Origin: an uncultured delta proteobacterium
GTDB taxonomy: Bacteria; Desulfobacterota; Syntrophia; Syntrophales; UBA2185
Reading direction: 5' to 3'
Assembly (NCBI GenBank): GCA_963695875.1
Contig: CAVOID010000004.1
Location: forward strand, 128,001-192,000
DNA length: 64,000 nucleotides
Below are positions 1-64,000 of this stretch, piece after piece; within the stretch, counting starts at the first letter, position 1; every line of letters begins with the position of its first letter. The notes beneath the pieces are model-generated. The model was not told the DNA's origin, made no database searches, and saw nothing but the letters and a program-made list of their open reading frames with translations. Position numbers and translations under genes: made by a program.

Positions 1-1
1 G

Positions 2-334
2 GAAATCGCCCGGGAAGTCCGGCGACTGGCGCAGGGAGCGCGGGACGACACGCTGACGGTGGACGAAGTGACGGGCAGCACCTTCACCATCACCAACCTG
101 GGCACCTATGGCATTGACGGCTTTACGCCCATCATCAATTCGCCGGAGGCCGCGATCCTGGGTGTGGGCCGCATCGTCGAGCGGGTGGTCGTCCACGACG
201 ACCAGATCGCCCGGCGGAAGATGATGGTGCTCAGCCTGACAATAGATCATCGCCTGATTGATGGCGCGACGGGCGCCGAGTTCATGCGGTCGCTCAAGGA
301 GATGATAGAGAATCCGTACCGGCTGCTTGTGTGA
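2..334 (+). CDS. Dihydrolipoamide acyltransferase (E2) C-terminal catalytic domain, 5'-partial
   Basis: TFTITNLG, FTPIIN.PE.AILGVG and DHRLIDGA catalytic motifs; ORF is open to the window edge. Confidence 0.92.
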   Translation, partial: EIAREVRRLAQGARDDTLTVDEVTGSTFTITNLGTYGIDGFTPIINSPEAAILGVGRIVERVVVHDDQIARRKMMVLSLTIDHRLIDGATGAEFMRSLKEMIENPYRLLV

Positions 335-372
335 GGATTGCCCGGTGGATGTGCAACCGGAAAGCTTGAACC

Positions 373-1444
373 ATGGACACCATTCGCTTGCTTGACCTGG
401 GGCTTGTTTCACCGATTCGTTCGCAAACGATTTACCACGCCGTTGCCTACGCGCTTGACGAGAATACGCCCGACACGATCATTCTCGTCGCACCGACCGA
501 GCCGTATGTCTGCATCGGATTTCATCAGGAACTCGAAAAAGAAGTAGATGTCGAGTACTGCCGCGCGCACGGCTTGCCGATGGTTCGACGCGAAGTTGGC
601 GGCGGCGCGGTGTATCTCGACAAGAACCAAGTGTTTATGCAATGGGTCTTTCACCGCGACGCGCTGCCGCGCGACATTAACGATCGCTTTGCGCTGTACG
701 TCAAGCCGCTCGTCGAAACGTATCACGCGCTTGGCATCCCCGCGAACTATCGTCCCATCAATGACGTGCACGTGGAGGGCAAGAAAATCGGCGGCACAGG
801 CGCGGCGCAGATGGGCATGGCCGAAGTCGTCGTCGGCTCGCTGATGTTCGATTTCAATTTCGAGGTGATGTCGCAGGTGCTCAAGGTCTCGTCGGAAAAG
901 ATGCGCGACAAGATTTTCCAGTCGCTCAACGAGTACATGACGACGATGACGCGCCAGCTCGGCCATACGCCCGACCGCGACGCCGTTATCAAGATTTATC
1001 TGGAGCAGGCGCAAGCCGCGCTCGGACGCCCCATCGTGCGCGGCGAGCCGACCGCCAGGGAGCTTGCGCGTGCAGAGGAACTTGACGAGCAATTTGCGAC
1101 GGACGAGTGGCTGTACCAAAAGGGGGGCTTGCGGCAAGCCGGAGTCAAGATTCACCAGGATGTACGCGTGCGGGAAGTGGCTTCGAAAACACCGGGCGGC
1201 CTCGTCCGTGTGACCGCTCGGGTGCGCGACGGGCGGATTGACGATGTGACGCTCTCCGGCGATTTCACGATGCTGCCCAAGTTCGCGCCGGGCGTGCTCG
1301 AACTGGCGCTGCGCGGGACGGCGTTGGAAGCGAGCGCCGTCCAGGCACGCATCGAAGATATGTATCGCAGCATCGCCATTCAATCACCAGGCCTGACAAC
1401 CAGCGATTTAACGAAACGCCATCATGCTTCTCGCGCAGACGTGA
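373..1444 (+). CDS. lplA: Lipoate-protein ligase A family protein (probable indel near 1415; likely true stop TGA 1442-1444)
   Basis: RREVGGGAVY, NDVHVEGKKIGGTG motifs; C-terminal accessory domain (KTPGGLVRV...LSGDF). Confidence 0.85.
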
Positions 1445-1483
1445 GGCTTTGGAGACCTTTGCAGAATTTTTTCGGAGGTTTTT

Positions 1484-2851
1484 ATGCCAGATATCATCGT
1501 CATCGGAGGAGGACCGGGTGGGACTGCCGCCGCGACTCGCGCCGCGCAGTTTGGCGCGCAGGTGACCGTGATTGAGCGTGCGCACCTGGGCGGCAACTGC
1601 GTCAATAACAACTGCATCCCCTTGACCAGCCTGCTGGCGAGCGTCGAGTTGCACCGGCGCATCGGCCAGGCCGGTGACATGGGCATCCAGGTAGGACCCG
1701 CCTCGCTCAATGTGCCCGGAATGATTGCTCGCAAGGATCGCATCGTTCAAGATTTGCGCGAGGGGATAGCGGGCCTGCTGCCGACCTTTGGCATCGAGAT
1801 CGTGCAGGGCCAGGCCCGGCTCGTGGATGCGAAGACGGTCGAAGTAGATGGACAACGCTTGCAGGCAACCCGAGCCATCATCCTGGCGACGGGGGCGCGG
1901 TGGGCGCCGTTGCCGCATGGCGTGGAGGATGTCCTGCGGCCCGACGAGGCGGTCAAGCTCGACTCGGTGCCGGTCCGGTTGCTCATCTGGGGTGGGGGTG
2001 CGTCTGACATCGAGTTTGCCACATTGTATGCCGCGCTGGGCAGCCAGGTAACGCTCGCCGTGGACGGGCCATACCCCTTGCCCCTGGAAGATTACGAAAT
2101 CGGCCAGAGGCTCCAGAGCATCTTGCAGAACCAGGGCATCCAGGTGATAAGCGACGTCCGCGTCAAGTCCGCGACGCGCACCGGCGGCGGGTTGGATGTC
2201 ACCCTGTCCGGTTTGAAGGGCGAGACTCCAGTCGTGGTGGACAAATTGCTATGGGCAGGTCGCGTCCCGGCGATCGACGGGCTGGGGCTGGAGCAGGGAG
2301 GTGTCAAACTGAACGACGGCGCCGTCATCGTGGACGACCGTATGCAGACGAGCGTGCCGGGCGTCTATGCCCTGGGCGATCTGACCGGCGGGCGGATGTA
2401 TTCCTCGCTGGCAACGGCCGGGGGACTGGTGGCCGCGGAAAATGCGATGGGACGCAATCGACGCCTGGATCAGCGCGCGGTGCCGCGCTATGCGTTCTCG
2501 ATCCCAGAAGTCGCTGCCGTCGGCCTGACCGAAGACGAGGCGACAGACAAAGGCTACGACGTTGAGGTCGCCAATATCGCCTACGGGTCAAGCCCGCGAG
2601 CAATGGGCCTGGGCGAGGTCGAAGGCGGCATCAAGTTCGTCGCTGACCGCAAACTGGGCAAGGTCTTAGGCGTTCACATCGTCGGACACCGGGCGACAGA
2701 ATTGATCGCCGAAGCAACACTGGGTATCCAGCTAGAAGCCCTGGCTGAGGATTTTGCGTGGGCTATTCGGATTCACCCGACGCTGAGCGAAAGTATGGTG
2801 GAGGCCGGGCGAGCGATCCTTGGCCAGGCGTTATACGTGCCCAAGTTCTAG
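1484..2851 (+). CDS. Dihydrolipoamide dehydrogenase (E3)-like flavoprotein, divergent
   Basis: GGGPGG FAD motif, CVNNNC redox disulfide, [17 protein letters not shown]. Confidence 0.85.
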
Positions 2852-2866
2852 CATATGTTCACGTTG

Positions 2867-2944
2867 TGTCATTTCGACCGCAGGGAGAAATCTTTTTCGA
2901 TAATATTGAAGATTTCTCAATCACTCCGTTCCTTCGAAATGACA
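2867..2944. repeat. REP-like palindromic intergenic element (GTCATTTCGA...TCGAAATGAC)
   Basis: Outer arms TGTCATTTCGA/TCGAAATGACA and inner arms GAGAAATCTT/AAGATTTCTC; related copy at 15901-15960. Confidence 0.65.
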
Positions 2945-2991
2945 AAATGGTAGTTGTGCAAAACTGTCAAAAGGAATTTGAAGGAGCGAAC

Positions 2992-4548
2992 GTGCCTTCT
3001 AATGAATCAATCCATCTCGTTCGTATGGGGCGAGTCCCCTACCGCCATGCATTGCGTCTCATGCAGCTCATGGGAGACGCCCGCCGTCGGGGTGACATGG
3101 GCGATGCGCTGCTTCTCGTCGAGCACCCGCCGGTCATCACGCTGGGTTGCGCAGGCGGAAACGAAGACTTGCGTGTATCCTCTGACTATCTCCGGCAACT
3201 CGGCATTGAAGTCGTCCCAACCGAGCGCGGTGGACGAGTGACGTATCACGGCCCGGGCCAACTGGTTGTTTACCCAATCCTGAAATTGGCGAACGATGAC
3301 CTGCATGATTATCTGTGGCGATTGGAGCAGGTCGCGCTGGAGGTTCTGAACGAATGGGGCATCGCCGCCAGGCGTTTAGAGCGGCACCCGGGCGTCTGGA
3401 TCGGACGAGACAAGATCGCGGCGGTAGGCGTGGCGGTGCAGGATCGGGTGACGACTCACGGACTGGCGCTCAATGTTGATCCCGACATGGCGCACTTTCA
3501 GTTGATCATCCCGTGCGGCTTGAGCAGCCGGGGCGTCACATCCATGCGGGCAGTCCTGGGGCAGCCAGTGGCGATGGAGGCAGTCGAACACAGTTTCGCT
3601 GCTGCCTTTAGCCGCGTGTTCATGCGCCAGGTCGCGCCGCGTCTGATGCCCGGGCCATGGCTGGTTGCTCCCGCGCCCCAGGAAGCGACGGCGAGCATTG
3701 AGCAATTGGTCGACGATTTGAGTTTACATACTGTTTGCCAGGAAGCCGCCTGTCCGAACATCGGTGAATGTTGGGCGCGGGGCACGGCCACGTTCATGCT
3801 GCTCGGCAATGTGTGTACCCGTTACTGTCGCTTTTGCAACGTGAAATCCGGCCACCCGCTTCCGCCCGATCCACAGGAGCCTTTCCGTGTCGCCGAGGCG
3901 GCTGCGAGAATGGGCCTGCATCACGTCGTCCTCACCTCGGTCACGCGCGACGACCTGCCCGATGGCGGCGCCGGCCAGTTCGTCTTAACCATCCAGGCCA
4001 TTCGTAACCGCTTGCCCGGCACGACGGTCGAGGTACTTGTTCCCGATTTCGGCGGGTCGCTCCCGGCTCTGGACACTGTGGCCGCCGCCCGGCCCGATGT
4101 GTTCAATCACAACGTCGAGACCGTCGAGCGGCTGTCGGACAAGGTGCGAGCCAAGGCCGAGTATCGCCGCTCGCTGGCCGTGCTGGCCTGGGCCAAACAG
4201 CGAGGACTGACGACCAAATCAGGGTTGATGGTCGGCCTGGGCGAGACTTGTGGTGAAGTGATCGAGACAATGCGCGACCTGCGCCACGCCGGTTGCGACA
4301 TTCTGACCATCGGCCAGTATCTTCAGCCGACGAGCCGGCAAATCGAGGTGGCCGATCACGTCCACCCGGTCGTGTTCGCGTGGTATCGTGAGGTAGGCCA
4401 GTCCCTGGGTTTTCAAATGGTCATGGCCGAGCCGTTAGTGCGCAGTTCGTACCATGCAGAAGAAGTCCGGGCAGGGAAAATGATGCCCGGTGTTTTCAGT
4501 TCAGGAGCTGTTTGCAACTCCAAAAGCAGTCTGTGCAAGGAGGGATAA
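2992..4548 (+). CDS. Fused octanoyltransferase (LipB) - lipoyl synthase (LipA)
   Basis: LipB motifs [36 protein letters not shown]; LipA motifs [27 protein letters not shown] start after AAGGAG. Confidence 0.9.
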
Positions 4549-4551
4549 ACA

Positions 4552-5350
4552 ATGGACATGGGATTAAAAGGAAGGGTAGCGCTGGTCACCGGGGCCAGCC
4601 GGGGCATCGGTAAGGCTTGCGCCCTGGTACTGGCCGGAGAAGGGTGCGACGTGGCCATCTGCGCTCGCGGTAAGGAAGCCTTAGAAAAGGCGGCAGAGGA
4701 GATCAAATCCAAGGGGTTGCAGGTCCTCGCGGTCCAGGCAGATGTCGCTAGACCGGAAGACATCAAGAGCATGGTGGCCAAGACCATCGAAAAGTTCGGG
4801 CGCATTGACGTCTTGGTGAACAATGCCGGAACAGGCCGGTTGAGCGACTTGATGCAACTTCCCGAGGAAGAGTTCCGTTACAACATGGACCTGATGTTCT
4901 TCGGCCTTATCCAGTGCTCCAAGGAGGTCGTCCCGTTATATGCGCAAGCAGGGCTGGGGACGGATCATCAATATCTCCTCGATCTTCGGGAAGCAACCGG
5001 GTGGCCTGGTGGACTATGACTCTATCAAAGCGGCCGTGATCATGTTCACCAAGGATCTGGCCAACTATCTGGCCAAGGATAACATCCTGGTAAACGCTGT
5101 CTGCCCCGGGCCCATCCACACACCGCTGTGGGAGGGTCCCGGACAACTGGGTGAGCAACTGGGCAAGCTCATTGGGATGTCAGGGCCGGAGGCCATTGAC
5201 TGGTTCGCCAAGCAGAACATCCCCCTGGGACATCACGGCGATCCGGAAGATATCGCCTGCATGGTGGCCTTCCTGGCCTCGGAGAAAGCCAAGTTCATCA
5301 CCGGGCAGGCGATCAATGTAGATGGTGGGATGGTGAAGACTCCAATCTAA
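4552..5350 (+). CDS. SDR family NAD(P)-dependent oxidoreductase (frameshift near 4938)
   Basis: TGASRGIG, NNAG, YDSIK, CPGPIHT, ITGQAINVDGG across two overlapping ORFs. Confidence 0.88.
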
Positions 5351-5438
5351 CTCCCCATCCATCTAAAGTCTTCACCTGAAGGTGAGGGTTTTTCTCCCAA
5401 TCCCCGAGAGACAATAAAAAGGTGTACCAGCGGCAGAA

Positions 5439-6903
5439 TTGAGAGAAGACGTGTCGATAACATTCCCTACCATTCCGGCTGACCGCGTGACCGAGGACGC
5501 CATCGAGCGCAAGCTGTATTCGCGCGACCTGGCCCCTGTCCCGGCCATCATGGTCAAGCCGTTTTTCCGAACGCTGCCCGATGCCGTCATCCGGCCCGGC
5601 ACCGCCGAGCACGTGGCCGAGGTGATGCGCCAGGCCGCGCGCGGGCGCATTCCGGTCACGCCCCGCGCCGCAGCCAGCACCAGCTACTATAACTCCGTGC
5701 CCGTGCGTGGGGGATGGGTGCTGGATGTGAATGACCTGCGCGATGGAATCGAGCTGGACGCCGCGCGGCAGACCGTTCGAGTGCTGCCGGCCACCACCTG
5801 GTTTGATCTGGATGACGCCTTGCAACAGAGGGGCTTTGCCGTCAAGTCGTATCCGTCGAGCGCGGTCTCGGCGACTGTCGGCGGTTGGGTGAGTATGCAG
5901 GGGCACGGCATGGGCAGTCTCAAGTACGGCGGAGTGGGCGAGCTACTGATCAGCTTGCAAGTGGCGCTGCCGAATGGCGAGTTGGTCACCGTCACGCGCG
6001 AAAGCGATCCGCCGCTCGACTGGTTCGTCGCCGCCGAAGGCACCCTGGGCGTGATCACCCAGGTTGAACTGACCATCCGCCCGCGTCCTGCCGCTGAGTC
6101 TCATCACCTGTTCGCCTTCGATGACCTGAACACACTCGGCCGGAACGTCGTCTCGCTCGCCCGCGCTGAGCCACGCCCCTTCACCGTCTTTTTCGCCGAC
6201 AGCGGCTACCTGCGCCTGCTGGCGCGCGCCGGGTTCCACATTCCGCTCGACTTGCCGCAGTCACATTTTCCTGTCAGCGAGAAAGGCTTGCTCCTGGTAA
6301 GTTTCCAGGGCGAGCCGTCTGAAGTCAATCAGGGCAAAGACAGGCTGACCCGTGTGGCGGGGTGCGAGCTGTCTTCCGACCTGGCGCTGGAGGAATGGAA
6401 TACTGCGCCTGTATCACCTGCGAGCCAAGCGTGCCGGGCCATCGCTGTTGGCCGCCGAATCGTGGCTGCCGATAGACGCGCTGCACCACTACCTCAAGTC
6501 GGTCAAGGCCCTGGCCGAACGCAGCCGTTTGCTGATCGGCACCTATGGCCTGGCCGTCGCGCCGGACATGGCCCTGGTCATGTCTCTCTATCCGACCGAC
6601 GAGCGACACACAGTAAAATACCTGGCGGCGCTTGGATTCACCAAGCGGTTGCACGACCTGGCCGCGCGCTATGGTGGGTGGCCCTATGGTGTCGGGCTGT
6701 GGAACTCGGCCTACCTGCCTCGGTTGTTCAGCCGGACTCGATTGGCCGAGCTCAAGCGGCGCAAGGCGCGGCTTGATCCGTCGGGCATCATGAATCCAGG
6801 CAAGTTGTATCAGGCGTCGTTCCCGTTGTGGCCGATCACGTTTGGCATAGGAGCTGCAGTGCTTGGCGCGGCGCACGTCGCGCTGGGGAGGGAGCGGCCA
6901 TGA
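5439..6903 (+). CDS. FAD-binding oxidoreductase, GlcD/VAO-like (frameshift near 6400)
   Basis: PDAVIRP, SATVGGW, GSLKYG, AEGTLGVIT, C-terminal DPSGIMNPGK. Confidence 0.82.
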
Positions 6904-8052
6904 AGGATCAGTCATTTTTCGAAGGACTGATGGCCGAAGCAGTCATCTGCGCTTACTGCGGCTATTGCCGGGCGGTCTGCCCGACCTACGCGGGCGTCGG
7001 CTGGGAATCATGTTCGCCGCGCGGCCGCATTCAACTCACCCGGCTGATCATGGAGGGAAAGCCGCCGAACGCAGAGCAGATGACGCGGCTCTACCAATGC
7101 ACGCTGTGCGGACACTGCACCCAGGTCTGCTCAACGCGCATTGATCTGCGCCAGTTCTGGCTGGAGGCGCGCAGGCAAACAGTCGCGCGAGACCTGTCGC
7201 CCCAAGGGTTGGCGGCGGCGCGCGATAACATAACCAAGACCGGCAACGTCTATGGCTACCCGAACGACGAACGGGCCGGCTGGGTCGAGTACATGGATGA
7301 TGCCCCCGCCGATCTCTACCAACGGGATCAGGCCGGGATGGTCTACTTTGTCGGCTGTTTGACGTCATTTTCGCCGCGCGTCCAGCGCATCGCCGAGTCG
7401 TTCGTCCGTGTACTCGATGCCGCCGGGGTGGATTTCACGATCCTGGGCGAAGGCGAAGTCTGCTGCGGCTTTCCGCTGCTTGCCGCCGGGATGCATGAGC
7501 AGGCGCACGCGGTGATTGAGCGCAACCTGGAACATGTCCGCGCGATCGGTGCAACAACCATCGTCTTTAACTGTCCGGCCTGCCGGATGATGTGGCTTGA
7601 AGAATACGCTCGCCATTTGCCCGGCGTGCGGCTGCTCCACTCGACCGAGTTGCTGGCCGAGTTGGTAGCTGCCCACCGGTTGCCGATGAAGGATGTAAAA
7701 CGAATAGTCACGTACCACGATCCGTGCGACCTGGCGCGCAATGGCGGGGTGTACGATGCGCCGCGTGCGGTGCTGGCGGCAATCCCGGGTCTGCAGCTTG
7801 TCGAGGTACACGAGCGGCGCGAGCGTGGGCTGTGTTGCGGCGGCGGCGGCGACCTGGAAATGGTAGACCCGGCGTTGTCCGGGCGCGTGGCGGCGCGAAC
7901 GGCAGGCAAGCTGGCTGCAACCGGCGCACAGGCCATCGTGACCGCCTGCCCACAGTGCGTGCGGACGTTGACGCGCGGAGCGGAGCAAACCGCTCCTGAT
8001 CTCGACGGTGAAAGACATCGTAGAATTGCTGGCCGAGGCCCTGGACAAGTAA
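6900..8052 (+). CDS. (Fe-S)-binding protein with 2x4Fe-4S and CCG domains (GlcF/HdrD-like); frameshift near 8005
   Basis: CAYCGYCRAVCP, CTLCGHCTQVC, FVGC, CCGFP, YHDPCDLAR, CCGGGG, TACPQC; ATG overlaps the upstream stop. Confidence 0.88.
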
Positions 8053-8062
8053 GGAGGTCGGT

Positions 8063-8509
8063 ATGGCCCAAGTCGAAGGAATCAATTTGCCGGATGAACT
8101 CTACTACCATCCGGATGATCACCTGTGGGTGCGCATGGAAGGCACACGGGCAACCGTTGGGCTTGAACGACCTGGCCCAGCGATCAGCCGGAAAGGTGAG
8201 CGCCGTCCGGCTCAAGCCGCCGGGCCGGCCCATTGCCAAGGGCAAACCGTTCGGAACGATGGAAGCGGGCAAGTACGTCGGGCCACTCAGAGCGCCCATC
8301 GCGGGACAGGTGATCGAAATCAACTCGGAGGTCATGAGCACAGCCGGGCTTGTTGAACTCGGATCCATACGGCAAAGGCTGGCTGATTCTCATCGAGCCG
8401 GAGAATGCAGCGCGCGATTTGCCCGAGCCTGGTGCATGGCGATGCCACTCAGGCGTGGCTGGAGAAAACCATCGCCGATTGGCGCAAACGAGGATTACTG
8501 AAGGATTAA
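8063..8509 (+). CDS. Glycine cleavage H-like lipoyl carrier protein (LbpA-like); frameshifted
   Basis: LPDELYY...HLWV, TMEAGKYVGPLRAPIAG (lipoyl-Lys), NSDPYG.GW, reconstructed across indels. Confidence 0.8.
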
Positions 8510-8521
8510 GGAGGTGTTGAC

Positions 8522-8563
8522 ATGGCATTGAAAGCAGCATTTATTTTCGTGGCGCTTTGTTAA
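8522..8563 (+). pseudogene. Truncated gene start (MALKAAFIFVA), recalled as resembling DUF6506-family N-termini
   Basis: Strong RBS AAGGAGGTG, 13 codons, then stop at the compositional boundary. Confidence 0.45.
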
Positions 8564-8589
8564 TTCTTTCCATCAGGCGGACACCTGCC

Positions 8590-8625
8590 ATAAAGGGGCT
8601 GCGATTTGCAGCCCCTTTATTTTTT
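8590..8625 (+). terminator. Intrinsic terminator
   Basis: ATAAAGGGGCTGC-GATTT-GCAGCCCCTTTAT followed by a T-run. Confidence 0.8.
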
Positions 8626-8928
8626 AAAACCTTCGTCCAGGCACTTTTTGATCACTGATCCACGTATAACTTTCTTCTCCTAATCCCCAACAGATAAACT
8701 AACTTCCGCAATCAGTCTCACCCATCTTGATATCATCATGCAGGATAAGGGTTTCCACCTATGGCCACCTGTGAATGGAATGTATTTTAGAATCCTGTCC
8801 CTAAATTCTGCCGGTAATACATTTTAACGAACCTCAACTCCTTCCCGTGGATGTAATTGAAGATGCCCTGACTGACCAAGTGGCTTATCCACCACATTCT
8901 GCAAACGTCGTAGCCACCGCCATCCCCT

Positions 8929-8956
8929 GTCATCCCGGACCTGATCCGGGATCCAG
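8929..8956. repeat. Short REP-like palindrome GTCATCCCGGACCTGATCCGGGATCCAG
   Basis: ATCCCGGA/TCCGGGAT inverted arms. Confidence 0.5.
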
Positions 8957-8981
8957 ATTCCTTTGAATCACGAAAAATGAC

Positions 8982-9010
8982 TTGACGGATTCCAGATTTA
9001 GTTATATTTT
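8982..9010 (+). promoter_or_regulatory. Putative sigma70 promoter TTGACG-N17-TATTTT
   Basis: Near-consensus -35/-10 at 17-bp spacing in AT-rich intergenic DNA. Confidence 0.45.
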
Positions 9011-9097
9011 CGCTTAAATTTCAAATGGATATTGAGGACAATATTGTAACACCCTTTAACTCATCAATTAAGAGGGACACATGGACTGATTTCGCGC

Positions 9098-9129
9098 AAC
9101 CCCGTTTCTTAAAAAGAGCGGGGTTTTTT
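9098..9129 (+). terminator. Intrinsic terminator or attenuator
   Basis: AACCCCGTTTCTT-AAA-AAGAGCGGGGTT plus T-run. Confidence 0.7.
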
Positions 9130-9302
9130 ATTGCCGATCAGTATGGCAATATTCTGTTATCCTGATCCGCATAGGATGCAGTGATAAACATCGAGAGATA
9201 GGGCAGCAATCAAAGGAATATAAAGAGTTTAGCACGTCTTTAGCAGACGATCCAATGGCGTGTTATCCGGATCAATCTAATTATTGTTAGGCGCAGAGGC
9301 AA

Positions 9303-10333
9303 ATGACAGAGGCTCTCAATTTTATTGGAGAACTTGAGGCTAAGGTTGCGGAGCAACTGAAGGCGCAGCGCGTCGGCTACCTTCTCGGAGCTGGTTCGTC
9401 GTACTTGGACAATGCCGGATACCCGCTCGCGTTCGAGCTCTGGGATCTCATCAAGGATCGGATCGTCGACCCGCAGAAGCGTGCGACATTCAGGCCAAAC
9501 TCGACGGCGGGGCGACGGGAATCGAACACGCCCTCGACCTGCTCGACGACGGTGGGGCAATGGACACGCCGTATCGGCATCTGGTGACAGCGGCCATTGC
9601 GGACTTGTTCCTCCCTAAGAACCCAAGTCTCGATCTGCACGTTGAGTTCGTGCGTCGGCTGTCCCAACGTCGCGGACCCGTGCGTAAAGGTGTTCAGCCT
9701 CAACTACGACCCGCTGGTCGAACGCGCGGCGGAGGCCGCCAAGGTCCGGGTATCGGACGGATTCCTCGGCGTGGAGCATGCCTATTTCGACCCGGCAGTG
9801 TTCGAGGAGCGCATTGGTCGGATTCGCGGCACACACAAGGGGCGCCAGTTCGACGAGACAGTGAAGCCGATTCACCTCTTGAAACTTCACGGCTCGCTCG
9901 GCTGGTATGAATGCCCAACACGGGGAGTGCGGCGTTGTGCGTTTACGGGTCGGCACCGCCACCCGGCACGAAGCGGCTGATGGTGCCACCGCAACGCAGG
10001 AAAGCGACTGACACGATGCTCCCGCCTTACGCCGCACTCTGGTCCGCCTTTCGCGGATGCTTGGGCCACAATGCGAATCCGATCAACCGCTTGGCCTGCT
10101 TCGGATACGGCTTCGCTGACGAACACGTGAACGCCGTCATCGAGGCCGCACTGGCGCGGACGGATTTCACTTTGCTTATCTTCACGAAGGCGCTGTCCGA
10201 CACGGCCTGGAATCGCTGGAGCGTCAAGACGAACGCGGTTGTGGTGACGGAAACGCGGTGCTCGCTGAAAGGGACGGTCGGACCCGGCCATACCGACCTT
10301 TGGCGCTTTGAACGACTCTGCAAGGAGGTCTAA
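9303..10333 (+). CDS. SIR2-like (SIR2_2) NADase of a SIR2-HerA defence system; about 3 frameshifts
   Basis: LLGAGSS, FSLNYD, LLKLHGS, GYGFADEH motifs across overlapping frames. Confidence 0.88.
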
Positions 10334-10336
10334 CCA

Positions 10337-12030
10337 ATGCCCGATACTCCCAATACCGTGATCGGCCACGTCGTCGATGTCCAAGGAAACCTCCTCATGG
10401 CGACCTTGGTCGAGGACGAACAGGGACATGCGCCGACCGTTACCATCGGCGATGAGGATGTGTTGGTCGGGCAGCTTGGCTCGTACGTCGCGGTCAAGCA
10501 GAACGATGTTCACCTCATCGCCATCGTGACTCGCATGACCGAACAGGAAGCGCTCGCCGCGCCGACCATCGAGACGCCTGGCGACGATGCCGCGAGATTG
10601 CCCTTCGCCAAGCGAATCGCCCGACTCACGCCCGTCGGCTCGATTCTCGCGGACGGCCAGTTCGAGCGCGGCGTTGCGCGGTACCCGACCACGGGGGCGG
10701 AGGTCCACGCGATTGGCTCAACCGACGTCGCCAAGATGTTCGACCGCTTCCAGTCGAAGGGCCTTGCGGTCGGCACGCTCGCATCGCACCCCTCGCTCAA
10801 GGTCTGTCTGGACCCCACAAACCTGTTCGGGCGGCACTCTGCCATCTTGGGGCAGACCGGGTCGGGAAAGTCATGGACGGTGGCTTCCCTTGTGCAGAAG
10901 ACGGTCGCGGTGATGCCCAGGGCCCACATCATCATCCTCGACTTGCACGGCGAGTATTGCTGGAAGCGACCCGACGGGACGCACTCCTACGCGTTTGCTG
11001 ACGCCATCGTCCGGCACGTCGATGCGCGCGAGCTGGAGATGCCTTACTGGTTGATGACCTACGCGGAACTCTGCGACCTTCTCATCGAGCACAGCGAGAG
11101 GGAGGCCACAAACCAGACTGCGTTCTTTCGTGACTGCTTACTGGAGGGACGGCAGCAAGAGAACACCACCGCCACTCCCGCACTTGGCTTGGCAAGAGTC
11201 ACCGTGGACACGCCGATCTACTTCTCTCTTGATGACATCTTGACCAAGGTGCGCGCAAAGAACGTGGAGCGGGTCGGCAACAGGCAGGGGCCCATGTTTG
11301 GTGACTTCGATCGCTTTCTGATGCGGATCGAGAGCAAGCTCAACGACGTCGCGATACGACTTCTTGCTCAAACCCAAGAGCCGCAACACATCGGCTTCGC
11401 TGTCGGACCTGCTCCGAGACTTCGTCGGGCTTGGCACCAAGAAGGTCGCGGTCACGGTCATCGACCTCAGTTCAGTGCCGTTCGACGTGCGGCCCACGGT
11501 CGCGGCGCAGATCGGCCGCTTGGCGTTCGAGTTCAACTACTGGAACCCGCAGTACCGCGAGTTCCCGATTCTACTCATGTGCGAGGAGGCGCACGCGTAC
11601 ATCCCCCGCGCCGCCGAGAGTCAGTTCGCTGGCTCGCGGAAGTCGATGGAACGGATCGCCAAGGAGGGCCGGAAGTACGGCGTCGGGCTTGCCGTCGTCA
11701 GTCAGCGGCCCCACGAAGTCTCCGAGACGGTGCTTGCCCAGTGTGGAACGTTCATCTGTCTGCGGATCACCAACCCCGACGACCAAGGCTACGTCCGGAG
11801 CCTCGTGCCCGAGAGCGAGGGCGACTTGGTCAGCGTTCTGGCGGGCTTGGGCCGGGGTGAGGCGCTTGTTCTTGGGGAGGCCGTCCCGCTGCCGACTCGG
11901 GTTCAGTTCGATAAGCCGAGTCCCGGCACCCAACAGCGACGACGTGGATTTCTACGCGAAGTGGAAGGACGGACCGACGGACTTGGACGTGGATGAGATC
12001 GTCAAGCGCTGGCGCAGTCAGGAACGGTAA
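10337..12030 (+). CDS. herA: HerA/DUF87 ATPase; 2 frameshifts
   Basis: N-terminal HAS-barrel-like region, Walker A GQTGSGKS, DLHGEY, Walker B EEAH, RIAKEGRKYG, SQRP. Confidence 0.9.
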
Positions 12031-12074
12031 TTGTTGGAATAACATTTTAATAAATAACTCAGGTGAATAAAGAA

Positions 12075-12842
12075 TAAAGGGGACGGTTCTCTTTAGTTGA
12101 CAAAGGTGGTAATGCGATGGTACATTTAAAACATGCCGAGGACAGCAAGAGTAGCTCCCAAGGAGCATGTCTATCATGTACTGACACGAGGGAACAACCG
12201 TCAGGATGTATTTGAGGACGAGGATGATTTCAGAAAATATCTGGACCTGCTCTTTCGCTACAAAGAGAAATACCATTTTAAGCTGTATCACTACGTTATG
12301 ATGACCAACCATGTGCATCTGGTCATTGAGCCTTCAGAAGGAGGTGGCGGTTTATCCGAAATAATGAAAGGGATTAACCTGGCCTATGCCCGGCATTATA
12401 AGCGCAAATATAGTCATACGGGACATTTCTGGCAGGACAGATACAAGAGCATTATCATTTCAAAGGACGAGTATCTGCTTGCCTGCGGCAGCTATGTGGA
12501 ATTGAATCCTGTACGGGCAAAGATGGTGGAAGACCCGAAGGATTATACATGGAGCAGCTATCGGGCGTATGCTTACGGAAAGAGGGATGTCCTTTTAGAT
12601 GAGCATCCTGTTTACCTTCAGTTGTCTGAGGAGGAAGGAGAGCGGCGGAAAAAATATCGGGAGTTTGTACGAGGAATGCTCAAAGAGAAAGAGGCGATGA
12701 AGGGGGAAATGGACAGGCGGATAGTGTATGGCGGTGAGGATTTCGTGAAAGATATGACGACGACCTATAATATTTCTGAAAAGATAAAGCGGATGGGGCG
12801 ACAAAGAGGATGGAGGAAAAATAAAGAGAACCGTCCCCTTTA
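12075..12842. mobile_element. RAYT element bounded by 21-bp perfect inverted repeats TAAAGGGGACGGTTCTCTTTA
   Basis: 12075-12095 and 12822-12842 are exact reverse complements; each is an imperfect hairpin. Confidence 0.82.
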
Positions 12843-12843
12843 A
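12133..12843 (+). CDS. REP-associated tyrosine transposase (Y1/HUH)
   Basis: YHVLTRGNNR, MTNHVHL (HUH), FWQDRYKS, YVELNPVRA. Confidence 0.92.
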   Translation: MPRTARVAPKEHVYHVLTRGNNRQDVFEDEDDFRKYLDLLFRYKEKYHFKLYHYVMMTNHVHLVIEPSEGGGGLSEIMKGINLAYARHYKRKYSHTGHFWQDRYKSIIISKDEYLLACGSYVELNPVRAKMVEDPKDYTWSSYRAYAYGKRDVLLDEHPVYLQLSEEEGERRKKYREFVRGMLKEKEAMKGEMDRRIVYGGEDFVKDMTTTYNISEKIKRMGRQRGWRKNKENRPL

Positions 12844-12925
12844 CTAACGTCAATACCATGTTTCGACCGGCAATGCGGTGCTGTCAACCATGGCTGGAGC
12901 CCGCAACTTTGTGATCTGGTAGTCC

Positions 12926-13266
12926 TCATTCAGAAGGATTGTCATCCCGACTTTTTCGGATGCTTACAACTTTACCGGTAACATTTATAAGAATTGTTTT
13001 GCCGGTATTGCTCAAATTCCCCGGCTTTGTAAAATCCAGAATGAGTTCTAATCTTACCATCACATCATTTGGAAGAGGTTCCGCTGTACGAGAAGAATAC
13101 TTCTTTTGCAGAAACACTTGTAGTTTGAAGAAAAATACTTTCTACTTCCGGTGATGAGATAATTTCAATCCTGGCCGGAACACTAATATCATACTTTTCA
13201 AATTCCCTTGTCAAATTCGCACCTGCCTTTCTTCTAACTAAAAACGATGTCTTGATGTGAAGTCAT
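12926..13266 (-). pseudogene. PilZ-domain-like protein, frameshifted or degenerate
   Basis: Reconstructed REFEKYDISVPARI...TTSVSAKEVFF...PLP...VRLELIL...INVTGKVV pattern. Confidence 0.4.
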
Positions 13267-13344
13267 TTCAAGTTACTGACAACCTAATTATAAACAATTT
13301 AAACACAATGCACATTTAGGGAAATGAATTTCAGTTAAAAACAC

Positions 13345-13359
13345 GCAAAATACATGCCA
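13345..13359 (-). promoter_or_regulatory. Sigma54 promoter TGGCATG-TATT-TTGC
   Basis: Matches the TGGCACG-N4-TTGC consensus with one mismatch. Confidence 0.6.
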
Positions 13360-13673
13360 CCAATCTTATAATATAATTATGAATTAATTCAAATAGATAT
13401 CTTGGTTGGATATGGAAGCTGGAAAAGAAAACTCATTTTTTGACAGGGAATAGTAAAAAAATTGCCGCATCGCATCTATCCATGAGGTAATTCGGGGACA
13501 TTATATTTAAGTCAGAAATCTGCCTTTGAGGTGGACACGGCATACAATATAAGTTGTTAAAACTGATGATCAGCGCAGTTCATTGAATCCGGCAGCGAGC
13601 GCATTCACCGTCGCTTGCTGACGGGTAAGCGAGCGAATGTGGGAACATTATTATTCCTGTAGATCGAGAATAA

Positions 13674-14838
13674 TCATCCCTTCTTGTAAAGTGGAGACAT
13701 ATTTCTCAAGAAGGCCACGCTTTTCCTGAGGGCCTCGAATGCCTTGTCGATATCTTCCACCGTAATGTCAATGCCATAGGAAAATACAAGGGTCCCCTGG
13801 GCTGTGGCGTGGTCGGTACCGGTTGCGATTAAGACATGGGATGTCCTGAGAGAGCCCGATGCACATGCGGAACGGGTGGATATGCTTATTCCTTCCTGGT
13901 CAAGCATCATCATCATAGACTCACCTTCGATGTACTCCACGGAGAAGGACACGAGACCCGGCAAACTCTTTTCAGGGTGCCCGTTGACAACTATCTTATC
14001 AATGGTACCCAAACGGTCCATGACTGCCTTCTTCAATTTCAACAGGTGCTCTGTCCGCTGGGGCATTTCAACGCGGGCAAGTTCCGCCGCTTTGCCCATC
14101 CCGACGACACCAAGCATATTAGGGGTTCCCGCCCTCCGGTTATTCTCCTGCACACCGCCATCGATAAATGGCAGTATCCCTGTTTTCTCTCTTATATAGA
14201 GGGCCCCGATACCCGGGGGTCCGTAGAACTGGTTTGCGGCGATGCTCATCAGGTCAACACCCATCTCGTTAACGTCTACGGGTATGTTGCCACATGACAC
14301 CACTGCATCTGTGTGAAAGGGCACTTGCTTTGGCCTTCGCGATCCTCCCTATTTCGGCGATAGGCTCAATCGTACCGATCTCATTGTTGGCGTGCATTAT
14401 TGAAATAAGGATCGTGTCTTCTCTGATCGCTTGCTCCACATCTGCTGGGTTGACCACGCCATACTTGTCTACGGAGACTGAAGTCACGTTGTAACCCATC
14501 TGGGAGAGCATCCGGAGAGGTCTTGCAACTGACTGATGTTCAATATTCGACGTGATGATGTGCTTCCCCTTCTTGGCCTTTGCAAAGGCCACACCTTTTA
14601 TGGCGTGGTTATTTGCTTCTGTTCCGCATGAAGTGAACACGATCTCCTGCGGATCTGCATTGATGAGTTGGGCGACCTTGGCGCGTGCGTCTTCTAGGAT
14701 CTCCATGGCCGCATCTCCGATGCTGTGCTGGCTCACGGGGTTCCCAAAACCGTCCTTCTGTATGTAATCGATGATAGCCTCTTTTACCTTGGGATGGAGC
14801 GGATTACCGGAAATATGGTCTAAATAGATTATCTTCAT
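13674..14838 (-). CDS. Cysteine desulfurase (NifS/IscS) homolog lacking the PLP lysine; frameshift near 14320
   Basis: IVFTSCGTEANN, IEHQSV, MHANNEIGTIEP, FHTDAV, SIAANQFYGP, STRSAC. Confidence 0.88.
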
Positions 14839-15386
14839 TCTTTCTCTGCTCCTTTCACGATAGTGAAATCAGAATGCTGCAACGTGGGTTTTCCACAATG
14901 CGTGCAGAGTGGAGCAGGCTCCGGTAATCCCTTATCGCAGTAAGGGCAGTAACATTTTCCTTCCCTTTCACCGATGTGCTCTACTTTTTCGCCTTCTTTT
15001 GTCTCCCTGACTTTGCCATCTTTGTGCTCATAGTAATCCATGATGGCTCTATGCAAAGCATCCGCCCCCAGATTTGAACAGTGGAGTTTGTTCTTTGGAA
15101 GGCCGCCAAGGTTTTCTGCAACAGACTCTTTGGTAATCTTCATCGCTTCTTCCAAAGTTTTTCCTTTTGCCATTTCAGTTATCATGCTTGAGACAGCAAT
15201 AGCCGCCCCACAGCCGAATGTGTTGAATTTTATGTCATCAATGCGGTCATCCTTGACTTTAATAGTAATCGTCATCATATCGCCGCATATCGGGTTCCCC
15301 ACTTCACCCGTGCCATCGGGGTTTTCAATCTTGCCAACATTCCGAGGCTTCTTAAAATGGTCCATTACCACTTCCGAATATTGCAT
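14835..15386 (-). CDS. iscU: Fe-S scaffold IscU/NifU-N with a C-terminal Cys-rich extension
   Basis: PRNVG, GNPICGD, GCGAAIA, LPKNKLHCS; tail CYCPYC...CTHC. Confidence 0.9.
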   Translation of the reverse strand: MQYSEVVMDHFKKPRNVGKIENPDGTGEVGNPICGDMMTITIKVKDDRIDDIKFNTFGCGAAIAVSSMITEMAKGKTLEEAMKITKESVAENLGGLPKNKLHCSNLGADALHRAIMDYYEHKDGKVRETKEGEKVEHIGEREGKCYCPYCDKGLPEPAPLCTHCGKPTLQHSDFTIVKGAEKE

Positions 15387-15504
15387 GACTACCTCCTTTG
15401 ACTGCTATGGTGCTTCTTGTAATGTTGTTTTTGGAATTTCCCTCCGGAATCCAATATTTCAAACTAAGATCAATGATATCGGGGGTAACTTTCTCCCTGA
15501 GTGA

Positions 15505-15657
15505 ATTAATCGTGTTCCGCATGTCGTGACCATCATCCCTTTCATAACCCCCATCCCTGTGATGTTCTCCACCTCTTCCACCCCTGCCTATACAACATCC
15601 TCCGATAGATACAAGCATCATCACTAAAATCATTGCCAACATAATGATTCTCTTCAT
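15505..15657 (-). CDS. Small Gly/His/Arg-rich putative lipoprotein (end approximate)
   Basis: RBS AAGGAGG; MKRIIMLAMILVMMLVSIGGC signal and lipobox-like Cys. Confidence 0.5.
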
Positions 15658-15900
15658 CGCCCCCTCCTTTGATGAGGATTTGTTTTTTTGTTCATCCGAC
15701 AATGAAACGGTATCAAGATGCTCAAAAAAGTTTGCTTGCACCTTGGTCGGCTACAAATCAGGAATCCTTGCCTGTTATGATTACAGCATCTCATCGGTAG
15801 ATTTCATATTGTTGTTAATATTCATAAAAAGTGCCATAGGGGAAATTATGATTTTTTGCTTCGAAATACCTGATGTGACGTAAGATGGGTGTGAAAGAGC

Positions 15901-15960
15901 GTCATTTCGAACAAAGCGCGAAATCTTAAGATTCCTCGTCGCTTCCCTCCTCGGAATTAC
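15901..15960. repeat. Degenerate REP-like palindromic element (same family as 2867-2944)
   Basis: GTCATTTCGA...GAAATCTT-AAGATTCCTC...TCGGAATTAC. Confidence 0.55.
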
Positions 15961-16008
15961 AAATCTAAAGGAGGAAGGTACACTTGTAGCTTCCTGTGTG
16001 GAAAAGAG

Positions 16009-16818
16009 TTAGGAACGACTGATTCGTTCCGGATGAGTGTAGATAGTTGCACCGCCATTTCGCACAGAAGCGCAAAGCGTTATGCCACAGTGCAACGCGG
16101 CGTCCAAGGCAAGTGAAGTGGGAGCGGACACCGCCAGTATGATCTCGATCCCCGCCAGACTGCATTTAGACACCATCTCGAAGCTTACCCGCCCGGAGAG
16201 CACCGCGCCGTACCCTTTGGTCGTTTTTTCCGCAAGCAGAATTTTCCCGATGGCCTTGTCCAGGGCATTGTGCCGGCCAATATCCTCGGCAAACGAAACC
16301 GCCTCCCCCCTGCCGTCGAAGATGAGAATCGCGTGGGTGCCCCTCGTTTTTTTAAACACATCCTGTTTATCGGTCAGTAAGGCCATTGCCCGGTTCATTA
16401 GTTCGGTATTGATGCGGAGCGTGTTGCCTACCATAGGAAGGGTGGCGATCTTCTCTTGCATGTCCGTGCTCCCGCACATGCCGCAGGAGGAGACGACCAT
16501 CAAGTTGCGGCCCGGCGTATCGGTATTTTTTTGCGGCGGATTACTCAGCCGGACACGCATCATCTCAGGGAAGTCTATGCAATCGGTCAGCATGGCGATA
16601 TCGGCTATTCCCTGGATGATTCCTTCGGAGAACATGAATCCCACGGCCATGGCGCGCCTGTCGCCGGGGCTGCACAAGATCGTGTATGAATCAATGCCTT
16701 CGATATCGATTGTCAGCGGCGCCTCGACAGCTACATCCGCGGCCTCTTCGATCCATTTGTCATCCGGGCCGGACGCGCGTAAACGGGTTACGGAAAATTG
16801 TTTCGATGATATAGTCAT
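16009..16818 (-). CDS. fdhD: Formate dehydrogenase accessory sulfurtransferase FdhD
   Basis: AVEAPL, SSCGMCG, TRGTHA, EDIGRHNALDK, SGRVSFE, SAPTSLA. Confidence 0.95.
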   Translation of the reverse strand: MTISSKQFSVTRLRASGPDDKWIEEAADVAVEAPLTIDIEGIDSYTILCSPGDRRAMAVGFMFSEGIIQGIADIAMLTDCIDFPEMMRVRLSNPPQKNTDTPGRNLMVVSSCGMCGSTDMQEKIATLPMVGNTLRINTELMNRAMALLTDKQDVFKKTRGTHAILIFDGRGEAVSFAEDIGRHNALDKAIGKILLAEKTTKGYGAVLSGRVSFEMVSKCSLAGIEIILAVSAPTSLALDAALHCGITLCASVRNGGATIYTHPERISRS

Positions 16819-16865
16819 TTCGAATAATAAAAAAAATTATAAATTCAAATCTCTTTTTTTCTTTA

Positions 16866-17663
16866 TCATATCTTTTGTTTGATGACAACATGTACCGGTG
16901 AACGGTATCCCGTCCGAAGCTCAGCCTGGGCGCTCCCGCCGTTCATCGCAATCTCTACGAACCCGTGGCTTCCTTCCAGGGCCAGGAGGCTTCCCAAACG
17001 GGTATCGCCGTATGTTTTGCATCCGGGAACGCCTTTGCCCCCGGCGGTTAATGACCACTGACGGTCTCTTACAGAAGCGCCGGGGATATTCGTGACCAAA
17101 GTGCCGAAATGGTCGATGTACTGAATATATCCTGTTATCCCGGCATCTGTTTTGATGCATGCCGGAAGATCCATGCGAATCAATGTTGCGGGATCTATCT
17201 CCATTCCTAATTTTAACAGAGGGGTTCCTGTCGCCAGGTGCGCGCCCACGGAGGCAAAAATATCCCTGCCGTGAAAGGTTGTGCTCGATTCCGGTTTGAG
17301 CCAGTATTCGGGATTGGTCAATTCCACCGCTGCGGTAATCTTTTCATGATCGAGGACGCCTGTGAAAATACCATTGTCCGGTCCCACGAGAAAGCCCGTG
17401 GCCAGTTCAACCGCGACGGCCCTCCTTTGCGTGCCTACTCCCGGGTCAACGACCGCCACGTGGACGGTTCCGGAAGGAAAATAGGGGTAAGCCGTCATGA
17501 GGCAGAAATTGGCGGCATCGAGATTTTGGGGCGGAATTTCATGCGTGATGTCGATGATATTCAAATGAAGGTTGATGCAGGCAATTACACCCTTCATTAT
17601 ACCCACGTAATTGTCCTGCAAACCGAAATCCGTCAGCAGTGTGAGAAATCTATCGCTGGACAT
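16866..17663 (-). CDS. SAM hydrolase / SAM-dependent halogenase family (DUF62)
   Basis: LLTDFG, DITHEI, VVDPGVGT.RR, GPDNG, TFHGRDIF, IDHFG. Confidence 0.92.
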   Translation of the reverse strand: MSSDRFLTLLTDFGLQDNYVGIMKGVIACINLHLNIIDITHEIPPQNLDAANFCLMTAYPYFPSGTVHVAVVDPGVGTQRRAVAVELATGFLVGPDNGIFTGVLDHEKITAAVELTNPEYWLKPESSTTFHGRDIFASVGAHLATGTPLLKLGMEIDPATLIRMDLPACIKTDAGITGYIQYIDHFGTLVTNIPGASVRDRQWSLTAGGKGVPGCKTYGDTRLGSLLALEGSHGFVEIAMNGGSAQAELRTGYRSPVHVVIKQKI

Positions 17664-17851
17664 AATTTTTTTTCTTCCTCTATTGTGTTCTTGGTTGCAT
17701 TTTAAGACCATATTTCTATTTTGCAATACTTTATTTCCTCAGTTCCTATAAGTCCGTCTTTACAAAAGAGGTATGCAGGGAGGGGCTGTTTTTGGCGGGA
17801 AAATATGTGAGTGATATGTTATAAGTCACCCAATCACAGGATCCGGGAGGA

Positions 17852-18974
17852 ATGTATCATATGAAAAATCTGTTGGAAGGTGTGGAAGAAATACTGCTCA
17901 TGGGACCGGGACCCTCCTGCGTCCCTCCGGAAGTGTATAAAGCCTTAAGTCGCAAGACTATCGGGCATCTTGATCCCTATTTCCTTGAGATTATGGAAGA
18001 TTTGAAAGGGATGCTCCGGAAAATTCTGAACACCGGCAATGCCATTACCATTCCCATATCGGGCACCGGCTCGGCGGGTATGGAGGCCTGCTTCGTAAAC
18101 CTTGTGGAGCCGGGAGACAGGGTGCTGATTCTTATCAACGGCGTCTTTGGTCAGAGAATGCGGGAAGTGGCCACGCGGTTGGGTGCAACCGTGGATTCCC
18201 TGGAATTTACCTGGGGAACGCCTGTTGTCCTGGAAGAGGTGGAAAAGAAGCTACGTGAAACGTCGTATCGGATTGTGGCCGTGGTACATGCCGAGACGTC
18301 CACGGGAGTGCGGAATCCGGTGGCCGAGATAGGCAAGCTGATGAAGGGAAAGGATGCGATCTATCTGGTGGATACCGTGACCAGCCTTGGCGGGACGGAA
18401 GTCCGCATGGATGACTGGAACATCGACGCCCTTTACAGCGGCACGCAGAAGTGCCTTTCCTGCCCTCCGGGGCTGGCGCCGCTTTCCTTCTCGGAAAAAG
18501 CGATGGCCAAGCTCAAAGGCCGAAAGACAAAGGTCCCCAACTGGTATCTCGATCTTACGTTGATCTGCGAGTACTGGGGGAAAAACCGGGTCTATCACCA
18601 CACCGCCCCGGTCAACATGCTCTACGGCCTTTACCAGGCATTGTATCTCATCCTGCAGGAAGGATCGGACAAAGTCTTTGCCCGTCACCGGGAGAGCCAT
18701 GAGGCGCTCGTGAAAGGTCTGGAAGGGATGGGGCTGAAGATGCTGGTGGAGAAGCCAGTACCGCCTGCCCATGCTGAATACGGTGTACAGTCCGGAAGGA
18801 GTTGATGAATTGTCCGTCCGGAAGCGGCTGCGCAGTGAGTTCAAGATCGAGATCGGCGGTGGGCTCGGTCCTCTCGCCGGGAAAATCTGGCGCATCGGCT
18901 TGATGGGCCATACGGCCAGGAAGAAGAATGTAACCCGATTCCTCAAGGCGCTGAAGACAACGCTTGGCAAATAA
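17852..18974 (+). CDS. Alanine-glyoxylate / serine-pyruvate aminotransferase (class V); frameshift near 18757
   Basis: [43 protein letters not shown]. Confidence 0.9.
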
Positions 18975-19089
18975 TGTAGTGACTTGATCCGGATCACTAG
19001 CCACCCCCTGCATTCCCCCGCCAGCGGGGGACATGAACAAAGGAATCTGAAACGTCTAAACTTCAGATTTCCTTTTCCAGATAGTCTGA

Positions 19090-21230
19090 CTATACGCGGG
19101 GTTTAATCCTGCCTGCCATCCTGGCCCAGCGGTAAAGGGCGGCGAGCACAACCACGGCCTTTTCTGAAGAGTAGGGAAAGGCGGGAATGCCATGTTCTTC
19201 CAGGACCGTGGCGGCACGCTCCACCTCGACATCACCGGAGAGCGCAGCGACAATCGGTTTCGGCGCTTTCACGGCTTCAGCCGCCTTTTTTGCTTTGATG
19301 ACGGTTTCGGCAAAGACCATGGGCGGCGTGACCAGGGTATGCCAGTAGCCGAGGATCAGGGCGTCCACGCGGTCGTCCTCAAGGGCCAACCGGATCGTGG
19401 CTTCATAGGTTTCCGGCGGTTCGCCTCCTGTAATATCCACCGGATTTCCCGTAGCGCCGAAAGGCGGAATGAATTTTTTGAAGGCCTCGTCCAGGTCTTT
19501 CTCCAGCGTCATGAGCTGTAGCTGATGCCTGCTGCACGCGTCCGCCAGGAGGACGCCCAGCCCTCCGGCGCCGGTGACGATCAGTACGTTCTCCCCTTTC
19601 GGGACCGGCATCTTGCTGATGCTTCTCGCGCAATCCAGAAGTTCTTCCAGGTTGGAAACCCTGACGATGCCTGCCCTGGCAAAGGCAGCGCTGTAAATCC
19701 TGTCGTCTCCGGCGAGCGCTCCCGTATGGGAAAAGGCCGCTCTTTCTCCCAGAGGCGGTTGCGCCGGCCTTGAGCGCAACGATGGGCTTCTGCCGTGCTT
19801 ATCTTCTGTGCCGCCTTGACGAAGGCGACGCCGTCCTTGATGTCTTCCACGTGCATGGCGATCACCTTTGTGTTCGGGTCCTGTCCGAAGAACTCGATCA
19901 GGTCATCCTCGTCCACGTCGCACTTGTTGCCCACGCCGACGATTGCAGACACGCCCATTTTGTGAGAGCGGCTGTAGCCGATGATGGCCATACCCACGCC
20001 GCCGCTCTGGCAGGAGAGTGCTGTAGGTCCTTTCTCTGTGTAAGGTGTGCAGAAGGTCGCGCAGAGATCCGCCGGTGTGTAATATATCCCGAAGATGTTC
20101 GGTCCGAGGATACGAACCTTGCTTTCGATGGCCTTCGCGACAAGTTCCCTCTGGAGCTCGTTGTTGCCGATCTCGGCAAATCCGGATGAGATCACGATGG
20201 CCCCGGCGACTCCTTTTTCTCCGAGAACTTTTATGGCTTCGGCCACGTTCTTCGCCGGGATCACGATGACTGCCACATCCACCTGACCCGGGATGTCGGT
20301 GACGCTTTTGTAGCATTTAAGCCCCAGTATTTCGTCTGCCTTGGGATTGATGGGATAAATCTTGCCTTTGTAGCCGCCGTCGATGATGTTCTTTACCGTC
20401 GAGTATCCCAGTTTTGAAGGATCACCGGACGCCCCGATGATGGCAATGCCCGCCGGTGAAAAGATCCTCTTCATGCCGGCGACGATTTCCTCCGAAGTGT
20501 AGACTGTCTCGGCGATTCTTTTTGGTTCGCCGAGGGCCATCCGGGCATCCACAACGATGGCGCCGGACGCGGAGGCAATCACGGGATTCAGATCGACTTC
20601 CAGGATCTCCGGATGATCCGCTAAAAGAGTCGAGAGCTTCTGCAATAATATCCGCTACGGCGTTCACATCAACCGCCGGCTTTCCGCGGAAATTACCAAG
20701 GATTTTTGTTCCTTTGATTTCCTGCATCATGTCGAGGGCATCTTTCTTTGTGAGAGGGACCAATCTGAAAACCACATCGCCAGCGACCTCGACAAAAACC
20801 CCCCCCAGGCCGAACATCACGGCATGCCCGAACTGGCGGCTGAAGGAGGCGCCGATGACCAGCTCCACTCCTTCCGGCACCATCTGATCAACAGGACGCC
20901 CTGGTACGATCTGCATCCGGTTTGTGTAGTCTTTACGTTCTCCATGATTTCGGTGAATGCCGTCCGCACAGCCTCCGGGGAATCTAGATTCACCCTGATC
21001 CCGCCCACGTCGGACTTGTGGGAGATATCCGGGGAAACGATCTTCATCACGACAGGGTATCCCGACCAATTCGCTACCGTAACCGCCGTATCCGGATCAG
21101 TTGCCACATATGCCCGGTCCTGATCGGGTATATCGTAAGCCTTCAGCACTTCCTTGCTTTCCACCTCTGTGAGTACTGTTCTTCCCTGTTTTTTGACCTC
21201 TGTGAGAAGTTTCGTCACCGCGTTTTTCAT
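19090..21230 (-). CDS. Acetate/acyl-CoA ligase (ADP-forming), ATP-grasp domain first; several frameshifts
   Basis: YPVVMKIVSPDISHKSDVGG, MFGLGGVFVE, DLNPV, GAS...KLG, QSGG, SHTGALAG, NPVDITG. Confidence 0.88.
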
Positions 21231-21414
21231 CGGTTCCTCCTTTCGCTGCATTTCGAGGTAAATATGCCCGGCATTGCTGTGAACCGGCCATTCACGGACG
21301 ACTACAGGAAAAGTCAACACGATAAGATTTACAAAATAGAGTGATTTGTCGGTTATGGGAACTGCATGTTCATATCGGAGAAGCATACATGCCGGGTGCC
21401 GCTGTGACTGCCAA

Positions 21415-21866
21415 TCATGGTCTATCCCGCAAGACACGGTCTCCTTCCATCTTCAGGCCGGGATCCACTGCCACCAGGTCGCGAAGAAATTCCTTGTCAC
21501 CGGCGAAATCATCAACCCGAAGGATTCGGACGATAACGAATGTGAAGCCGGTCCAACGAACAAGCAGGACTCGAAAGTGGGTTGCGTGTGGGGGTAATCT
21601 CACTGATCGCCTCCAGGTCAATCACCCAGCGAAACGGTCCCGACTGGACAGTGAGGGCCTTGTCTGTGAGCGTGTAACGTGTTCCATATAGCACCCAAAG
21701 CACAAATGCGGCAACAAGTGTCAATAGAAGGGATATCAGCAATCGAAATGTGAATGGCAAAGGCGTTACCCAAAGATTCCCCGCACCGATGAGCATGACT
21801 GTCACTGCCGCCCACAGCAGCGACAACAATCCAGCCATCCCTCTTCGATTCATATACGCGCTTCAT
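21415..21866 (-). CDS. Bacterial PH-domain membrane protein; frameshifted
   Basis: SKRDGW, two TM helices, TRYTL, ITPTRNPLSSPACSLDRL. Confidence 0.7.
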
Positions 21867-22121
21867 TTCTTTCCTCCATGTAACAATCCCGCTCGATCCT
21901 CTGCTTCAAGCCTTATCTGCAGTATCTAATGATTTTAACTATATTTCTTGCAAGATAATAGGTCAATAAGTAATATCATCGCGCAGCACATAAAAGTAGT
22001 TTTTGATTATCCGAGTTGTATCTTCGGAAATGGTGGCACCGACTAATTTCAGCTTGACACGATCAGGGAATTCATATAGAAAACCTCCCTACATCGACAG
22101 ACCAGTAAAGGAGGATCGTTT

Positions 22122-22391
22122 TTGGCAACACATAAATCCGCGGAAAAAAGGAGCAGACAGAACGAGAAAAGACGCGTGAGAAATATCTCGGTAAAGTCAA
22201 GCGTCAGAACCGTAATAAAATCCGTAGTGGCGGCCGTTGAGGAAAAGGATAAGGCGGGCTCAGTATCTGCTCTTACTGCTGCCATTCCTGCTATCAAAAA
22301 GGCAGCTTCCAAAGGCGTATTTCATAAAAAGACAACTTCGCGAAAGATATCGAGATTAACCAAGAAGGTAAATGCCCTTAATAAGGGGTAA
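22122..22391 (+). CDS. rpsT: 30S ribosomal protein S20
   Basis: ATHKSAEKR...KGVFHKKTTSRKISRL. Confidence 0.97.
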   Translation: MATHKSAEKRSRQNEKRRVRNISVKSSVRTVIKSVVAAVEEKDKAGSVSALTAAIPAIKKAASKGVFHKKTTSRKISRLTKKVNALNKG

Positions 22392-22422
22392 CATTTCCCT
22401 TACTCGCCGGCATAGTTATCTC

Positions 22423-22977
22423 TTAAAATCCTGACATCATTAATCTATATGCCCTCTCAGCTGTATCGTTGGACAGTTTGACGAGGGCATTTTTGCGGTT
22501 TGTTTCTTTAGTGCTCACATCTGTGAATGCGTAGTCCTGATATCCTGAGAAATTTTTGTTGGTCCAGATAACTTTTTGGGTACCCTGATCTTCAAAAGTG
22601 AGTTCCATAGTTATGGTCACACGTTCTTCTGCGGCAATAACACTTTTTTGGTAAGAAAGGGGAGAAGTTGTGAGGCTGTTTATACTGGCCTTGAATACGG
22701 AGTCCGCCTTTTCCCGCGTGTCAACCAGCGTGAACCTTCCTCCGATGTCGAATTGATCGATAAAGGCAGTCCTGAAGGTGTTTTCGATATTGGCCTCACT
22801 GGTCCTGTTGGAAAAATTGTCTATGAAGACCGTCCGGATGTTTTTATCGATATATTCACCGCCGGGGCTGAAGCGGTAGCCGCAACCTGAGATGAGAAGG
22901 ACAGAAGGAAAAGGCGATATCGATCGAGTGTCTTATGCCCCCGCATCAAAGAGGGAATTTTTTGCAGTCTTGTGCAT
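22423..22977 (-). CDS. lptE: LPS assembly lipoprotein LptE family (start approximate, frameshift near the N-terminus)
   Basis: SGCGYRF lipobox region; position directly after leuS. Confidence 0.65.
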
Positions 22978-23020
22978 GAAATCCCTCAATCCCCTTTAAA
23001 AAGGAGGTTAATGCGGTTTC

Positions 23021-25605
23021 TTACTGAACCACGATATTGACAAGTTTTTTGGGAACATATATCTCTCTCGATACTTTTTTTCCGGAGATGAAATTGGCAA
23101 TCTTCTCATCGCTTAGGGCAAGGGCCTTGATCTTTTCGCCATCCTCATCCGCGGCGACGACCATCCTGCTCCTCACCTTTCCATTGATCTGAATGACTAT
23201 GGTAATTTCTTCTTCTGCGGCTACGTCATGATCATACTCCGGCCAGGGGACATCGGCTAAATTGCTTTCACATCCTAATTCCGTCCACAGCTCTTCGGTT
23301 ATGTGCGGAACAATGGGTGCCAGCAATATAACGATCGTTTCGATGGTTTCCCTGATGACGGAAAGGGCTTTAGCATCTTCCTTCGGCGGCCGCTCGATCA
23401 GGTAAAGGGCATTGACCAGTTCCATGACAGCGCTTATGGCCGTATTGAAGTGGAACCTATCCTCAATATCACGGGTCACTTTCCTTATCGTCTGGTGGGT
23501 TTTTCGCCTCAGGTTTTTTAATTCCCCTTCGAGTTCTTCACTTCCGTCGAAAGGCTTAACACCCGCGATGTCATCGAGGTAATCTATTACAATTCGCCAG
23601 GCCCTGTTCAGGAAACGGAACGACCCCTCTACTCCCTGATCAGACCATTCCAGATCCTTCTCCGGGGGTGCGGCAAAAAGACAGAACATCCTGACCGTGT
23701 CGGCGCCGTATTTTTTGATCAGATAATCGGGATCGACGACATTTTTCAGAGATTTGGACATCTTTTCCGATTTACCGATCGTTACCTCTCTCTCGCAGTG
23801 AGTGCATTTTCCGTCCTTCACCTCGTCGGGAAAGAGATAGCCGTGCTCTTTGCAACGCATCGTCTCTTTGCAGACCATGCCCTGGGTCAGGAGATTGGTA
23901 AATGGTTCATCAAAATCCAGGACACCGAAATCTCTCAGCATCTTTGTGAAGAAGCGTGAGTAGAGGAGATGGAGGATCGCGTGTTCAATGCCGCCGATGT
24001 ACTGATCCACCGGCATCCAGTAGTGGACCTTTTGTTTGTCAAGACCGGGTTTTTCTGCGCAGTGGGGCGAGCAGAAGCGGTCAAAGTACCAGGAAGATTC
24101 CACAAACGTATCCATGGTGTCCGTTTCCCGTTTTGCCGCGCTGCCGCATTGCGGACAGGTAGTTTCCACGAATGCCTCGTACTTTGCCAGGGGAGATCCC
24201 CCTTCTCCCGTTAGTTCCACTTCGCGGGGCAGGATGACGGGAAGGTCCTTTTCCGGTACCGGCACGGTGCCGCACTTATCGCAGTAGATGATGGGAATCG
24301 GCGCCCCCCAGTAGCGCTGCCGGGAAATGCCCCAGTCTCGCAAACGGTACTGGATGGCTTTCTTGCCCCGGCCTGATGGATTCCAGATATTCGGCGATGG
24401 CATCAAGGGCCTTCAAATTTTCCATACCGTTGAATTGTCCCGAATTAACGAGGATGCCTTCGTCCACGTAGGCTTCCGTCATGGTGTGGATGTTGAGAGG
24501 TTTGTTCGTGCGGTTGAATGACCACAATGAGGGGGAGACTGTATTTTTTCGCGAATTCAAAGTCCCGCTGATCGTGGGTGGGTACGGCCATGACGCATCC
24601 GGTTCCATATTCGGCAACGACAAAGTTTGCGGCAAAGATGGGCATCTTCTTCTTTGTCAGCGGATTGAGGCAGTAGGCATCCAGGAAGATACCTTCCTTT
24701 TCGTAATACTCCGATGTCCGCATCAGCTTGTCCTGCTTTTTTACCTTTTCCACAAATTCCCTGACTTCATTTTCGATCGGTTTTCCCTTGACCAGGTCCA
24801 TAACAAGGGGAAGTTCGGCGGCAACCAGCATAAACGTGGCCCCATATACCGTATCCTGCCTTGTCGTAAAGACTTTGATCGTGCCATTGCCGTCTGCCAT
24901 GGGGAAAAGGATCTCGCATCCGAAGCTTTTGCCGATCCAGTTTTTCTGCATGGTGATGACCCGTTCGGGCCATCCGGGGAGTTTGTCGCAGTAATCGAGG
25001 AGTTCTTCAACATAGTCGGTGATGCGGAAAAACCACTGATCGAGATATTTTTCCTCGACCTCCGTGGAGCATCTCCAGCACTGACCTGCTTCCACCTGCT
25101 CGTTTGCCAGTACGGTTTGACAGGTCAGGCACCAGTTTACGATGGAGCTTTTTTTATAGGCGAGCCCTTTTTCATACATCCAGAGAAAAAACAGCTGCTC
25201 CCAGCGGTAATATTCCGGCTCGCAGGTGGAAAGTTCCCTGTCCCAGTCATAGCTGAAGCCCATCTCCTTGAGCTGTTTTTTCATGTAGGCGATGTTTTCA
25301 TTCGTCCACGTTGCCGGATGAATGCCATGGTCGATGGCCGCGTTTTCCGCGGGCATGCCGAAAGAATCCCAGCCCATGGGATGGAGAACGTTGTATCCGT
25401 TCATCCGCTTGTAGCGTGCCACTACATCACCGATGGTGTAGTTTCGCACATGGCCGATATGAATTCTACCGGAGGGATAGGGAAACATCTCCAGGAGGTA
25501 GTACTTTTTTTTATCAGGATCTTCCGTGACCTTGAAAATACCCTTATCTTCCCAGATTGCCTGCCATTTCTTTTCCAGTTCCTGCGGCTTATACTTTTTC
25601 TCCAT
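23021..25605 (-). CDS. leuS: Leucine-tRNA ligase; frameshifts near 24380-24510
   Basis: [36 protein letters not shown]. Confidence 0.97.
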
Positions 25606-25646
25606 AACTCATCCAGCCTCCAACAGTAAGACTCAGAACAATATCC

Positions 25647-26102
25647 TCATGATTCGGAACTTCCGGAGATTTTGTTGACATTTTGATTCGCTTCTTCTTT
25701 ATATAATTTCAGGTATACTGCATCGAGAATTCCGTTTATAAAAGAACCGGAATTTTCAGAGCCATACATTTTGCCCAGATCAATAGCTTCGTTCAGTGTG
25801 ACTTTGGGGGGTATATCCGGACAGTATAAAAGCTCGTAGACGGCCATACGAAGGATATTTCTGTCAACTCTCGACATGCGTGCAAGCGACCAGTTTTCGG
25901 AGCAACTGCTTATGTGACTATCTATCTGCTCTCTGTTGTCCCAGGTACCTTCGATCAAAAGGGTAGAGAATTTTCTGGACTCTTCCGGAGCTTCAAAGTT
26001 ATTCCAGAAAAGCGCGACAGCCTCTTTGGAATCGATATTTAAAACATCCAGCTCGTAAAGAACCTGTAAGGCAATTTCTCTTGCCTTTCTTCGTTGATGC
26101 AT
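25647..26102 (-). CDS. nusB: Transcription antitermination factor NusB
   Basis: RRKAREIALQ, DRNILR, NEAIDLGK, FINGILD. Confidence 0.96.
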   Translation of the reverse strand: MHQRRKAREIALQVLYELDVLNIDSKEAVALFWNNFEAPEESRKFSTLLIEGTWDNREQIDSHISSCSENWSLARMSRVDRNILRMAVYELLYCPDIPPKVTLNEAIDLGKMYGSENSGSFINGILDAVYLKLYKEEANQNVNKISGSSES

Positions 26103-26336
26103 TAATTCCTCTGGTTATACTACATCAGACACTATTTATGACGGATCTGCCAATCTAGATTACAAAACGAGATACTTAAATAAATGCAAAATGAATATTT
26201 CAAAATCAGCTAATATCGATAAAAAACGAAGGATTTACGACCAATATTATAATCAAAATAGTAGGTGACAGGGCAAGGTTCATTTGCCGGTCAATAATGC
26301 GACTCATCAATATGCTCAGCTAAGAATTTATCAAGG

Positions 26337-26801
26337 CTATAATTTCCTGAAGAGGTCTACCATTTCAATGGCTGACATGGCGGCATCCCATCCCTTGTTT
26401 CCCGCTTTGGCTCCCGCCCTTTCGATGGCCTGTTCAATGGTATCCGTGGTCAGTACACCGAAGGCTACAGGGATCTCCGTTTCCAGACCGACGCTCGCTA
26501 TCCCCTTGGTGACCTCGGCGCTGATGTATTCAAAATGGGGTGTGGCCCCCCTGATTACTGCACCGAGACAGATCACCGCATCGAACTTCGCCGTCTTTGC
26601 CAGCTTCTTGGCCGTTGCGGGCAGTTCAAATGCACCGGGAACCTTATAGATCTGGATGTCTTTTTCATCCGCCCCTGCCCTTGTCAAGGCGTCGATGGCG
26701 CCATCAATCAGCCTTCCGCAGATGAAATCGTTGAAGCGACTGGCGACAATGCCAAACTTCATCCCCTTGGCTACAAGCTTTCCTTCTATGATCCTTGGCA
26801 T
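26337..26801 (-). CDS. ribH: 6,7-dimethyl-8-ribityllumazine synthase
   Basis: [23 protein letters not shown]. Confidence 0.97.
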
Positions 26802-26834
26802 ATTCCTCTCTCCATAGTGAAACTTGAAAACAAT

Positions 26835-28038
26835 CTATACTTCCAACAAATGACCCATTTTTTTCTTTTTTGTTTTCAGATACTTGATGTTGCTGTCAGT
26901 TGGTTTTATTTCGATGGGAACGCGTTCGGTAATAGTTATACCGTACCCCTCAAGACCTACAATTTTCTTGGGATTATTGGTCATGAGTCTCATCTTTCTG
27001 ACACCCAGATCGGCAAGGATCTGGGCGCCGATGCCATAGTCTCGCAAGTCTGCCTTGAACCCGAGCGAGATATTGGCCTCAACGGTATCTTTCCCGCGCT
27101 CCTGCAGTTCGTAGGCCCTGATTTTATTTACAAGGCCGATACCTCTGCCTTCCTGATGCATATAAACGATTACACCTTTTCCCGCCTCATCCACCATCTT
27201 CATGGCTGCATGGAGTTGATAGCCGCAGTCGCACCGCTCCGATCCGAATACATCACCTGTCAGGCATTCCGAATGAACCCTCACCAGGACTTCGTCATCC
27301 GGCTCAATATCTCCCTTGACCAGGGCGACATGTTTCATGTCATCGACATCGTTTTCATAAACGATGAGTTTGAATTTGCCCCCGTAGTGGGTCGGGATCG
27401 TTGCAGTCGCTGCCCTCCTGATCAGGGATTCATGCTGCATTCTGAACTGGATGAGATCGGCGATGGTCACTATCTTCAGACCATGTTCCTTTGCGAAGAT
27501 CTCCAGATCCGGCATGCGGGCCATGGTGCCGTCATCCTTCATGACCTCACAGATTACACCGGCCGGTTTCAACCCGGCCAATCGTGCAAGATCCACGGAA
27601 CCTTCCGTCTGTCCGGTTCTAACCAGTACACCGCCCTTTCTGGCACGTATGGGGAAAACGTGTCCCGGGCTGACGATGTCATCAGGCGTGGCGTCATCGG
27701 CAACGGCTGTTCGTATAGTTGTTGCCCTATCGGCAGCAGAAATACCTGTGGTGACCCCGCGCTTGGCTTCTATAGATACGGTAAATGCGGTTCCGAAACG
27801 GGAGCGGTTATCCGATACCATGGGGCACAAGATTCAGCTTATCAGCAAGTTCTTCACTCAGAGACAGACAAACGAGTCCCCTGCCGTATTTCGCCATGAA
27901 GTTAATGGCCTCCGGCGTGACAAATTCCGCCGCCATGCAGAGATCACCTTCGTTTTCTCTGTCTTCATCATCCACCAAAATAATCATTTTGCCACTTTTG
28001 ATATCAACAATGGCTTCTTTTATTGTACTTACACCCAT
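26835..28038 (-). CDS. ribBA: Bifunctional DHBP synthase / GTP cyclohydrolase II; frameshift near 27830
   Basis: [49 protein letters not shown]. Confidence 0.96.
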
Positions 28039-28106
28039 ATTACACCTATATTAATTAAGCTCTAAATCCATCTGACCCCGTTTATGAAATAGGGATGTGG
28101 GAATTT

Positions 28107-28743
28107 TTATTTCAAAAATCCATGTTCCGCAAGAAAATTCATATCAATTCCTTTATCCGGATTGAGAAATTTCTCCACATATTTCCCGATAATATCCGTT
28201 TCAATATTGACCGGATCAGCCACTTTTTTAAATCCTAATGTTGTGTTCTGGGCTGTGTGGGGGATTATGTTAACATAAAATCTATTTTTTTCACAGCGAT
28301 TTACAGTTAGACTTATCCCGTCAACAGCGACTGATCCCTTTTCTACGATATATCGGCTTAATTCCGTATCGATTTCCACACCGAAACTGGATGGAATTGG
28401 CCTTATTGACTTTTTCCTGAATCTTTCCCAGTCCATCAACATGGCCGAGAACAAGATGCCCGCCCAGAAAACTGTTCATCCGCAAGGATTTTTCCAGGTT
28501 TACCTTATCTCCGGACTTCAGTAATTTGAGATTTGTCCTGGCCAGTGTTTCTGCCGATACGTCCGCAGAAAATTCCTTGTCTGTTTTATGGGTTACCGTA
28601 AGACAGGCACCGTTAATGGCAATGCTGTCGCCAACGGTGACATCATCTAAATTCATGGAGGTCTCGATTACAAGGAGGGCATCTTCTCCCTTCCTCGTTA
28701 ACCGTTTAACGGCTCCCATGCTTTCTATAATTCCTGTGAACAT
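28107..28743 (-). CDS. ribE: Riboflavin synthase; frameshift near 28385
   Basis: [42 protein letters not shown]. Confidence 0.95.
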
Positions 28744-28770
28744 GACCGGTCGATTTACCTGTCTGGGTGG

Positions 28771-29242
28771 TTACTTGGCGTCGTCCTTTTTTACACTCAG
28801 AAGATCCTTGAGTTCTTCCAAAAAATCGCTTACGTCACGAAATTCTCTGTATACCGATGCGAACCTCACGTAGGCAACTCCGTCCAGGTTCTGGAGTTCC
28901 TTCATGACCTGTTCCCCGACGACAGACGCGGGGATTTCTTTGTCGGGATACTCCTGGCAGCGCTGTTCAATTCTGTCCACGATGCTTTCAATTACATCAG
29001 TGCTGATGGGACGCTTTTCACAGGCCTTCTTGATGCCGGAACGTATTTTTGTCCTGTCGAAAGGTTCCCTCCGGCCGTCCTTCTTGACTACCGTCGGGAG
29101 AACTTCTTCCACAAATTCATACGTTGTGAAACGTTTTCCGCAGGATACGCACTCCCGCCGTCCTCCTGATAGCATCGCCATCTTTGCTGATCCGGGAGTC
29201 AATTACCTTGTTCTCCGTATTTCCGCAAAAAGGACACTTCAT
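28771..29242 (-). CDS. nrdR: Transcriptional repressor NrdR; frameshifts near the N-terminus
   Basis: [24 protein letters not shown]-cone, [11 protein letters not shown]. Confidence 0.94.
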
Positions 29243-29729
29243 AACTTGGACACCTTTACACCGGCTTCCTTCAATATTTCTTCTGCTAATTTATCCTTGT
29301 AAATCGCCCTTATAACTACTGCGTTGATACCTGCGTTGATGATCATCTTGGCACATATGACACAGGGATGATTGGTACAGTAGAGGGTCGCATCGTTTAC
29401 ACTTACTCCGTGAAGTGCAGCCTGAATAATGGCATTTTGCTCCGCATGAAGCCCCCGACATAGTTCATGGCGTTCGCCGGAAGGAACACCTAATTGTTCG
29501 CGCAGACATCCCATATCCAGGCAATGATGCAGACCCGATGGAGCTCCGTTATAGCCTGTCGCCAATACCCTCCTGTCCTTTACTAAAACGGCACCAACGC
29601 TTCGTCTCAGACATGTGGAACGCCTCGAGACGAGGTCCGCAATATCCATGAAATATACATCCCATGTCGGTCGCTGGTTCTTCTTACCTCCAGCTTGGGG
29701 CTTTAATGTGCAGCCTTGGCTTTACCCAT
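29239..29729 (-). CDS. dCMP/cytidine deaminase family (ComEB-like); start approximate
   Basis: [30 protein letters not shown]. Confidence 0.9.
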
Positions 29730-29817
29730 CAGCCTTTCAGTATCCTTATCACGGCAGAGGGGAATATTTTACAGAGGACACCGACCTCTTCTTTAACTTC
29801 CTCAGCCCGTTTTTTAT
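29729..29817 (-). pseudogene. glyA: C-terminal remnant of the native glyA (KRAEEVKEEVGVLCKIFP)
   Basis: Resembles the SHMT C-terminal helix; lies at the usual rpiB-glyA-deaminase position; its TGA overlaps the next ATG. Confidence 0.55.
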
Positions 29818-30265
29818 TTAAACCCGTTTTTCTATCGCCTCGATTTTATCGATACGTCTTTGATGGCGGTCTCCCTCAAATTCCGTACTCAACCACAAAC
29901 GCGTTATTGATTTTGCCTCGTCTTCCTCCGTCCGCCGACCGGCCAGAACAAGGATATTTGTGTCGTTGTGCAGCCTGCTCATACGGGCCGTCTCTTCATC
30001 GAGACATGCAACTGCCCTGATGTGCGGAAACTTGTTGGCGACAATAGCCATGCCGACACCGGAGCCGCATAACAGAATACCCCTGTCAAACTCTCCGGAA
30101 GAGACCCTTTCGGCCACCCTGTGCGCCAAAGTCCGGATAATCGACAGGGTCTCTGTTGTCAGTACCGACGTCAGTTATGTCATATCCCATGTTCGCAAGG
30201 TATTGTCTGATAGTTTCTTTTAGAGGAAATCCGGCGTGATCGCAACCTATAATTATCTTAGCCAT
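29818..30265 (-). CDS. rpiB: Ribose-5-phosphate isomerase B; frameshift near 30130
   Basis: GCDHAG, DYPD, CGSGVGM, HNDTN, FEGDRHQRR. Confidence 0.94.
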
Positions 30266-30269
30266 GTAA

Positions 30270-31540
30270 TTAACGTTCGTTGAATTTCTTAAATATCAGC
30301 ACGGCATTGACGCCGCCAAAACCAAATGTATTGGACATGGCCGTTTGAATTTCTTTTTTTCGTGCTTTATGGGGAACGTAATCGAGATCGCATTCAGGAT
30401 CAGGGTTATCCAGATTGATAGTCGGCGGGATGATGCCTTCGTAGAGAGACATTGCCGAAATGATAGCCTCCACGCCGCCTGAGGCTCCCAGGAGATGACC
30501 GGTCATGGATTTTGTAGAACTCACGGCGAGCTTAAATGCATGATCGCCGAAGACCTTTCTTAATGGCCTGAGTTTCATAAATGTCGTTGGGTGGTGTCGA
30601 GGTACCGTGGGCGTTGATGTAGTCGATATCGCCGGGGCTCATTTGGGCATCATCCAGGGCCGCTGCCATGCATCTCGCCGCTCCTTCATGACCCGGGGGA
30701 GGTGCTGCCATATGATAGGCATCACTGGTCGATCCGTAACCGACCACTTCCGCATATATCCTGGCGCCTCTGTCAAGGGCTGATGTTAGTTCTTCCAGGA
30801 TCACAATCCCACACCCCTCTCCGATAACAAAACCATCTCGATCACGTTCAAAGGGGCGACTCGCTTTCTTGGGCCGATCATTTTTCACGGACATGGCCCT
30901 CATTGCGTTGAATCCGGCTATACCGAGGGGTGTAATAGCCGCATCGACGCCTCCTGCGATCACTACATCGGCAGTAATTGCCGGATATGATCCTCATGGC
31001 ATCCCCGATGGCGTTGGTTCCTGAAGAGCAGGCGGTAACCGGACAATTTATGGGACCCTTCGCTCCGAACCTGATCGAGACATTGCCGGCGCCAAGATTT
31101 GCAAGAACGGCAGGAATGGCAAAGGGGGACATTTTTCCGGGGCCGCCACGGAGTATTGTTTCTTTTGCTCTTTCCATGGATGCGAGGCCTCCGATTGCTG
31201 ATCCTATGACTACACCAACCCGTTCAGCATTCTTCCTATTAATGACCAGTTCCGAATCCGCCAAGGCCATCTCGGCGGCTGCCAGGGCATAGATAATGAA
31301 GTTATCAAACTTGCGAAGCTCTTTTTTGCTTACAAAATTGAGGGCATCAAAATTCTTCAGTTCACCGGCAATCTTTGTTTTATATCCGGTAGTGTCGAAT
31401 TTTGTTATTTTTCCAATTCCTGATTTTCCCTTGCAGATTCCCTTCCATGTATCCTCGGCAGAATTGCCGAGGGGCGTAACCGCACCGATTCCGGTTATGA
31501 CGATTCTTCTTTTCAAAGGGGTCTGTTTTCCTCGCATCAT
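30270..31540 (-). CDS. fabF: Beta-ketoacyl-ACP synthase II; 2 frameshifts
   Basis: [35 protein letters not shown]. Confidence 0.93.
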
Positions 31541-31547
31541 GTCAAGA

Positions 31548-31790
31548 TTATGTTACCCCTTTGCTCTTGAGAAAATTGATCACATCTTGTATTGTGCGGA
31601 TTTTTTCCAGCTCTTCATCGGAGATTTGCAATCCGAAATTTTCTTCCATTTCCATGATCAGTTCGACCAAGTCGAGGGAATCGGCTCCCAGATCATCTAT
31701 AAAGGATGCCTCCGGCACACATTCCTCTTTTGTAACATCCAGATGCTCCATTATAATTTCTACGACCCTTTCTTCGAGTTTCATTAACAT
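31548..31790 (-). CDS. acpP: Acyl carrier protein
   Basis: [12 protein letters not shown]. Confidence 0.95.
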
Positions 31791-31915
31791 TCCCTCCTCA
31801 AGTATATAAACTATTTATGATGACATACCCTGCATGAGAGCTTTGATTATACTCCCCCTGTATAACGGGGTGAGTTGTGAGATGGCAATAATCATTTGCA
31901 GTTGAGTTATAGTTC

Positions 31916-32101
31916 TTAAGAAATCTTTTCAACCGGGATCACCTGTCGTCCCTTATAGGTGCCGCAGTTCGGACAGACATGATGAGACAGCTTTGGTTCA
32001 CTGCACTGCGGACATGCAGAAGCCAGTGAAGGCTTCAGAAAGTCATGCGATCTCCTTTTATTTCTCCTGGTTTTTGAATGTCGTTTAACTGGATTTGGCA
32101 T
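31916..32101 (-). CDS. rpmF: 50S ribosomal protein L32
   Basis: MPNPVKRHSK, CPQC...HHVCPNCG.YKG. Confidence 0.96.
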   Translation of the reverse strand: MPNPVKRHSKTRRNKRRSHDFLKPSLASACPQCSEPKLSHHVCPNCGTYKGRQVIPVEKIS

Positions 32102-32126
32102 AGTTATTCTTCCTTTGCATTAAAAT

Positions 32127-32660
32127 TCATTTATTATCGGAAACTTTAATTTTTTTTAAAACAGCCAGACGTTCATCGATAAATTCAGCATGACAGCCGC
32201 AGCTTGCCATGTTGATATTAATCCCGCAGTGCGGACATAACCCTTTGCATGTATCCACGCAAAGAACTTTGATGGGAATTTGCAGTACAATTTGCTCAAA
32301 TATCAGACCATCCAGGTCGATCACATCATCCTGATAAAACCCATATTCGAGATCTTCAGGACTTAACTCCTCTTCCATCAGCCTATTCTTCGCCGGGACA
32401 AATGTGTATCTGAAGGTACTTTTTATCGGAAAATTAGTAGCTTCCAAACAGCGGCAACAATTAGAAACAACAGTTGCCTCCAGGTTCCCGTCGATAAACA
32501 CGGTCTCACGCATTTTTTTAGCAGCGCAGAAAATATCAATACCTTGAAGGGAAAAATCACTTTTCTCCTTTTCAGGCAGCAGGTCCCGAAACCAGTCACT
32601 ATCTTTATGAAACTGAAGGTTCAGCCCCTCTTCCGGGATGTTGTTGATAATGATTTTCAC
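32127..32660 (-). CDS. DUF177/YceD family protein
   Basis: CCRCL, LC...CKGLCPHCG, DERLAVL; upstream of rpmF. Confidence 0.9.
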   Translation of the reverse strand: MKIIINNIPEEGLNLQFHKDSDWFRDLLPEKEKSDFSLQGIDIFCAAKKMRETVFIDGNLEATVVSNCCRCLEATNFPIKSTFRYTFVPAKNRLMEEELSPEDLEYGFYQDDVIDLDGLIFEQIVLQIPIKVLCVDTCKGLCPHCGININMASCGCHAEFIDERLAVLKKIKVSDNK

Positions 32661-32829
32661 TGTGCGTCCCTAATTATTTTAAATTGTGATCCCGGGTATG
32701 CGATGAGACATTGTTTGTAAGGTGCGAAGTAGATTATAAATTGGCCTGGTTGTCAAGTATAATTTTGTTGTTTGAAATCCGGCTTGACAAACAAAGTATC
32801 GCAGCCATATAAGGAAGTTCGTCAAAACA

Positions 32830-34260
32830 ATGGACATGGTTAATAAAATGACTCAACAAGAGGGGATTAGAACACGTTTTGCCCCATCTCCCACAGGATT
32901 TCTGCACATTGGAGGTGCGAGAACCGCACTTTTTGCCTGGCTTTATGCCAGGCATTTCAATGGGCAATTCATTCTCAGGATCGAAGATACTGATCAGCTT
33001 CGTTCAACGGAGGAATCAACAAAAGCGATTCTCGATGCCTTAACGTGGCTTGGGCTTGACTGGGATGAGGGGCCGTTTTTTCAGGCACAGCGCGTGGACA
33101 TGCACAGGCAAATGGTAAGGAAGCTCCTGGATGAAGGGAAGGCCTATTATTGCGTCTGTACTCCTGACGAACTGGAAGAGAAGAGGAAGAGTGCCCTTGC
33201 GGAGGGTAGAAAACCGAAATATGACGGTACGTGCCGGGATAAAAATCTCCCCAAATCGGCGAATTCGGTGGTCAGATTCCGATGTCCCCATACGGGTATA
33301 ACGGTAGTAAATGATCTGGTTAAGGGCATGATCACCTTTAATAACGAGGAGCTTGATGATCTGGTCATAGAAAGAAGCGATGGCTATCCGACATACAACT
33401 TTGCCGTCGTGGTGGATGATGCCCAGATGGAAATAACCCATGTGATCAGAGGAGATGACCATGTCAACAATACGCCGCGGCAGATTCTTCTCTATGAGGC
33501 GCTGGGATATAAAGTCCCCCAGTTCGGCCATGTTTCCATGATCATGGGGTCTGATAAAACGCGGCTGAGTAAACGCCACGGGGCAACATCAGTTATGGCT
33601 TACAAGGAGATGGGGTATCTGCCGGAAGCCATGGTCAATTACCTGGTCAGGCTTGGATGGTCTTACGGAGACCAGGAGATATTTTCTTTGGATGAACTCA
33701 TCCGTTTCTTTACCCTTGATTCGGTTGGGAAATCCGCCGCCATATTTAATCCGGATAAACTTCTCTGGTTAAATCAGTACTATATCAAGGAATGCCCGAC
33801 GGAGAGGCTCGTCCGGGAGATGATACCGTTCTGGAAACGATTGGGTGTCGATACTACCGATCAGGCTTTTCTCGGACATGTGGTTAATGACCTGAAATCG
33901 AGGGCAAAGACCCTCGTGGAACTTGCTGAATCAAGCTTGTTTTACTTCACGGATGATGTTGCCTATGAAAGCGAAGCAGCAAACGCATTCCTGAAGGAGG
34001 AAATGGCGGATCATCTTAAGGCCGTAGCCGAAGGAATCCCCTCTTTACAGGATTATAGCAAAAAAGGGATGGAGGCATTTCTGCGAACCCTGGCTGAAGA
34101 AAGGGGCATCAAACTTAAAGTGATAGCACAGCCGCTCCGGGTTGCCATCACAGGAAAGACTGTCAGCCCCGGAATTGATGAAGTTATGATCACTCTAGGC
34201 AAGGAGCGGGTGATTAAAAGAATCAACAGAGCTGTTGAGTATATCAAAAACAGGGCATGA
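32830..34260 (+). CDS. gltX: Glutamate-tRNA ligase
   Basis: RFAPSPTGFLHIGG, LRIEDTD, RLSKRHG. Confidence 0.97.
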   Translation: MDMVNKMTQQEGIRTRFAPSPTGFLHIGGARTALFAWLYARHFNGQFILRIEDTDQLRSTEESTKAILDALTWLGLDWDEGPFFQAQRVDMHRQMVRKLLDEGKAYYCVCTPDELEEKRKSALAEGRKPKYDGTCRDKNLPKSANSVVRFRCPHTGITVVNDLVKGMITFNNEELDDLVIERSDGYPTYNFAVVVDDAQMEITHVIRGDDHVNNTPRQILLYEALGYKVPQFGHVSMIMGSDKTRLSKRHGATSVMAYKEMGYLPEAMVNYLVRLGWSYGDQEIFSLDELIRFFTLDSVGKSAAIFNPDKLLWLNQYYIKECPTERLVREMIPFWKRLGVDTTDQAFLGHVVNDLKSRAKTLVELAESSLFYFTDDVAYESEAANAFLKEEMADHLKAVAEGIPSLQDYSKKGMEAFLRTLAEERGIKLKVIAQPLRVAITGKTVSPGIDEVMITLGKERVIKRINRAVEYIKNRA

Positions 34261-34338
34261 TTCTTCCCATTTTGATCTTGACTTTTTACGACTGATTGAT
34301 TAAAAAACCACCTTCCAAATCGTTTATTCCAAAATGAT

Positions 34339-34413
34339 GGTCCCATCGTCTAGTGGTTAGGACGCTGGCCTCTCACGCCGGAAACTCGGGTTCAAGTCCC
34401 GGTGGGACCACCA
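34339..34413 (+). tRNA. tRNA-Glu (CTC)
   Basis: Acceptor GGTCCCA/TGGGACC, anticodon loop CTCTCAC, GTTCAAG T-loop, encoded CCA. Confidence 0.95.
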
Positions 34414-34679
34414 AAATAATAACTGATAGTTACAAAAAAATTTGTAGCTCATCCCCTTTTTTATTTTTCAGTTCCCAAATATTCCCAACAACAGGGGTAA
34501 TGCTTTGTAGGTGTTGACAATAACCATCCGCTTCCCATTTTCAACAAATATCGACCCACCCCCAGCAAAAATTACGGATTGTTATCATCTACCCGACATC
34601 CAGGCTATATAGGTTACGTCCACAGCACCAACTCTAACTATCAGTCAGTTTAGCCCCATAATAAGTTCCCTTGACCTTA

Positions 34680-35120
34680 TCACTTAACCAGCAGAACGGG
34701 ACACTTGGCTCCCCTCAAAACCTTATCTGCGACACTGCCAAGATGCTTAATCAAACCCTTTTTCCCGTGCGAAGCGATCACGATCAGGTCAATACCCTTG
34801 TCTTTTTGCTCTTTTAAAATTATCTCATAGGTATCGCCCTTTTTTACGTCAGAGATAATCTGCAGATCCTTTGATGCAGAGAGCATCTTCACTTCCTTTT
34901 TCAGTTTCTCCTCGGCAAACGCCATACTTTGCTTTTCGACCTGGTCCACGAGAGAGGCGTCCAGGCAATAATCCACGGCACACTGCATTATCTCGTCTAC
35001 CACATGCAGAAGATATATCTTGGATTTATGTTCTGACGCTATGTCCACAGCCTGCTTCAACGCCCTGTCGGAATATTCGGAAAAATCTGTTGGAACAAGA
35101 ATATTTTTCGGTGCAAACAT
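34680..35120 (-). CDS. Universal stress protein
   Basis: ILVPTDFS, DLIVIASHG, GSVADKV...CPVL. Confidence 0.93.
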   Translation of the reverse strand: MFAPKNILVPTDFSEYSDRALKQAVDIASEHKSKIYLLHVVDEIMQCAVDYCLDASLVDQVEKQSMAFAEEKLKKEVKMLSASKDLQIISDVKKGDTYEIILKEQKDKGIDLIVIASHGKKGLIKHLGSVADKVLRGAKCPVLLVK

Positions 35121-35309
35121 TTTTCAACCCTCCATACGTTTATACTAAAATTTAAATCATTATAAACCCCTATTCAACTTTAACCTTTACTTCCTTACTT
35201 TTGGCTTTCTCGCTCTTGGGCAAGTAGCCAATGATTTTATAACATTTTTATTTGTCATTTTTCCCCTCCTTATGGTTGCTTAATTTCCTGGTAATTACTC
35301 GATTAAATC

Positions 35310-35600
35310 TTACCCAACAATCACCTCGTAAAACTGAGGAGTCGGATGACCGTCAAGTAAGAGTCCAACCCGCATGCCAGCTTCATCATGGTCAGGGCTG
35401 GTGTGCATAGCCATAAAGGTCTCATAACTCTCGTGTTCTACAACGGCAGCGTAGTTACCTTGCTTTAAGGGTTTCAGGAGTCGCCGGTTGATGAACCCTT
35501 TATGCTTCGCCAACTCTTTATTTGACCAGGCAAACCACTTTCGAAACTCATCATCCTTTCCCGCCTTGATCGGTGGGAAATTGATAATAACCACAAACAT
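35310..35600 (-). CDS. ABM (antibiotic biosynthesis monooxygenase)-domain protein
   Basis: MFVVI..., GFINRRLL, ESYETF...HTSPDH, FYEV. Confidence 0.75.
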   Translation of the reverse strand: MFVVIINFPPIKAGKDDEFRKWFAWSNKELAKHKGFINRRLLKPLKQGNYAAVVEHESYETFMAMHTSPDHDEAGMRVGLLLDGHPTPQFYEVIVG

Positions 35601-35647
35601 AACAGACACCTCCTTTTTCCTTTTCTCTTTTCTTTTTTTCGAAGTTT

Positions 35648-36193
35648 TCAACACAGATAAATTTCCTTCAATTCATGGAGAAGCTTGTGAAATTCTTCGT
35701 GGACACCCTCCCCAATTTTCTTGCGCTCCAAATCCTCAAAACCTTCCACCAACTCCCTCTGCTTTTTCTTCCCGAGAAGTCTATCGAATATGGGAAAAAG
35801 GACATTGTTTTCCTTCTGGATATGCTGGGTCATAAGGGCGATATACTTTTGGGCATTGGCTGTATATTCTACCCAGGTCAGTTCCTCAAACTTCTTCATC
35901 TGGGTGAGATCATGGTCCATGGCCCGCACATAGCTTCGGCCCTGGCTGTGCTCTCTCAGCAAGAGACCGATGAGCTTTCTCTCCATTGGGATAATGGCCG
36001 GAAATAGCAGGTATTCTTCTTTCCCGTGATGGCATTGATCGACGAAAATCTTAAAAAACTCCATGATCCTTTCCAGGTGGCCTAGATATGCTTTTCCCTT
36101 CGCTTCCATTTTGGTGCAGACCCTTTCCAAGATTTTCAGCATTAAGGCAATTCTCTCATGCTCTTCTTTCAACTGCTCCGCTGGGGTCATCAT
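35648..36193 (-). CDS. Hemerythrin/HHE cation-binding domain protein
   Basis: EEHERI, HHGKEE..LFP, EHSQGR, HIQKENNVLFP. Confidence 0.9.
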   Translation of the reverse strand: MMTPAEQLKEEHERIALMLKILERVCTKMEAKGKAYLGHLERIMEFFKIFVDQCHHGKEEYLLFPAIIPMERKLIGLLLREHSQGRSYVRAMDHDLTQMKKFEELTWVEYTANAQKYIALMTQHIQKENNVLFPIFDRLLGKKKQRELVEGFEDLERKKIGEGVHEEFHKLLHELKEIYLC

Positions 36194-36518
36194 TTCCTCC
36201 TTTATCTTTGGTACGTACTTTTATAATGCTAGCGACAAAGCTAAGGACGATACCATCAGCAATGGTTATACTTTTTATTCAAGAGCTTTTTGCTTCATCC
36301 GGCCAATCTCTGTCTGCATAAAGCATTAGAATCAAAATTCCATAAAATTGTCGCTTATTATTCGAAACCGTTACTGAAAAAATTTAATAAATAACTTGTC
36401 TTACTTGCAGAGCCCTCCTGGTGTGAATGACCTTGCCTTCGCTGCTACAATTACCCTTCCTGTCTCCAAAAGTGCTTTTTCGACAAAATCATACACCATT
36501 AATCCTCTTTTGATTTGT

Positions 36519-38792
36519 CTAGCCAAGTCTTCTGACATATAAATAGGTTTTTACAACGGCAATGAATAGCGGGATGACACCGAATACAATAAAGATCGCG
36601 TCAGCGGGGAGACGCGCCCATTCGATCAATGTTGATATCCTGCTGTCGAGAAATTCAGAACTCCGGGCATGCCAGTATCCGTTTTGAAGGACGTCCCATA
36701 GTTGGAGTACTCCTCCTGGGAAGAGATTGAGAAGAATCATCAAGGCGAGGCCGACATTAAGCGCCCAAAAGGAAACCCGTATGTATTTCTCCAGGTTAGC
36801 CCATCTATCTTCCGGCAGGACCTGCCTCATTGAGAATACCATAAAGGCAACGGCGAACATTCCGAAGACGCCCATAAATGCAGAGTGCGCGTGATTAGGT
36901 GTCAGGATAGTCCCCACTTCGAAATAACTCACGATGGGCATATTGATCAAAAACCCGAAAATACCGGCGCCAACGAAGTTCCAAAATCCCACGGCCGTGA
37001 GATAATAGAAGGTCCATTTGTGTGGAATGGAAATCTCTCTTCCGCACACGTCGCAGGTTCCTCTTGAAAGCTTGATGAAGTCCCAAGCATCAAGCGTAAG
37101 AAGGGTAAGCGGCACCACTTCCAGTGCAGAGAACATTGAGGCAAGAGCCATGGATATATTGGACTGACCTGTCCAGTACCAGTGGTGGCCTGTTCCAACA
37201 ATGCCTCCCGCAAGAAAGAGGATGGCATCGAGATAGATCACCCGTGTTGCCGTGATGCGTGTGACCATGCCGAGCCTGTAAAAAAGGACGGCAATCATGG
37301 CCGTCACAAAGAGCTCGAAGAAACCTTCTACCCACAGGTGAATGATCCAAAATCGCCACATATCGACAACTGAGAAATGACTCTTTCCTGTAAAGAAAAG
37401 AGCAGGCAAATAAAAGAGAGGGATGGCTGCGGCAGTCAGAAGAAAGAGAGAGGCAATCTCCCCTTCCTCTCTATCTTTTCTCAATGGTCCCACGATACGA
37501 AAAAGGAGGAAAAGCCAGATGAGTAACCCGATGACAAGCAAGAGCTGCCAGGCTCTTCCGAGGTCGAGATATTCCCATCCCTGGTGGCCAAACCAGAACC
37601 AGACCTTACCCGTAAACTGATACACTCCGAATAATTCACCAAAGAGACTGCCAAAGATGACGATAAGAAGTGCAAAAAATAGAATATTGATTCCTTTTGT
37701 CTGCCACTTTGTTTCAATGCTTCTTAATGCCGTGGCAAGAAAAATTCCGCCACCGACGTAGCATGTCGCAATCCAGAAAATCGCTGTCTGAAGATGCCAG
37801 GTGCGAAAGATGTTGCTTGATAAATATCTGGAAAAATCAAGACCGTAAAAACTCGACGGATCGGCACGATAGTGTGCAGTGGCGCCGCCCACGAGAACCT
37901 GCGCAAGAAAGAGAAGCATCGCTATGGCGAAGAATTTAATCGTTGCCTGCTGGCTTGCCGTGGCCTCTCCGGGAAGGAGCTTTGGGTGGTAATGATTACG
38001 CACTCCCTTCCACCCGAGGAAATCAAACTTGCCAAAGGCAAAAAGAACCGCTGCTGTACCTGCCAGAAGGGCGATGAGGCTGAGGGCGCTCCATAGAAAG
38101 GTATCGGCAGTGGGACGGTTCCCGACTGTAGGGTCATAAGGGAAATTGTTGGTGTAGGAAAATGATTTCCCCGGACGATTCGCGACAGAGGCCCAGGCCG
38201 TCCATGCAAAGAAGGCAGTGAGTTGCCTGATCTCTTCCGGCTCATGAATAAGCCCAGTCAGGAGCCCCCGATTGACCGCAGGATTGTAAAAGTAGTCCGC
38301 CCATTTTCTGATTTGACTGCGATAAGAAATCACCTCAGGTGTTGTAAAGGTAAGAAAGCCCGTTGCGGTATCATAGCGGTTTGTTTTGAGTAGTTGTTGA
38401 ACTTCCGCATTGAGGACAGATCTCTCAGCCTGCGTGAGGTTCTCGGCGGGACGGTGGAAAAGCACTCGGGAAAAATACGCCGCTGCATCAATTGCCAAGG
38501 TGTGCAGGTATTCAGCAGGAAAGTCAGGACCAAGGTAAGCCCCATGGCCCCAGATCGTTCCGTTTTCCATGAGACCATACTTCAGAAAGACCTCCTGGCC
38601 AGAGACGATGTCATTTCGGATGAAAATAGTCTCACCATCGGAGCTGATGACCTTCTCTGGAATTGGAGGTGAGTTCCCGGAGGTGGTGGCAGCAACCCAG
38701 ATCAGGATTGCAAATCCCAAAATGACAACTAGGAGAACGGACCGTTTCCACCAGGGCGAGAGTCTTTCAATATAGATTTCCTGATCGCTCAT
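36519..38792 (-). CDS. norB: Quinol-dependent nitric oxide reductase (qNor)
   Basis: GHGAYLGPD, YTNNFP, RTWHLQ, HLWVEGFFE, GTGHH, NHAH. Confidence 0.93.
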   Translation of the reverse strand: MSDQEIYIERLSPWWKRSVLLVVILGFAILIWVAATTSGNSPPIPEKVISSDGETIFIRNDIVSGQEVFLKYGLMENGTIWGHGAYLGPDFPAEYLHTLAIDAAAYFSRVLFHRPAENLTQAERSVLNAEVQQLLKTNRYDTATGFLTFTTPEVISYRSQIRKWADYFYNPAVNRGLLTGLIHEPEEIRQLTAFFAWTAWASVANRPGKSFSYTNNFPYDPTVGNRPTADTFLWSALSLIALLAGTAAVLFAFGKFDFLGWKGVRNHYHPKLLPGEATASQQATIKFFAIAMLLFLAQVLVGGATAHYRADPSSFYGLDFSRYLSSNIFRTWHLQTAIFWIATCYVGGGIFLATALRSIETKWQTKGINILFFALLIVIFGSLFGELFGVYQFTGKVWFWFGHQGWEYLDLGRAWQLLLVIGLLIWLFLLFRIVGPLRKDREEGEIASLFLLTAAAIPLFYLPALFFTGKSHFSVVDMWRFWIIHLWVEGFFELFVTAMIAVLFYRLGMVTRITATRVIYLDAILFLAGGIVGTGHHWYWTGQSNISMALASMFSALEVVPLTLLTLDAWDFIKLSRGTCDVCGREISIPHKWTFYYLTAVGFWNFVGAGIFGFLINMPIVSYFEVGTILTPNHAHSAFMGVFGMFAVAFMVFSMRQVLPEDRWANLEKYIRVSFWALNVGLALMILLNLFPGGVLQLWDVLQNGYWHARSSEFLDSRISTLIEWARLPADAIFIVFGVIPLFIAVVKTYLYVRRLG

Positions 38793-38906
38793 TTATTTTA
38801 TTTATAATGGTGGTCATCCAAAATTTGGTATTTTTTCAATCATGTGTTTATGTCTTGACATAGAGCATATCCCATGGAATGAACAGTGAAAATCTTTTAA
38901 ACATTA

Positions 38907-39578
38907 CTATTCATGCCCGACATCTGCGGGACGAGAATCATCAAGAATCAGTCCCATCTTTGCCATGGCCGCGAGAGTGGAAGTGTAATCCTTGTGGACG
39001 ATGCCCCGGATACCCAATGACCCTGCCACATTGACAAACATTTCCCGGTCTTCGAGATAAACCACGTGCGCCGGGTGGACTTGGGCGATATCCAAAGCGA
39101 TCCGGTAAATGTCGGCGTCAGGTTTGCGGTAATGGACGAAACAGGAGGAGATGAAGAAATCGATGAAGTCGATCAGCCTGAATGTATGAATCCGGTAAGC
39201 GGTCAGTTCTTTCCCTTCGTTGCTTACCGCTGCCACCTTCAGTCCATACCGGGACTTGAGCCTACGGATAAAGTCGATCATGTCCGGGAACGGCTTTGAC
39301 TGGGCGAACATGAAGGCCTTGAAATCTTCCGGCTTAAATTGCCGTTCCTTATAGAACACCAGCCGGTACAGGTATTCATCAAGGCTCAGTTTACCTTCCT
39401 CGTATGTATCAAAAGTTAGGTGATGCCTTTCGTCCATTTCTTCGTAATCGAGACCAAAGACCTCCGCTGCCTGCATGCGCATTCTCCTGTCCCAGCCATT
39501 GGTAAGAATAACGTTCCCAATATCAAGGAAGAGATGTGTAATCCGCTCATGCTGCATATTATATATCTCTTTCTTCAT
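38907..39578 (-). CDS. HAD-family phosphatase
   Basis: FLDIGNV, VSNE, RKPD..IY, LEDR..FV. Confidence 0.88.
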   Translation of the reverse strand: MKKEIYNMQHERITHLFLDIGNVILTNGWDRRMRMQAAEVFGLDYEEMDERHHLTFDTYEEGKLSLDEYLYRLVFYKERQFKPEDFKAFMFAQSKPFPDMIDFIRRLKSRYGLKVAAVSNEGKELTAYRIHTFRLIDFIDFFISSCFVHYRKPDADIYRIALDIAQVHPAHVVYLEDREMFVNVAGSLGIRGIVHKDYTSTLAAMAKMGLILDDSRPADVGHE

Positions 39579-39725
39579 TCCTTCGTGGGAACGAGTTTTT
39601 GAGACATCACATGAGTGTATTGTTGATAATATTTTTCCTCTTCTCGGGGAATGTCAGATTGCCGAAAGTTGAGACTATCTAAAAACCGAACAGAAATTCT
39701 CACCCTGGCCTTCCTAGTTCACGAA

Positions 39726-39926
39726 TTAGAGAGCCCCTGGAGAATGCTTTTTCTTTGGTACATTGTTCATCCTCATTTTCAGATCTCTGATCTCAGCGTT
39801 TAGCCTCATGCAAGCTATCTCATACTCATCCCTGAGTTCGGGATCCAAAGATGGATTACTTAAAGCCAGCCTCGTGCAACTTCTGATGATCTCACATTCT
39901 TGAAGATAGCGTTTTAAATCTTCCAC
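39726..39926 (-). CDS. Small hypothetical protein
   Basis: 66-aa helical ORF, no recognised motif. Confidence 0.4.
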   Translation of the reverse strand: MEDLKRYLQECEIIRSCTRLALSNPSLDPELRDEYEIACMRLNAEIRDLKMRMNNVPKKKHSPGAL

Positions 39927-40392
39927 ATTTTTCGACTTCGCTATTTTCTTATATATTTCTTAAACCTCTTTCTAATATTGGAGAAATCAATCGATAAAAC
40001 AGATATATCCTTCAACTATCTTTTTGTTTACTGCATCAATATTATGCAGTGGGCGACGATTTCTAATATTTATTAAATTTACTTTGGCTGTTCAATGAAT
40101 GCAATAATCATAAAATAGAAGCATAATGGTAGGTAAAAAATGATGATAAAAACAGACTGAAGGTCATTAGCTGTCTCATAAATATAATTATGCTGTCACA
40201 GACGTGTTTATTGTGCGTATTGCTGAACTCAATAGTCTCCTTATTCTAATGTAATTAGAAGCTGAAAATCAGAGAAACCCCGATAGCATTCATAACAAAT
40301 TCCTATGTAGGTATAATTGAATAATCGGCGGCAATAATGTTGAAAGTTTACACTTAACCTTTATTGAACACAAATTGAGAAGGAGAACAACG

Positions 40393-40839
40393 ATGAAACA
40401 CAAACCCATTAAATTAAGATTCCTGTTTTTGGGTATTCTGGTTGCCGGTATTATGATTTTCGCTGCCACAATGGACGGCTTGTGCGCTGAGAAGATGTAC
40501 AAAAAGGCTCCCCCCGGAGGCAATTACAAAGAAGTCAGTTCCCTCGTAGCGCTTCCAAACTTCATTCCTGGCCTGGGGACACTATATGTGGATCCTGCAA
40601 CACTGCCGGCTGGACCGTTTCTAGCGTATGACCGCAAAGGCCAACTGGTGAGCACCGTCTACATGATTCCTCTCAAGGACATCAATGATCATAAGGAATT
40701 CAAGAATCTCAAAGTGGCTTCTGGAAAGGTGGATCACGTGGATATGTATTTTAACGCCGGACATCCCGGTGTACCTGAGCCTCATTACCATGTTATTCTA
40801 TGGTATATCTCTCCTGAAAAAGCGGCAGAAATGAAGTAA
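40393..40839 (+). CDS. Secreted His-rich protein (DUF5602/TTHB210-like)
   Basis: RBS AAGGAG, signal peptide, HVDMYFNAGHPGVPEPHYHVILW. Confidence 0.6.
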   Translation: MKHKPIKLRFLFLGILVAGIMIFAATMDGLCAEKMYKKAPPGGNYKEVSSLVALPNFIPGLGTLYVDPATLPAGPFLAYDRKGQLVSTVYMIPLKDINDHKEFKNLKVASGKVDHVDMYFNAGHPGVPEPHYHVILWYISPEKAAEMK

Positions 40840-40852
40840 TCGGAGAGGAGTA

Positions 40853-41437
40853 ATGCAGACGCGAAGGGAGTTCCTTGCGACCAGCGGAGTCGTCTTGAGC
40901 AGCCTCGTCGTATCAGATATACTGCAGTCTGTTTGGCCCTTGTCAAGCGGTGCTGAGTTGTCACGTGCAGCCAGTGCGGCGGGGATCGTTAAAATTGTGA
41001 TGCAGAGCGATCAGACAGGCGCCAATGTGTGGTTTGACCCTATCGGGATATATATCCATCCTGGGCAGACGGTCCGCTGGATTGTGGGCGAGAATGTCCA
41101 CACCACAACAGCATATCATCCGCGGAACGGCAATCACTCACTGAGAATCCCTGAGACAGCCGTTCCGTGGAACTCCGGGTATCTGGTGAATCCTGGCGAG
41201 CACTTCGAGGTAACGCTTGAGACTGAAGGAGTGTACGATTATTACTGTATACCCCATGAGATGTCGGGAATGGTGGGCAGGATTATCGTCGGGAAAGCCA
41301 CCGGACCCGGGGCATTGCCGTTCGATTACTTCAAAGGCAGGGGCGAGACAGCCAATTGGTTACCTGTCCCGGAGGCGGCGCAGAAGGCATTTCCGAGCAT
41401 TGAGCGGATTATGCGTGAAAAGATCGTCCGACGATGA
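40853..41437 (+). CDS. Tat-exported type-1 blue copper protein (plastocyanin/halocyanin-like)
   Basis: TRREFL Tat motif; NVHT and YYCIPHEMSGM ligands. Confidence 0.88.
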   Translation: MQTRREFLATSGVVLSSLVVSDILQSVWPLSSGAELSRAASAAGIVKIVMQSDQTGANVWFDPIGIYIHPGQTVRWIVGENVHTTTAYHPRNGNHSLRIPETAVPWNSGYLVNPGEHFEVTLETEGVYDYYCIPHEMSGMVGRIIVGKATGPGALPFDYFKGRGETANWLPVPEAAQKAFPSIERIMREKIVRR

Positions 41438-41513
41438 TTGACACGGACGATCTATATCTAAAAATAGTCCTTATCCTTTTAGGATATAAGAATCTCCTGT
41501 TAAGGATCTTCTC

Positions 41514-43421
41514 ATGAAAAAGGAATCGGCAAGCATACCGTTGGTAATTCCTCCTGATTCTGCCAAAGCTGGAATGACAGAAGTTTCTGCGCCATCCGTT
41601 TCTGATACAGCCGGTGGTGTAACAATAGACTTCCATTCCGCCAAATTCAATCGTACAGACGATCTGAACGACATTTCCAGAAACTACCGATTCTTTGAGC
41701 CCCTCGATGGCATTATTACCGCAGACATGCGTCATCAGACGGAGCGCCTGCGCGAGGAGAGCTGCTTAGATTCTCCTGCACGTGATGCACCCATATCGAG
41801 AGAAAAAGAAATAAAGGTAAAAAGAGATGAGCCTGAGCCTATTGAAGATCTATCGTCTCTCACCGTGATATCTGAGGGCCGAACGTTGATCGTAGATACG
41901 GATGCCGCGCGCGCCGCCAAATGCGGCGAGATCCTCAGTAGAGAGCGGTTGACCTGCACCATGGTGGTAACAAAAAAGGCAGAGCAAGATGTGCCTCTTT
42001 CCTGGTTCAACCGGCCGGCGTTAATTGAGGCCGATGACGTATCTATTACCGGGGCCTTCGGCGGTTTTGCCGCAGTGGTGACCGTGAAGGGATATCAAAG
42101 GCACCTAACGGAACGATTTGATCTTGTCCTTGATCTTCAGCCCACTCCGTTCTTTGCGGGGAGACGCCTGCCTGTGGGGTATTACGCACCCGGGCAAAAC
42201 CCGGAGGATCTCCGTGATGTACTGGCGGAACTTCCCGAGATGAGAGGCCGATTTGAAAAGCCGCAATTTACGCTTTTTCAGAAAAGCCGCTGTCTTCATG
42301 GCAAGTCACGCAACCGTGATTGCCGCCGGTGTCTGGAGGTCTGTCCCTTTGGTGCGATCCAGACGGATGGTCGGGAAATTTCCGTCAATCATTACCTTTG
42401 TCAGGGCTGCTGCTGCTGCGCCCTCGTCTGCCCTGCGGACGCGATTTGTATGGTGCACCCGTCACAGGCGGAACTTCTAGACATCTTGCAACGCTCCCTT
42501 GAGAGCTGCAAGGCAAACGCTGTTTTCCCGCAGACCCTGGTTATCTCTGACTCGCAAAACGCCGAGGGCAACGGAAAGAATGACAGCGTAGTCAATTTCG
42601 AGGTGGAAGAAATCGGCTACGTAGGACTGGATGTAGTCCTGGCCGCCATCTCTTATGGCGCCCACAGGGTTGTGGTGGCCTGCGGACAGCAGAACCCGCC
42701 CAAGATCAGAGAGGCCGTGGCATGGCAGACACAAATGGCCCGCGCTATACTGAAGGGGCTCGACATGCCTGAAGGCAAGGTCAGGTTTGTCGTCATACCT
42801 CCAGAGGACGATGATTCTATAGAGGAGGTTTTAAGGATGGACGGTCCCGATGTGCAATTTAACAATTCTCCGATGCCACCCTTGGCAGCTTCTTCCGTGA
42901 ACGCCAGGCGGGCTCTTGTCCGCCTGGCCGTGCAGCATCTTTATGACAAATCCGGCGCTAAACGACCGTGGTTTGTCCTGCCGGCAGGTTCTCCGTTCGG
43001 CACAGTGGCCGTAGATCACAACACCTGTACGTTGTGCATGGCGTGTGCAACTGCCTGTCCTTCAGGGGCGCTAGCCGCAGGCGGTGATGTGCCGCGGCTT
43101 CTGTTTATCGAATCACGCTGCCATCAGTGCGGCCTTTGCGAGGAGACATGCCCTGAGCACGCGATTCAACTACAGACAAGGATGCTGTGTGACCCTGAAG
43201 CGCTTGAAGCCCGGGTAGTGCTGCATGAGGCCGATGCGTTCCGATGTATTAAATGCGATTCCCCTTTCGCCCCGAAAGCCATGGTAAACCGCATGCAAGA
43301 AAGACTCAAGGGCCACTGGATGTACACGAACGAACGGCAATTACGCCGGTTGCAGATGTGCCGCGTCTGCCGCACCCGTGATGCCCTCATGTCCGAGGAT
43401 ATGAAATCATGGAATCGGTAA
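41514..43421 (+). CDS. Multi-4Fe-4S protein associated with FDH operons (start uncertain)
   Basis: CRRCLEVCP, CQGCCCCALVCP, CTLCMACATACP, CHQCGLCEETCP, CIKC. Confidence 0.85.
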   Translation: MKKESASIPLVIPPDSAKAGMTEVSAPSVSDTAGGVTIDFHSAKFNRTDDLNDISRNYRFFEPLDGIITADMRHQTERLREESCLDSPARDAPISREKEIKVKRDEPEPIEDLSSLTVISEGRTLIVDTDAARAAKCGEILSRERLTCTMVVTKKAEQDVPLSWFNRPALIEADDVSITGAFGGFAAVVTVKGYQRHLTERFDLVLDLQPTPFFAGRRLPVGYYAPGQNPEDLRDVLAELPEMRGRFEKPQFTLFQKSRCLHGKSRNRDCRRCLEVCPFGAIQTDGREISVNHYLCQGCCCCALVCPADAICMVHPSQAELLDILQRSLESCKANAVFPQTLVISDSQNAEGNGKNDSVVNFEVEEIGYVGLDVVLAAISYGAHRVVVACGQQNPPKIREAVAWQTQMARAILKGLDMPEGKVRFVVIPPEDDDSIEEVLRMDGPDVQFNNSPMPPLAASSVNARRALVRLAVQHLYDKSGAKRPWFVLPAGSPFGTVAVDHNTCTLCMACATACPSGALAAGGDVPRLLFIESRCHQCGLCEETCPEHAIQLQTRMLCDPEALEARVVLHEADAFRCIKCDSPFAPKAMVNRMQERLKGHWMYTNERQLRRLQMCRVCRTRDALMSEDMKSWNR

Positions 43422-44068
43422 TGAAAAATCCGGATGCTTCAGGATGGTTCGCCTCGCACGCGAACATCCGCACTGACATTTACGTTACACTGGCCGCGCT
43501 TCTGGTAAGTCCACCCTCGGAAGAACAACTGAGTGTGTTACGACACCTGGAATGGGATGAGGATATGTCTGGAAGGATGCTCAAAGCTTTCGGGACGCTG
43601 CGCCTTGCCAGCCGCGACTATCAGCCCGACGTTGTGAGAGACGAATATAACAGGCTCTTCGTAGGCCTGGGATGCGGCGAAGTCATTCCATACGCATCGT
43701 GGTACAGGGAAAGAATGATTCAGTCCCTGCCATTGGCGTCCTTGCGGTCCGACTTGTTTCGCCTGGGCATTGTAAGGAAGGCGGACAATCATGATTCGGA
43801 AGATCATGTCGGCGCGCTCTGTGAAATAATGGCGCTTATCTCCGAGAAGCAGAATAATGTGCCCTACGAAACGCAGGCGGGATTCTTCGATCGGCATGTA
43901 GCATCGTGGATGATGGCCTTCTTCAAGGACTTGGAGTCCGCAAAGAGTGCCAGATTTTACCGCGTGGTCGGCTCACTCGGCGGCTGCTTTCTCGAATCCG
44001 AAAAAGAATACCTGAAATACGGGGCAAACGCCCAAGTACATACAAAAACAAGGAGGAACTCAAGATGA
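43409..44068 (+). CDS. TorD/DmsD-family molybdoenzyme chaperone
   Basis: EYNRLFVGLG, PYASWY, EDHVGALCE, FFDRHV. Confidence 0.9.
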   Translation: MESVMKNPDASGWFASHANIRTDIYVTLAALLVSPPSEEQLSVLRHLEWDEDMSGRMLKAFGTLRLASRDYQPDVVRDEYNRLFVGLGCGEVIPYASWYRERMIQSLPLASLRSDLFRLGIVRKADNHDSEDHVGALCEIMALISEKQNNVPYETQAGFFDRHVASWMMAFFKDLESAKSARFYRVVGSLGGCFLESEKEYLKYGANAQVHTKTRRNSR

Positions 44069-44262
44069 AAACGAAATTTACCGGTAGCCGACGGACATTT
44101 ATCAAGAGTGCAGCGATTCTTGCAGGATTTGCCGCATTGTTTGGCCGGGGCCGTCCGGTGGCAGCGACACCGACGCAACCTTTGGAGCAGAAGACTGAAT
44201 CCGGCCAGGGGTACCGATTAACGGAGCATGTGAAAAAGTATTACGAGACAGCAAGACTGTAG
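44065..44262 (+). CDS. Small Tat-signal FDH accessory protein
   Basis: SRRTFIK; GYRLTEHVKKYY. Confidence 0.8.
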   Translation: MKTKFTGSRRTFIKSAAILAGFAALFGRGRPVAATPTQPLEQKTESGQGYRLTEHVKKYYETARL

Positions 44263-44294
44263 CGGGCCGACTCTGTGTTATGGAGGTATGACAC

Positions 44295-47183
44295 ATGAAA
44301 AAATTCAATAAAAAGTGGTTGCAAAAGATATCTTCCGAACCTGCCTCTCCTAAATACATGGACCGGAGGACGTTTATGAAGGTAAGCGGCGCGGCGCTGG
44401 GAAGCGGCGCCCTGATAGGGCTTCTGCCGTTATCCTGCATGCGGCAGGCCACGGTGGAGGAAAAGAGAAATTTCCCGAGACCGGAACTGCAGTCGGAATA
44501 CCGGCGGACGATCTGCACCCACTGCTCTGTCGGATGCGGCATCATCGCTGAACTTCAGAACGGCGTGTGGGTCGGCCAGGAGCCGGACTACGAGTCGCCT
44601 TTCAATCTCGGCGGCCATTGCGCCAAAGGGGCAGCGGCCCGAAGCCACGGTTTCGGCCACAGGCGCGTGAAGTTTCCCATGAAACTTGTCAACGGCGCCT
44701 GGACGCGCCTCTCCTGGGACGAGGCCATCAACGAGATCGGCGACAAACTCTTAAAGATCCGTCAGGAATCGGGACCGGACGCGCTTTTCTTCTGCGGGTC
44801 CTCCAAGGCAAGCAACGAGGGGGCCTATCTCCAGGGGAAATTCGCCGCCCTGTGGGGCACGAACAACGTGGACAACCAGGCGCGTATCTGCCATTCCACC
44901 ACCGTGGACGGCGTGGCAAACACCTGGGGCTACGGCGCCATGACCAATTCTTACAACGACATGCGAAACAGCAAGGCCATGCTGTTTCTTGGCAGCAATG
45001 CAGCCGAGGCCCACCCGGTGGCCATGCAGCAAATTCTCCGCGCCAAGGAGGGCGGATCGAAGATGATTGTCGTGGACCCCCGCTTCACCCGCACGGCGGC
45101 CCACGCAGACATTTACGCGAGGATCCGCTCCGGAACCGATATCCCCTTCATTTACGGTCTGCTCTGGCACATCTTCAAGAACGGATGGGAAGACAAGGAC
45201 TATATCGCAAGGCGGGTGTACGCCATGGACGACATCCGCAAGGAAGTGGAGAAATGGCCACCCGAAGAGGTTGAAAACGTCACCGGCATTCCTAAAGACA
45301 AGGTATATGAGATCGCCATGACCATGGCGAAAAACCGGCCGAGCACCATCGTCTGGTGCATGGGCGTTACCCAGCATCATATAGCCAGTCATACAGTGCG
45401 GCTGTTCTGTATCTTGCAGCTTGCCCTGGGGAACATCGGTATGTCAGGCGGCGGCGCCAATATCTTCCGCGGTCATGACAACGTCCAGGGGGCAACCGAC
45501 GTGGGGCCCAATTGCCACACTCTTTCGTGCTACTACGGCCTTGCCGAAGGCTCTTGGAAACACTGGGCCGAAGTTTGGGGCGTCGATTACGAATGGATTA
45601 AATCCCGCTTCGACATGAGCCGGCAATACGACGCGGGCGGGGGGAAAATGGCGTACACCATGAACATCCCCGGCATACCCGTTTCGCGCTGGATCGACGG
45701 TGTGATGGAGGACAAGAATAACCTCTCGCAGAAAGACAATATCCGCGCAGTTTTCTTCCAGGGCCATGCCTGCAACAGCCAGACGCGTGGGGTGCAGATG
45801 AAACAGGCGCTCGAAAAGCTGGATATGCTCGTGATCTCCGATCCCCATCCGACCCATATGGCCGTGATGAGCGACCGCAAGAACGACACCTATCTGCTGC
45901 CCACCGCGACCCAGTATGAGACCTACGGTACGGCCACTGCATCGAACCGAGCCCTGCAATGGCGCGACAAGATCATCGAACCGCTCTATGAATCCCTGCC
46001 GGACCATACCATTTTGTACAAGCTGGCAAGGAAGCTGGGCTTCGAAAAGGAGATGTTCAAGAACATCAAGGTCACGAATGACGAGCCTCTCATCGAAGAC
46101 GTCCTGCGCGAAATCAACCGTGGCGCCTGGACGATCGGATATACGGGACAGAGCCCGGAGCGCCTCAAACTGCACGCACAACACCGGGGCACCTTCAATC
46201 CCCTCACCTTGAAGGCCGAGGGCGGTCCCTGCAAGGGCGACTATTACGGTCTGCCCTGGCCCTGCTGGGGCAAACCGGAGATGAAGCATCCGGGTACCCC
46301 CATATTGTACGACCCCAGCAAACCCGTGGCGGAAGGCGGTCTGGTCTTTCGGGCTGCGTGGGGAACAGACTACAACGGTCAAAGCCTGCTGGCCGACGGC
46401 GTCTATTCAAAGGGCTCGGCTATCAAGGACGGCTATCCGGAATTTACTTCTGACATCCTCAAGAAGCTCGGCTGGTGGGATGAGCTGACGCCGGAGGAGA
46501 AGAAGGCGGCCGAGGGGAGAAACTGGAAGACGGATCTTTCGGGAGGCATCCAGCGGGTAGTCATCAAACACGGATGCGCTCCTTTCGGCAACGGCAGGGC
46601 CCGTTGCAACGTCTGGACATATCCCGATCCCATTCCCCTCCATCGCGAGCCGCTGTACACGCCCCGATTCGACCTGGTGAAGAAATATCCGACCTATCCG
46701 GACCGCAAGGCGTACTGGCGGCTGCCCACCCGCTACCAGTCGATTCAGTCGGTAAACCACAGCGCAAAATATCCTCTGATTTTCACGAGCGGCCGTCTGG
46801 TCGAATACGAAGGCGGCGGCGAGGAGGAGCGCTCCGATCCGTGGCTGGCCAAACTTCGGCCGGAGATGTTCGCCGAAATCAACCCCAAAGATGCGGCTGA
46901 TGCCGGTATTTTCGACGGCAGGTACATCTGGCTGGAAGGCGCCGAGGGCGGCAGGATCAAGGTGCGCGCCCTGGTCACCAAACGAGTGGGTCCCGGCACA
47001 GTCTTCACACCCTTCCATTTCGGCGGCTGGTTCCAGGGCAAGGATCTCTACGACCGCTACCCGGAAGGGACAGCCCCGTATGTTCGGGGCGAGGCATGCA
47101 ATACCGCCACCACCTACGGATACGATTCTGTGACCCAGATGCAGGAAACCAAAGCAACGCTCTGCCGGATAACGCCGGCATAA
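44295..47183 (+). CDS. fdhA: Formate dehydrogenase alpha subunit (Tat, Cys-ligated Mo/W-bisPGD)
   Basis: DRRTFMK, CTHCSVGC...HCAKG, ARICHSTT, RGHDNVQG, TQMQETK. Confidence 0.94.
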   Translation: MKKFNKKWLQKISSEPASPKYMDRRTFMKVSGAALGSGALIGLLPLSCMRQATVEEKRNFPRPELQSEYRRTICTHCSVGCGIIAELQNGVWVGQEPDYESPFNLGGHCAKGAAARSHGFGHRRVKFPMKLVNGAWTRLSWDEAINEIGDKLLKIRQESGPDALFFCGSSKASNEGAYLQGKFAALWGTNNVDNQARICHSTTVDGVANTWGYGAMTNSYNDMRNSKAMLFLGSNAAEAHPVAMQQILRAKEGGSKMIVVDPRFTRTAAHADIYARIRSGTDIPFIYGLLWHIFKNGWEDKDYIARRVYAMDDIRKEVEKWPPEEVENVTGIPKDKVYEIAMTMAKNRPSTIVWCMGVTQHHIASHTVRLFCILQLALGNIGMSGGGANIFRGHDNVQGATDVGPNCHTLSCYYGLAEGSWKHWAEVWGVDYEWIKSRFDMSRQYDAGGGKMAYTMNIPGIPVSRWIDGVMEDKNNLSQKDNIRAVFFQGHACNSQTRGVQMKQALEKLDMLVISDPHPTHMAVMSDRKNDTYLLPTATQYETYGTATASNRALQWRDKIIEPLYESLPDHTILYKLARKLGFEKEMFKNIKVTNDEPLIEDVLREINRGAWTIGYTGQSPERLKLHAQHRGTFNPLTLKAEGGPCKGDYYGLPWPCWGKPEMKHPGTPILYDPSKPVAEGGLVFRAAWGTDYNGQSLLADGVYSKGSAIKDGYPEFTSDILKKLGWWDELTPEEKKAAEGRNWKTDLSGGIQRVVIKHGCAPFGNGRARCNVWTYPDPIPLHREPLYTPRFDLVKKYPTYPDRKAYWRLPTRYQSIQSVNHSAKYPLIFTSGRLVEYEGGGEEERSDPWLAKLRPEMFAEINPKDAADAGIFDGRYIWLEGAEGGRIKVRALVTKRVGPGTVFTPFHFGGWFQGKDLYDRYPEGTAPYVRGEACNTATTYGYDSVTQMQETKATLCRITPA

Positions 47184-47198
47184 AGAAGGAGGCGAATC

Positions 47199-47808
47199 AT
47201 GGCAAGGATGAAATTTCTCTGTGACACCGAACGCTGCATTGATTGCAATGCTTGCGTGACGGCGTGCAATAATGAACACGATGTCCCCTGGGGCATCAAC
47301 CGTCGGCACGTGGTAACCCTGAATGACGGCGAGAGCGGTGAAAAGTCCATTTCCGTGGCCTGCATGCACTGCACGGATGCACCGTGTGCGGCCGTCTGTC
47401 CCGTCGATTGTTTCTACTCTACCCCTGACGGCATCGTGCTGCACGACAAGGACCTGTGCATCGGCTGCGGCTATTGCTTCTACGCCTGTCCGTTCGGCGC
47501 ACCGCAGTTCCCGGAAGAGAACTCCTTCGCTGCCCGCGGCAAGATGGACAAGTGCACCTTCTGCGCTGGTGGGCCTTTGCCGGACAGGTCTGTCGAAGAA
47601 TACAAGCTGTACGGACGCAACCGGATTGCCGAGGGCAAACTGCCTCTGTGCGCGGAGATGTGCGCCACCAAGGCCCTCCTGGGCGGAGACGGCGATGTCG
47701 TTTCCGACATCTACATCCAGCGCGTGATCAAGCGGGGCGGCAGGCCTGATACCTGGGGATGGGGTACGGCTTACAATTTCAAGTCCGAGAAGGAGAAGAA
47801 GTCCATGA
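47199..47808 (+). CDS. fdhB: Formate dehydrogenase beta (Fe-S) subunit; reads through into the next gene
   Basis: CIDCNAC, CMHC..APC...CP, CIGCGYC, KCTFC, CAEMC. Confidence 0.9.
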
Positions 47809-47993
47809 AACGCATCTTGTTTATGTTGACTGCATTAGCCGTTCTTGCGGGGCTTGTCGGATGTTCTTCCGAGCCCCGGAACGTAACCATGCACGAGCCC
47901 GGAGTTTACAAGGGCGCGAAGGATCCCCTGCTGGCATTAAAGAATCAGCAGGAGTTGATCGATCGCCTCAAGCTGGTGCAAACCGATCGCTGA
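47805..47993 (+). CDS. Small lipoprotein of the FDH operon
   Basis: Own RBS AAGGAG; lipobox LVGC; GVYKG..D, QTDR. Confidence 0.7.
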   Translation: MKRILFMLTALAVLAGLVGCSSEPRNVTMHEPGVYKGAKDPLLALKNQQELIDRLKLVQTDR

Positions 47994-48008
47994 TCAGAGG
48001 AGGAGTTT

Positions 48009-49013
48009 ATGGCAACGCAAACCATAAAACGGACCGTCGGCTTATTTGTTCTGGGCACGCTGCTTCTTCTCCTGATGAGCGGGATTCTTTACTGGCAGGC
48101 CATCGGCGCCGATGTCAGCAATCCGCGGGCCAACTTCTGGCGCGTGGTCAGGGAAGGTATTCCCGGGATTCACGAAGGTTTCAACCGCCGGCCATAAGAT
48201 CTTGATCCTGAACGGCGGTGAGAACTGGCGCGAGATTCGCAACAGCTTCCTCATGCGCGTTCTCCCAGTGGATCATCACCATGGCACTGGTGGTCATGGG
48301 CCTGTTCTACATGCGTGTTGGTCAGGACAAACTGGAGAAACCGCGGTCCGGGGTGAAGATTGAGCGCTATCACCCGTGGGAGCGGATTCTGCACTGGTAT
48401 ACAGCCGTGCTGTTCGTAATCATGGCCATCACCGGGCTGAGCCTTCTCCTGGGGCGGACTCACTCTGATACCGAGTTTTTGGCCACTCGGCCGATCTCGG
48501 TGTACCTGCAGGCGTCAAAGGTGCTGCACAATTATTGCGGGCCCCTGCTTCTCGTCGGAATCTTTTTGGAATTCATTATCTGGGTTCGCTACAACATCCC
48601 CAAGAAGATGGATCTGGACTGGTTTAAGAACATGGGCGGCCTGCTCGGCAGTGGACCCCGGCCCCATACGGGTAAGGTCAATGGCGGCGAGAAGGGATGG
48701 TTCTGGCTTATGGCCATTTTCGGGATCGCTGTGGGGGTGACCGGCGTACTGCTTGATTTCCCCATCTGGGGGCAGACCCGCTTCACCATGCAGATCTCCC
48801 ACGTCGATTCACGCCTCGATGGCGGTACTGTTCGTCACCGTCTCCTTCGGCCATATTTACATGGGAACCTGGGCGTCGAGGGCGTCTTTGAGGGCATGTG
48901 GACCGGTTACGTCGATGCCGGTCTGGGCTCAGCAGCACAGCGACCTGTGGTATGAAGAAAAGATGCGGGAGAAGGGAGAAAAACCTGCTTCCTTCCCGGA
49001 GGCTTCATCATGA
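48009..49013 (+). CDS. fdhC: Formate dehydrogenase gamma (cytochrome b) subunit; several frameshifts
   Basis: GENWREIRN, ERILHW, VLHNY, GKVNGGEK.WFW, GHIYMG, WAQQH.DLWY. Confidence 0.88.
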
Positions 49014-49675
49014 CTATGGAATTTGGACTCCTGTTACTCGAATCCGTGCTGTTAGTTGCTACTGTCATACTGCTGGTCTACGGCATTCACGAGGGAAAGC
49101 GAAGAGACGACCTGCTCAGGGAAGTCGGAAGGGCTACGAAGGTCCTCACGCGGCAGGAATACTTCTTCTCCATCATGAACGCGATGCTTGATGCGAAACA
49201 GGAAATAATCGGATGCATTACCGGCACACCTCCGTCAGGTGATGATATGAAGATGACAAGACATATTGCCGATGCTATCGAGGACATGACCAGAAAAGGG
49301 GTGAGCATCAAGTACCTTCTACCGAAGTTCCCTGACCGGCTGCAGATCGGTGTTCAATATACGAAAGCGGGAGCTGAGGTCCGCTTCAGCAGTTGTCTCA
49401 TGGTCCATAGTATCCGTTATATTGTTGTTGATGAGAAAATTGTGGTGATTGGCATTCCGGAAAGTGTAGGTGAAAGGGAAGCGACGAAAAAGGGATATAC
49501 GATACCATCCGAGGGACTCGCTGTTGTCCTGAAGAATTATTTTAATGATTGTGAAAAACAGACGAGTCTGAAAGAATATCTGTCGGAAGTAATCGAGCAG
49601 ACCGGTGCGACAGTCGAACATCTGGCAAGGGAGTTCCATTTGGATGAAAAGGAACTGAAGAAACTTCTTCAATGA
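49010..49675 (+). CDS. Hypothetical protein: N-terminal TM helix plus TrmB/PLD-like domain
   Basis: DAKQEI, RKGVSIKYL, HSIRYIVVDEK; ATG overlaps the fdhC stop. Confidence 0.55.
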   Translation: MTMEFGLLLLESVLLVATVILLVYGIHEGKRRDDLLREVGRATKVLTRQEYFFSIMNAMLDAKQEIIGCITGTPPSGDDMKMTRHIADAIEDMTRKGVSIKYLLPKFPDRLQIGVQYTKAGAEVRFSSCLMVHSIRYIVVDEKIVVIGIPESVGEREATKKGYTIPSEGLAVVLKNYFNDCEKQTSLKEYLSEVIEQTGATVEHLAREFHLDEKELKKLLQ

Positions 49676-49812
49676 GAAAATCATGCGTCGCAGTGAGCCT
49701 CCATTAATATTCATAACAGATCATACGGCCCACTAGGAATTCCAAATAAAACCATACGCAATAAATTGCGGCTTGCGAGAAGCCGCAAATTCCTTGATTG
49801 GAGAGTGCGCTT

Positions 49813-50202
49813 ATGAATTGGCTCGAAAAGTACGCGGACCACGCTTACGCCATGTTGCGCATCATGGCGGGATTCATGTTCTCGTTCCACGGTGCCCAGA
49901 AAATTCTGGGGGTGCTTTCCGAATTCCAACCACCGGTGGGGTCCCAACTCTGGATCGGCGGAATCATCGAACTCTTGGGTGGGCTGGCGGTGATGCTTGG
50001 ATTTAAAGCGCACGTGGCGGCTTTTCTCTGCAGCGGCATGATGGCCGTGGCTTATTTCCAATTCCACTGGAAGTTCCAAATCGGACCCAATTTCTTTCCG
50101 GCAATTAACAAAGGCGAGTTGGCCGTTCTCTACTGTTTTGTTTTCCTCTACATTGCCTGTCGAGGCGGGGTGAAATGGAGCCTGGACAAAAAGGACCAAT
50201 AA
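49813..50202 (+). CDS. DoxX family membrane protein
   Basis: LRIMAG.MFSFHGAQK, GIIELLGG, MAVAYF, NKGELAVLY. Confidence 0.9.
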   Translation: MNWLEKYADHAYAMLRIMAGFMFSFHGAQKILGVLSEFQPPVGSQLWIGGIIELLGGLAVMLGFKAHVAAFLCSGMMAVAYFQFHWKFQIGPNFFPAINKGELAVLYCFVFLYIACRGGVKWSLDKKDQ

Positions 50203-50677
50203 CTTATAAAAACAACTTGCATCACTTTTACCTCGTTCTTCCCGTTATTTACAAGTCTAGAGGTAATGAAGTTATCCAAGCTTTCTCCTGTAATGATCAC
50301 CTCTATCGAGACCCTGAATATTCCTGGGATGGCTGCATTCAGTCATAACGCTTCATGGACAATTGGTCTGTCTGAATTGTGCATGAATTGTGATCTAAAA
50401 GGTCTTTATGATGGCCAATCGACTAAAAGTGATTTCATTTATCAATAGGACAGTTGTTCTGATACATCCCTTTGATGATCACCAGAATCAGACTTCACAT
50501 TTTGCGATAATTTTTCCATTGACACACAAGACCGTTTTTCTTATACTATGTCCATGAAAAAGGAAGTTTTTATCAAAAAACAAAATCAAATTTTCAATGG
50601 CAATCCAACACATCATTTTGATATAATCTTAAACTCGAAATCGGGTGGGTAAAAATAATAAGGCTAAGGAGGAAAGT

Positions 50678-51163
50678 ATGAAAAAGGTAACAATATGGAT
50701 TGTGGTCGTAGCAGCGACTTTAATGTTGAATATGATGTTTGCGCAAACATCATTTGCTCAGGCATCGCAGGCGGCAGGGTCCAACGTATCAAGGGGTGCC
50801 TGGAGTTTGGGAGTTCCAGGATTTGATGTCTTCACAGGATTTACGGGACTGGAAGCGATAGTGGTCGAACCTGGTACGGTAAAGAAAATTGAGCCGATGG
50901 CCGGTGTGAAAGACGGTCTGCAGATGAAATTTGTGACAGATCAGGGCAACAACTATGTCGTCTATATGGGACCCAAGTGGTTCATTGAAAATCAGAAGAT
51001 TAAATTTATGGCCGGCGACAAGGTTGAAGTAAGGGGTAAGAAGTATGGTAGCGGTATCATTGCCTCGGAAATAAGCAAAGGCGATTGGACCATGAAACTT
51101 CGCAACGAGGAAGATGGTATGCCAAGTTGGGAATGCTGCTTCCCCCGATCAGTAAAAAAATAA
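50678..51163 (+). CDS. Secreted OB-fold-like hypothetical protein
   Basis: Signal peptide; VYMGPKWF, GDKVEVRG, LRNEEDG.P.W. Confidence 0.65.
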   Translation: MKKVTIWIVVVAATLMLNMMFAQTSFAQASQAAGSNVSRGAWSLGVPGFDVFTGFTGLEAIVVEPGTVKKIEPMAGVKDGLQMKFVTDQGNNYVVYMGPKWFIENQKIKFMAGDKVEVRGKKYGSGIIASEISKGDWTMKLRNEEDGMPSWECCFPRSVKK

Positions 51164-51297
51164 TAAACAAGCGACCCACGACCCACCCAATTTTTGAGCT
51201 GGCTCAATGTATTATAATAAAGGAGTTTTAGACATACTAATTGTAAAATATTTTACCCCGTAAGAATAATGAGGTTGATGATGTTGTATTCTCTGCA

Positions 51298-51396
51298 GCT
51301 GATAATGTTTCAAGTATCACAGTGCAGGAACTGAAGGTTAAGATGGATAAAGGTGAGGAACTGGTGATTCTTGATATCCGGGCGGCGCTTTTCTAA
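51298..51396 (+). pseudogene. Rhodanese-domain N-terminal fragment
   Basis: ITVQELKVKMDKGEELVILDIR then stop. Confidence 0.55.
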
Positions 51397-51733
51397 AGCG
51401 CACCCTGATGATTTCAAGTACATGAAATATATGCGACACCTCTCACGCCGGAAACTCGGGTTCAAGTCCACTTGGCACTACCAAAAATCTCTGGGCTTGC
51501 ATAAATAAAATCCCTTCCTGCCGACAATGTCTATTTAAGTCCTGACCGAATCTTCGACTTTACTTGCTGCTGCTTGCGATCAATAAATAGTTGGCATCAG
51601 CAATTACGATTTGAAATGCATAATACGGATACAATTCTTGCGTGTTGAAATATATTGAGATGTTAATAACACTAAAACTGTATACCTAGGCCCGCGGCGC
51701 AGGGAAAATCCTGCCGGACTCTTCCCTGTGAGA

Positions 51734-51928
51734 TTACTGAGGGACATCCACTTTATCTTTGCGGTAAAACTCCGTCAGGAACTCAGCTTCTTTTGGAGAA
51801 AGGTCAAAACGTGAGACCGCATTGTTGACAAGCTTCTGAAGAGACTTGTTCGGATCTTCCTGCAATTCGCCAGAGATCCATTTGACGGCTTTTCGAATAG
51901 CTTCTCCTTCTGGCATAATCGTGGTCAT
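51734..51928 (-). CDS. Small hypothetical protein
   Basis: RBS; IMPEGEAIRKAVKWIS...FDLSPKEAEFL. Confidence 0.7.
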   Translation of the reverse strand: MTTIMPEGEAIRKAVKWISGELQEDPNKSLQKLVNNAVSRFDLSPKEAEFLTEFYRKDKVDVPQ

Positions 51929-52038
51929 ATCTATACGCTCCTGTACTCTACAAAACAAGAAAGGGTGGAGAACCACTCCAACCCTCTCTTGTAGTATATA
52001 GCTGTCTATTTATGAGTCATTCCATCGAAGTTAAAATT

Positions 52039-52308
52039 TTACTTCACGGCATCTTTTAATGCCTTACCAGCCGTAAACTTGGGGACCTTTTTGGCCGCGA
52101 TCTTGATCGGTTTGCCGGTCTGAGGATTTCTTCCTGTTCTGGCAGATCTTTTTGAGACAGAGAAAGTCCCGAAACCGACGAGGGTTACCTTGTTTCCCTT
52201 TTTAAGCGATTTCTTGATCGCATCAAGGAAGGCACTTACAGCCTTTCCAGCCTCTACCTTGCTGCAGGTAATTTTTGCAACCTCATTGACGATATCATCT
52301 TTGTTCAT
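52039..52308 (-). CDS. hup: DNA-binding protein HU
   Basis: MNKDDIV, LVGFGTF, GRNPQTG, PKFTAGKALK. Confidence 0.96.
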   Translation of the reverse strand: MNKDDIVNEVAKITCSKVEAGKAVSAFLDAIKKSLKKGNKVTLVGFGTFSVSKRSARTGRNPQTGKPIKIAAKKVPKFTAGKALKDAVK

Positions 52309-52638
52309 CCCATCATCCTCCCTTTTTTAGTGTTAATCTTGATCCGCCAAAGGCGGTAACTTCGATCCCTTAATCAATAAGACTGTATCTATATAAATTT
52401 TGAGCTTTAAAAAAGCAACATTTAAATTTAATTTTTTTAAAATTTTTTTAAATCCTTTTAATAAAGTTTCATAAATAGATCGGTTTGATAATTTACCTCG
52501 TCGATACGCGCCGTAATAGATGACTCCGCAGATCGGTTAAATAGGATTTTTGCGTCCAGAACTCTGTCGCGGGCAGTTTTTTCAATTGACTCTTATCGCG
52601 TTGACAACAGAGAAATAGTATTTATTGGGTTCTCTATG

Positions 52639-53163
52639 CTACTTCAAAAAATAGGTTTGTGTGGGATGCATGAGGTGACGCCTGCCGGAGGGCGCCTCGC
52701 GTGTTGTGCAATTGCGGCGGTCAAGATGCCTTAAACCAATTGAATCGAAGAGTATGATTCGCTTTTTGGTAATCTTATGTGCGATAGTCCAGTGATCATG
52801 TTCACCACCGAGACTGAGTAGAATGACCCGCTTCTCCCCTTGCGTCCGTCCCTCATCAAGAAACCTTTTCATCTCTGTCCAGAATTGGCCGATCTTCACA
52901 TTTGGTTGCTTCTGGAATGGGATTGATCGGTTCATTCTATCACCGATAACATCCTTGAATATGCTCCCCATTACCGTTACACTGATTCCCGATATGAGAG
53001 AAACAGCAAAACTCTTACTGTCTTCAAGGTAGTACACAATCTGTGCAAAGAGTTCCTTTGATTCATCATTATTAAGGCCCCTGATGATTCGCATGGCGTT
53101 GACAATGCTGTATATTCCACACAATGAACTAAGTGCGCCTTGTTCATAAGGCTTGAGTTTCAT
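52639..53163 (-). CDS. Hypothetical protein with a papain-like Cys-His-Asp arrangement
   Basis: YEQG...LCGIYSIVNA, HDHWTI, ILFDS. Confidence 0.55.
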   Translation of the reverse strand: MKLKPYEQGALSSLCGIYSIVNAMRIIRGLNNDESKELFAQIVYYLEDSKSFAVSLISGISVTVMGSIFKDVIGDRMNRSIPFQKQPNVKIGQFWTEMKRFLDEGRTQGEKRVILLSLGGEHDHWTIAHKITKKRIILFDSIGLRHLDRRNCTTREAPSGRRHLMHPTQTYFLK

Positions 53164-53319
53164 TAATCATTCCTCAAAAAATAATTGTGAGAGTTTTATA
53201 ATTATACCACATTATTATTTTACATTGCGAAATGCTTTTCAATCTTCTCAGGATAAGACATAATAGTTCGAAGCATCATAAGAAGATGGTTTAAAGTTCT
53301 TTTGAATGTTCTGATTCTT

Positions 53320-53685
53320 TTAACTGTCGATTTTATCTGAAGGTTTTTTTCGTTGATGCGGTGTGAGATGATTAGTTCCATATCTGGTATAGTGAGCGTA
53401 ATCTTTCAGCCACAGTTCAATGATTTCTTTCAGTTCATTTACGGCGTCCATGTATTCGCCTGTTACATCTTCTTTCACCACTTTATCTAATACGATGGAA
53501 ACGTCCTGAATGAAATCCCTCGATCTGTCACGGTATAAATAATTCCTAATTTCCGACATTTCGGTTTCTATATCGTTCAATCTCTTGTTTATCTGATGTT
53601 GTTGTTCACTCAGATTGCCAAATTCATTCCTTAAAGTTGAAAATCTCTTAATCATTTCCTTTAGCTTATCGTCGTTCTGTAACAT
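53320..53685 (-). CDS. Hypothetical coiled-coil protein
   Basis: Heptad-like charged ORF; start uncertain. Confidence 0.5.
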   Translation of the reverse strand: MLQNDDKLKEMIKRFSTLRNEFGNLSEQQHQINKRLNDIETEMSEIRNYLYRDRSRDFIQDVSIVLDKVVKEDVTGEYMDAVNELKEIIELWLKDYAHYTRYGTNHLTPHQRKKPSDKIDS

Positions 53686-53727
53686 ATTAAAATTTCCTTT
53701 GTTTTTTTCACACACTCTTGAGAAATA

Positions 53728-55875
53728 TCACGATGGGTTCAGTTCTCTCATGAGCATATTGTATTCAGACCAATGGTACCTGAGATTTTCTACCAACGGA
53801 GCAAGGATATTGATGTAATCGTCGGTCCAGGGCGCACTTCCATTTAAGCCATCATCCTTTCCGAGTCTTACCCAGCCGCGGTCTACCAGAGGCTGGAGGC
53901 GTTCAGGGCTCCTTGAGAGTGCGACGCACCAGGAGGCATTCTGATAATATTTCAATTTGTCTTTTGTTACCGGTACGTTTATGGCTCCGTACAGGTTCAG
54001 CCCCACAGATGTGGATTTGATCACCGGACGCAGCTCATAGTAGCGGTTGGAGACGTGGAAAAGTATTACCCCATTTTCCGCCAGCCGGCTAAGATAGATT
54101 TCTATCGCTTCCCGTGTCAGTAAGTGGGTCGGGATACCATCACCGGTAAAGGCATCCATGTGGATGATGTCGTACTCGGTGTCATCAGTGTCTGCTTTTT
54201 GCATTGAGAGGCGGCCGTCACCGACGACAATGCGCATTTCTCCCTTACAGTCATCAAGATAGGTAAACCACCGGCGAGCAATCTTTTCATTGTCAGGATC
54301 TATTTCGTAATAGGTAATACGGTCATCCCGTCTCGCATACGCTGCTACAGCGCCTGAGCCCAGCCCTAACACTGCGATTCTGCGAGGCGCTGAGGTTGTT
54401 TCATAGACTTCAGCAATTCCTCCACCCGGGTAAAAATAAGAAATGGGCGTCTGCCGCATTCCCGGATCCAGCAGTTGTGCCCCATGCAGGGTCCGGCCGT
54501 GCAGCAGCTTCCTCAGCCCTTCAGGAAGGCCTTCTACCGATGGTTCGTCTTTAATACGGTAGGTTCCGTAAAAGTTACGGTGACGAAATTTAATCGGCTC
54601 TTTCAATGACGCCCAACTCTCCATTCCTATAAGCGTGAGAATAATGACCATGACCAGGATACGGCTGCCAGCGGCCAGAACTGAGGAGCCTGGCCGGTAG
54701 AGGGCAAAAGACCTGTCGCAGCACCACCAGAATGAAACACCGAATAGCACGACCAAAAGCGGATATTCAAACAGTCCTCTAAATATAAAAGGCGCCATAA
54801 GACTGATTACGGCACCACCTATCCATCCCCCCAATGAGATGGTGAGGTAGAAATTGGTGAGAACACCTGCGGGCGGGCGGTACTCGTAAAGAGTGCCGTG
54901 GGCAACGAGGCAGATTGTAAAAAAGACGGCTAAGTGTCCGAAGATGGAAAGCCAGTGGGAAGGTCCCCACAGATACAATGCAAATGTAAAAAGCAGGACT
55001 TCCGGCCATAGAATTCTTAAATATTTGGGGACGCCGCCATTGCTGCGGAAGGTTACGATAAAGCTGCCTAAATAAAGGGCAAGAGGAGCGACCCAGGTCA
55101 ATGGGAAAGACCCAACTTCCAGTGCTATAAAATTTGTCACAGCAAGGAGGAAAGCGGAAGGGAGACTACTTAATAACAGCCACCTCAGGTATGTCGAAGG
55201 TGTAATGGCATGCTGTTCAATTCCCCGAATGCTCTCCAAAATCAGCTTATTTCGTTCTCTATCGGGACGGAGCTGAAACCAGGCCGCCACAACAATAATC
55301 CCATAAACAATATACATTCCCATCCAGGAAATGCTCTGTATTCTTAAACCCACCAGAGGTTCTGCTATGAATGTGTACCCCAGCAATGCGATAAGAGACC
55401 CTGCGTTGGAAGCTGCGTAGAGAGGGTACGGGTCGTAGTATTCCCCGACTTTAGATCGATGCAGCCATAGTTGTGCGACTACCGCTGTCGTTGAAAGTAC
55501 AATAAAAGGCAGCGCCACATTCATAAGCAGCATGGCGAGAACGTTAAGGAGTGGCGCGTGGGGATCGGGTTCCCCATGGATATTCAATGGCAGATTGATC
55601 AGTGGAAGGGCGAGAAGGAGTAAATGCCAGCCCCCCATTTTTTTTGCAAAGAGATGGGCGTATAAATAGCCTAACAGGAGCATCGCCTGATAAAACATGA
55701 GACAGGTTAACCAGACATGGGCTGCACCGCCAAAATAAGGGGTCAGCAGCCGGCCGACAAGCGGCTCCATCCCAAAAAGGAGAAGTGCACCGGAAAAAAC
55801 CATACTTGTAAGTACCACCATGGCCAGCCTATGGTTGACGGTACCGGTTTTTGAGTAAATTTTTTTTTCCATCAA
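53728..55875 (-). CDS. Fused membrane (MFS-like) / spermidine synthase-like methyltransferase
   Basis: Many TM helices, PYPLYAASNAGS, RNFYG, HG.TLHG.Q, LGLGSG, YEIDP, GDGR, DAF, WTDD. Confidence 0.88.
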   Translation of the reverse strand: MMEKKIYSKTGTVNHRLAMVVLTSMVFSGALLLFGMEPLVGRLLTPYFGGAAHVWLTCLMFYQAMLLLGYLYAHLFAKKMGGWHLLLLALPLINLPLNIHGEPDPHAPLLNVLAMLLMNVALPFIVLSTTAVVAQLWLHRSKVGEYYDPYPLYAASNAGSLIALLGYTFIAEPLVGLRIQSISWMGMYIVYGIIVVAAWFQLRPDRERNKLILESIRGIEQHAITPSTYLRWLLLSSLPSAFLLAVTNFIALEVGSFPLTWVAPLALYLGSFIVTFRSNGGVPKYLRILWPEVLLFTFALYLWGPSHWLSIFGHLAVFFTICLVAHGTLYEYRPPAGVLTNFYLTISLGGWIGGAVISLMAPFIFRGLFEYPLLVVLFGVSFWWCCDRSFALYRPGSSVLAAGSRILVMVIILTLIGMESWASLKEPIKFRHRNFYGTYRIKDEPSVEGLPEGLRKLLHGRTLHGAQLLDPGMRQTPISYFYPGGGIAEVYETTSAPRRIAVLGLGSGAVAAYARRDDRITYYEIDPDNEKIARRWFTYLDDCKGEMRIVVGDGRLSMQKADTDDTEYDIIHMDAFTGDGIPTHLLTREAIEIYLSRLAENGVILFHVSNRYYELRPVIKSTSVGLNLYGAINVPVTKDKLKYYQNASWCVALSRSPERLQPLVDRGWVRLGKDDGLNGSAPWTDDYINILAPLVENLRYHWSEYNMLMRELNPS

Positions 55876-56052
55876 TATACTTTGAAAAATTCTCCTTAAT
55901 GATCTTTTAAAAACGGGGGAAGTATAAAGTGACCCCCTTTATTAGGAAGGGAAGATTGAGAATATTTATCGCAACCTACTACCACATAAGGCAAGGAACA
56001 GCTATAAAAATTGACATGTCGAACTTGCAACAAATCTTTTCAAAACGTCCTC

Positions 56053-57383
56053 TGTTGTCAACAAATAGAATTGTCCTATTTTGTAGCAAATGAATTGTCC
56101 ACTTTTGTGATACTATGGGAAGGGCGGTGGACTTACGCTGCCTTTCCTTTTTTTGTTTCTTTAAACTTCCCGCGTTGATCGTAAGCGGCCAATTTGCGAG
56201 GGCCATGAAAAACAGCGAGTGATCCATCCATATAGCGATGGACCCTTACCTTGACACGTACATAATGACAACGGTACTTGTCAGGGGGGATCTGCAAAGT
56301 CTTTCCCTCAAAGCTGACACAGTTATCCGAGGACACGGTACGCTCGTATTGTTCGCATAGGACGTCATCGATGTCTTTTCCTATCCATGTGACGAAGGCT
56401 GATCCTTCCTCTGCGGCTGGCTGCATGAACTCGGCATTGAATGTCGGCAGATAAGTCTTAAGCAGATAACGGTTGGCGGCATCCATCATGGTGATTCCAT
56501 AAGCGGCCAGTTCCTTGGTGAGCCGGTCCTGATGTGTGCGAAAAGCCCTTTCAATCCTCCCCCGTGCCTCCGGAGAATAGGCGGGGATCATCTCTATCCC
56601 CAAATGCCTCATGGCACGTCCAAATTGCGTCAGTTGGGTTTTACTTACCTTACCTCCCTCATCAGGCGTATACCAGTAATGACTCCCGCGGTCGGTATAA
56701 AGAGAGCTGAATAAACCATCCTTAAGAATTATCTCCTTCACCCCTCGAAAACTGCTCTCCGTTCCTTCCTCGTGGACAAAAAACATCGAATAATGCTCAT
56801 TAGTTGCATCGTCCATGGTTACAATCAGGTCCCACTTCTTCCCTGGCACCCATTCATGAGTGCTTCCATCCTGATGTAACATCATGCCTGGTATAGGAGA
56901 TCGTTCCCGTCGTTTACGATGCGCTCCCCGCTTAGGCGCCTTGGGAACCAATCCTTGCGACTGGAGGGTGCTCTTTACCCACGTGTAACTCCTTTGACCA
57001 CCATCGTGTTTATACCACCCATAAAAATGCTTTACGTTCCAACCCAGGTGCCGCCTCTTGTATCTGTCAACAAGCGCTATAACTTCATCCACGGAAGCAC
57101 GACGGGAAGATATCTGCGTCAGACGCTTATCCAACAGTCCTTCCAATCCATTCTCCTCGTAACGATTAATGTAGCGCCGAAACGTCCTGGAACATACTCC
57201 CAATAGCCTGGCTGCTTCTTCCTGGGTCAATCGACTCTCTGTCCATCCCTCATATGACTCCTCAAATCGCATCTTCCGGATCTCCTGCATCAACTCTGTC
57301 CGTCTCATCTGTCACCTCCAGGATGACTCTTAAACCGGACAGATTATGTGCTACAACTCCGGACAGTTTATTTGCTTCTAACA
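56053..57383 (-). mobile_element. IS1202-family (ISNCY) insertion sequence, 1331 bp, 17-bp target duplication
   Basis: TGT...ACA ends, imperfect IRs with repeated TGTCC motifs; CTTTTCAAAACGTCCTC at 56036-56052 and 57384-57400. Confidence 0.9.
56133..57308 (-). CDS. DDE transposase (ISNCY/IS1202 family)
   Basis: N-terminal HTH, LHQDGS.H.W, DDAT, YTDRGS, SPEARGRIER. Confidence 0.93.
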   Translation of the reverse strand: MRRTELMQEIRKMRFEESYEGWTESRLTQEEAARLLGVCSRTFRRYINRYEENGLEGLLDKRLTQISSRRASVDEVIALVDRYKRRHLGWNVKHFYGWYKHDGGQRSYTWVKSTLQSQGLVPKAPKRGAHRKRRERSPIPGMMLHQDGSTHEWVPGKKWDLIVTMDDATNEHYSMFFVHEEGTESSFRGVKEIILKDGLFSSLYTDRGSHYWYTPDEGGKVSKTQLTQFGRAMRHLGIEMIPAYSPEARGRIERAFRTHQDRLTKELAAYGITMMDAANRYLLKTYLPTFNAEFMQPAAEEGSAFVTWIGKDIDDVLCEQYERTVSSDNCVSFEGKTLQIPPDKYRCHYVRVKVRVHRYMDGSLAVFHGPRKLAAYDQRGKFKETKKGKAA

Positions 57384-57468
57384 CTTTTCAAAACGTCCTC
57401 TTGTGATAATTAGAGGTATAATGTATATTGACCGCACTTTGTTGAAAAGATTTGAGGAGGATGTATCC

Positions 57469-58836
57469 ATGGATTTTCCGTATTTGCAGAAACAGGACCC
57501 CGAAGTTTATGAACTGGTCAAGCAGGAGGAACAAAAACAACAATACAAACTGTCAATGATCCCGTCCGAAAATTTTTCTTCTCCGGCTGTCCGGGAGGCT
57601 TTGGCATCGGTATTTGTACATAAATATGCTGAGGGATACCCCCGTAAAAGATATTATGAGGGAAATCAATTTGCGGATAGTCTTGAAGAACTTTGTCAGA
57701 AGAGAGCCAGACAGGCATTTTCCCTCCCCGATGACTGGCACGTGAATGTGCAGCCACTTGCAGGGGCTAATTCAAATCTGGCCGTTTATAATGCGCTTCT
57801 GGAGCCGGGCGATACTATTTTGAGCATGTATCTTCCGGATGGCGGACACTTGTCGCATGGCTGGTCATTTCCCGAACAAGATGAACAGGGATTAGAGGGA
57901 CAGGTTGAGCAATCGATTTATTTAGGAGGTAAGAGAAAAATCAGCATTGTGTCGAAATTTTTTAAAGTGGTGCAGTACAAAGTGGAGCGTGAATCGAGAC
58001 TCTTTGATTATAAAAAGATCATGGGTATTGCAAAAGAGTACCGTCCGAAGATGATTATCTCAGGGGGTACGGCATATCCGCGGGAGATCGATTATGAGGC
58101 CCTTCACTCTATAGCGAATGAAGTAGGTGCCTACTATCTTGCCGATATCGCCCATGAGGCAGGTCTTGTAGCAGCCGGTGCCAACAAATCGCCTGTCGGG
58201 AAAGCGGACGTTATTACTTTTACAACGCATAAAACCATACGCGGACCGCGTGGTGCGGTCATCTTATGCAGGGGCGAGCTGGCCGATAAAATTGATTTTG
58301 GCGTTTTCCCCGGCTTGCAGGGAGGTCCCTTCGAGCACACAATCGCTGCTCTTGCAGTATGTTTAAAAGAGGCATGTACCCCTGCATTCAAAGAATATGC
58401 TTTTCAGGTAGTCAAAAATGCACAGAGATTGGCTCAAAGATTCATTGAAAAAGGTTTTGACGTCGTATCAGGTGGAACTGATAAACATCTCGTACTGATT
58501 GACATGAGAAGTAAGAATCTTTCTGGACGTAATCCTGCCAAGGCCCTCGACCAGGCAGGTATCATTCTGAATCGCAATTCTGTTCCCAATGAAACCGGAT
58601 CACCGATGAATCCATCAGGATTGCGCATGGGTACACCAACTATCACAACCCGCGGCATGAAAGAAGGGGAGATGGATCAGATTGCTGAATGGATTGACCG
58701 TGTTATTAAAATCGTTGGACCTTACTGTGAGTTAAAACCGGCTGAATTTGAGCAGAAGATCAAAATCATGCCTGAGCTGGATAGGATAGCGGCAGAGGTG
58801 AAATCTCTTTGCCAGAAATACCCGCTGACTATCTGA
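57469..58836 (+). CDS. glyA: Serine hydroxymethyltransferase, atypical form
   Basis: MIPSEN, KYAEGYP.KRYY, GGHLSHG, TTHKTIRGPRG, FPGLQGGP, SGLRMGT. Confidence 0.95.
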   Translation: MDFPYLQKQDPEVYELVKQEEQKQQYKLSMIPSENFSSPAVREALASVFVHKYAEGYPRKRYYEGNQFADSLEELCQKRARQAFSLPDDWHVNVQPLAGANSNLAVYNALLEPGDTILSMYLPDGGHLSHGWSFPEQDEQGLEGQVEQSIYLGGKRKISIVSKFFKVVQYKVERESRLFDYKKIMGIAKEYRPKMIISGGTAYPREIDYEALHSIANEVGAYYLADIAHEAGLVAAGANKSPVGKADVITFTTHKTIRGPRGAVILCRGELADKIDFGVFPGLQGGPFEHTIAALAVCLKEACTPAFKEYAFQVVKNAQRLAQRFIEKGFDVVSGGTDKHLVLIDMRSKNLSGRNPAKALDQAGIILNRNSVPNETGSPMNPSGLRMGTPTITTRGMKEGEMDQIAEWIDRVIKIVGPYCELKPAEFEQKIKIMPELDRIAAEVKSLCQKYPLTI

Positions 58837-58968
58837 ATGGATAGTACTTGCTCCAGATTTTTTACGGGGAGTCAACAGGTACACATAGCAATATATGCTG
58901 CTGAACACATTCTCAGAGCATTTTAGCAAAAATATCAGGAATAGAGCACTAAATACAAAAGCAGTTTT

Positions 58969-59244
58969 TCACTCCCGACTGTGTACAAGCAGACCCATCA
59001 TAGCAAGCAGCATGACGGCTAAACCGAACCCTATATACGGAAAAGTGACGCTATCGAGCTTTAATACTCCCTTTTCTGTAAAGATGATCGTGTTTGAGAA
59101 GTAGCTCCAGTAAATAAAGAAACAGTAGTTTAGAAACAGAGCTATTCTCGGGTAGCCGAAAACCAATGCGAGCGTGGTCAAGGATACAAGCATAAGTATT
59201 TGAGAAAGTGATACCGTTACTTGTGTTGAAAATATTGTTTCCAT
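58969..59244 (-). CDS. Small membrane hypothetical protein
   Basis: Three hydrophobic segments; RBS GGAGGG. Confidence 0.65.
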   Translation of the reverse strand: METIFSTQVTVSLSQILMLVSLTTLALVFGYPRIALFLNYCFFIYWSYFSNTIIFTEKGVLKLDSVTFPYIGFGLAVMLLAMMGLLVHSRE

Positions 59245-59349
59245 TTTTCTTCCCTCCCTTGTTTATAATATTTGTCTTTGCCTGATAAGCCCGTCCAAAA
59301 TTTTTGTTTGGGCTTTGGCTGTAATCTACTTCAGAACAAAATAGCAGGC

Positions 59350-59365
59350 TGTGACGGGGATCACA
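59350..59365. promoter_or_regulatory. CRP/FNR-family type site TGTGA-N6-TCACA
   Basis: Perfect consensus palindrome. Confidence 0.55.
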
Positions 59366-59639
59366 AAATATCGATTTTTTATATAGAGGCAGGGTTTAGT
59401 GAACTTGTAACGGATTAAAATTAAATGAACTTTTTACAAGGCTGTTATGAGTTATGATTCCGGAATTCCCATTTTGCATTCTTAAGCATGAGAGATTCGG
59501 GCTTTAAGTCCATTTTATATTTCTTTTGATTTGAATTGTAATACGTTGTCGAATTTGTTCATATCAAGTTGTATAAGATTACAAGATGTAAGGGTATGTG
59601 GTTGATTGCTATCAGCAATAACACATGGTAGGAATTTTC

Positions 59640-59969
59640 TTAATACCTTCTATCGCGGCCACTTCTGAATCCACCGCCGGAGTTGGACTGATGTGACCTT
59701 GGCCCCCCCCTATCCCTATCCTTTTTGGGTCTGGCCTCACTTACAACAATCGTGTTTCCGTCAAGCTGGCCCCCATGGAATTTTTGAATAGCTTCCTTCG
59801 CTTCCGCCTCAGAATCCATCTCAACGAAGCCAAATCCTTTGGATAGTCCGGATAGCCTGTCTTTTATTATATTTACTGATAGAACTTTACCCGCTCCGGA
59901 AAAGTTTGCCCGCAAGTCATCTTCTGTCACTTTGCTTGACAGATTCCCGATGTATAGTTTCTTGTTCAT
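59640..59969 (-). CDS. RRM RNA-binding protein with Gly/Arg-rich tail
   Basis: LYIGNL (RNP2), KGFGFVEM (RNP1), VSEARP. Confidence 0.93.
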   Translation of the reverse strand: MNKKLYIGNLSSKVTEDDLRANFSGAGKVLSVNIIKDRLSGLSKGFGFVEMDSEAEAKEAIQKFHGGQLDGNTIVVSEARPKKDRDRGGPRSHQSNSGGGFRSGRDRRY

Positions 59970-60000
59970 GCTTATCTCCTTTTAAGGTATCTGCAAATGT

Positions 60001-60047
60001 AAAGAGGCACCCCCGCTCAGGTGTTTACAGGAGTGCCTCTTTTTTTG
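60001..60047. terminator. Hairpin downstream of the csp gene
   Basis: AAAGAGGCAC...GTGCCTCTTT arms. Confidence 0.55.
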
Positions 60048-60058
60048 GAAATAATTGC

Positions 60059-60259
60059 TTATGCGGTCCTCACATTAACCGCGGACGGACCTTTTGGACT
60101 TTGCTGGACATCAAATTTGACGCGCTGGCCCTCAGATAACGTCTTAAAACCGGCGTCTTGTATAGCGCTGAAATGAACAAATACGTCGCCACCTTCATCA
60201 TTGGCAATGAATCCGAAGCCCTTCTTCTCATTGAACCACTTAACGATTCCTTCTGACAT
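60059..60259 (-). CDS. Cold-shock protein
   Basis: [24 protein letters not shown]. Confidence 0.96.
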
Positions 60260-60491
60260 TGTTTTATCCTCCTTTCTTAGATTTTTCAAAAGTTGGATTA
60301 CCACGATGACAGAAAGAACATTCCATCATAGCTCTGGAGAGCATGATGGTTAACCGTACACTTCAAAATGCTTATACCCAACTTTTATATTGCCCCTGAA
60401 CTGCAAAAAAAGCTTTCTAGTCGGGGACATGCATATCTATTATGACCTTCGTTTAAAGTCAAGTATTTTCTATAATATTATTTTTACTACA

Positions 60492-60758
60492 TTATGATCT
60501 TCTGTAGTCCTTCTTTTGCCTGCCTCGATCAGGGAGTGCCTCGTTGATTTTTAAAGGTCTTCCCTTGAAGTCTGAGCCATTTAGCGCTTTTTTGGCCTTT
60601 TCCGCTTCTGATTGATTTGACATCTCTACAAACCCAAATCCTCTTCCCTCAACGATATTTACGTTTCTGACATCTCCATAGCTGGAAAAAAGTTCTTGCA
60701 GTTGATCAACGGTCACGGAGAATCCGAGATTCCCGACATAAAGTTTGCTTCCTTGCAT
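60492..60758 (-). CDS. RRM RNA-binding protein
   Basis: LYVGNL, RGFGFVEM. Confidence 0.92.
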   Translation of the reverse strand: MQGSKLYVGNLGFSVTVDQLQELFSSYGDVRNVNIVEGRGFGFVEMSNQSEAEKAKKALNGSDFKGRPLKINEALPDRGRQKKDYRRS

Positions 60759-60858
60759 TCTCGTCCATCCTTTCTAATTTTTTTGTTCATTCCTTATGAC
60801 TACGGATATTATTCACTCGTCCCCGGAAAGTGCCCCAAGTAATATTTTAACCAAGTGA

Positions 60859-61287
60859 TCAGCTGATTTCCAGGAGCCTGATTTCGAAAATCAGATCCTT
60901 CCCCGCCAGTGGATGGTTGCCATCAAATGTCACACTTGTATCGGATAAATCGGTCACCTTAACCTCGATAATATAACCGTCATTTCTGCGGAATTGCAAC
61001 ACCTGGCCAATACTCGGTTGAAGATCAGCCGGGAGTTGGCCACGGTCAAAAGCCACTACCATTTCTTCAAGGTGAGGGCCATAGGCCTTATCGGAAGTGA
61101 TTCTGGAAGTTTTTGTTTCTCCTATGCTCATTCCGATGACAGCATTTTCAAAGCCCGGGATGACCTGCCCTCCGCCGATTGTAAATTCCAAAGGGTCACA
61201 ATCCAGGGAGGAATCGAAGACAGTACCGTCATCAAATGTTCCTTTGTAGTGAACCTTTACATTATTACCCATACTTGCCTGTTTCAT
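60859..61287 (-). CDS. FKBP-type peptidyl-prolyl isomerase (SlpA/short SlyD-like)
   Basis: VHYKG, FDSS, VIPGFE, AYG, DGNHPLAGKDL.F. Confidence 0.92.
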   Translation of the reverse strand: MKQASMGNNVKVHYKGTFDDGTVFDSSLDCDPLEFTIGGGQVIPGFENAVIGMSIGETKTSRITSDKAYGPHLEEMVVAFDRGQLPADLQPSIGQVLQFRRNDGYIIEVKVTDLSDTSVTFDGNHPLAGKDLIFEIRLLEIS

Positions 61288-61667
61288 TCCTTACCCCTTT
61301 CTATATCTAAAGAGATGCCCTTAGTCGGATAAGAAAAAAGATCACCCCGCTGGCGGCATTCCTTACAATGGATTTCCCCTTTTTCCCCTAAAATTAATAT
61401 AGACCATCAAATATCAGGATGCCTTGATCGCAGCTTCTCCGTGGACCTTTGTGTCCCCGGAATCTTTCCACTTTTGCTGTCCGCTGAGAATGATCAGGGG
61501 AAGGGCTATATGGACCAGGTTTCCTTGGAAAAGATGTATTCAGACAGGCTGGCCAGTAATGGATTATATTTATAAGAGCGTATGCATGCTGACATTAATA
61601 ACTTGAATGGTCAAGCTATTTATTAAGGAGCTGTCACTGAATAACTGTTAAATCCATTCATCTCCTC

Positions 61668-62576
61668 TTATGGAAGTCTGCCTTCCTGCCTGAGTCTTGA
61701 CATGATCTTATTAATCTTTGGCAATGCATCCAGAGCAGCCTTTTCTCCCTCAAGGATGGCTTCATGTCTCTTGGAAAAATCGGCAGTTCCTATATATCCT
61801 ACATTAGGTTTTATTACCACATCCGCCCTGCCGACTTGCATTTGAGACATCTTAGCATTCATGATGCTTATCGATTGCAGTAATGTCTCTATCGTGCTCT
61901 TGGGGGGCGACCCATCAATATTTGAGGATATGTCAACGGCGATGACAACATCGGCGCCGTGTCTTTTCGCTGCATCAACAGCCAGGGGGCTTACAACACC
62001 TCCATCCACATACATACCGTCTGAAATCTTCACAGGTCTGAATATACCGGGTATAGAACAGCTTGCACGTACCGCCGTTCCTGTATTGCCTGTTCCAAAG
62101 ACGATCTCATCCCCGGTTTGTATGTTTGTGGCGACAGCGAAAAAGGGAAGCCGCAGTTTTTCAATGGTAGTATCCCTCAATGCCCAGTTTATATAATTTT
62201 CCAGTTTTTCCCCCTTAACGAATCCATTGTCAGGAATCGTCAGGTCTATAAGATCTTCCCTTTGAAGAGAAAAAGACATTGTTTGAAGTTGATAGGCATC
62301 GTATCCATAGGCATAAAGACTCCCTACAAAACTGCCGACACTTGTCCCGACTATCATATGAACGGGAATATTGTGGGATTCAAGGACCTTCAAGACGCCG
62401 ACATGTGCAAATCCCTTAGATGCACCCGCCCCAAGCACAAGCGCTACCTTAGCAGGTTTGGGCGGTGGGAGAAGTGCAGGTTTGGGAACACATGCCGCAA
62501 TGACCAGGATGGAAGCAATTAAACCTGTAAACAACAGACGATAGTTTGTTTGCTTGATGAGGTTTGGATAAAGCAT
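61668..62576 (-). CDS. Patatin-like phospholipase (probable lipoprotein)
   Basis: LGAGASKGFAHVG, GTSVG, ASCSIPG, DGG. Confidence 0.92.
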   Translation of the reverse strand: MLYPNLIKQTNYRLLFTGLIASILVIAACVPKPALLPPPKPAKVALVLGAGASKGFAHVGVLKVLESHNIPVHMIVGTSVGSFVGSLYAYGYDAYQLQTMSFSLQREDLIDLTIPDNGFVKGEKLENYINWALRDTTIEKLRLPFFAVATNIQTGDEIVFGTGNTGTAVRASCSIPGIFRPVKISDGMYVDGGVVSPLAVDAAKRHGADVVIAVDISSNIDGSPPKSTIETLLQSISIMNAKMSQMQVGRADVVIKPNVGYIGTADFSKRHEAILEGEKAALDALPKINKIMSRLRQEGRLP

Positions 62577-62663
62577 ATTTTGCTGCCCCGGATGTTTTAT
62601 TAAATTTTTCTTTTCAGTTAAGCTACTATAGTGAAAGTAGCCTCATGTCCTGCGGGCATGGTT

Positions 62664-64000
62664 CTACTTAACCGTTAGACCAATAACGCGGTAATTGAAT
62701 TCGTAATTAAGGGCGCCGCTCCAGTCCTGTTGGAAAACATTCTTATAGCGCGTGCCATCTACAGGTCCGACTGGTTTTCCGTAGGTATAAAACCAGTTGA
62801 CAATAGGACTTCCTGTAAAACCCAGGGCGATCCAGTATGAGCCAGGCATGAGAATGGGTTTATCCCTGCCGAAGTCAAAATCCGCCCAACGGTATCCCGG
62901 TTTAAGGGAGAGCTGGTCAAGGCTGATAAAGTCGCTGGTGCTCATGGCTTGCCCCGGCTTGCCCCGATTATCCTTAAAGATGTCGATCCATAGCAAGCCA
63001 TCTCCGCCGAACTTATGTAGAGCCAGGCCAACCTTCTGAAGTATGACAGGTTTTCTAAGGACGACAACCTGGGCATACTGCGTAAGGTTGGTGGTTACAT
63101 ATTCTGCCGTCTCCACAAGAAAGTTTCGCGGCATTTCAAATTGATTTACTCCTGAGGCTTTTACCACCCGCGGGAATGCAAAATCTATATTTTCCGGAAA
63201 TTCCATGTTGCCGAAGATAAACGGTACTTCATACCGGAGTTCCTTTTTCGCCTCTTCGGTGATTGCTGGGAGAGGCGGGGGTGGAAGCACTTCGATCTGC
63301 TTAAACTCTGCCTTCACGTTCGGAGAAAGGAGGAGATTCTTGGGGCCATAGCTCTTTCTGTCTCCCTTAACGTTAACCTGGTCGCTATTAAAATTTGCAG
63401 CGATACTCTCCTGGAGTTTCGGTCTCTCGGCTTCTCTGAGCTGGACCCACTTTAAAAGTCCGTCATTTTTTGTTTCGTTGTTGTCGACACCAACCTCTAT
63501 CCGAAGGTAACGGGTTGAGACGAAAAGCATGGTATTCTGGGGATCGAAAGGTACCCAGCCGAGTTCCGGAAACCAGACCTCAATCCATGAATGACGGCCC
63601 TGACCCATTTTGAAGGTAAGGGTTCCCTTCTGCCATGCGATGTTAAAAGGCTGATTAAACGTGACACCGTTGATAATGCGCACCGGTATGCCGATAGCCC
63701 GGAGTAAGGCGGCACTCATATGGGAAAAGTTCTGGCAATTGCCCTTGCCGGATTCCAACGAATAAATGGCATCGTACCGGAGAGGAGGACTTACGTAGCG
63801 AACGTGATCCACGACCCAGGCAATGACACGCTGTACTGCATCGAACTCTGTTTTTACGCCTGCCGTAAGCTGTTTCGCCAATTCGAGTATACGGGGATTA
63901 TCGGATTGTACTTGTTCCGTCGGTCTGAGATAATCTTCTAGTTCCGGATCTACTTTTGCAGCAGGGAATGGATCCTGTGTCGTAAGTACCGGCAGCTTTG
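62664..64000 (-). CDS. Transglutaminase-like domain protein, 5'-partial
   Basis: GNCQNFSH, LLRAIGIPVR, HSWIEV, GWVPFDP. Confidence 0.85.
   Translation of the reverse strand, partial: KLPVLTTQDPFPAAKVDPELEDYLRPTEQVQSDNPRILELAKQLTAGVKTEFDAVQRVIAWVVDHVRYVSPPLRYDAIYSLESGKGNCQNFSHMSAALLRAIGIPVRIINGVTFNQPFNIAWQKGTLTFKMGQGRHSWIEVWFPELGWVPFDPQNTMLFVSTRYLRIEVGVDNNETKNDGLLKWVQLREAERPKLQESIAANFNSDQVNVKGDRKSYGPKNLLLSPNVKAEFKQIEVLPPPPLPAITEEAKKELRYEVPFIFGNMEFPENIDFAFPRVVKASGVNQFEMPRNFLVETAEYVTTNLTQYAQVVVLRKPVILQKVGLALHKFGGDGLLWIDIFKDNRGKPGQAMSTSDFISLDQLSLKPGYRWADFDFGRDKPILMPGSYWIALGFTGSPIVNWFYTYGKPVGPVDGTRYKNVFQQDWSGALNYEFNYRVIGLTVK

Follow-up and report, generated by a model that had tools for sequence, protein, structure and literature searches.

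The acoABCLS operon of Pelobacter carbinolicus includes a lipoate synthase gene, a precedent for lipoate synthase within an aco operon. Classical acetoin dehydrogenase (aco) clusters are typified by acoXABC of Cupriavidus and Pseudomonas, whose control by RpoN/AcoR is documented (PMC10107126), and by the cluster on plasmid 1 of Paracoccus denitrificans PD1222, which comprises acoX, E1α, E1β, acetoin dehydrogenase acetyltransferase, SDR, CMD and 2,3-butanediol dehydrogenase genes together with a sigma-54 regulator. A GcvH-like protein tied to CCG proteins and to dedicated lipoylation enzymes is described in the sHdr-LbpA systems of Hyphomicrobium denitrificans and Thioalkalivibrio (PMC6067878, PMC10332631). 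Two further families are relevant here: the FAD-dependent D-2-hydroxyacid dehydrogenases (mouse LDHD, PDB 8jdc; D-LDH, 9qgz; LctD, 7qh2_C), with their two-domain FAD_binding_4/FAD-oxidase_C fold, and the HdrD subunit of HdrDE and EtfD (PDB 9ojn; PMC13083937), in which two ferredoxin-type [4Fe-4S] motifs are followed by two CCG domains.

We analysed a stretch of 64,000 nucleotides from an uncultured delta proteobacterium (hereafter the window), in which a single operon has features resembling those of these systems. Its GcvH-like carrier, GlcD-fold flavoprotein and Hdr-like iron-sulfur protein (the trio), fused into one chain in other bacteria, point to an undescribed lipoate-dependent redox enzyme; we found no description of this combination in the literature.

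Organization of the operon

Positions 2-8563 of the window cover the latter half of a 13.4-kb operon whose genes all point the same way, in the order DUF6506, E1α, E1β, AcoX, E2, LplA, E3, LipB-LipA, SDR, GlcD-fold flavoprotein, Fer4+2xCCG protein and GcvH-like carrier (Table 1). ORF, Pfam and NCBIfam searches recovered, all on the + strand and in the order given, the eight genes that a first-pass annotation had read as one run. The absence of GcvP and GcvT that it had noted extends upstream, where the E1 subunits it had suggested looking for, E1α and E1β, are both found together with DUF6506, the N-terminal part of E2 and a protein of NAD-kinase fold that resembles AcoX; the gcvT-gcvH-gcvPA-gcvPB-lipA-lpd cluster of the genome lies on a separate contig (C10).

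Table 1. Features of the operon's second half, in window coordinates
Feature	Position	Strand	Evidence
E2 gene, 3' end (acoC-type dihydrolipoyl acyltransferase)	2..334	+	Pfam 2-oxoacid_dh, 154 bits
LplA-type lipoate-protein ligase with C-terminal accessory domain	373..1444	+	LplA-B_cat, 130.6 bits; Lip_prot_lig_C
E3-like dihydrolipoyl dehydrogenase (acoL-type)	1484..2851	+	Pyr_redox_2; Pyr_redox_dim
Intergenic insertion, 120 bp; short repeat dispersed in the genome	2858..2977	.	Alignment to relatives
LipB-LipA fusion (octanoyltransferase and lipoyl synthase)	2995..4548	+	LplA-B_cat and Radical_SAM in a single ORF
SDR oxidoreductase	4552..5350	+	adh_short halves in two frames
GlcD-fold flavoprotein (FAD_binding_4, FAD-oxidase_C), remodelled active site	5439..6903	+	Pfam
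HdrD/GlcF-like iron-sulfur protein, two [4Fe-4S] ferredoxin and two complete CCG motifs	6897..8052	+	Fer4_8; CCG x2
GcvH-like lipoyl carrier, own gene	8063..8509	+	GCV_H
Direct repeat, ~52 bp, second copy (RBS and first codons of DUF6506 gene)	8510..8561	+	Exact seed and alignment of copies
Terminator-like stem-loop with T-run, operon end	8590..8630	+	14-pair stem, 7 G-C pairs, then TTTTTT

The E2 gene starts upstream of the window (G000:C4:127028, or L004:17028), and its N-terminal part with Biotin_lipoyl and E3_binding domains was found in L004; the portion in the window is 95% identical to residues 325-434 of the E2 of a relative (G016), in which the DHRxxDG motif is present. LplA and the E3-like protein scored under the cut-offs of TIGR00545 (143 versus 280 bits) and TIGR01350 (389.5 versus 408.8 bits), respectively, and the CxxxxC and HPxxxE motifs of the latter were seen both in the window's own translation and in the G016 orthologue. 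The LipB-LipA protein (LipB NF010925, 181 bits; lipoyl synthase NF004019, 387.7 bits) contains both the Cx4Cx5C and CxxxCxxC motifs, and is fused likewise in G016, G004, G803 and G522. The 120-bp insertion is missing from both the G016 and G004 operons, and the repeat at 2857-2946 has 13 further partial matches across 8 contigs of the genome (G000). The first copy of the ~52-bp direct repeat lies at the operon head, around G000:C4:123142.

The SDR, an intact 265-aa protein in G016, matched many NCBIfam models near-equally (butanediol and acetoin reductases among them), none of them specific. Relatives of the operon fall into two clades, A (that of the window) and its sister B, and at loci where both E2 and flavoprotein were seen the SDR, in varying positions, accompanied 6 of the 13 from clade A and 7 of the 28 from clade B. 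It is a variable, non-core member of the operon.

An acetoin-dehydrogenase-type operon on an acquired island

By its sequence the E1/AcoX/E2 part is of the acetoin-dehydrogenase type. The operon shares E1α, E1β, AcoX, E2 and an SDR/butanediol dehydrogenase with the classical clusters, its AcoX-like protein has 39% identity, across 98% of its length, with the 'NAD(+)/NADH kinase' at the head of the Paracoccus cluster, and a sigma-54 activator accompanies 10 of the 28 clade-B loci. In contrast, none of the described clusters examined combines FAD and CCG proteins with a GcvH-like carrier, as far as the available portion of PMC10107126 and the Paracoccus plasmid extend, and the present operon additionally has LplA and the LipB-LipA fusion. 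The operon lies on a horizontally acquired island, with a G+C content of 60% versus 46.6% and proteins 63-87% identical to those of Chloroflexota operons.

The first-pass annotation had envisaged a carrier coupling an E2-dependent dehydrogenase to an unknown FAD/SDR substrate. This is partly borne out: the association of the trio and the preserved CCG motifs stand (see below), whereas the dehydrogenase is of the acetoin type rather than unknown and a core role for the SDR falls away.

The trio is a conserved unit

A GcvH gene was found within 1.2 kb and on the same strand at 47 of the 52 loci where a CCG gene adjoins that of a full flavoprotein; the other five comprise three at contig ends, one with an intervening SDR gene and one that is carrier-less (L182). 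Among loci where both E2 and flavoprotein were seen, GcvH and CCG genes were each present in 28/28 of clade B and 12/13 of clade A. The co-occurrence is far beyond chance. The carriers beside FAD/CCG form a single group in the tree that spans both clades (support 98/86), apart from housekeeping GcvH and from a second clade-B carrier. Furthermore, 13 of the 16 long relatives, which measure 953-1405 aa and share 44-48% identity, combine GCV_H, FAD_binding_4, FAD-oxidase_C, Fer4 and CCG domains in one protein, in the three triple fusions scanned as GcvH (1, 2 or 3 tandem copies), FAD, Fer4 and CCG. Co-occurrence and natural fusions thus show the trio to be a conserved unit, in agreement with the original proposal that a FAD protein, a CCG protein and a stand-alone carrier are tied to lipoylation enzymes and E1/E2, and with its expectation that the genes co-occur elsewhere. 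None of 400 further genomes sampled from the window's phylum yielded the module, and 3 of 401 did in a Chloroflexota sample. Loci L150 and L160 have the trio with no E1/E2 within 10 kb; L127, L156 and L182 also have no E1/E2 within this distance, and there the contig ends in the flavoprotein or the carrier is lacking.

The G016 orthologue of the carrier scored 107.3 and 80 bits, under the GcvH cut-offs of 117 and 115.85. Its lipoyl Lys aligns with that of the pea H-protein, and Lys70 of the carrier is invariant across 45 sequences. In the alignments the cofactor-binding motifs of the trio are all kept, as is the lipoyl lysine, and lipoylation of the carrier is predicted.

Both complete Hdr-type CCG motifs are kept in the CCG protein, and its 8 ferredoxin and 10 CCG-motif cysteines are invariant (45/45 sequences). 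Its best PDB match was EtfD (9ojn_A, E 9e-38; HdrB, E 7e-5), and it shares the domain layout of HdrD and EtfD; as a difference, the operon encodes neither a membrane cytochrome b domain nor such a subunit. In mycobacterial EtfD, His583 caps the cluster and renders it non-catalytic (PMC13083937); where this protein has C-T-G and His, the window's protein has C-C-G in its first CCG motif and Ala. Because Cys-Cys-Gly is kept and Ala stands at the His583 site, the CCG protein looks like a catalytic Hdr and not an electron wire.

The likeness to sHdr-LbpA that had been drawn earlier holds as resemblance and not as membership. Carrier, CCG protein and dedicated lipoylation enzymes are common to both, and clade B even has the same Lpl(AB)-like, LipS1, LipS2-like and LipT-like set. 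However, relative to the systems as set out in the available parts of the two reports, the present operon is without HdrA, HdrB, HdrC, sulfur-transfer and sulfur-oxidation genes, and its CCG protein, a single HdrD/GlcF-type chain of Fer4 and 2xCCG, has a GlcD-fold flavoprotein as its partner. The operon's context is acetoin dehydrogenase and not sulfur oxidation, and the window's clade uses LplA and LipB-LipA.

Proposed role of the trio

We favour, with a probability of roughly 60%, the reading that the trio forms a single FAD/Fe-S/CCG oxidoreductase that depends on the lipoyl arm and works for the acetoin dehydrogenase. The lipoyl-lysine arm of the carrier would be the mobile redox group, exchanging reducing equivalents with E2 or E3, and by homology the two Hdr-type CCG sites of the HdrD-like subunit would probably act on the lipoyl disulfide, interconverting it with the dithiol. 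The two [4Fe-4S] clusters would serve as the wire, and the second redox site would lie in the GlcD-fold FAD subunit. Most likely the trio would act alongside E3 as an NAD-independent outlet, through which the Aco complex's dihydrolipoyl/lipoyl pool would be linked to some acceptor that is not NAD+; in this scheme the course of the electrons and their partner at the flavin are both putative.

In the window's clade the operon already encodes an E3 whose motifs are intact, so the need for a second outlet is not obvious there. E3 is missing from all 28 clade-B operons; since the classical proteobacterial aco clusters are likewise without E3 (and likewise carry a CMD gene), this absence is not evidence of replacement. 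Both tested relatives with clade-B-like matches (G032, G023) have Lpd elsewhere in the genome.

Alternatively, the trio could be an accessory to lipoate assembly, its FAD/Fe-S/CCG part supplying electrons or handling the dithiol for a lipoyl synthase acting on the GcvH-like relay, from which the lipoyl group would pass to E2, by analogy with LipT of the sLpl(AB)-LipS1/S2 pathway and with the GcvH relay of Bacillus subtilis (10.1101/419234). We consider this unlikely, even though the trio always stands beside lipoylation genes: LplA and LipB-LipA in clade A, and in clade B LipB, LipA, two LplA-family genes (Lpl(AB)-like), LipS1 (230.7 bits; cut-off 230), a LipS2-like gene (under its cut-off of 270, at 221.9 bits) and a LipT-like gene of the geranylgeranyl-reductase family. 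One contig (G032) has a compact LipA-GcvH-FAD-CCG-LplA arrangement, and L160 keeps adjoining Lpl(AB)-LipT-LipS genes with no E1/E2. However, one to three tandem carriers before a FAD/Fe-S/CCG body resemble catalytic swinging arms and not a transient intermediate, and the rarity of the module implies that most LipA users manage without it. Moreover, the host genome already provides LipA, a gene of the LplA family and two GcvH genes, and clade B possesses LipT-like genes besides the trio. The clade-B setting also fits an assembly role.

The flavoprotein and D-2-hydroxyacid dehydrogenases

The window's own flavoprotein reading contains both family motifs, 'IGTYGLAVAPDMALV' and 'PYGVGLWN'; the latter, as 'PYGxGxWN', is invariant or nearly so across 45 sequences, and a family-specific N-terminal motif reads 'Y-x-R-D-L-A-P-V-P'. 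Could it nevertheless be a common FAD/Fe-S dehydrogenase for D-lactate, glycolate or another 2-hydroxyacid (of GlcD+GlcF or Dld-II type), with a spare GcvH for lipoyl relay as its neighbour? JGI names the family 'glycolate oxidase', there are weak NCBIfam matches to GlcD, GlcE and GlcF, and E. coli GlcDEF (by NCBIfam model) likewise pairs a flavoprotein with a Fer4 and CCG subunit. The AF2 model (pLDDT 83.8) has the same fold as mLDHD, D-LDH (9qgz) and LctD, its top Foldseek matches (TM 0.71-0.75), and in the profile alignment R347 of mLDHD, which binds the carboxylate, is matched by an Arg. Yet the GlcD and GlcF scores (98.6 and 99.8 bits) are far from the cut-offs of 567.9 and 333. By the same alignment the flavoprotein lacks the metal-binding and catalytic residues of these enzymes: the family profile has Ala, Arg/Pro and Tyr in place of H405, E442 and H443 of mLDHD, and the window's clade has Leu in place of H398, positions at which alanine mutants of mLDHD were inactive (PMC10589216). 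A branch with support 98 also divides the family from 16 GlcD-like paralogues, in contrast to the grouping with ordinary glycolate or lactate dehydrogenases that would have refuted the first-pass proposal, and 13 proteins have the carrier fused to the enzyme; together with its own motifs and the lipoyl carrier, attached or adjacent, this makes an ordinary dehydrogenase very improbable.

No cysteine of the flavoprotein is invariant across the 45 sequences, and E3-like dithiol chemistry at the flavin is therefore unlikely; we identified no acceptor-binding feature. The flavoprotein has a conserved hydrophobic C-terminal helix, which we considered as a transmembrane anchor and rejected because in the fusions it is retained between two cytoplasmic domains. 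A quinone link is unsupported save at one outlier locus (L182).

Frameshifts in the assembly

Three-frame reading and alignment to the intact operons of G016 and G004 (93.4-94.4% nucleotide identity over ~13.1 kb) located single-base insertions in LplA (~1413-1417), the SDR (~4936), the flavoprotein (~6402), the CCG protein (~8004) and the GcvH-like gene (~8165, ~8341 and ~8427), and a further two in the part of E2 that precedes the window. That the operon is a decaying island of pseudogenes carrying nine real +1 mutations has hardly any probability left: it would suit nine coding insertions relative to two relatives, foreign DNA (60% versus 46.6% G+C) and an adjoining broken SIR2-HerA pair and IS200-type transposase gene, but all nine differences are insertions with zero deletions, the coding sequence otherwise matches that of intact relatives at 93-94% identity, unrelated nearby genes (formate dehydrogenase, gcvP) are fragmented alike, the pattern expected of an indel-prone assembly, and contigs of three independent DNA runs (95-99% alike), which may come from sister strains and make this evidence strong and not final, are without all seven window insertions.

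Metagenome contigs from these three runs and one RNA-library run have exactly one letter fewer at each of the seven sites, at all depth shown per site save for one RNA-run contig at 8426; at three of the sites the missing letter is set one or two bases apart between contigs. In LplA and the SDR, contigs of 3 runs show the gap at 1417 and 4935, respectively. Because neither the relatives nor the independent contigs have any of the seven, the window frameshifts are private to this assembly. Under translation table 11 the SDR is broken into two ORFs, and an apparent CCG-GcvH fusion, one 557-aa ORF at 6828-8501, is a false product of the frameshifts: in the intact operons a 407-aa CCG protein and a 147-aa GcvH are encoded by separate genes.

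Gene content of the operon

The operon lies in a 2.86-Mb genome bin of 16 contigs (82.6% complete), and its genes in the window were read from an ORF listing with Pfam and NCBIfam searches, with coordinates taken from tblastn of intact orthologues and three-frame reading. Every gene named by the first-pass annotation (E2, LplA, E3-like, LipB-LipA, SDR, FAD, CCG and GcvH) was present by these criteria, all co-oriented on the + strand. Retrieval of the sequence 5' of the window, suggested there as a search for E1 subunits, yielded on the same strand DUF6506, E1α, E1β, an NAD-kinase-fold protein and the E2 N-terminus; since these five upstream genes are co-oriented with those of the window, the operon measures ~13.4 kb in total. 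Its last three genes encode a GlcD-fold flavoprotein (FAD), a Fer4/2xCCG protein and a GcvH-like lipoyl carrier, here called the trio. With a probability of about 0.6, we read the trio as a lipoylated-carrier/CCG/[4Fe-4S]/FAD module that would provide a second, NAD-independent route for the lipoyl electrons of an acetoin dehydrogenase (Aco) complex. Contigs from a metatranscriptome run (X17), which represent a relative sampled in an RNA library and are 90-95% alike, cover parts of the E2, LplA, LipB-LipA, flavoprotein and CCG genes.

Features of the operon within the window
Feature	Coordinates	Strand	Evidence or position
E2 C-terminus	2-334	+	Pfam/NCBIfam
LplA	373-1444	+	Pfam/NCBIfam
E3-like flavoprotein	1484-2851	+	Pfam/NCBIfam
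LipB-LipA fusion	2995-4548	+	Pfam/NCBIfam
SDR	4552-5350	+	Pfam/NCBIfam
FAD_binding_4 / FAD-oxidase_C protein	5439-6903	+	Pfam/NCBIfam
Fer4 + 2xCCG protein	6897-8052	+	Pfam/NCBIfam
GcvH-like protein	8063-8509	+	Pfam/NCBIfam
Terminator-like hairpin	8590-8620		3' of GcvH-like gene

Two junctions vary between this operon and the intact orthologous operons of two relatives, G016 and G004. A 120-bp intergenic insertion at the E3/LipB-LipA junction (2858-2977) is absent from both, and parts of it (2857-2946) recur at 13 other sites on 8 contigs of the bin at 75-100% identity, so that it looks like a small dispersed (MITE-like) repeat. In G004, genes for a BKACE-family beta-keto acid cleavage enzyme and an M42 peptidase stand between the SDR and flavoprotein genes (L017:10915-13136); going by this relative, the junction tolerates cargo genes.

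As judged from its sequences and gene context, the E1/E2 part of the operon is acetoin-dehydrogenase-type. The E1 domains (E1_dh, 321 bits, with Transket_pyr and Transketolase_C) are those of a ThDP-dependent heterodimer of α and β chains, and the best NCBIfam matches, PDH-type E1α (368.8 bits against a cut-off of 393.85) and E1β, show the type of E1 and not its substrate. The protein encoded between E1β and E2 (Pfam NAD_kinase) shares 39% identity, over 98% of its length, with the product of the gene that opens an annotated cluster on plasmid 1 of Paracoccus denitrificans PD1222, which runs AcoX-position gene, E1α, E1β, 'acetoin dehydrogenase dihydrolipoyllysine-residue acetyltransferase', SDR, CMD-family, 2,3-butanediol dehydrogenase and sigma-54 regulator, and is adjoined by rpoN. 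E2 has Biotin_lipoyl, E3_binding and 2-oxoacid_dh domains, with DHRxxDG seen in the G016 orthologue, and the E3-like protein has both CxxxxC and HPxxxE and scores 389.5 bits, just under the Lpd cut-off of 408.8. The aco operon of Pelobacter carbinolicus presumably also contains a lipoate synthase gene. PMC10107126 describes acoXABC operons of Alcaligenes eutrophus and Pseudomonas putida as controlled by RpoN/AcoR.

The operon is not a glycine cleavage system. The first-pass annotation had seen no gcvP or gcvT in the visible part, and none lies upstream either: the canonical gcvT-gcvH-gcvPA-gcvPB-lipA-lpd cluster of the bin sits on another contig, C10, which also carries a second gcvH with an LplA-family gene. 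The intact G016 carrier scores below the GcvH equivalog cut-offs (107.3 against 117 and 80 against 115.85 bits), and the host's own GcvH domains reach 156 and 128 bits on Pfam GCV_H. The operon's E2 is the sole 2-oxoacid_dh gene detected in the bin.

The trio as a conserved unit

JGI/ENA metagenome contigs were scanned with two family-specific motifs, which produced 165 pattern matches and 106 relatives; 80 loci were kept and, with 5 genome loci, annotated by BLASTP, with the proteins of the G016 operon and additional clade-B proteins as the reference set. A flavoprotein match is present in 82 loci, 29 of clade A, to which the window belongs (≥55% identity), and 53 of its sister clade B (<55%; most 37-47%). 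The proposal that GcvH, CCG and FAD genes should co-occur in other neighbourhoods is borne out: a GcvH gene lies within 1.2 kb on the same strand in 47 of the 52 loci in which a CCG gene adjoins a full-length flavoprotein gene. Of the remaining five, three are at contig ends (L116, L154 and L192), one has an intervening SDR gene (L194) and one, of clade B, is without a carrier (L182). L182 also has no E1/E2 within 10 kb, and its neighbours are UbiA, polyprenyl synthase and UbiE-like genes.

Genes accompanying the flavoprotein, counted in loci where both E2 and flavoprotein were seen
Gene	Clade A (n=13)	Clade B (n=28)
E3	11/13	0/28
CMD (AhpD-like)	1/13	28/28
GcvH	12/13	28/28
CCG	12/13	28/28
LplA or LplA-family	11/13	26/28
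SDR	6/13	7/28
E1α	8/13	26/28
E1β	8/13	27/28
AcoX	12/13	17/28
LipS-like radical SAM pair	0/13	22/28
LipT-like	0/13	12/28
DUF6506	5/13	16/28

The usual clade-B order is E1α, E1β, AcoX, E2, CMD, LipB, LipA, GcvH, FAD, CCG, followed by DUF6506, LplA-like, a second GcvH, Lpl(AB)-like, LipT-like and two radical SAM genes, and a PAS/sigma-54 activator is present in 10/28 of these operons. The radical SAM genes score 230.7 bits as LipS1 (cut-off 230) and 221.9 bits as LipS2 (cut-off 270), the LipT-like gene matches the geranylgeranyl reductase family, and the CMD protein has an AhpD core domain with a CxxC motif. A tree of 84 carriers groups the clade-A carrier with the clade-B one encoded upstream of FAD (98/86 support); the second clade-B carrier and three housekeeping GcvH sequences fall outside this group. 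A small protein, Lin0512_fam, also travels with the operons (16/28 clade-B and 4/13 clade-A loci), its position and that of DUF6506 differing between the clades (L147:2641-3006, L018:14808-15164).

Further evidence comes from natural fusions. Sixteen proteins of at least 854 aa match the flavoprotein at E ≤ 1e-60, and 13 of them (953-1405 aa, 44-48% identity; some named Anaerolineae) contain GCV_H, FAD_binding_4, FAD-oxidase_C, Fer4 and CCG; two others have FAD, Fer4 and CCG without GCV_H, and one has FAD domains only. A Pfam scan of five proteins gave the fusion order GcvH, FAD, Fer4, CCG, with one carrier domain in protein P0124, two in tandem in P0130 and three in P0131. Protein P0109 (702 aa, named 'partial') continues as far as the first ferredoxin motif and so is a truncated fusion member. 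Both 'PYGxGxWN' and the two CCG doublets are kept in the fusions. Tandem carrier domains ahead of a catalytic body are the swinging-arm architecture of E2, and we regard these tandem-carrier fusions as the strongest evidence that the trio genes would make one enzyme, with the lipoyl arm as its mobile group.

The trio and its parts also occur in other settings. A few clade-B loci have it without E1/E2 within 10 kb. At metagenome locus L160, Lpl(AB)-LipT-LipS genes are followed by an iron alcohol dehydrogenase and a class-II aldolase, and L150 (1762-12638) is another wiring of the same parts, combining a GcvH-like gene with genes for two CCG proteins, one of them HdrD-like, a multihaem cytochrome c, a two-domain GcvH protein and a GcvH-FAD fusion. 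Restriction-modification genes lie upstream in L127 and L156, whose contigs end inside the flavoprotein. A further GlcD/CCG enzyme beside a lipoyl carrier is found in a relative (G040, L020:8575-15834), where an 876-aa FAD-CCG fusion, 34% identical to the flavoprotein, stands directly upstream of gcvT-gcvH-gcvPA-gcvPB; trimethylamine-methyltransferase-like genes adjoin it. Literature searches covering few subscription journals returned no description of a GcvH + GlcD-like + CCG module or of its genes in acetoin operons.

The CCG subunit and its relation to known systems

In 45 CCG-family sequences 18 cysteines are invariant, 8 in two ferredoxin motifs and 10 in two CCG motifs, and the lipoyl Lys70 of the GcvH-like carrier (GCV_H domain) is likewise invariant in 45 sequences. 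The best solved relative of the CCG protein is mycobacterial EtfD (9ojn_A, E 9e-38), HdrB being a weak match (E 7e-5). [quoted passage not shown] At these altered sites our alignment has Cys-Cys-Gly for the EtfD Cys-Thr-Gly and Ala for His583, and the CCG family therefore keeps Hdr-type features. By homology to Hdr, the CCG subunit looks catalytic.

Protein-bound lipoate is the swinging arm of the 2-oxoacid dehydrogenases and the glycine cleavage system, and has more recently been described as a partner of Hdr-like complexes in sulfur oxidisers. The likeness to these sHdr-LbpA systems drawn in the first-pass annotation holds in part. A lipoate-binding protein partnered with Hdr-type CCG proteins and dedicated ligases, and a GcvH-like protein with a conserved lipoyl lysine, are common to both; membership is not, there being no sulfur context and no shdrC1B1AHC2B2 genes (HdrA-like flavoprotein, separate HdrB and HdrC) in the operon or 18 kb upstream. 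Unlike the separate sHdr HdrB and HdrC, the trio CCG protein is a single Fer4 + 2xCCG chain, and the sLpl(AB)-LipS1-LipS2-LipT set is found only in clade B, the window's clade having LplA and LipB-LipA instead. Set beside HdrD, the trio CCG protein has two [4Fe-4S] motifs and two complete CX(n)CCGX(m)CXXC motifs; no HdrE-type cytochrome b or other membrane subunit is encoded in the operon. To our knowledge the CCG domains of bacterial HdrD/GlcF-like proteins have no assigned substrate in most bacteria, and the module would offer them a candidate physiological disulfide. It would also carry the pairing of lipoyl carrier and Hdr-type CCG protein into the carbon metabolism of uncultured peat and sediment anaerobes.

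A proposed electron route and the assembly alternative

In the mechanism we propose, the GcvH-like carrier would be lipoylated by the operon's LplA or LipB-LipA, its dithiol/disulfide would be turned over at the Hdr-type CCG site, and electrons would pass in either direction between this site and FAD via the two [4Fe-4S] clusters. The trio would exchange with E2 directly or through E3, so giving the reducing equivalents on the lipoyl groups of the Aco complex their second, NAD-independent outlet. We infer the electron direction, the flavin acceptor and the contact with E2, as well as, from sequence relationships, the disulfide chemistry presumed at the CCG site. High NADH/NAD+ ratios inhibit E3 and so constrain lipoyl-dependent complexes in anaerobes; the module would mean for a dehydrogenase complex a second route for lipoyl electrons that bypasses E3. 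That none of the 28 clade-B operons has E3 is no more than suggestive of a replacement. The AhpD-like CMD was considered as the replacement on the strength of its opposite distribution to E3 in the two clades, a candidacy that is weakened because the classical Paracoccus aco cluster has CMD and no E3, and because two further relatives (G032 and G023) have Lpd elsewhere.

The trio might instead be an accessory of lipoate assembly, embedded as it is among assembly genes and with LipT as a precedent (PMC10332631). We consider this unlikely: carriers stand in tandem in the fusions, the module is rare, and LipT-like genes occur alongside the trio. The natural triple fusions are a single-gene construct with which the question is directly testable at the bench.

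The flavoprotein

The AlphaFold2 model of the flavoprotein (pLDDT 83.8, pTM 0.85) matches mouse LDHD, D-LDH 9qgz, LctD and AGPS with TM scores of 0.69-0.75 at 17-26% identity. According to PMC10589216, His398, His405 and Glu442 of mouse LDHD (mLDHD) bind Mn2+, Arg347 and His443 bind substrate, and alanine mutants of all five are inactive. In a profile alignment mLDHD 'GHVGDGNFH' / 'GEHGIGL' corresponds to 'YGhvvtperA' / 'GrpYGvGlW' in the family, and thus His405, Glu442 and His443 are lost in both clades; the His398 equivalent is kept in the clade-B consensus and is Leu in clade A ('GTYGLAVAPDMALV'). At the metal His-His-Glu and catalytic His sites the flavoprotein has Leu, Ala, Arg/Pro and Tyr instead, and an Arg aligns with mLDHD Arg347. 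'Y416-G-x-G-x-W-N' is invariant, P415 nearly so, and no Cys is invariant.

This substitution pattern can be accommodated by a different chemistry, which we rate as quite improbable, in which the trio would be a putative lipoyl-arm-tethered aldehyde dehydrogenase capturing acetaldehyde released by AcoAB. The dihydrolipoyl-carrier and acetaldehyde would form a hemithioacetal; as this 2-hydroxy compound has no carboxylate, the loss of the carboxylate/metal site from the GlcD fold would be accounted for. The flavin would oxidise the hemithioacetal to S-acetyl-dihydrolipoyl-carrier, electrons would pass via the two [4Fe-4S] clusters to the CCG site to reduce another lipoyl disulfide, so that the dithiol is regenerated, and AcoC would move the acetyl group to CoA. 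If this were true, acetoin would yield two acetyl-CoA with no free aldehyde, and the same swinging arm would be served by both redox sites.

The trio shares the GlcD/GlcF subunit plan with GlcDEF and FAD-dependent D-lactate dehydrogenase but has neither their catalytic residues nor scores above the curated cut-offs (GlcD 98.6 against 567.9; GlcF 99.8 against 333). For the flavoprotein, an ESM Atlas look-up led to generic 'D-lactate dehydrogenase family' clusters and no others. A quick tree separates 18 family rows (every third alignment row plus three fusion FAD parts) with support 98 from 16 GlcD-like paralogues, none of them a characterised enzyme. The paralogues were picked from 80 genome-contig loci returned by a motif scan for trio relatives, which was discarded: one of its patterns is generic to the GlcD superfamily, and the loci are paralogues at 23-32% identity. 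The flavoprotein thus stands as a family of its own, where the first-pass annotation had allowed that the FAD/CCG pair might group with ordinary lactate or glycolate dehydrogenases. On these comparisons the flavoprotein is not a hydroxyacid dehydrogenase, and that the trio is an ordinary one is very unlikely with the catalytic residues lost.

A conserved hydrophobic helix at the C-terminus (residues 468-482 of the model) was considered as a transmembrane anchor and rejected: the fusions retain it between their FAD and Fe-S parts, two cytoplasmic domains, and therefore it does not anchor the protein across a membrane. It could still associate with the membrane monotopically.

Frameshifts in the assembled operon

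With translation table 11, the SDR falls into two pieces, the reading frames of LplA and E3 overlap, that of the flavoprotein stops early, and a single 557-aa ORF spans CCG and GcvH. Compared with the operons of G016 and G004, which belong to other genera of the same family (93.4-94.4% nucleotide identity over ~13.1 kb), the operon has nine single-base insertions and no single-base deletions in coding sequence, seven of the insertions falling inside the window (~1413, 4936, 6402, 8004, 8165, 8341 and 8427). Every operon gene is intact in both relatives, where the CCG protein (407-aa ORF) and GcvH (147 aa) are encoded separately, as the first-pass description of a stand-alone carrier had it. 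One letter fewer is likewise found at each of the seven sites in contigs of three public DNA metagenome runs from peat (pieces mostly 95-99% alike) and of one RNA-library run. The letter is missing in all depth shown per site, with the exception of one RNA-run contig at 8426, and its position differs by 1-2 bases among contigs at 6402/6404, 8164/8166 and 8340/8341. The formate dehydrogenase and gcvP of the bin are fragmented likewise. We read the operon frameshifts as assembly errors, and the table-11 CCG-GcvH fusion is an artefact. That the operon is a dead island is very improbable, independent metagenome contigs being one letter shorter at each of the seven window sites.

The formate dehydrogenase-N-type genes lie upstream of the operon (L004:7254-11748, equal to G000:C4:117254-121748), with the molybdopterin subunit in at least three pieces and the Fe-S subunit in two, plus a cytochrome b. 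This fragmentation fits an indel-prone assembly, and one of the breaks could be a selenocysteine codon.

Horizontal transfer

The G+C content of the operon is 0.58-0.64 against 0.466 for the genome. Queried with the CCG protein, 40 relatives gave high-identity orthologues only in G004 (96%) and G016 (90%); two genomes of the same genus (88% and 98% complete) returned only paralogues at no more than 31% identity, and G032 and G023 matched at 41-44%. The flavoprotein had no match at E ≤ 1e-90 in 400 other sampled genomes of the window's phylum, and 3 of 401 genomes in a Chloroflexota sample matched at E ≤ 1e-80. Two of these three (G803 and G522) have operons that carry E1α, E1β, AcoX, E2, E3, LipB-LipA, FAD, CCG and GcvH at 63-87% protein identity to G016. 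A ~52-bp direct repeat flanks the operon, at 8510-8561 of the window and around G000:C4 position 123142 (about L004:13130-13181); its downstream copy consists of the ribosome-binding site and the initial 13 codons of DUF6506, the first gene of the operon, and the repeat may be a trace of island duplication or insertion. Together, the G+C contrast, the patchy distribution, the Chloroflexota operons and the direct repeat indicate recent horizontal transfer, the source likely being a G+C-rich Chloroflexota-like donor. The island is thus a case in which a metabolic operon of 13 kb, together with the enzymes that attach its cofactor, has recently moved between phyla, probably from Chloroflexota-like donors.

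Downstream, at 9303-11996, a SIR2-like gene in three frame-shifted pieces is followed by a HerA helicase gene in two, both matching PADLOC SIR2/HerA models; this looks like a SIR2-HerA anti-phage pair disrupted by indels of the same sort, and its G+C content (~0.62) is island-like. Just past the end of the G+C-rich stretch, an IS200-type Y1 transposase gene is found at 12133-12843 (Y1_Tnp, 61.8 bits).
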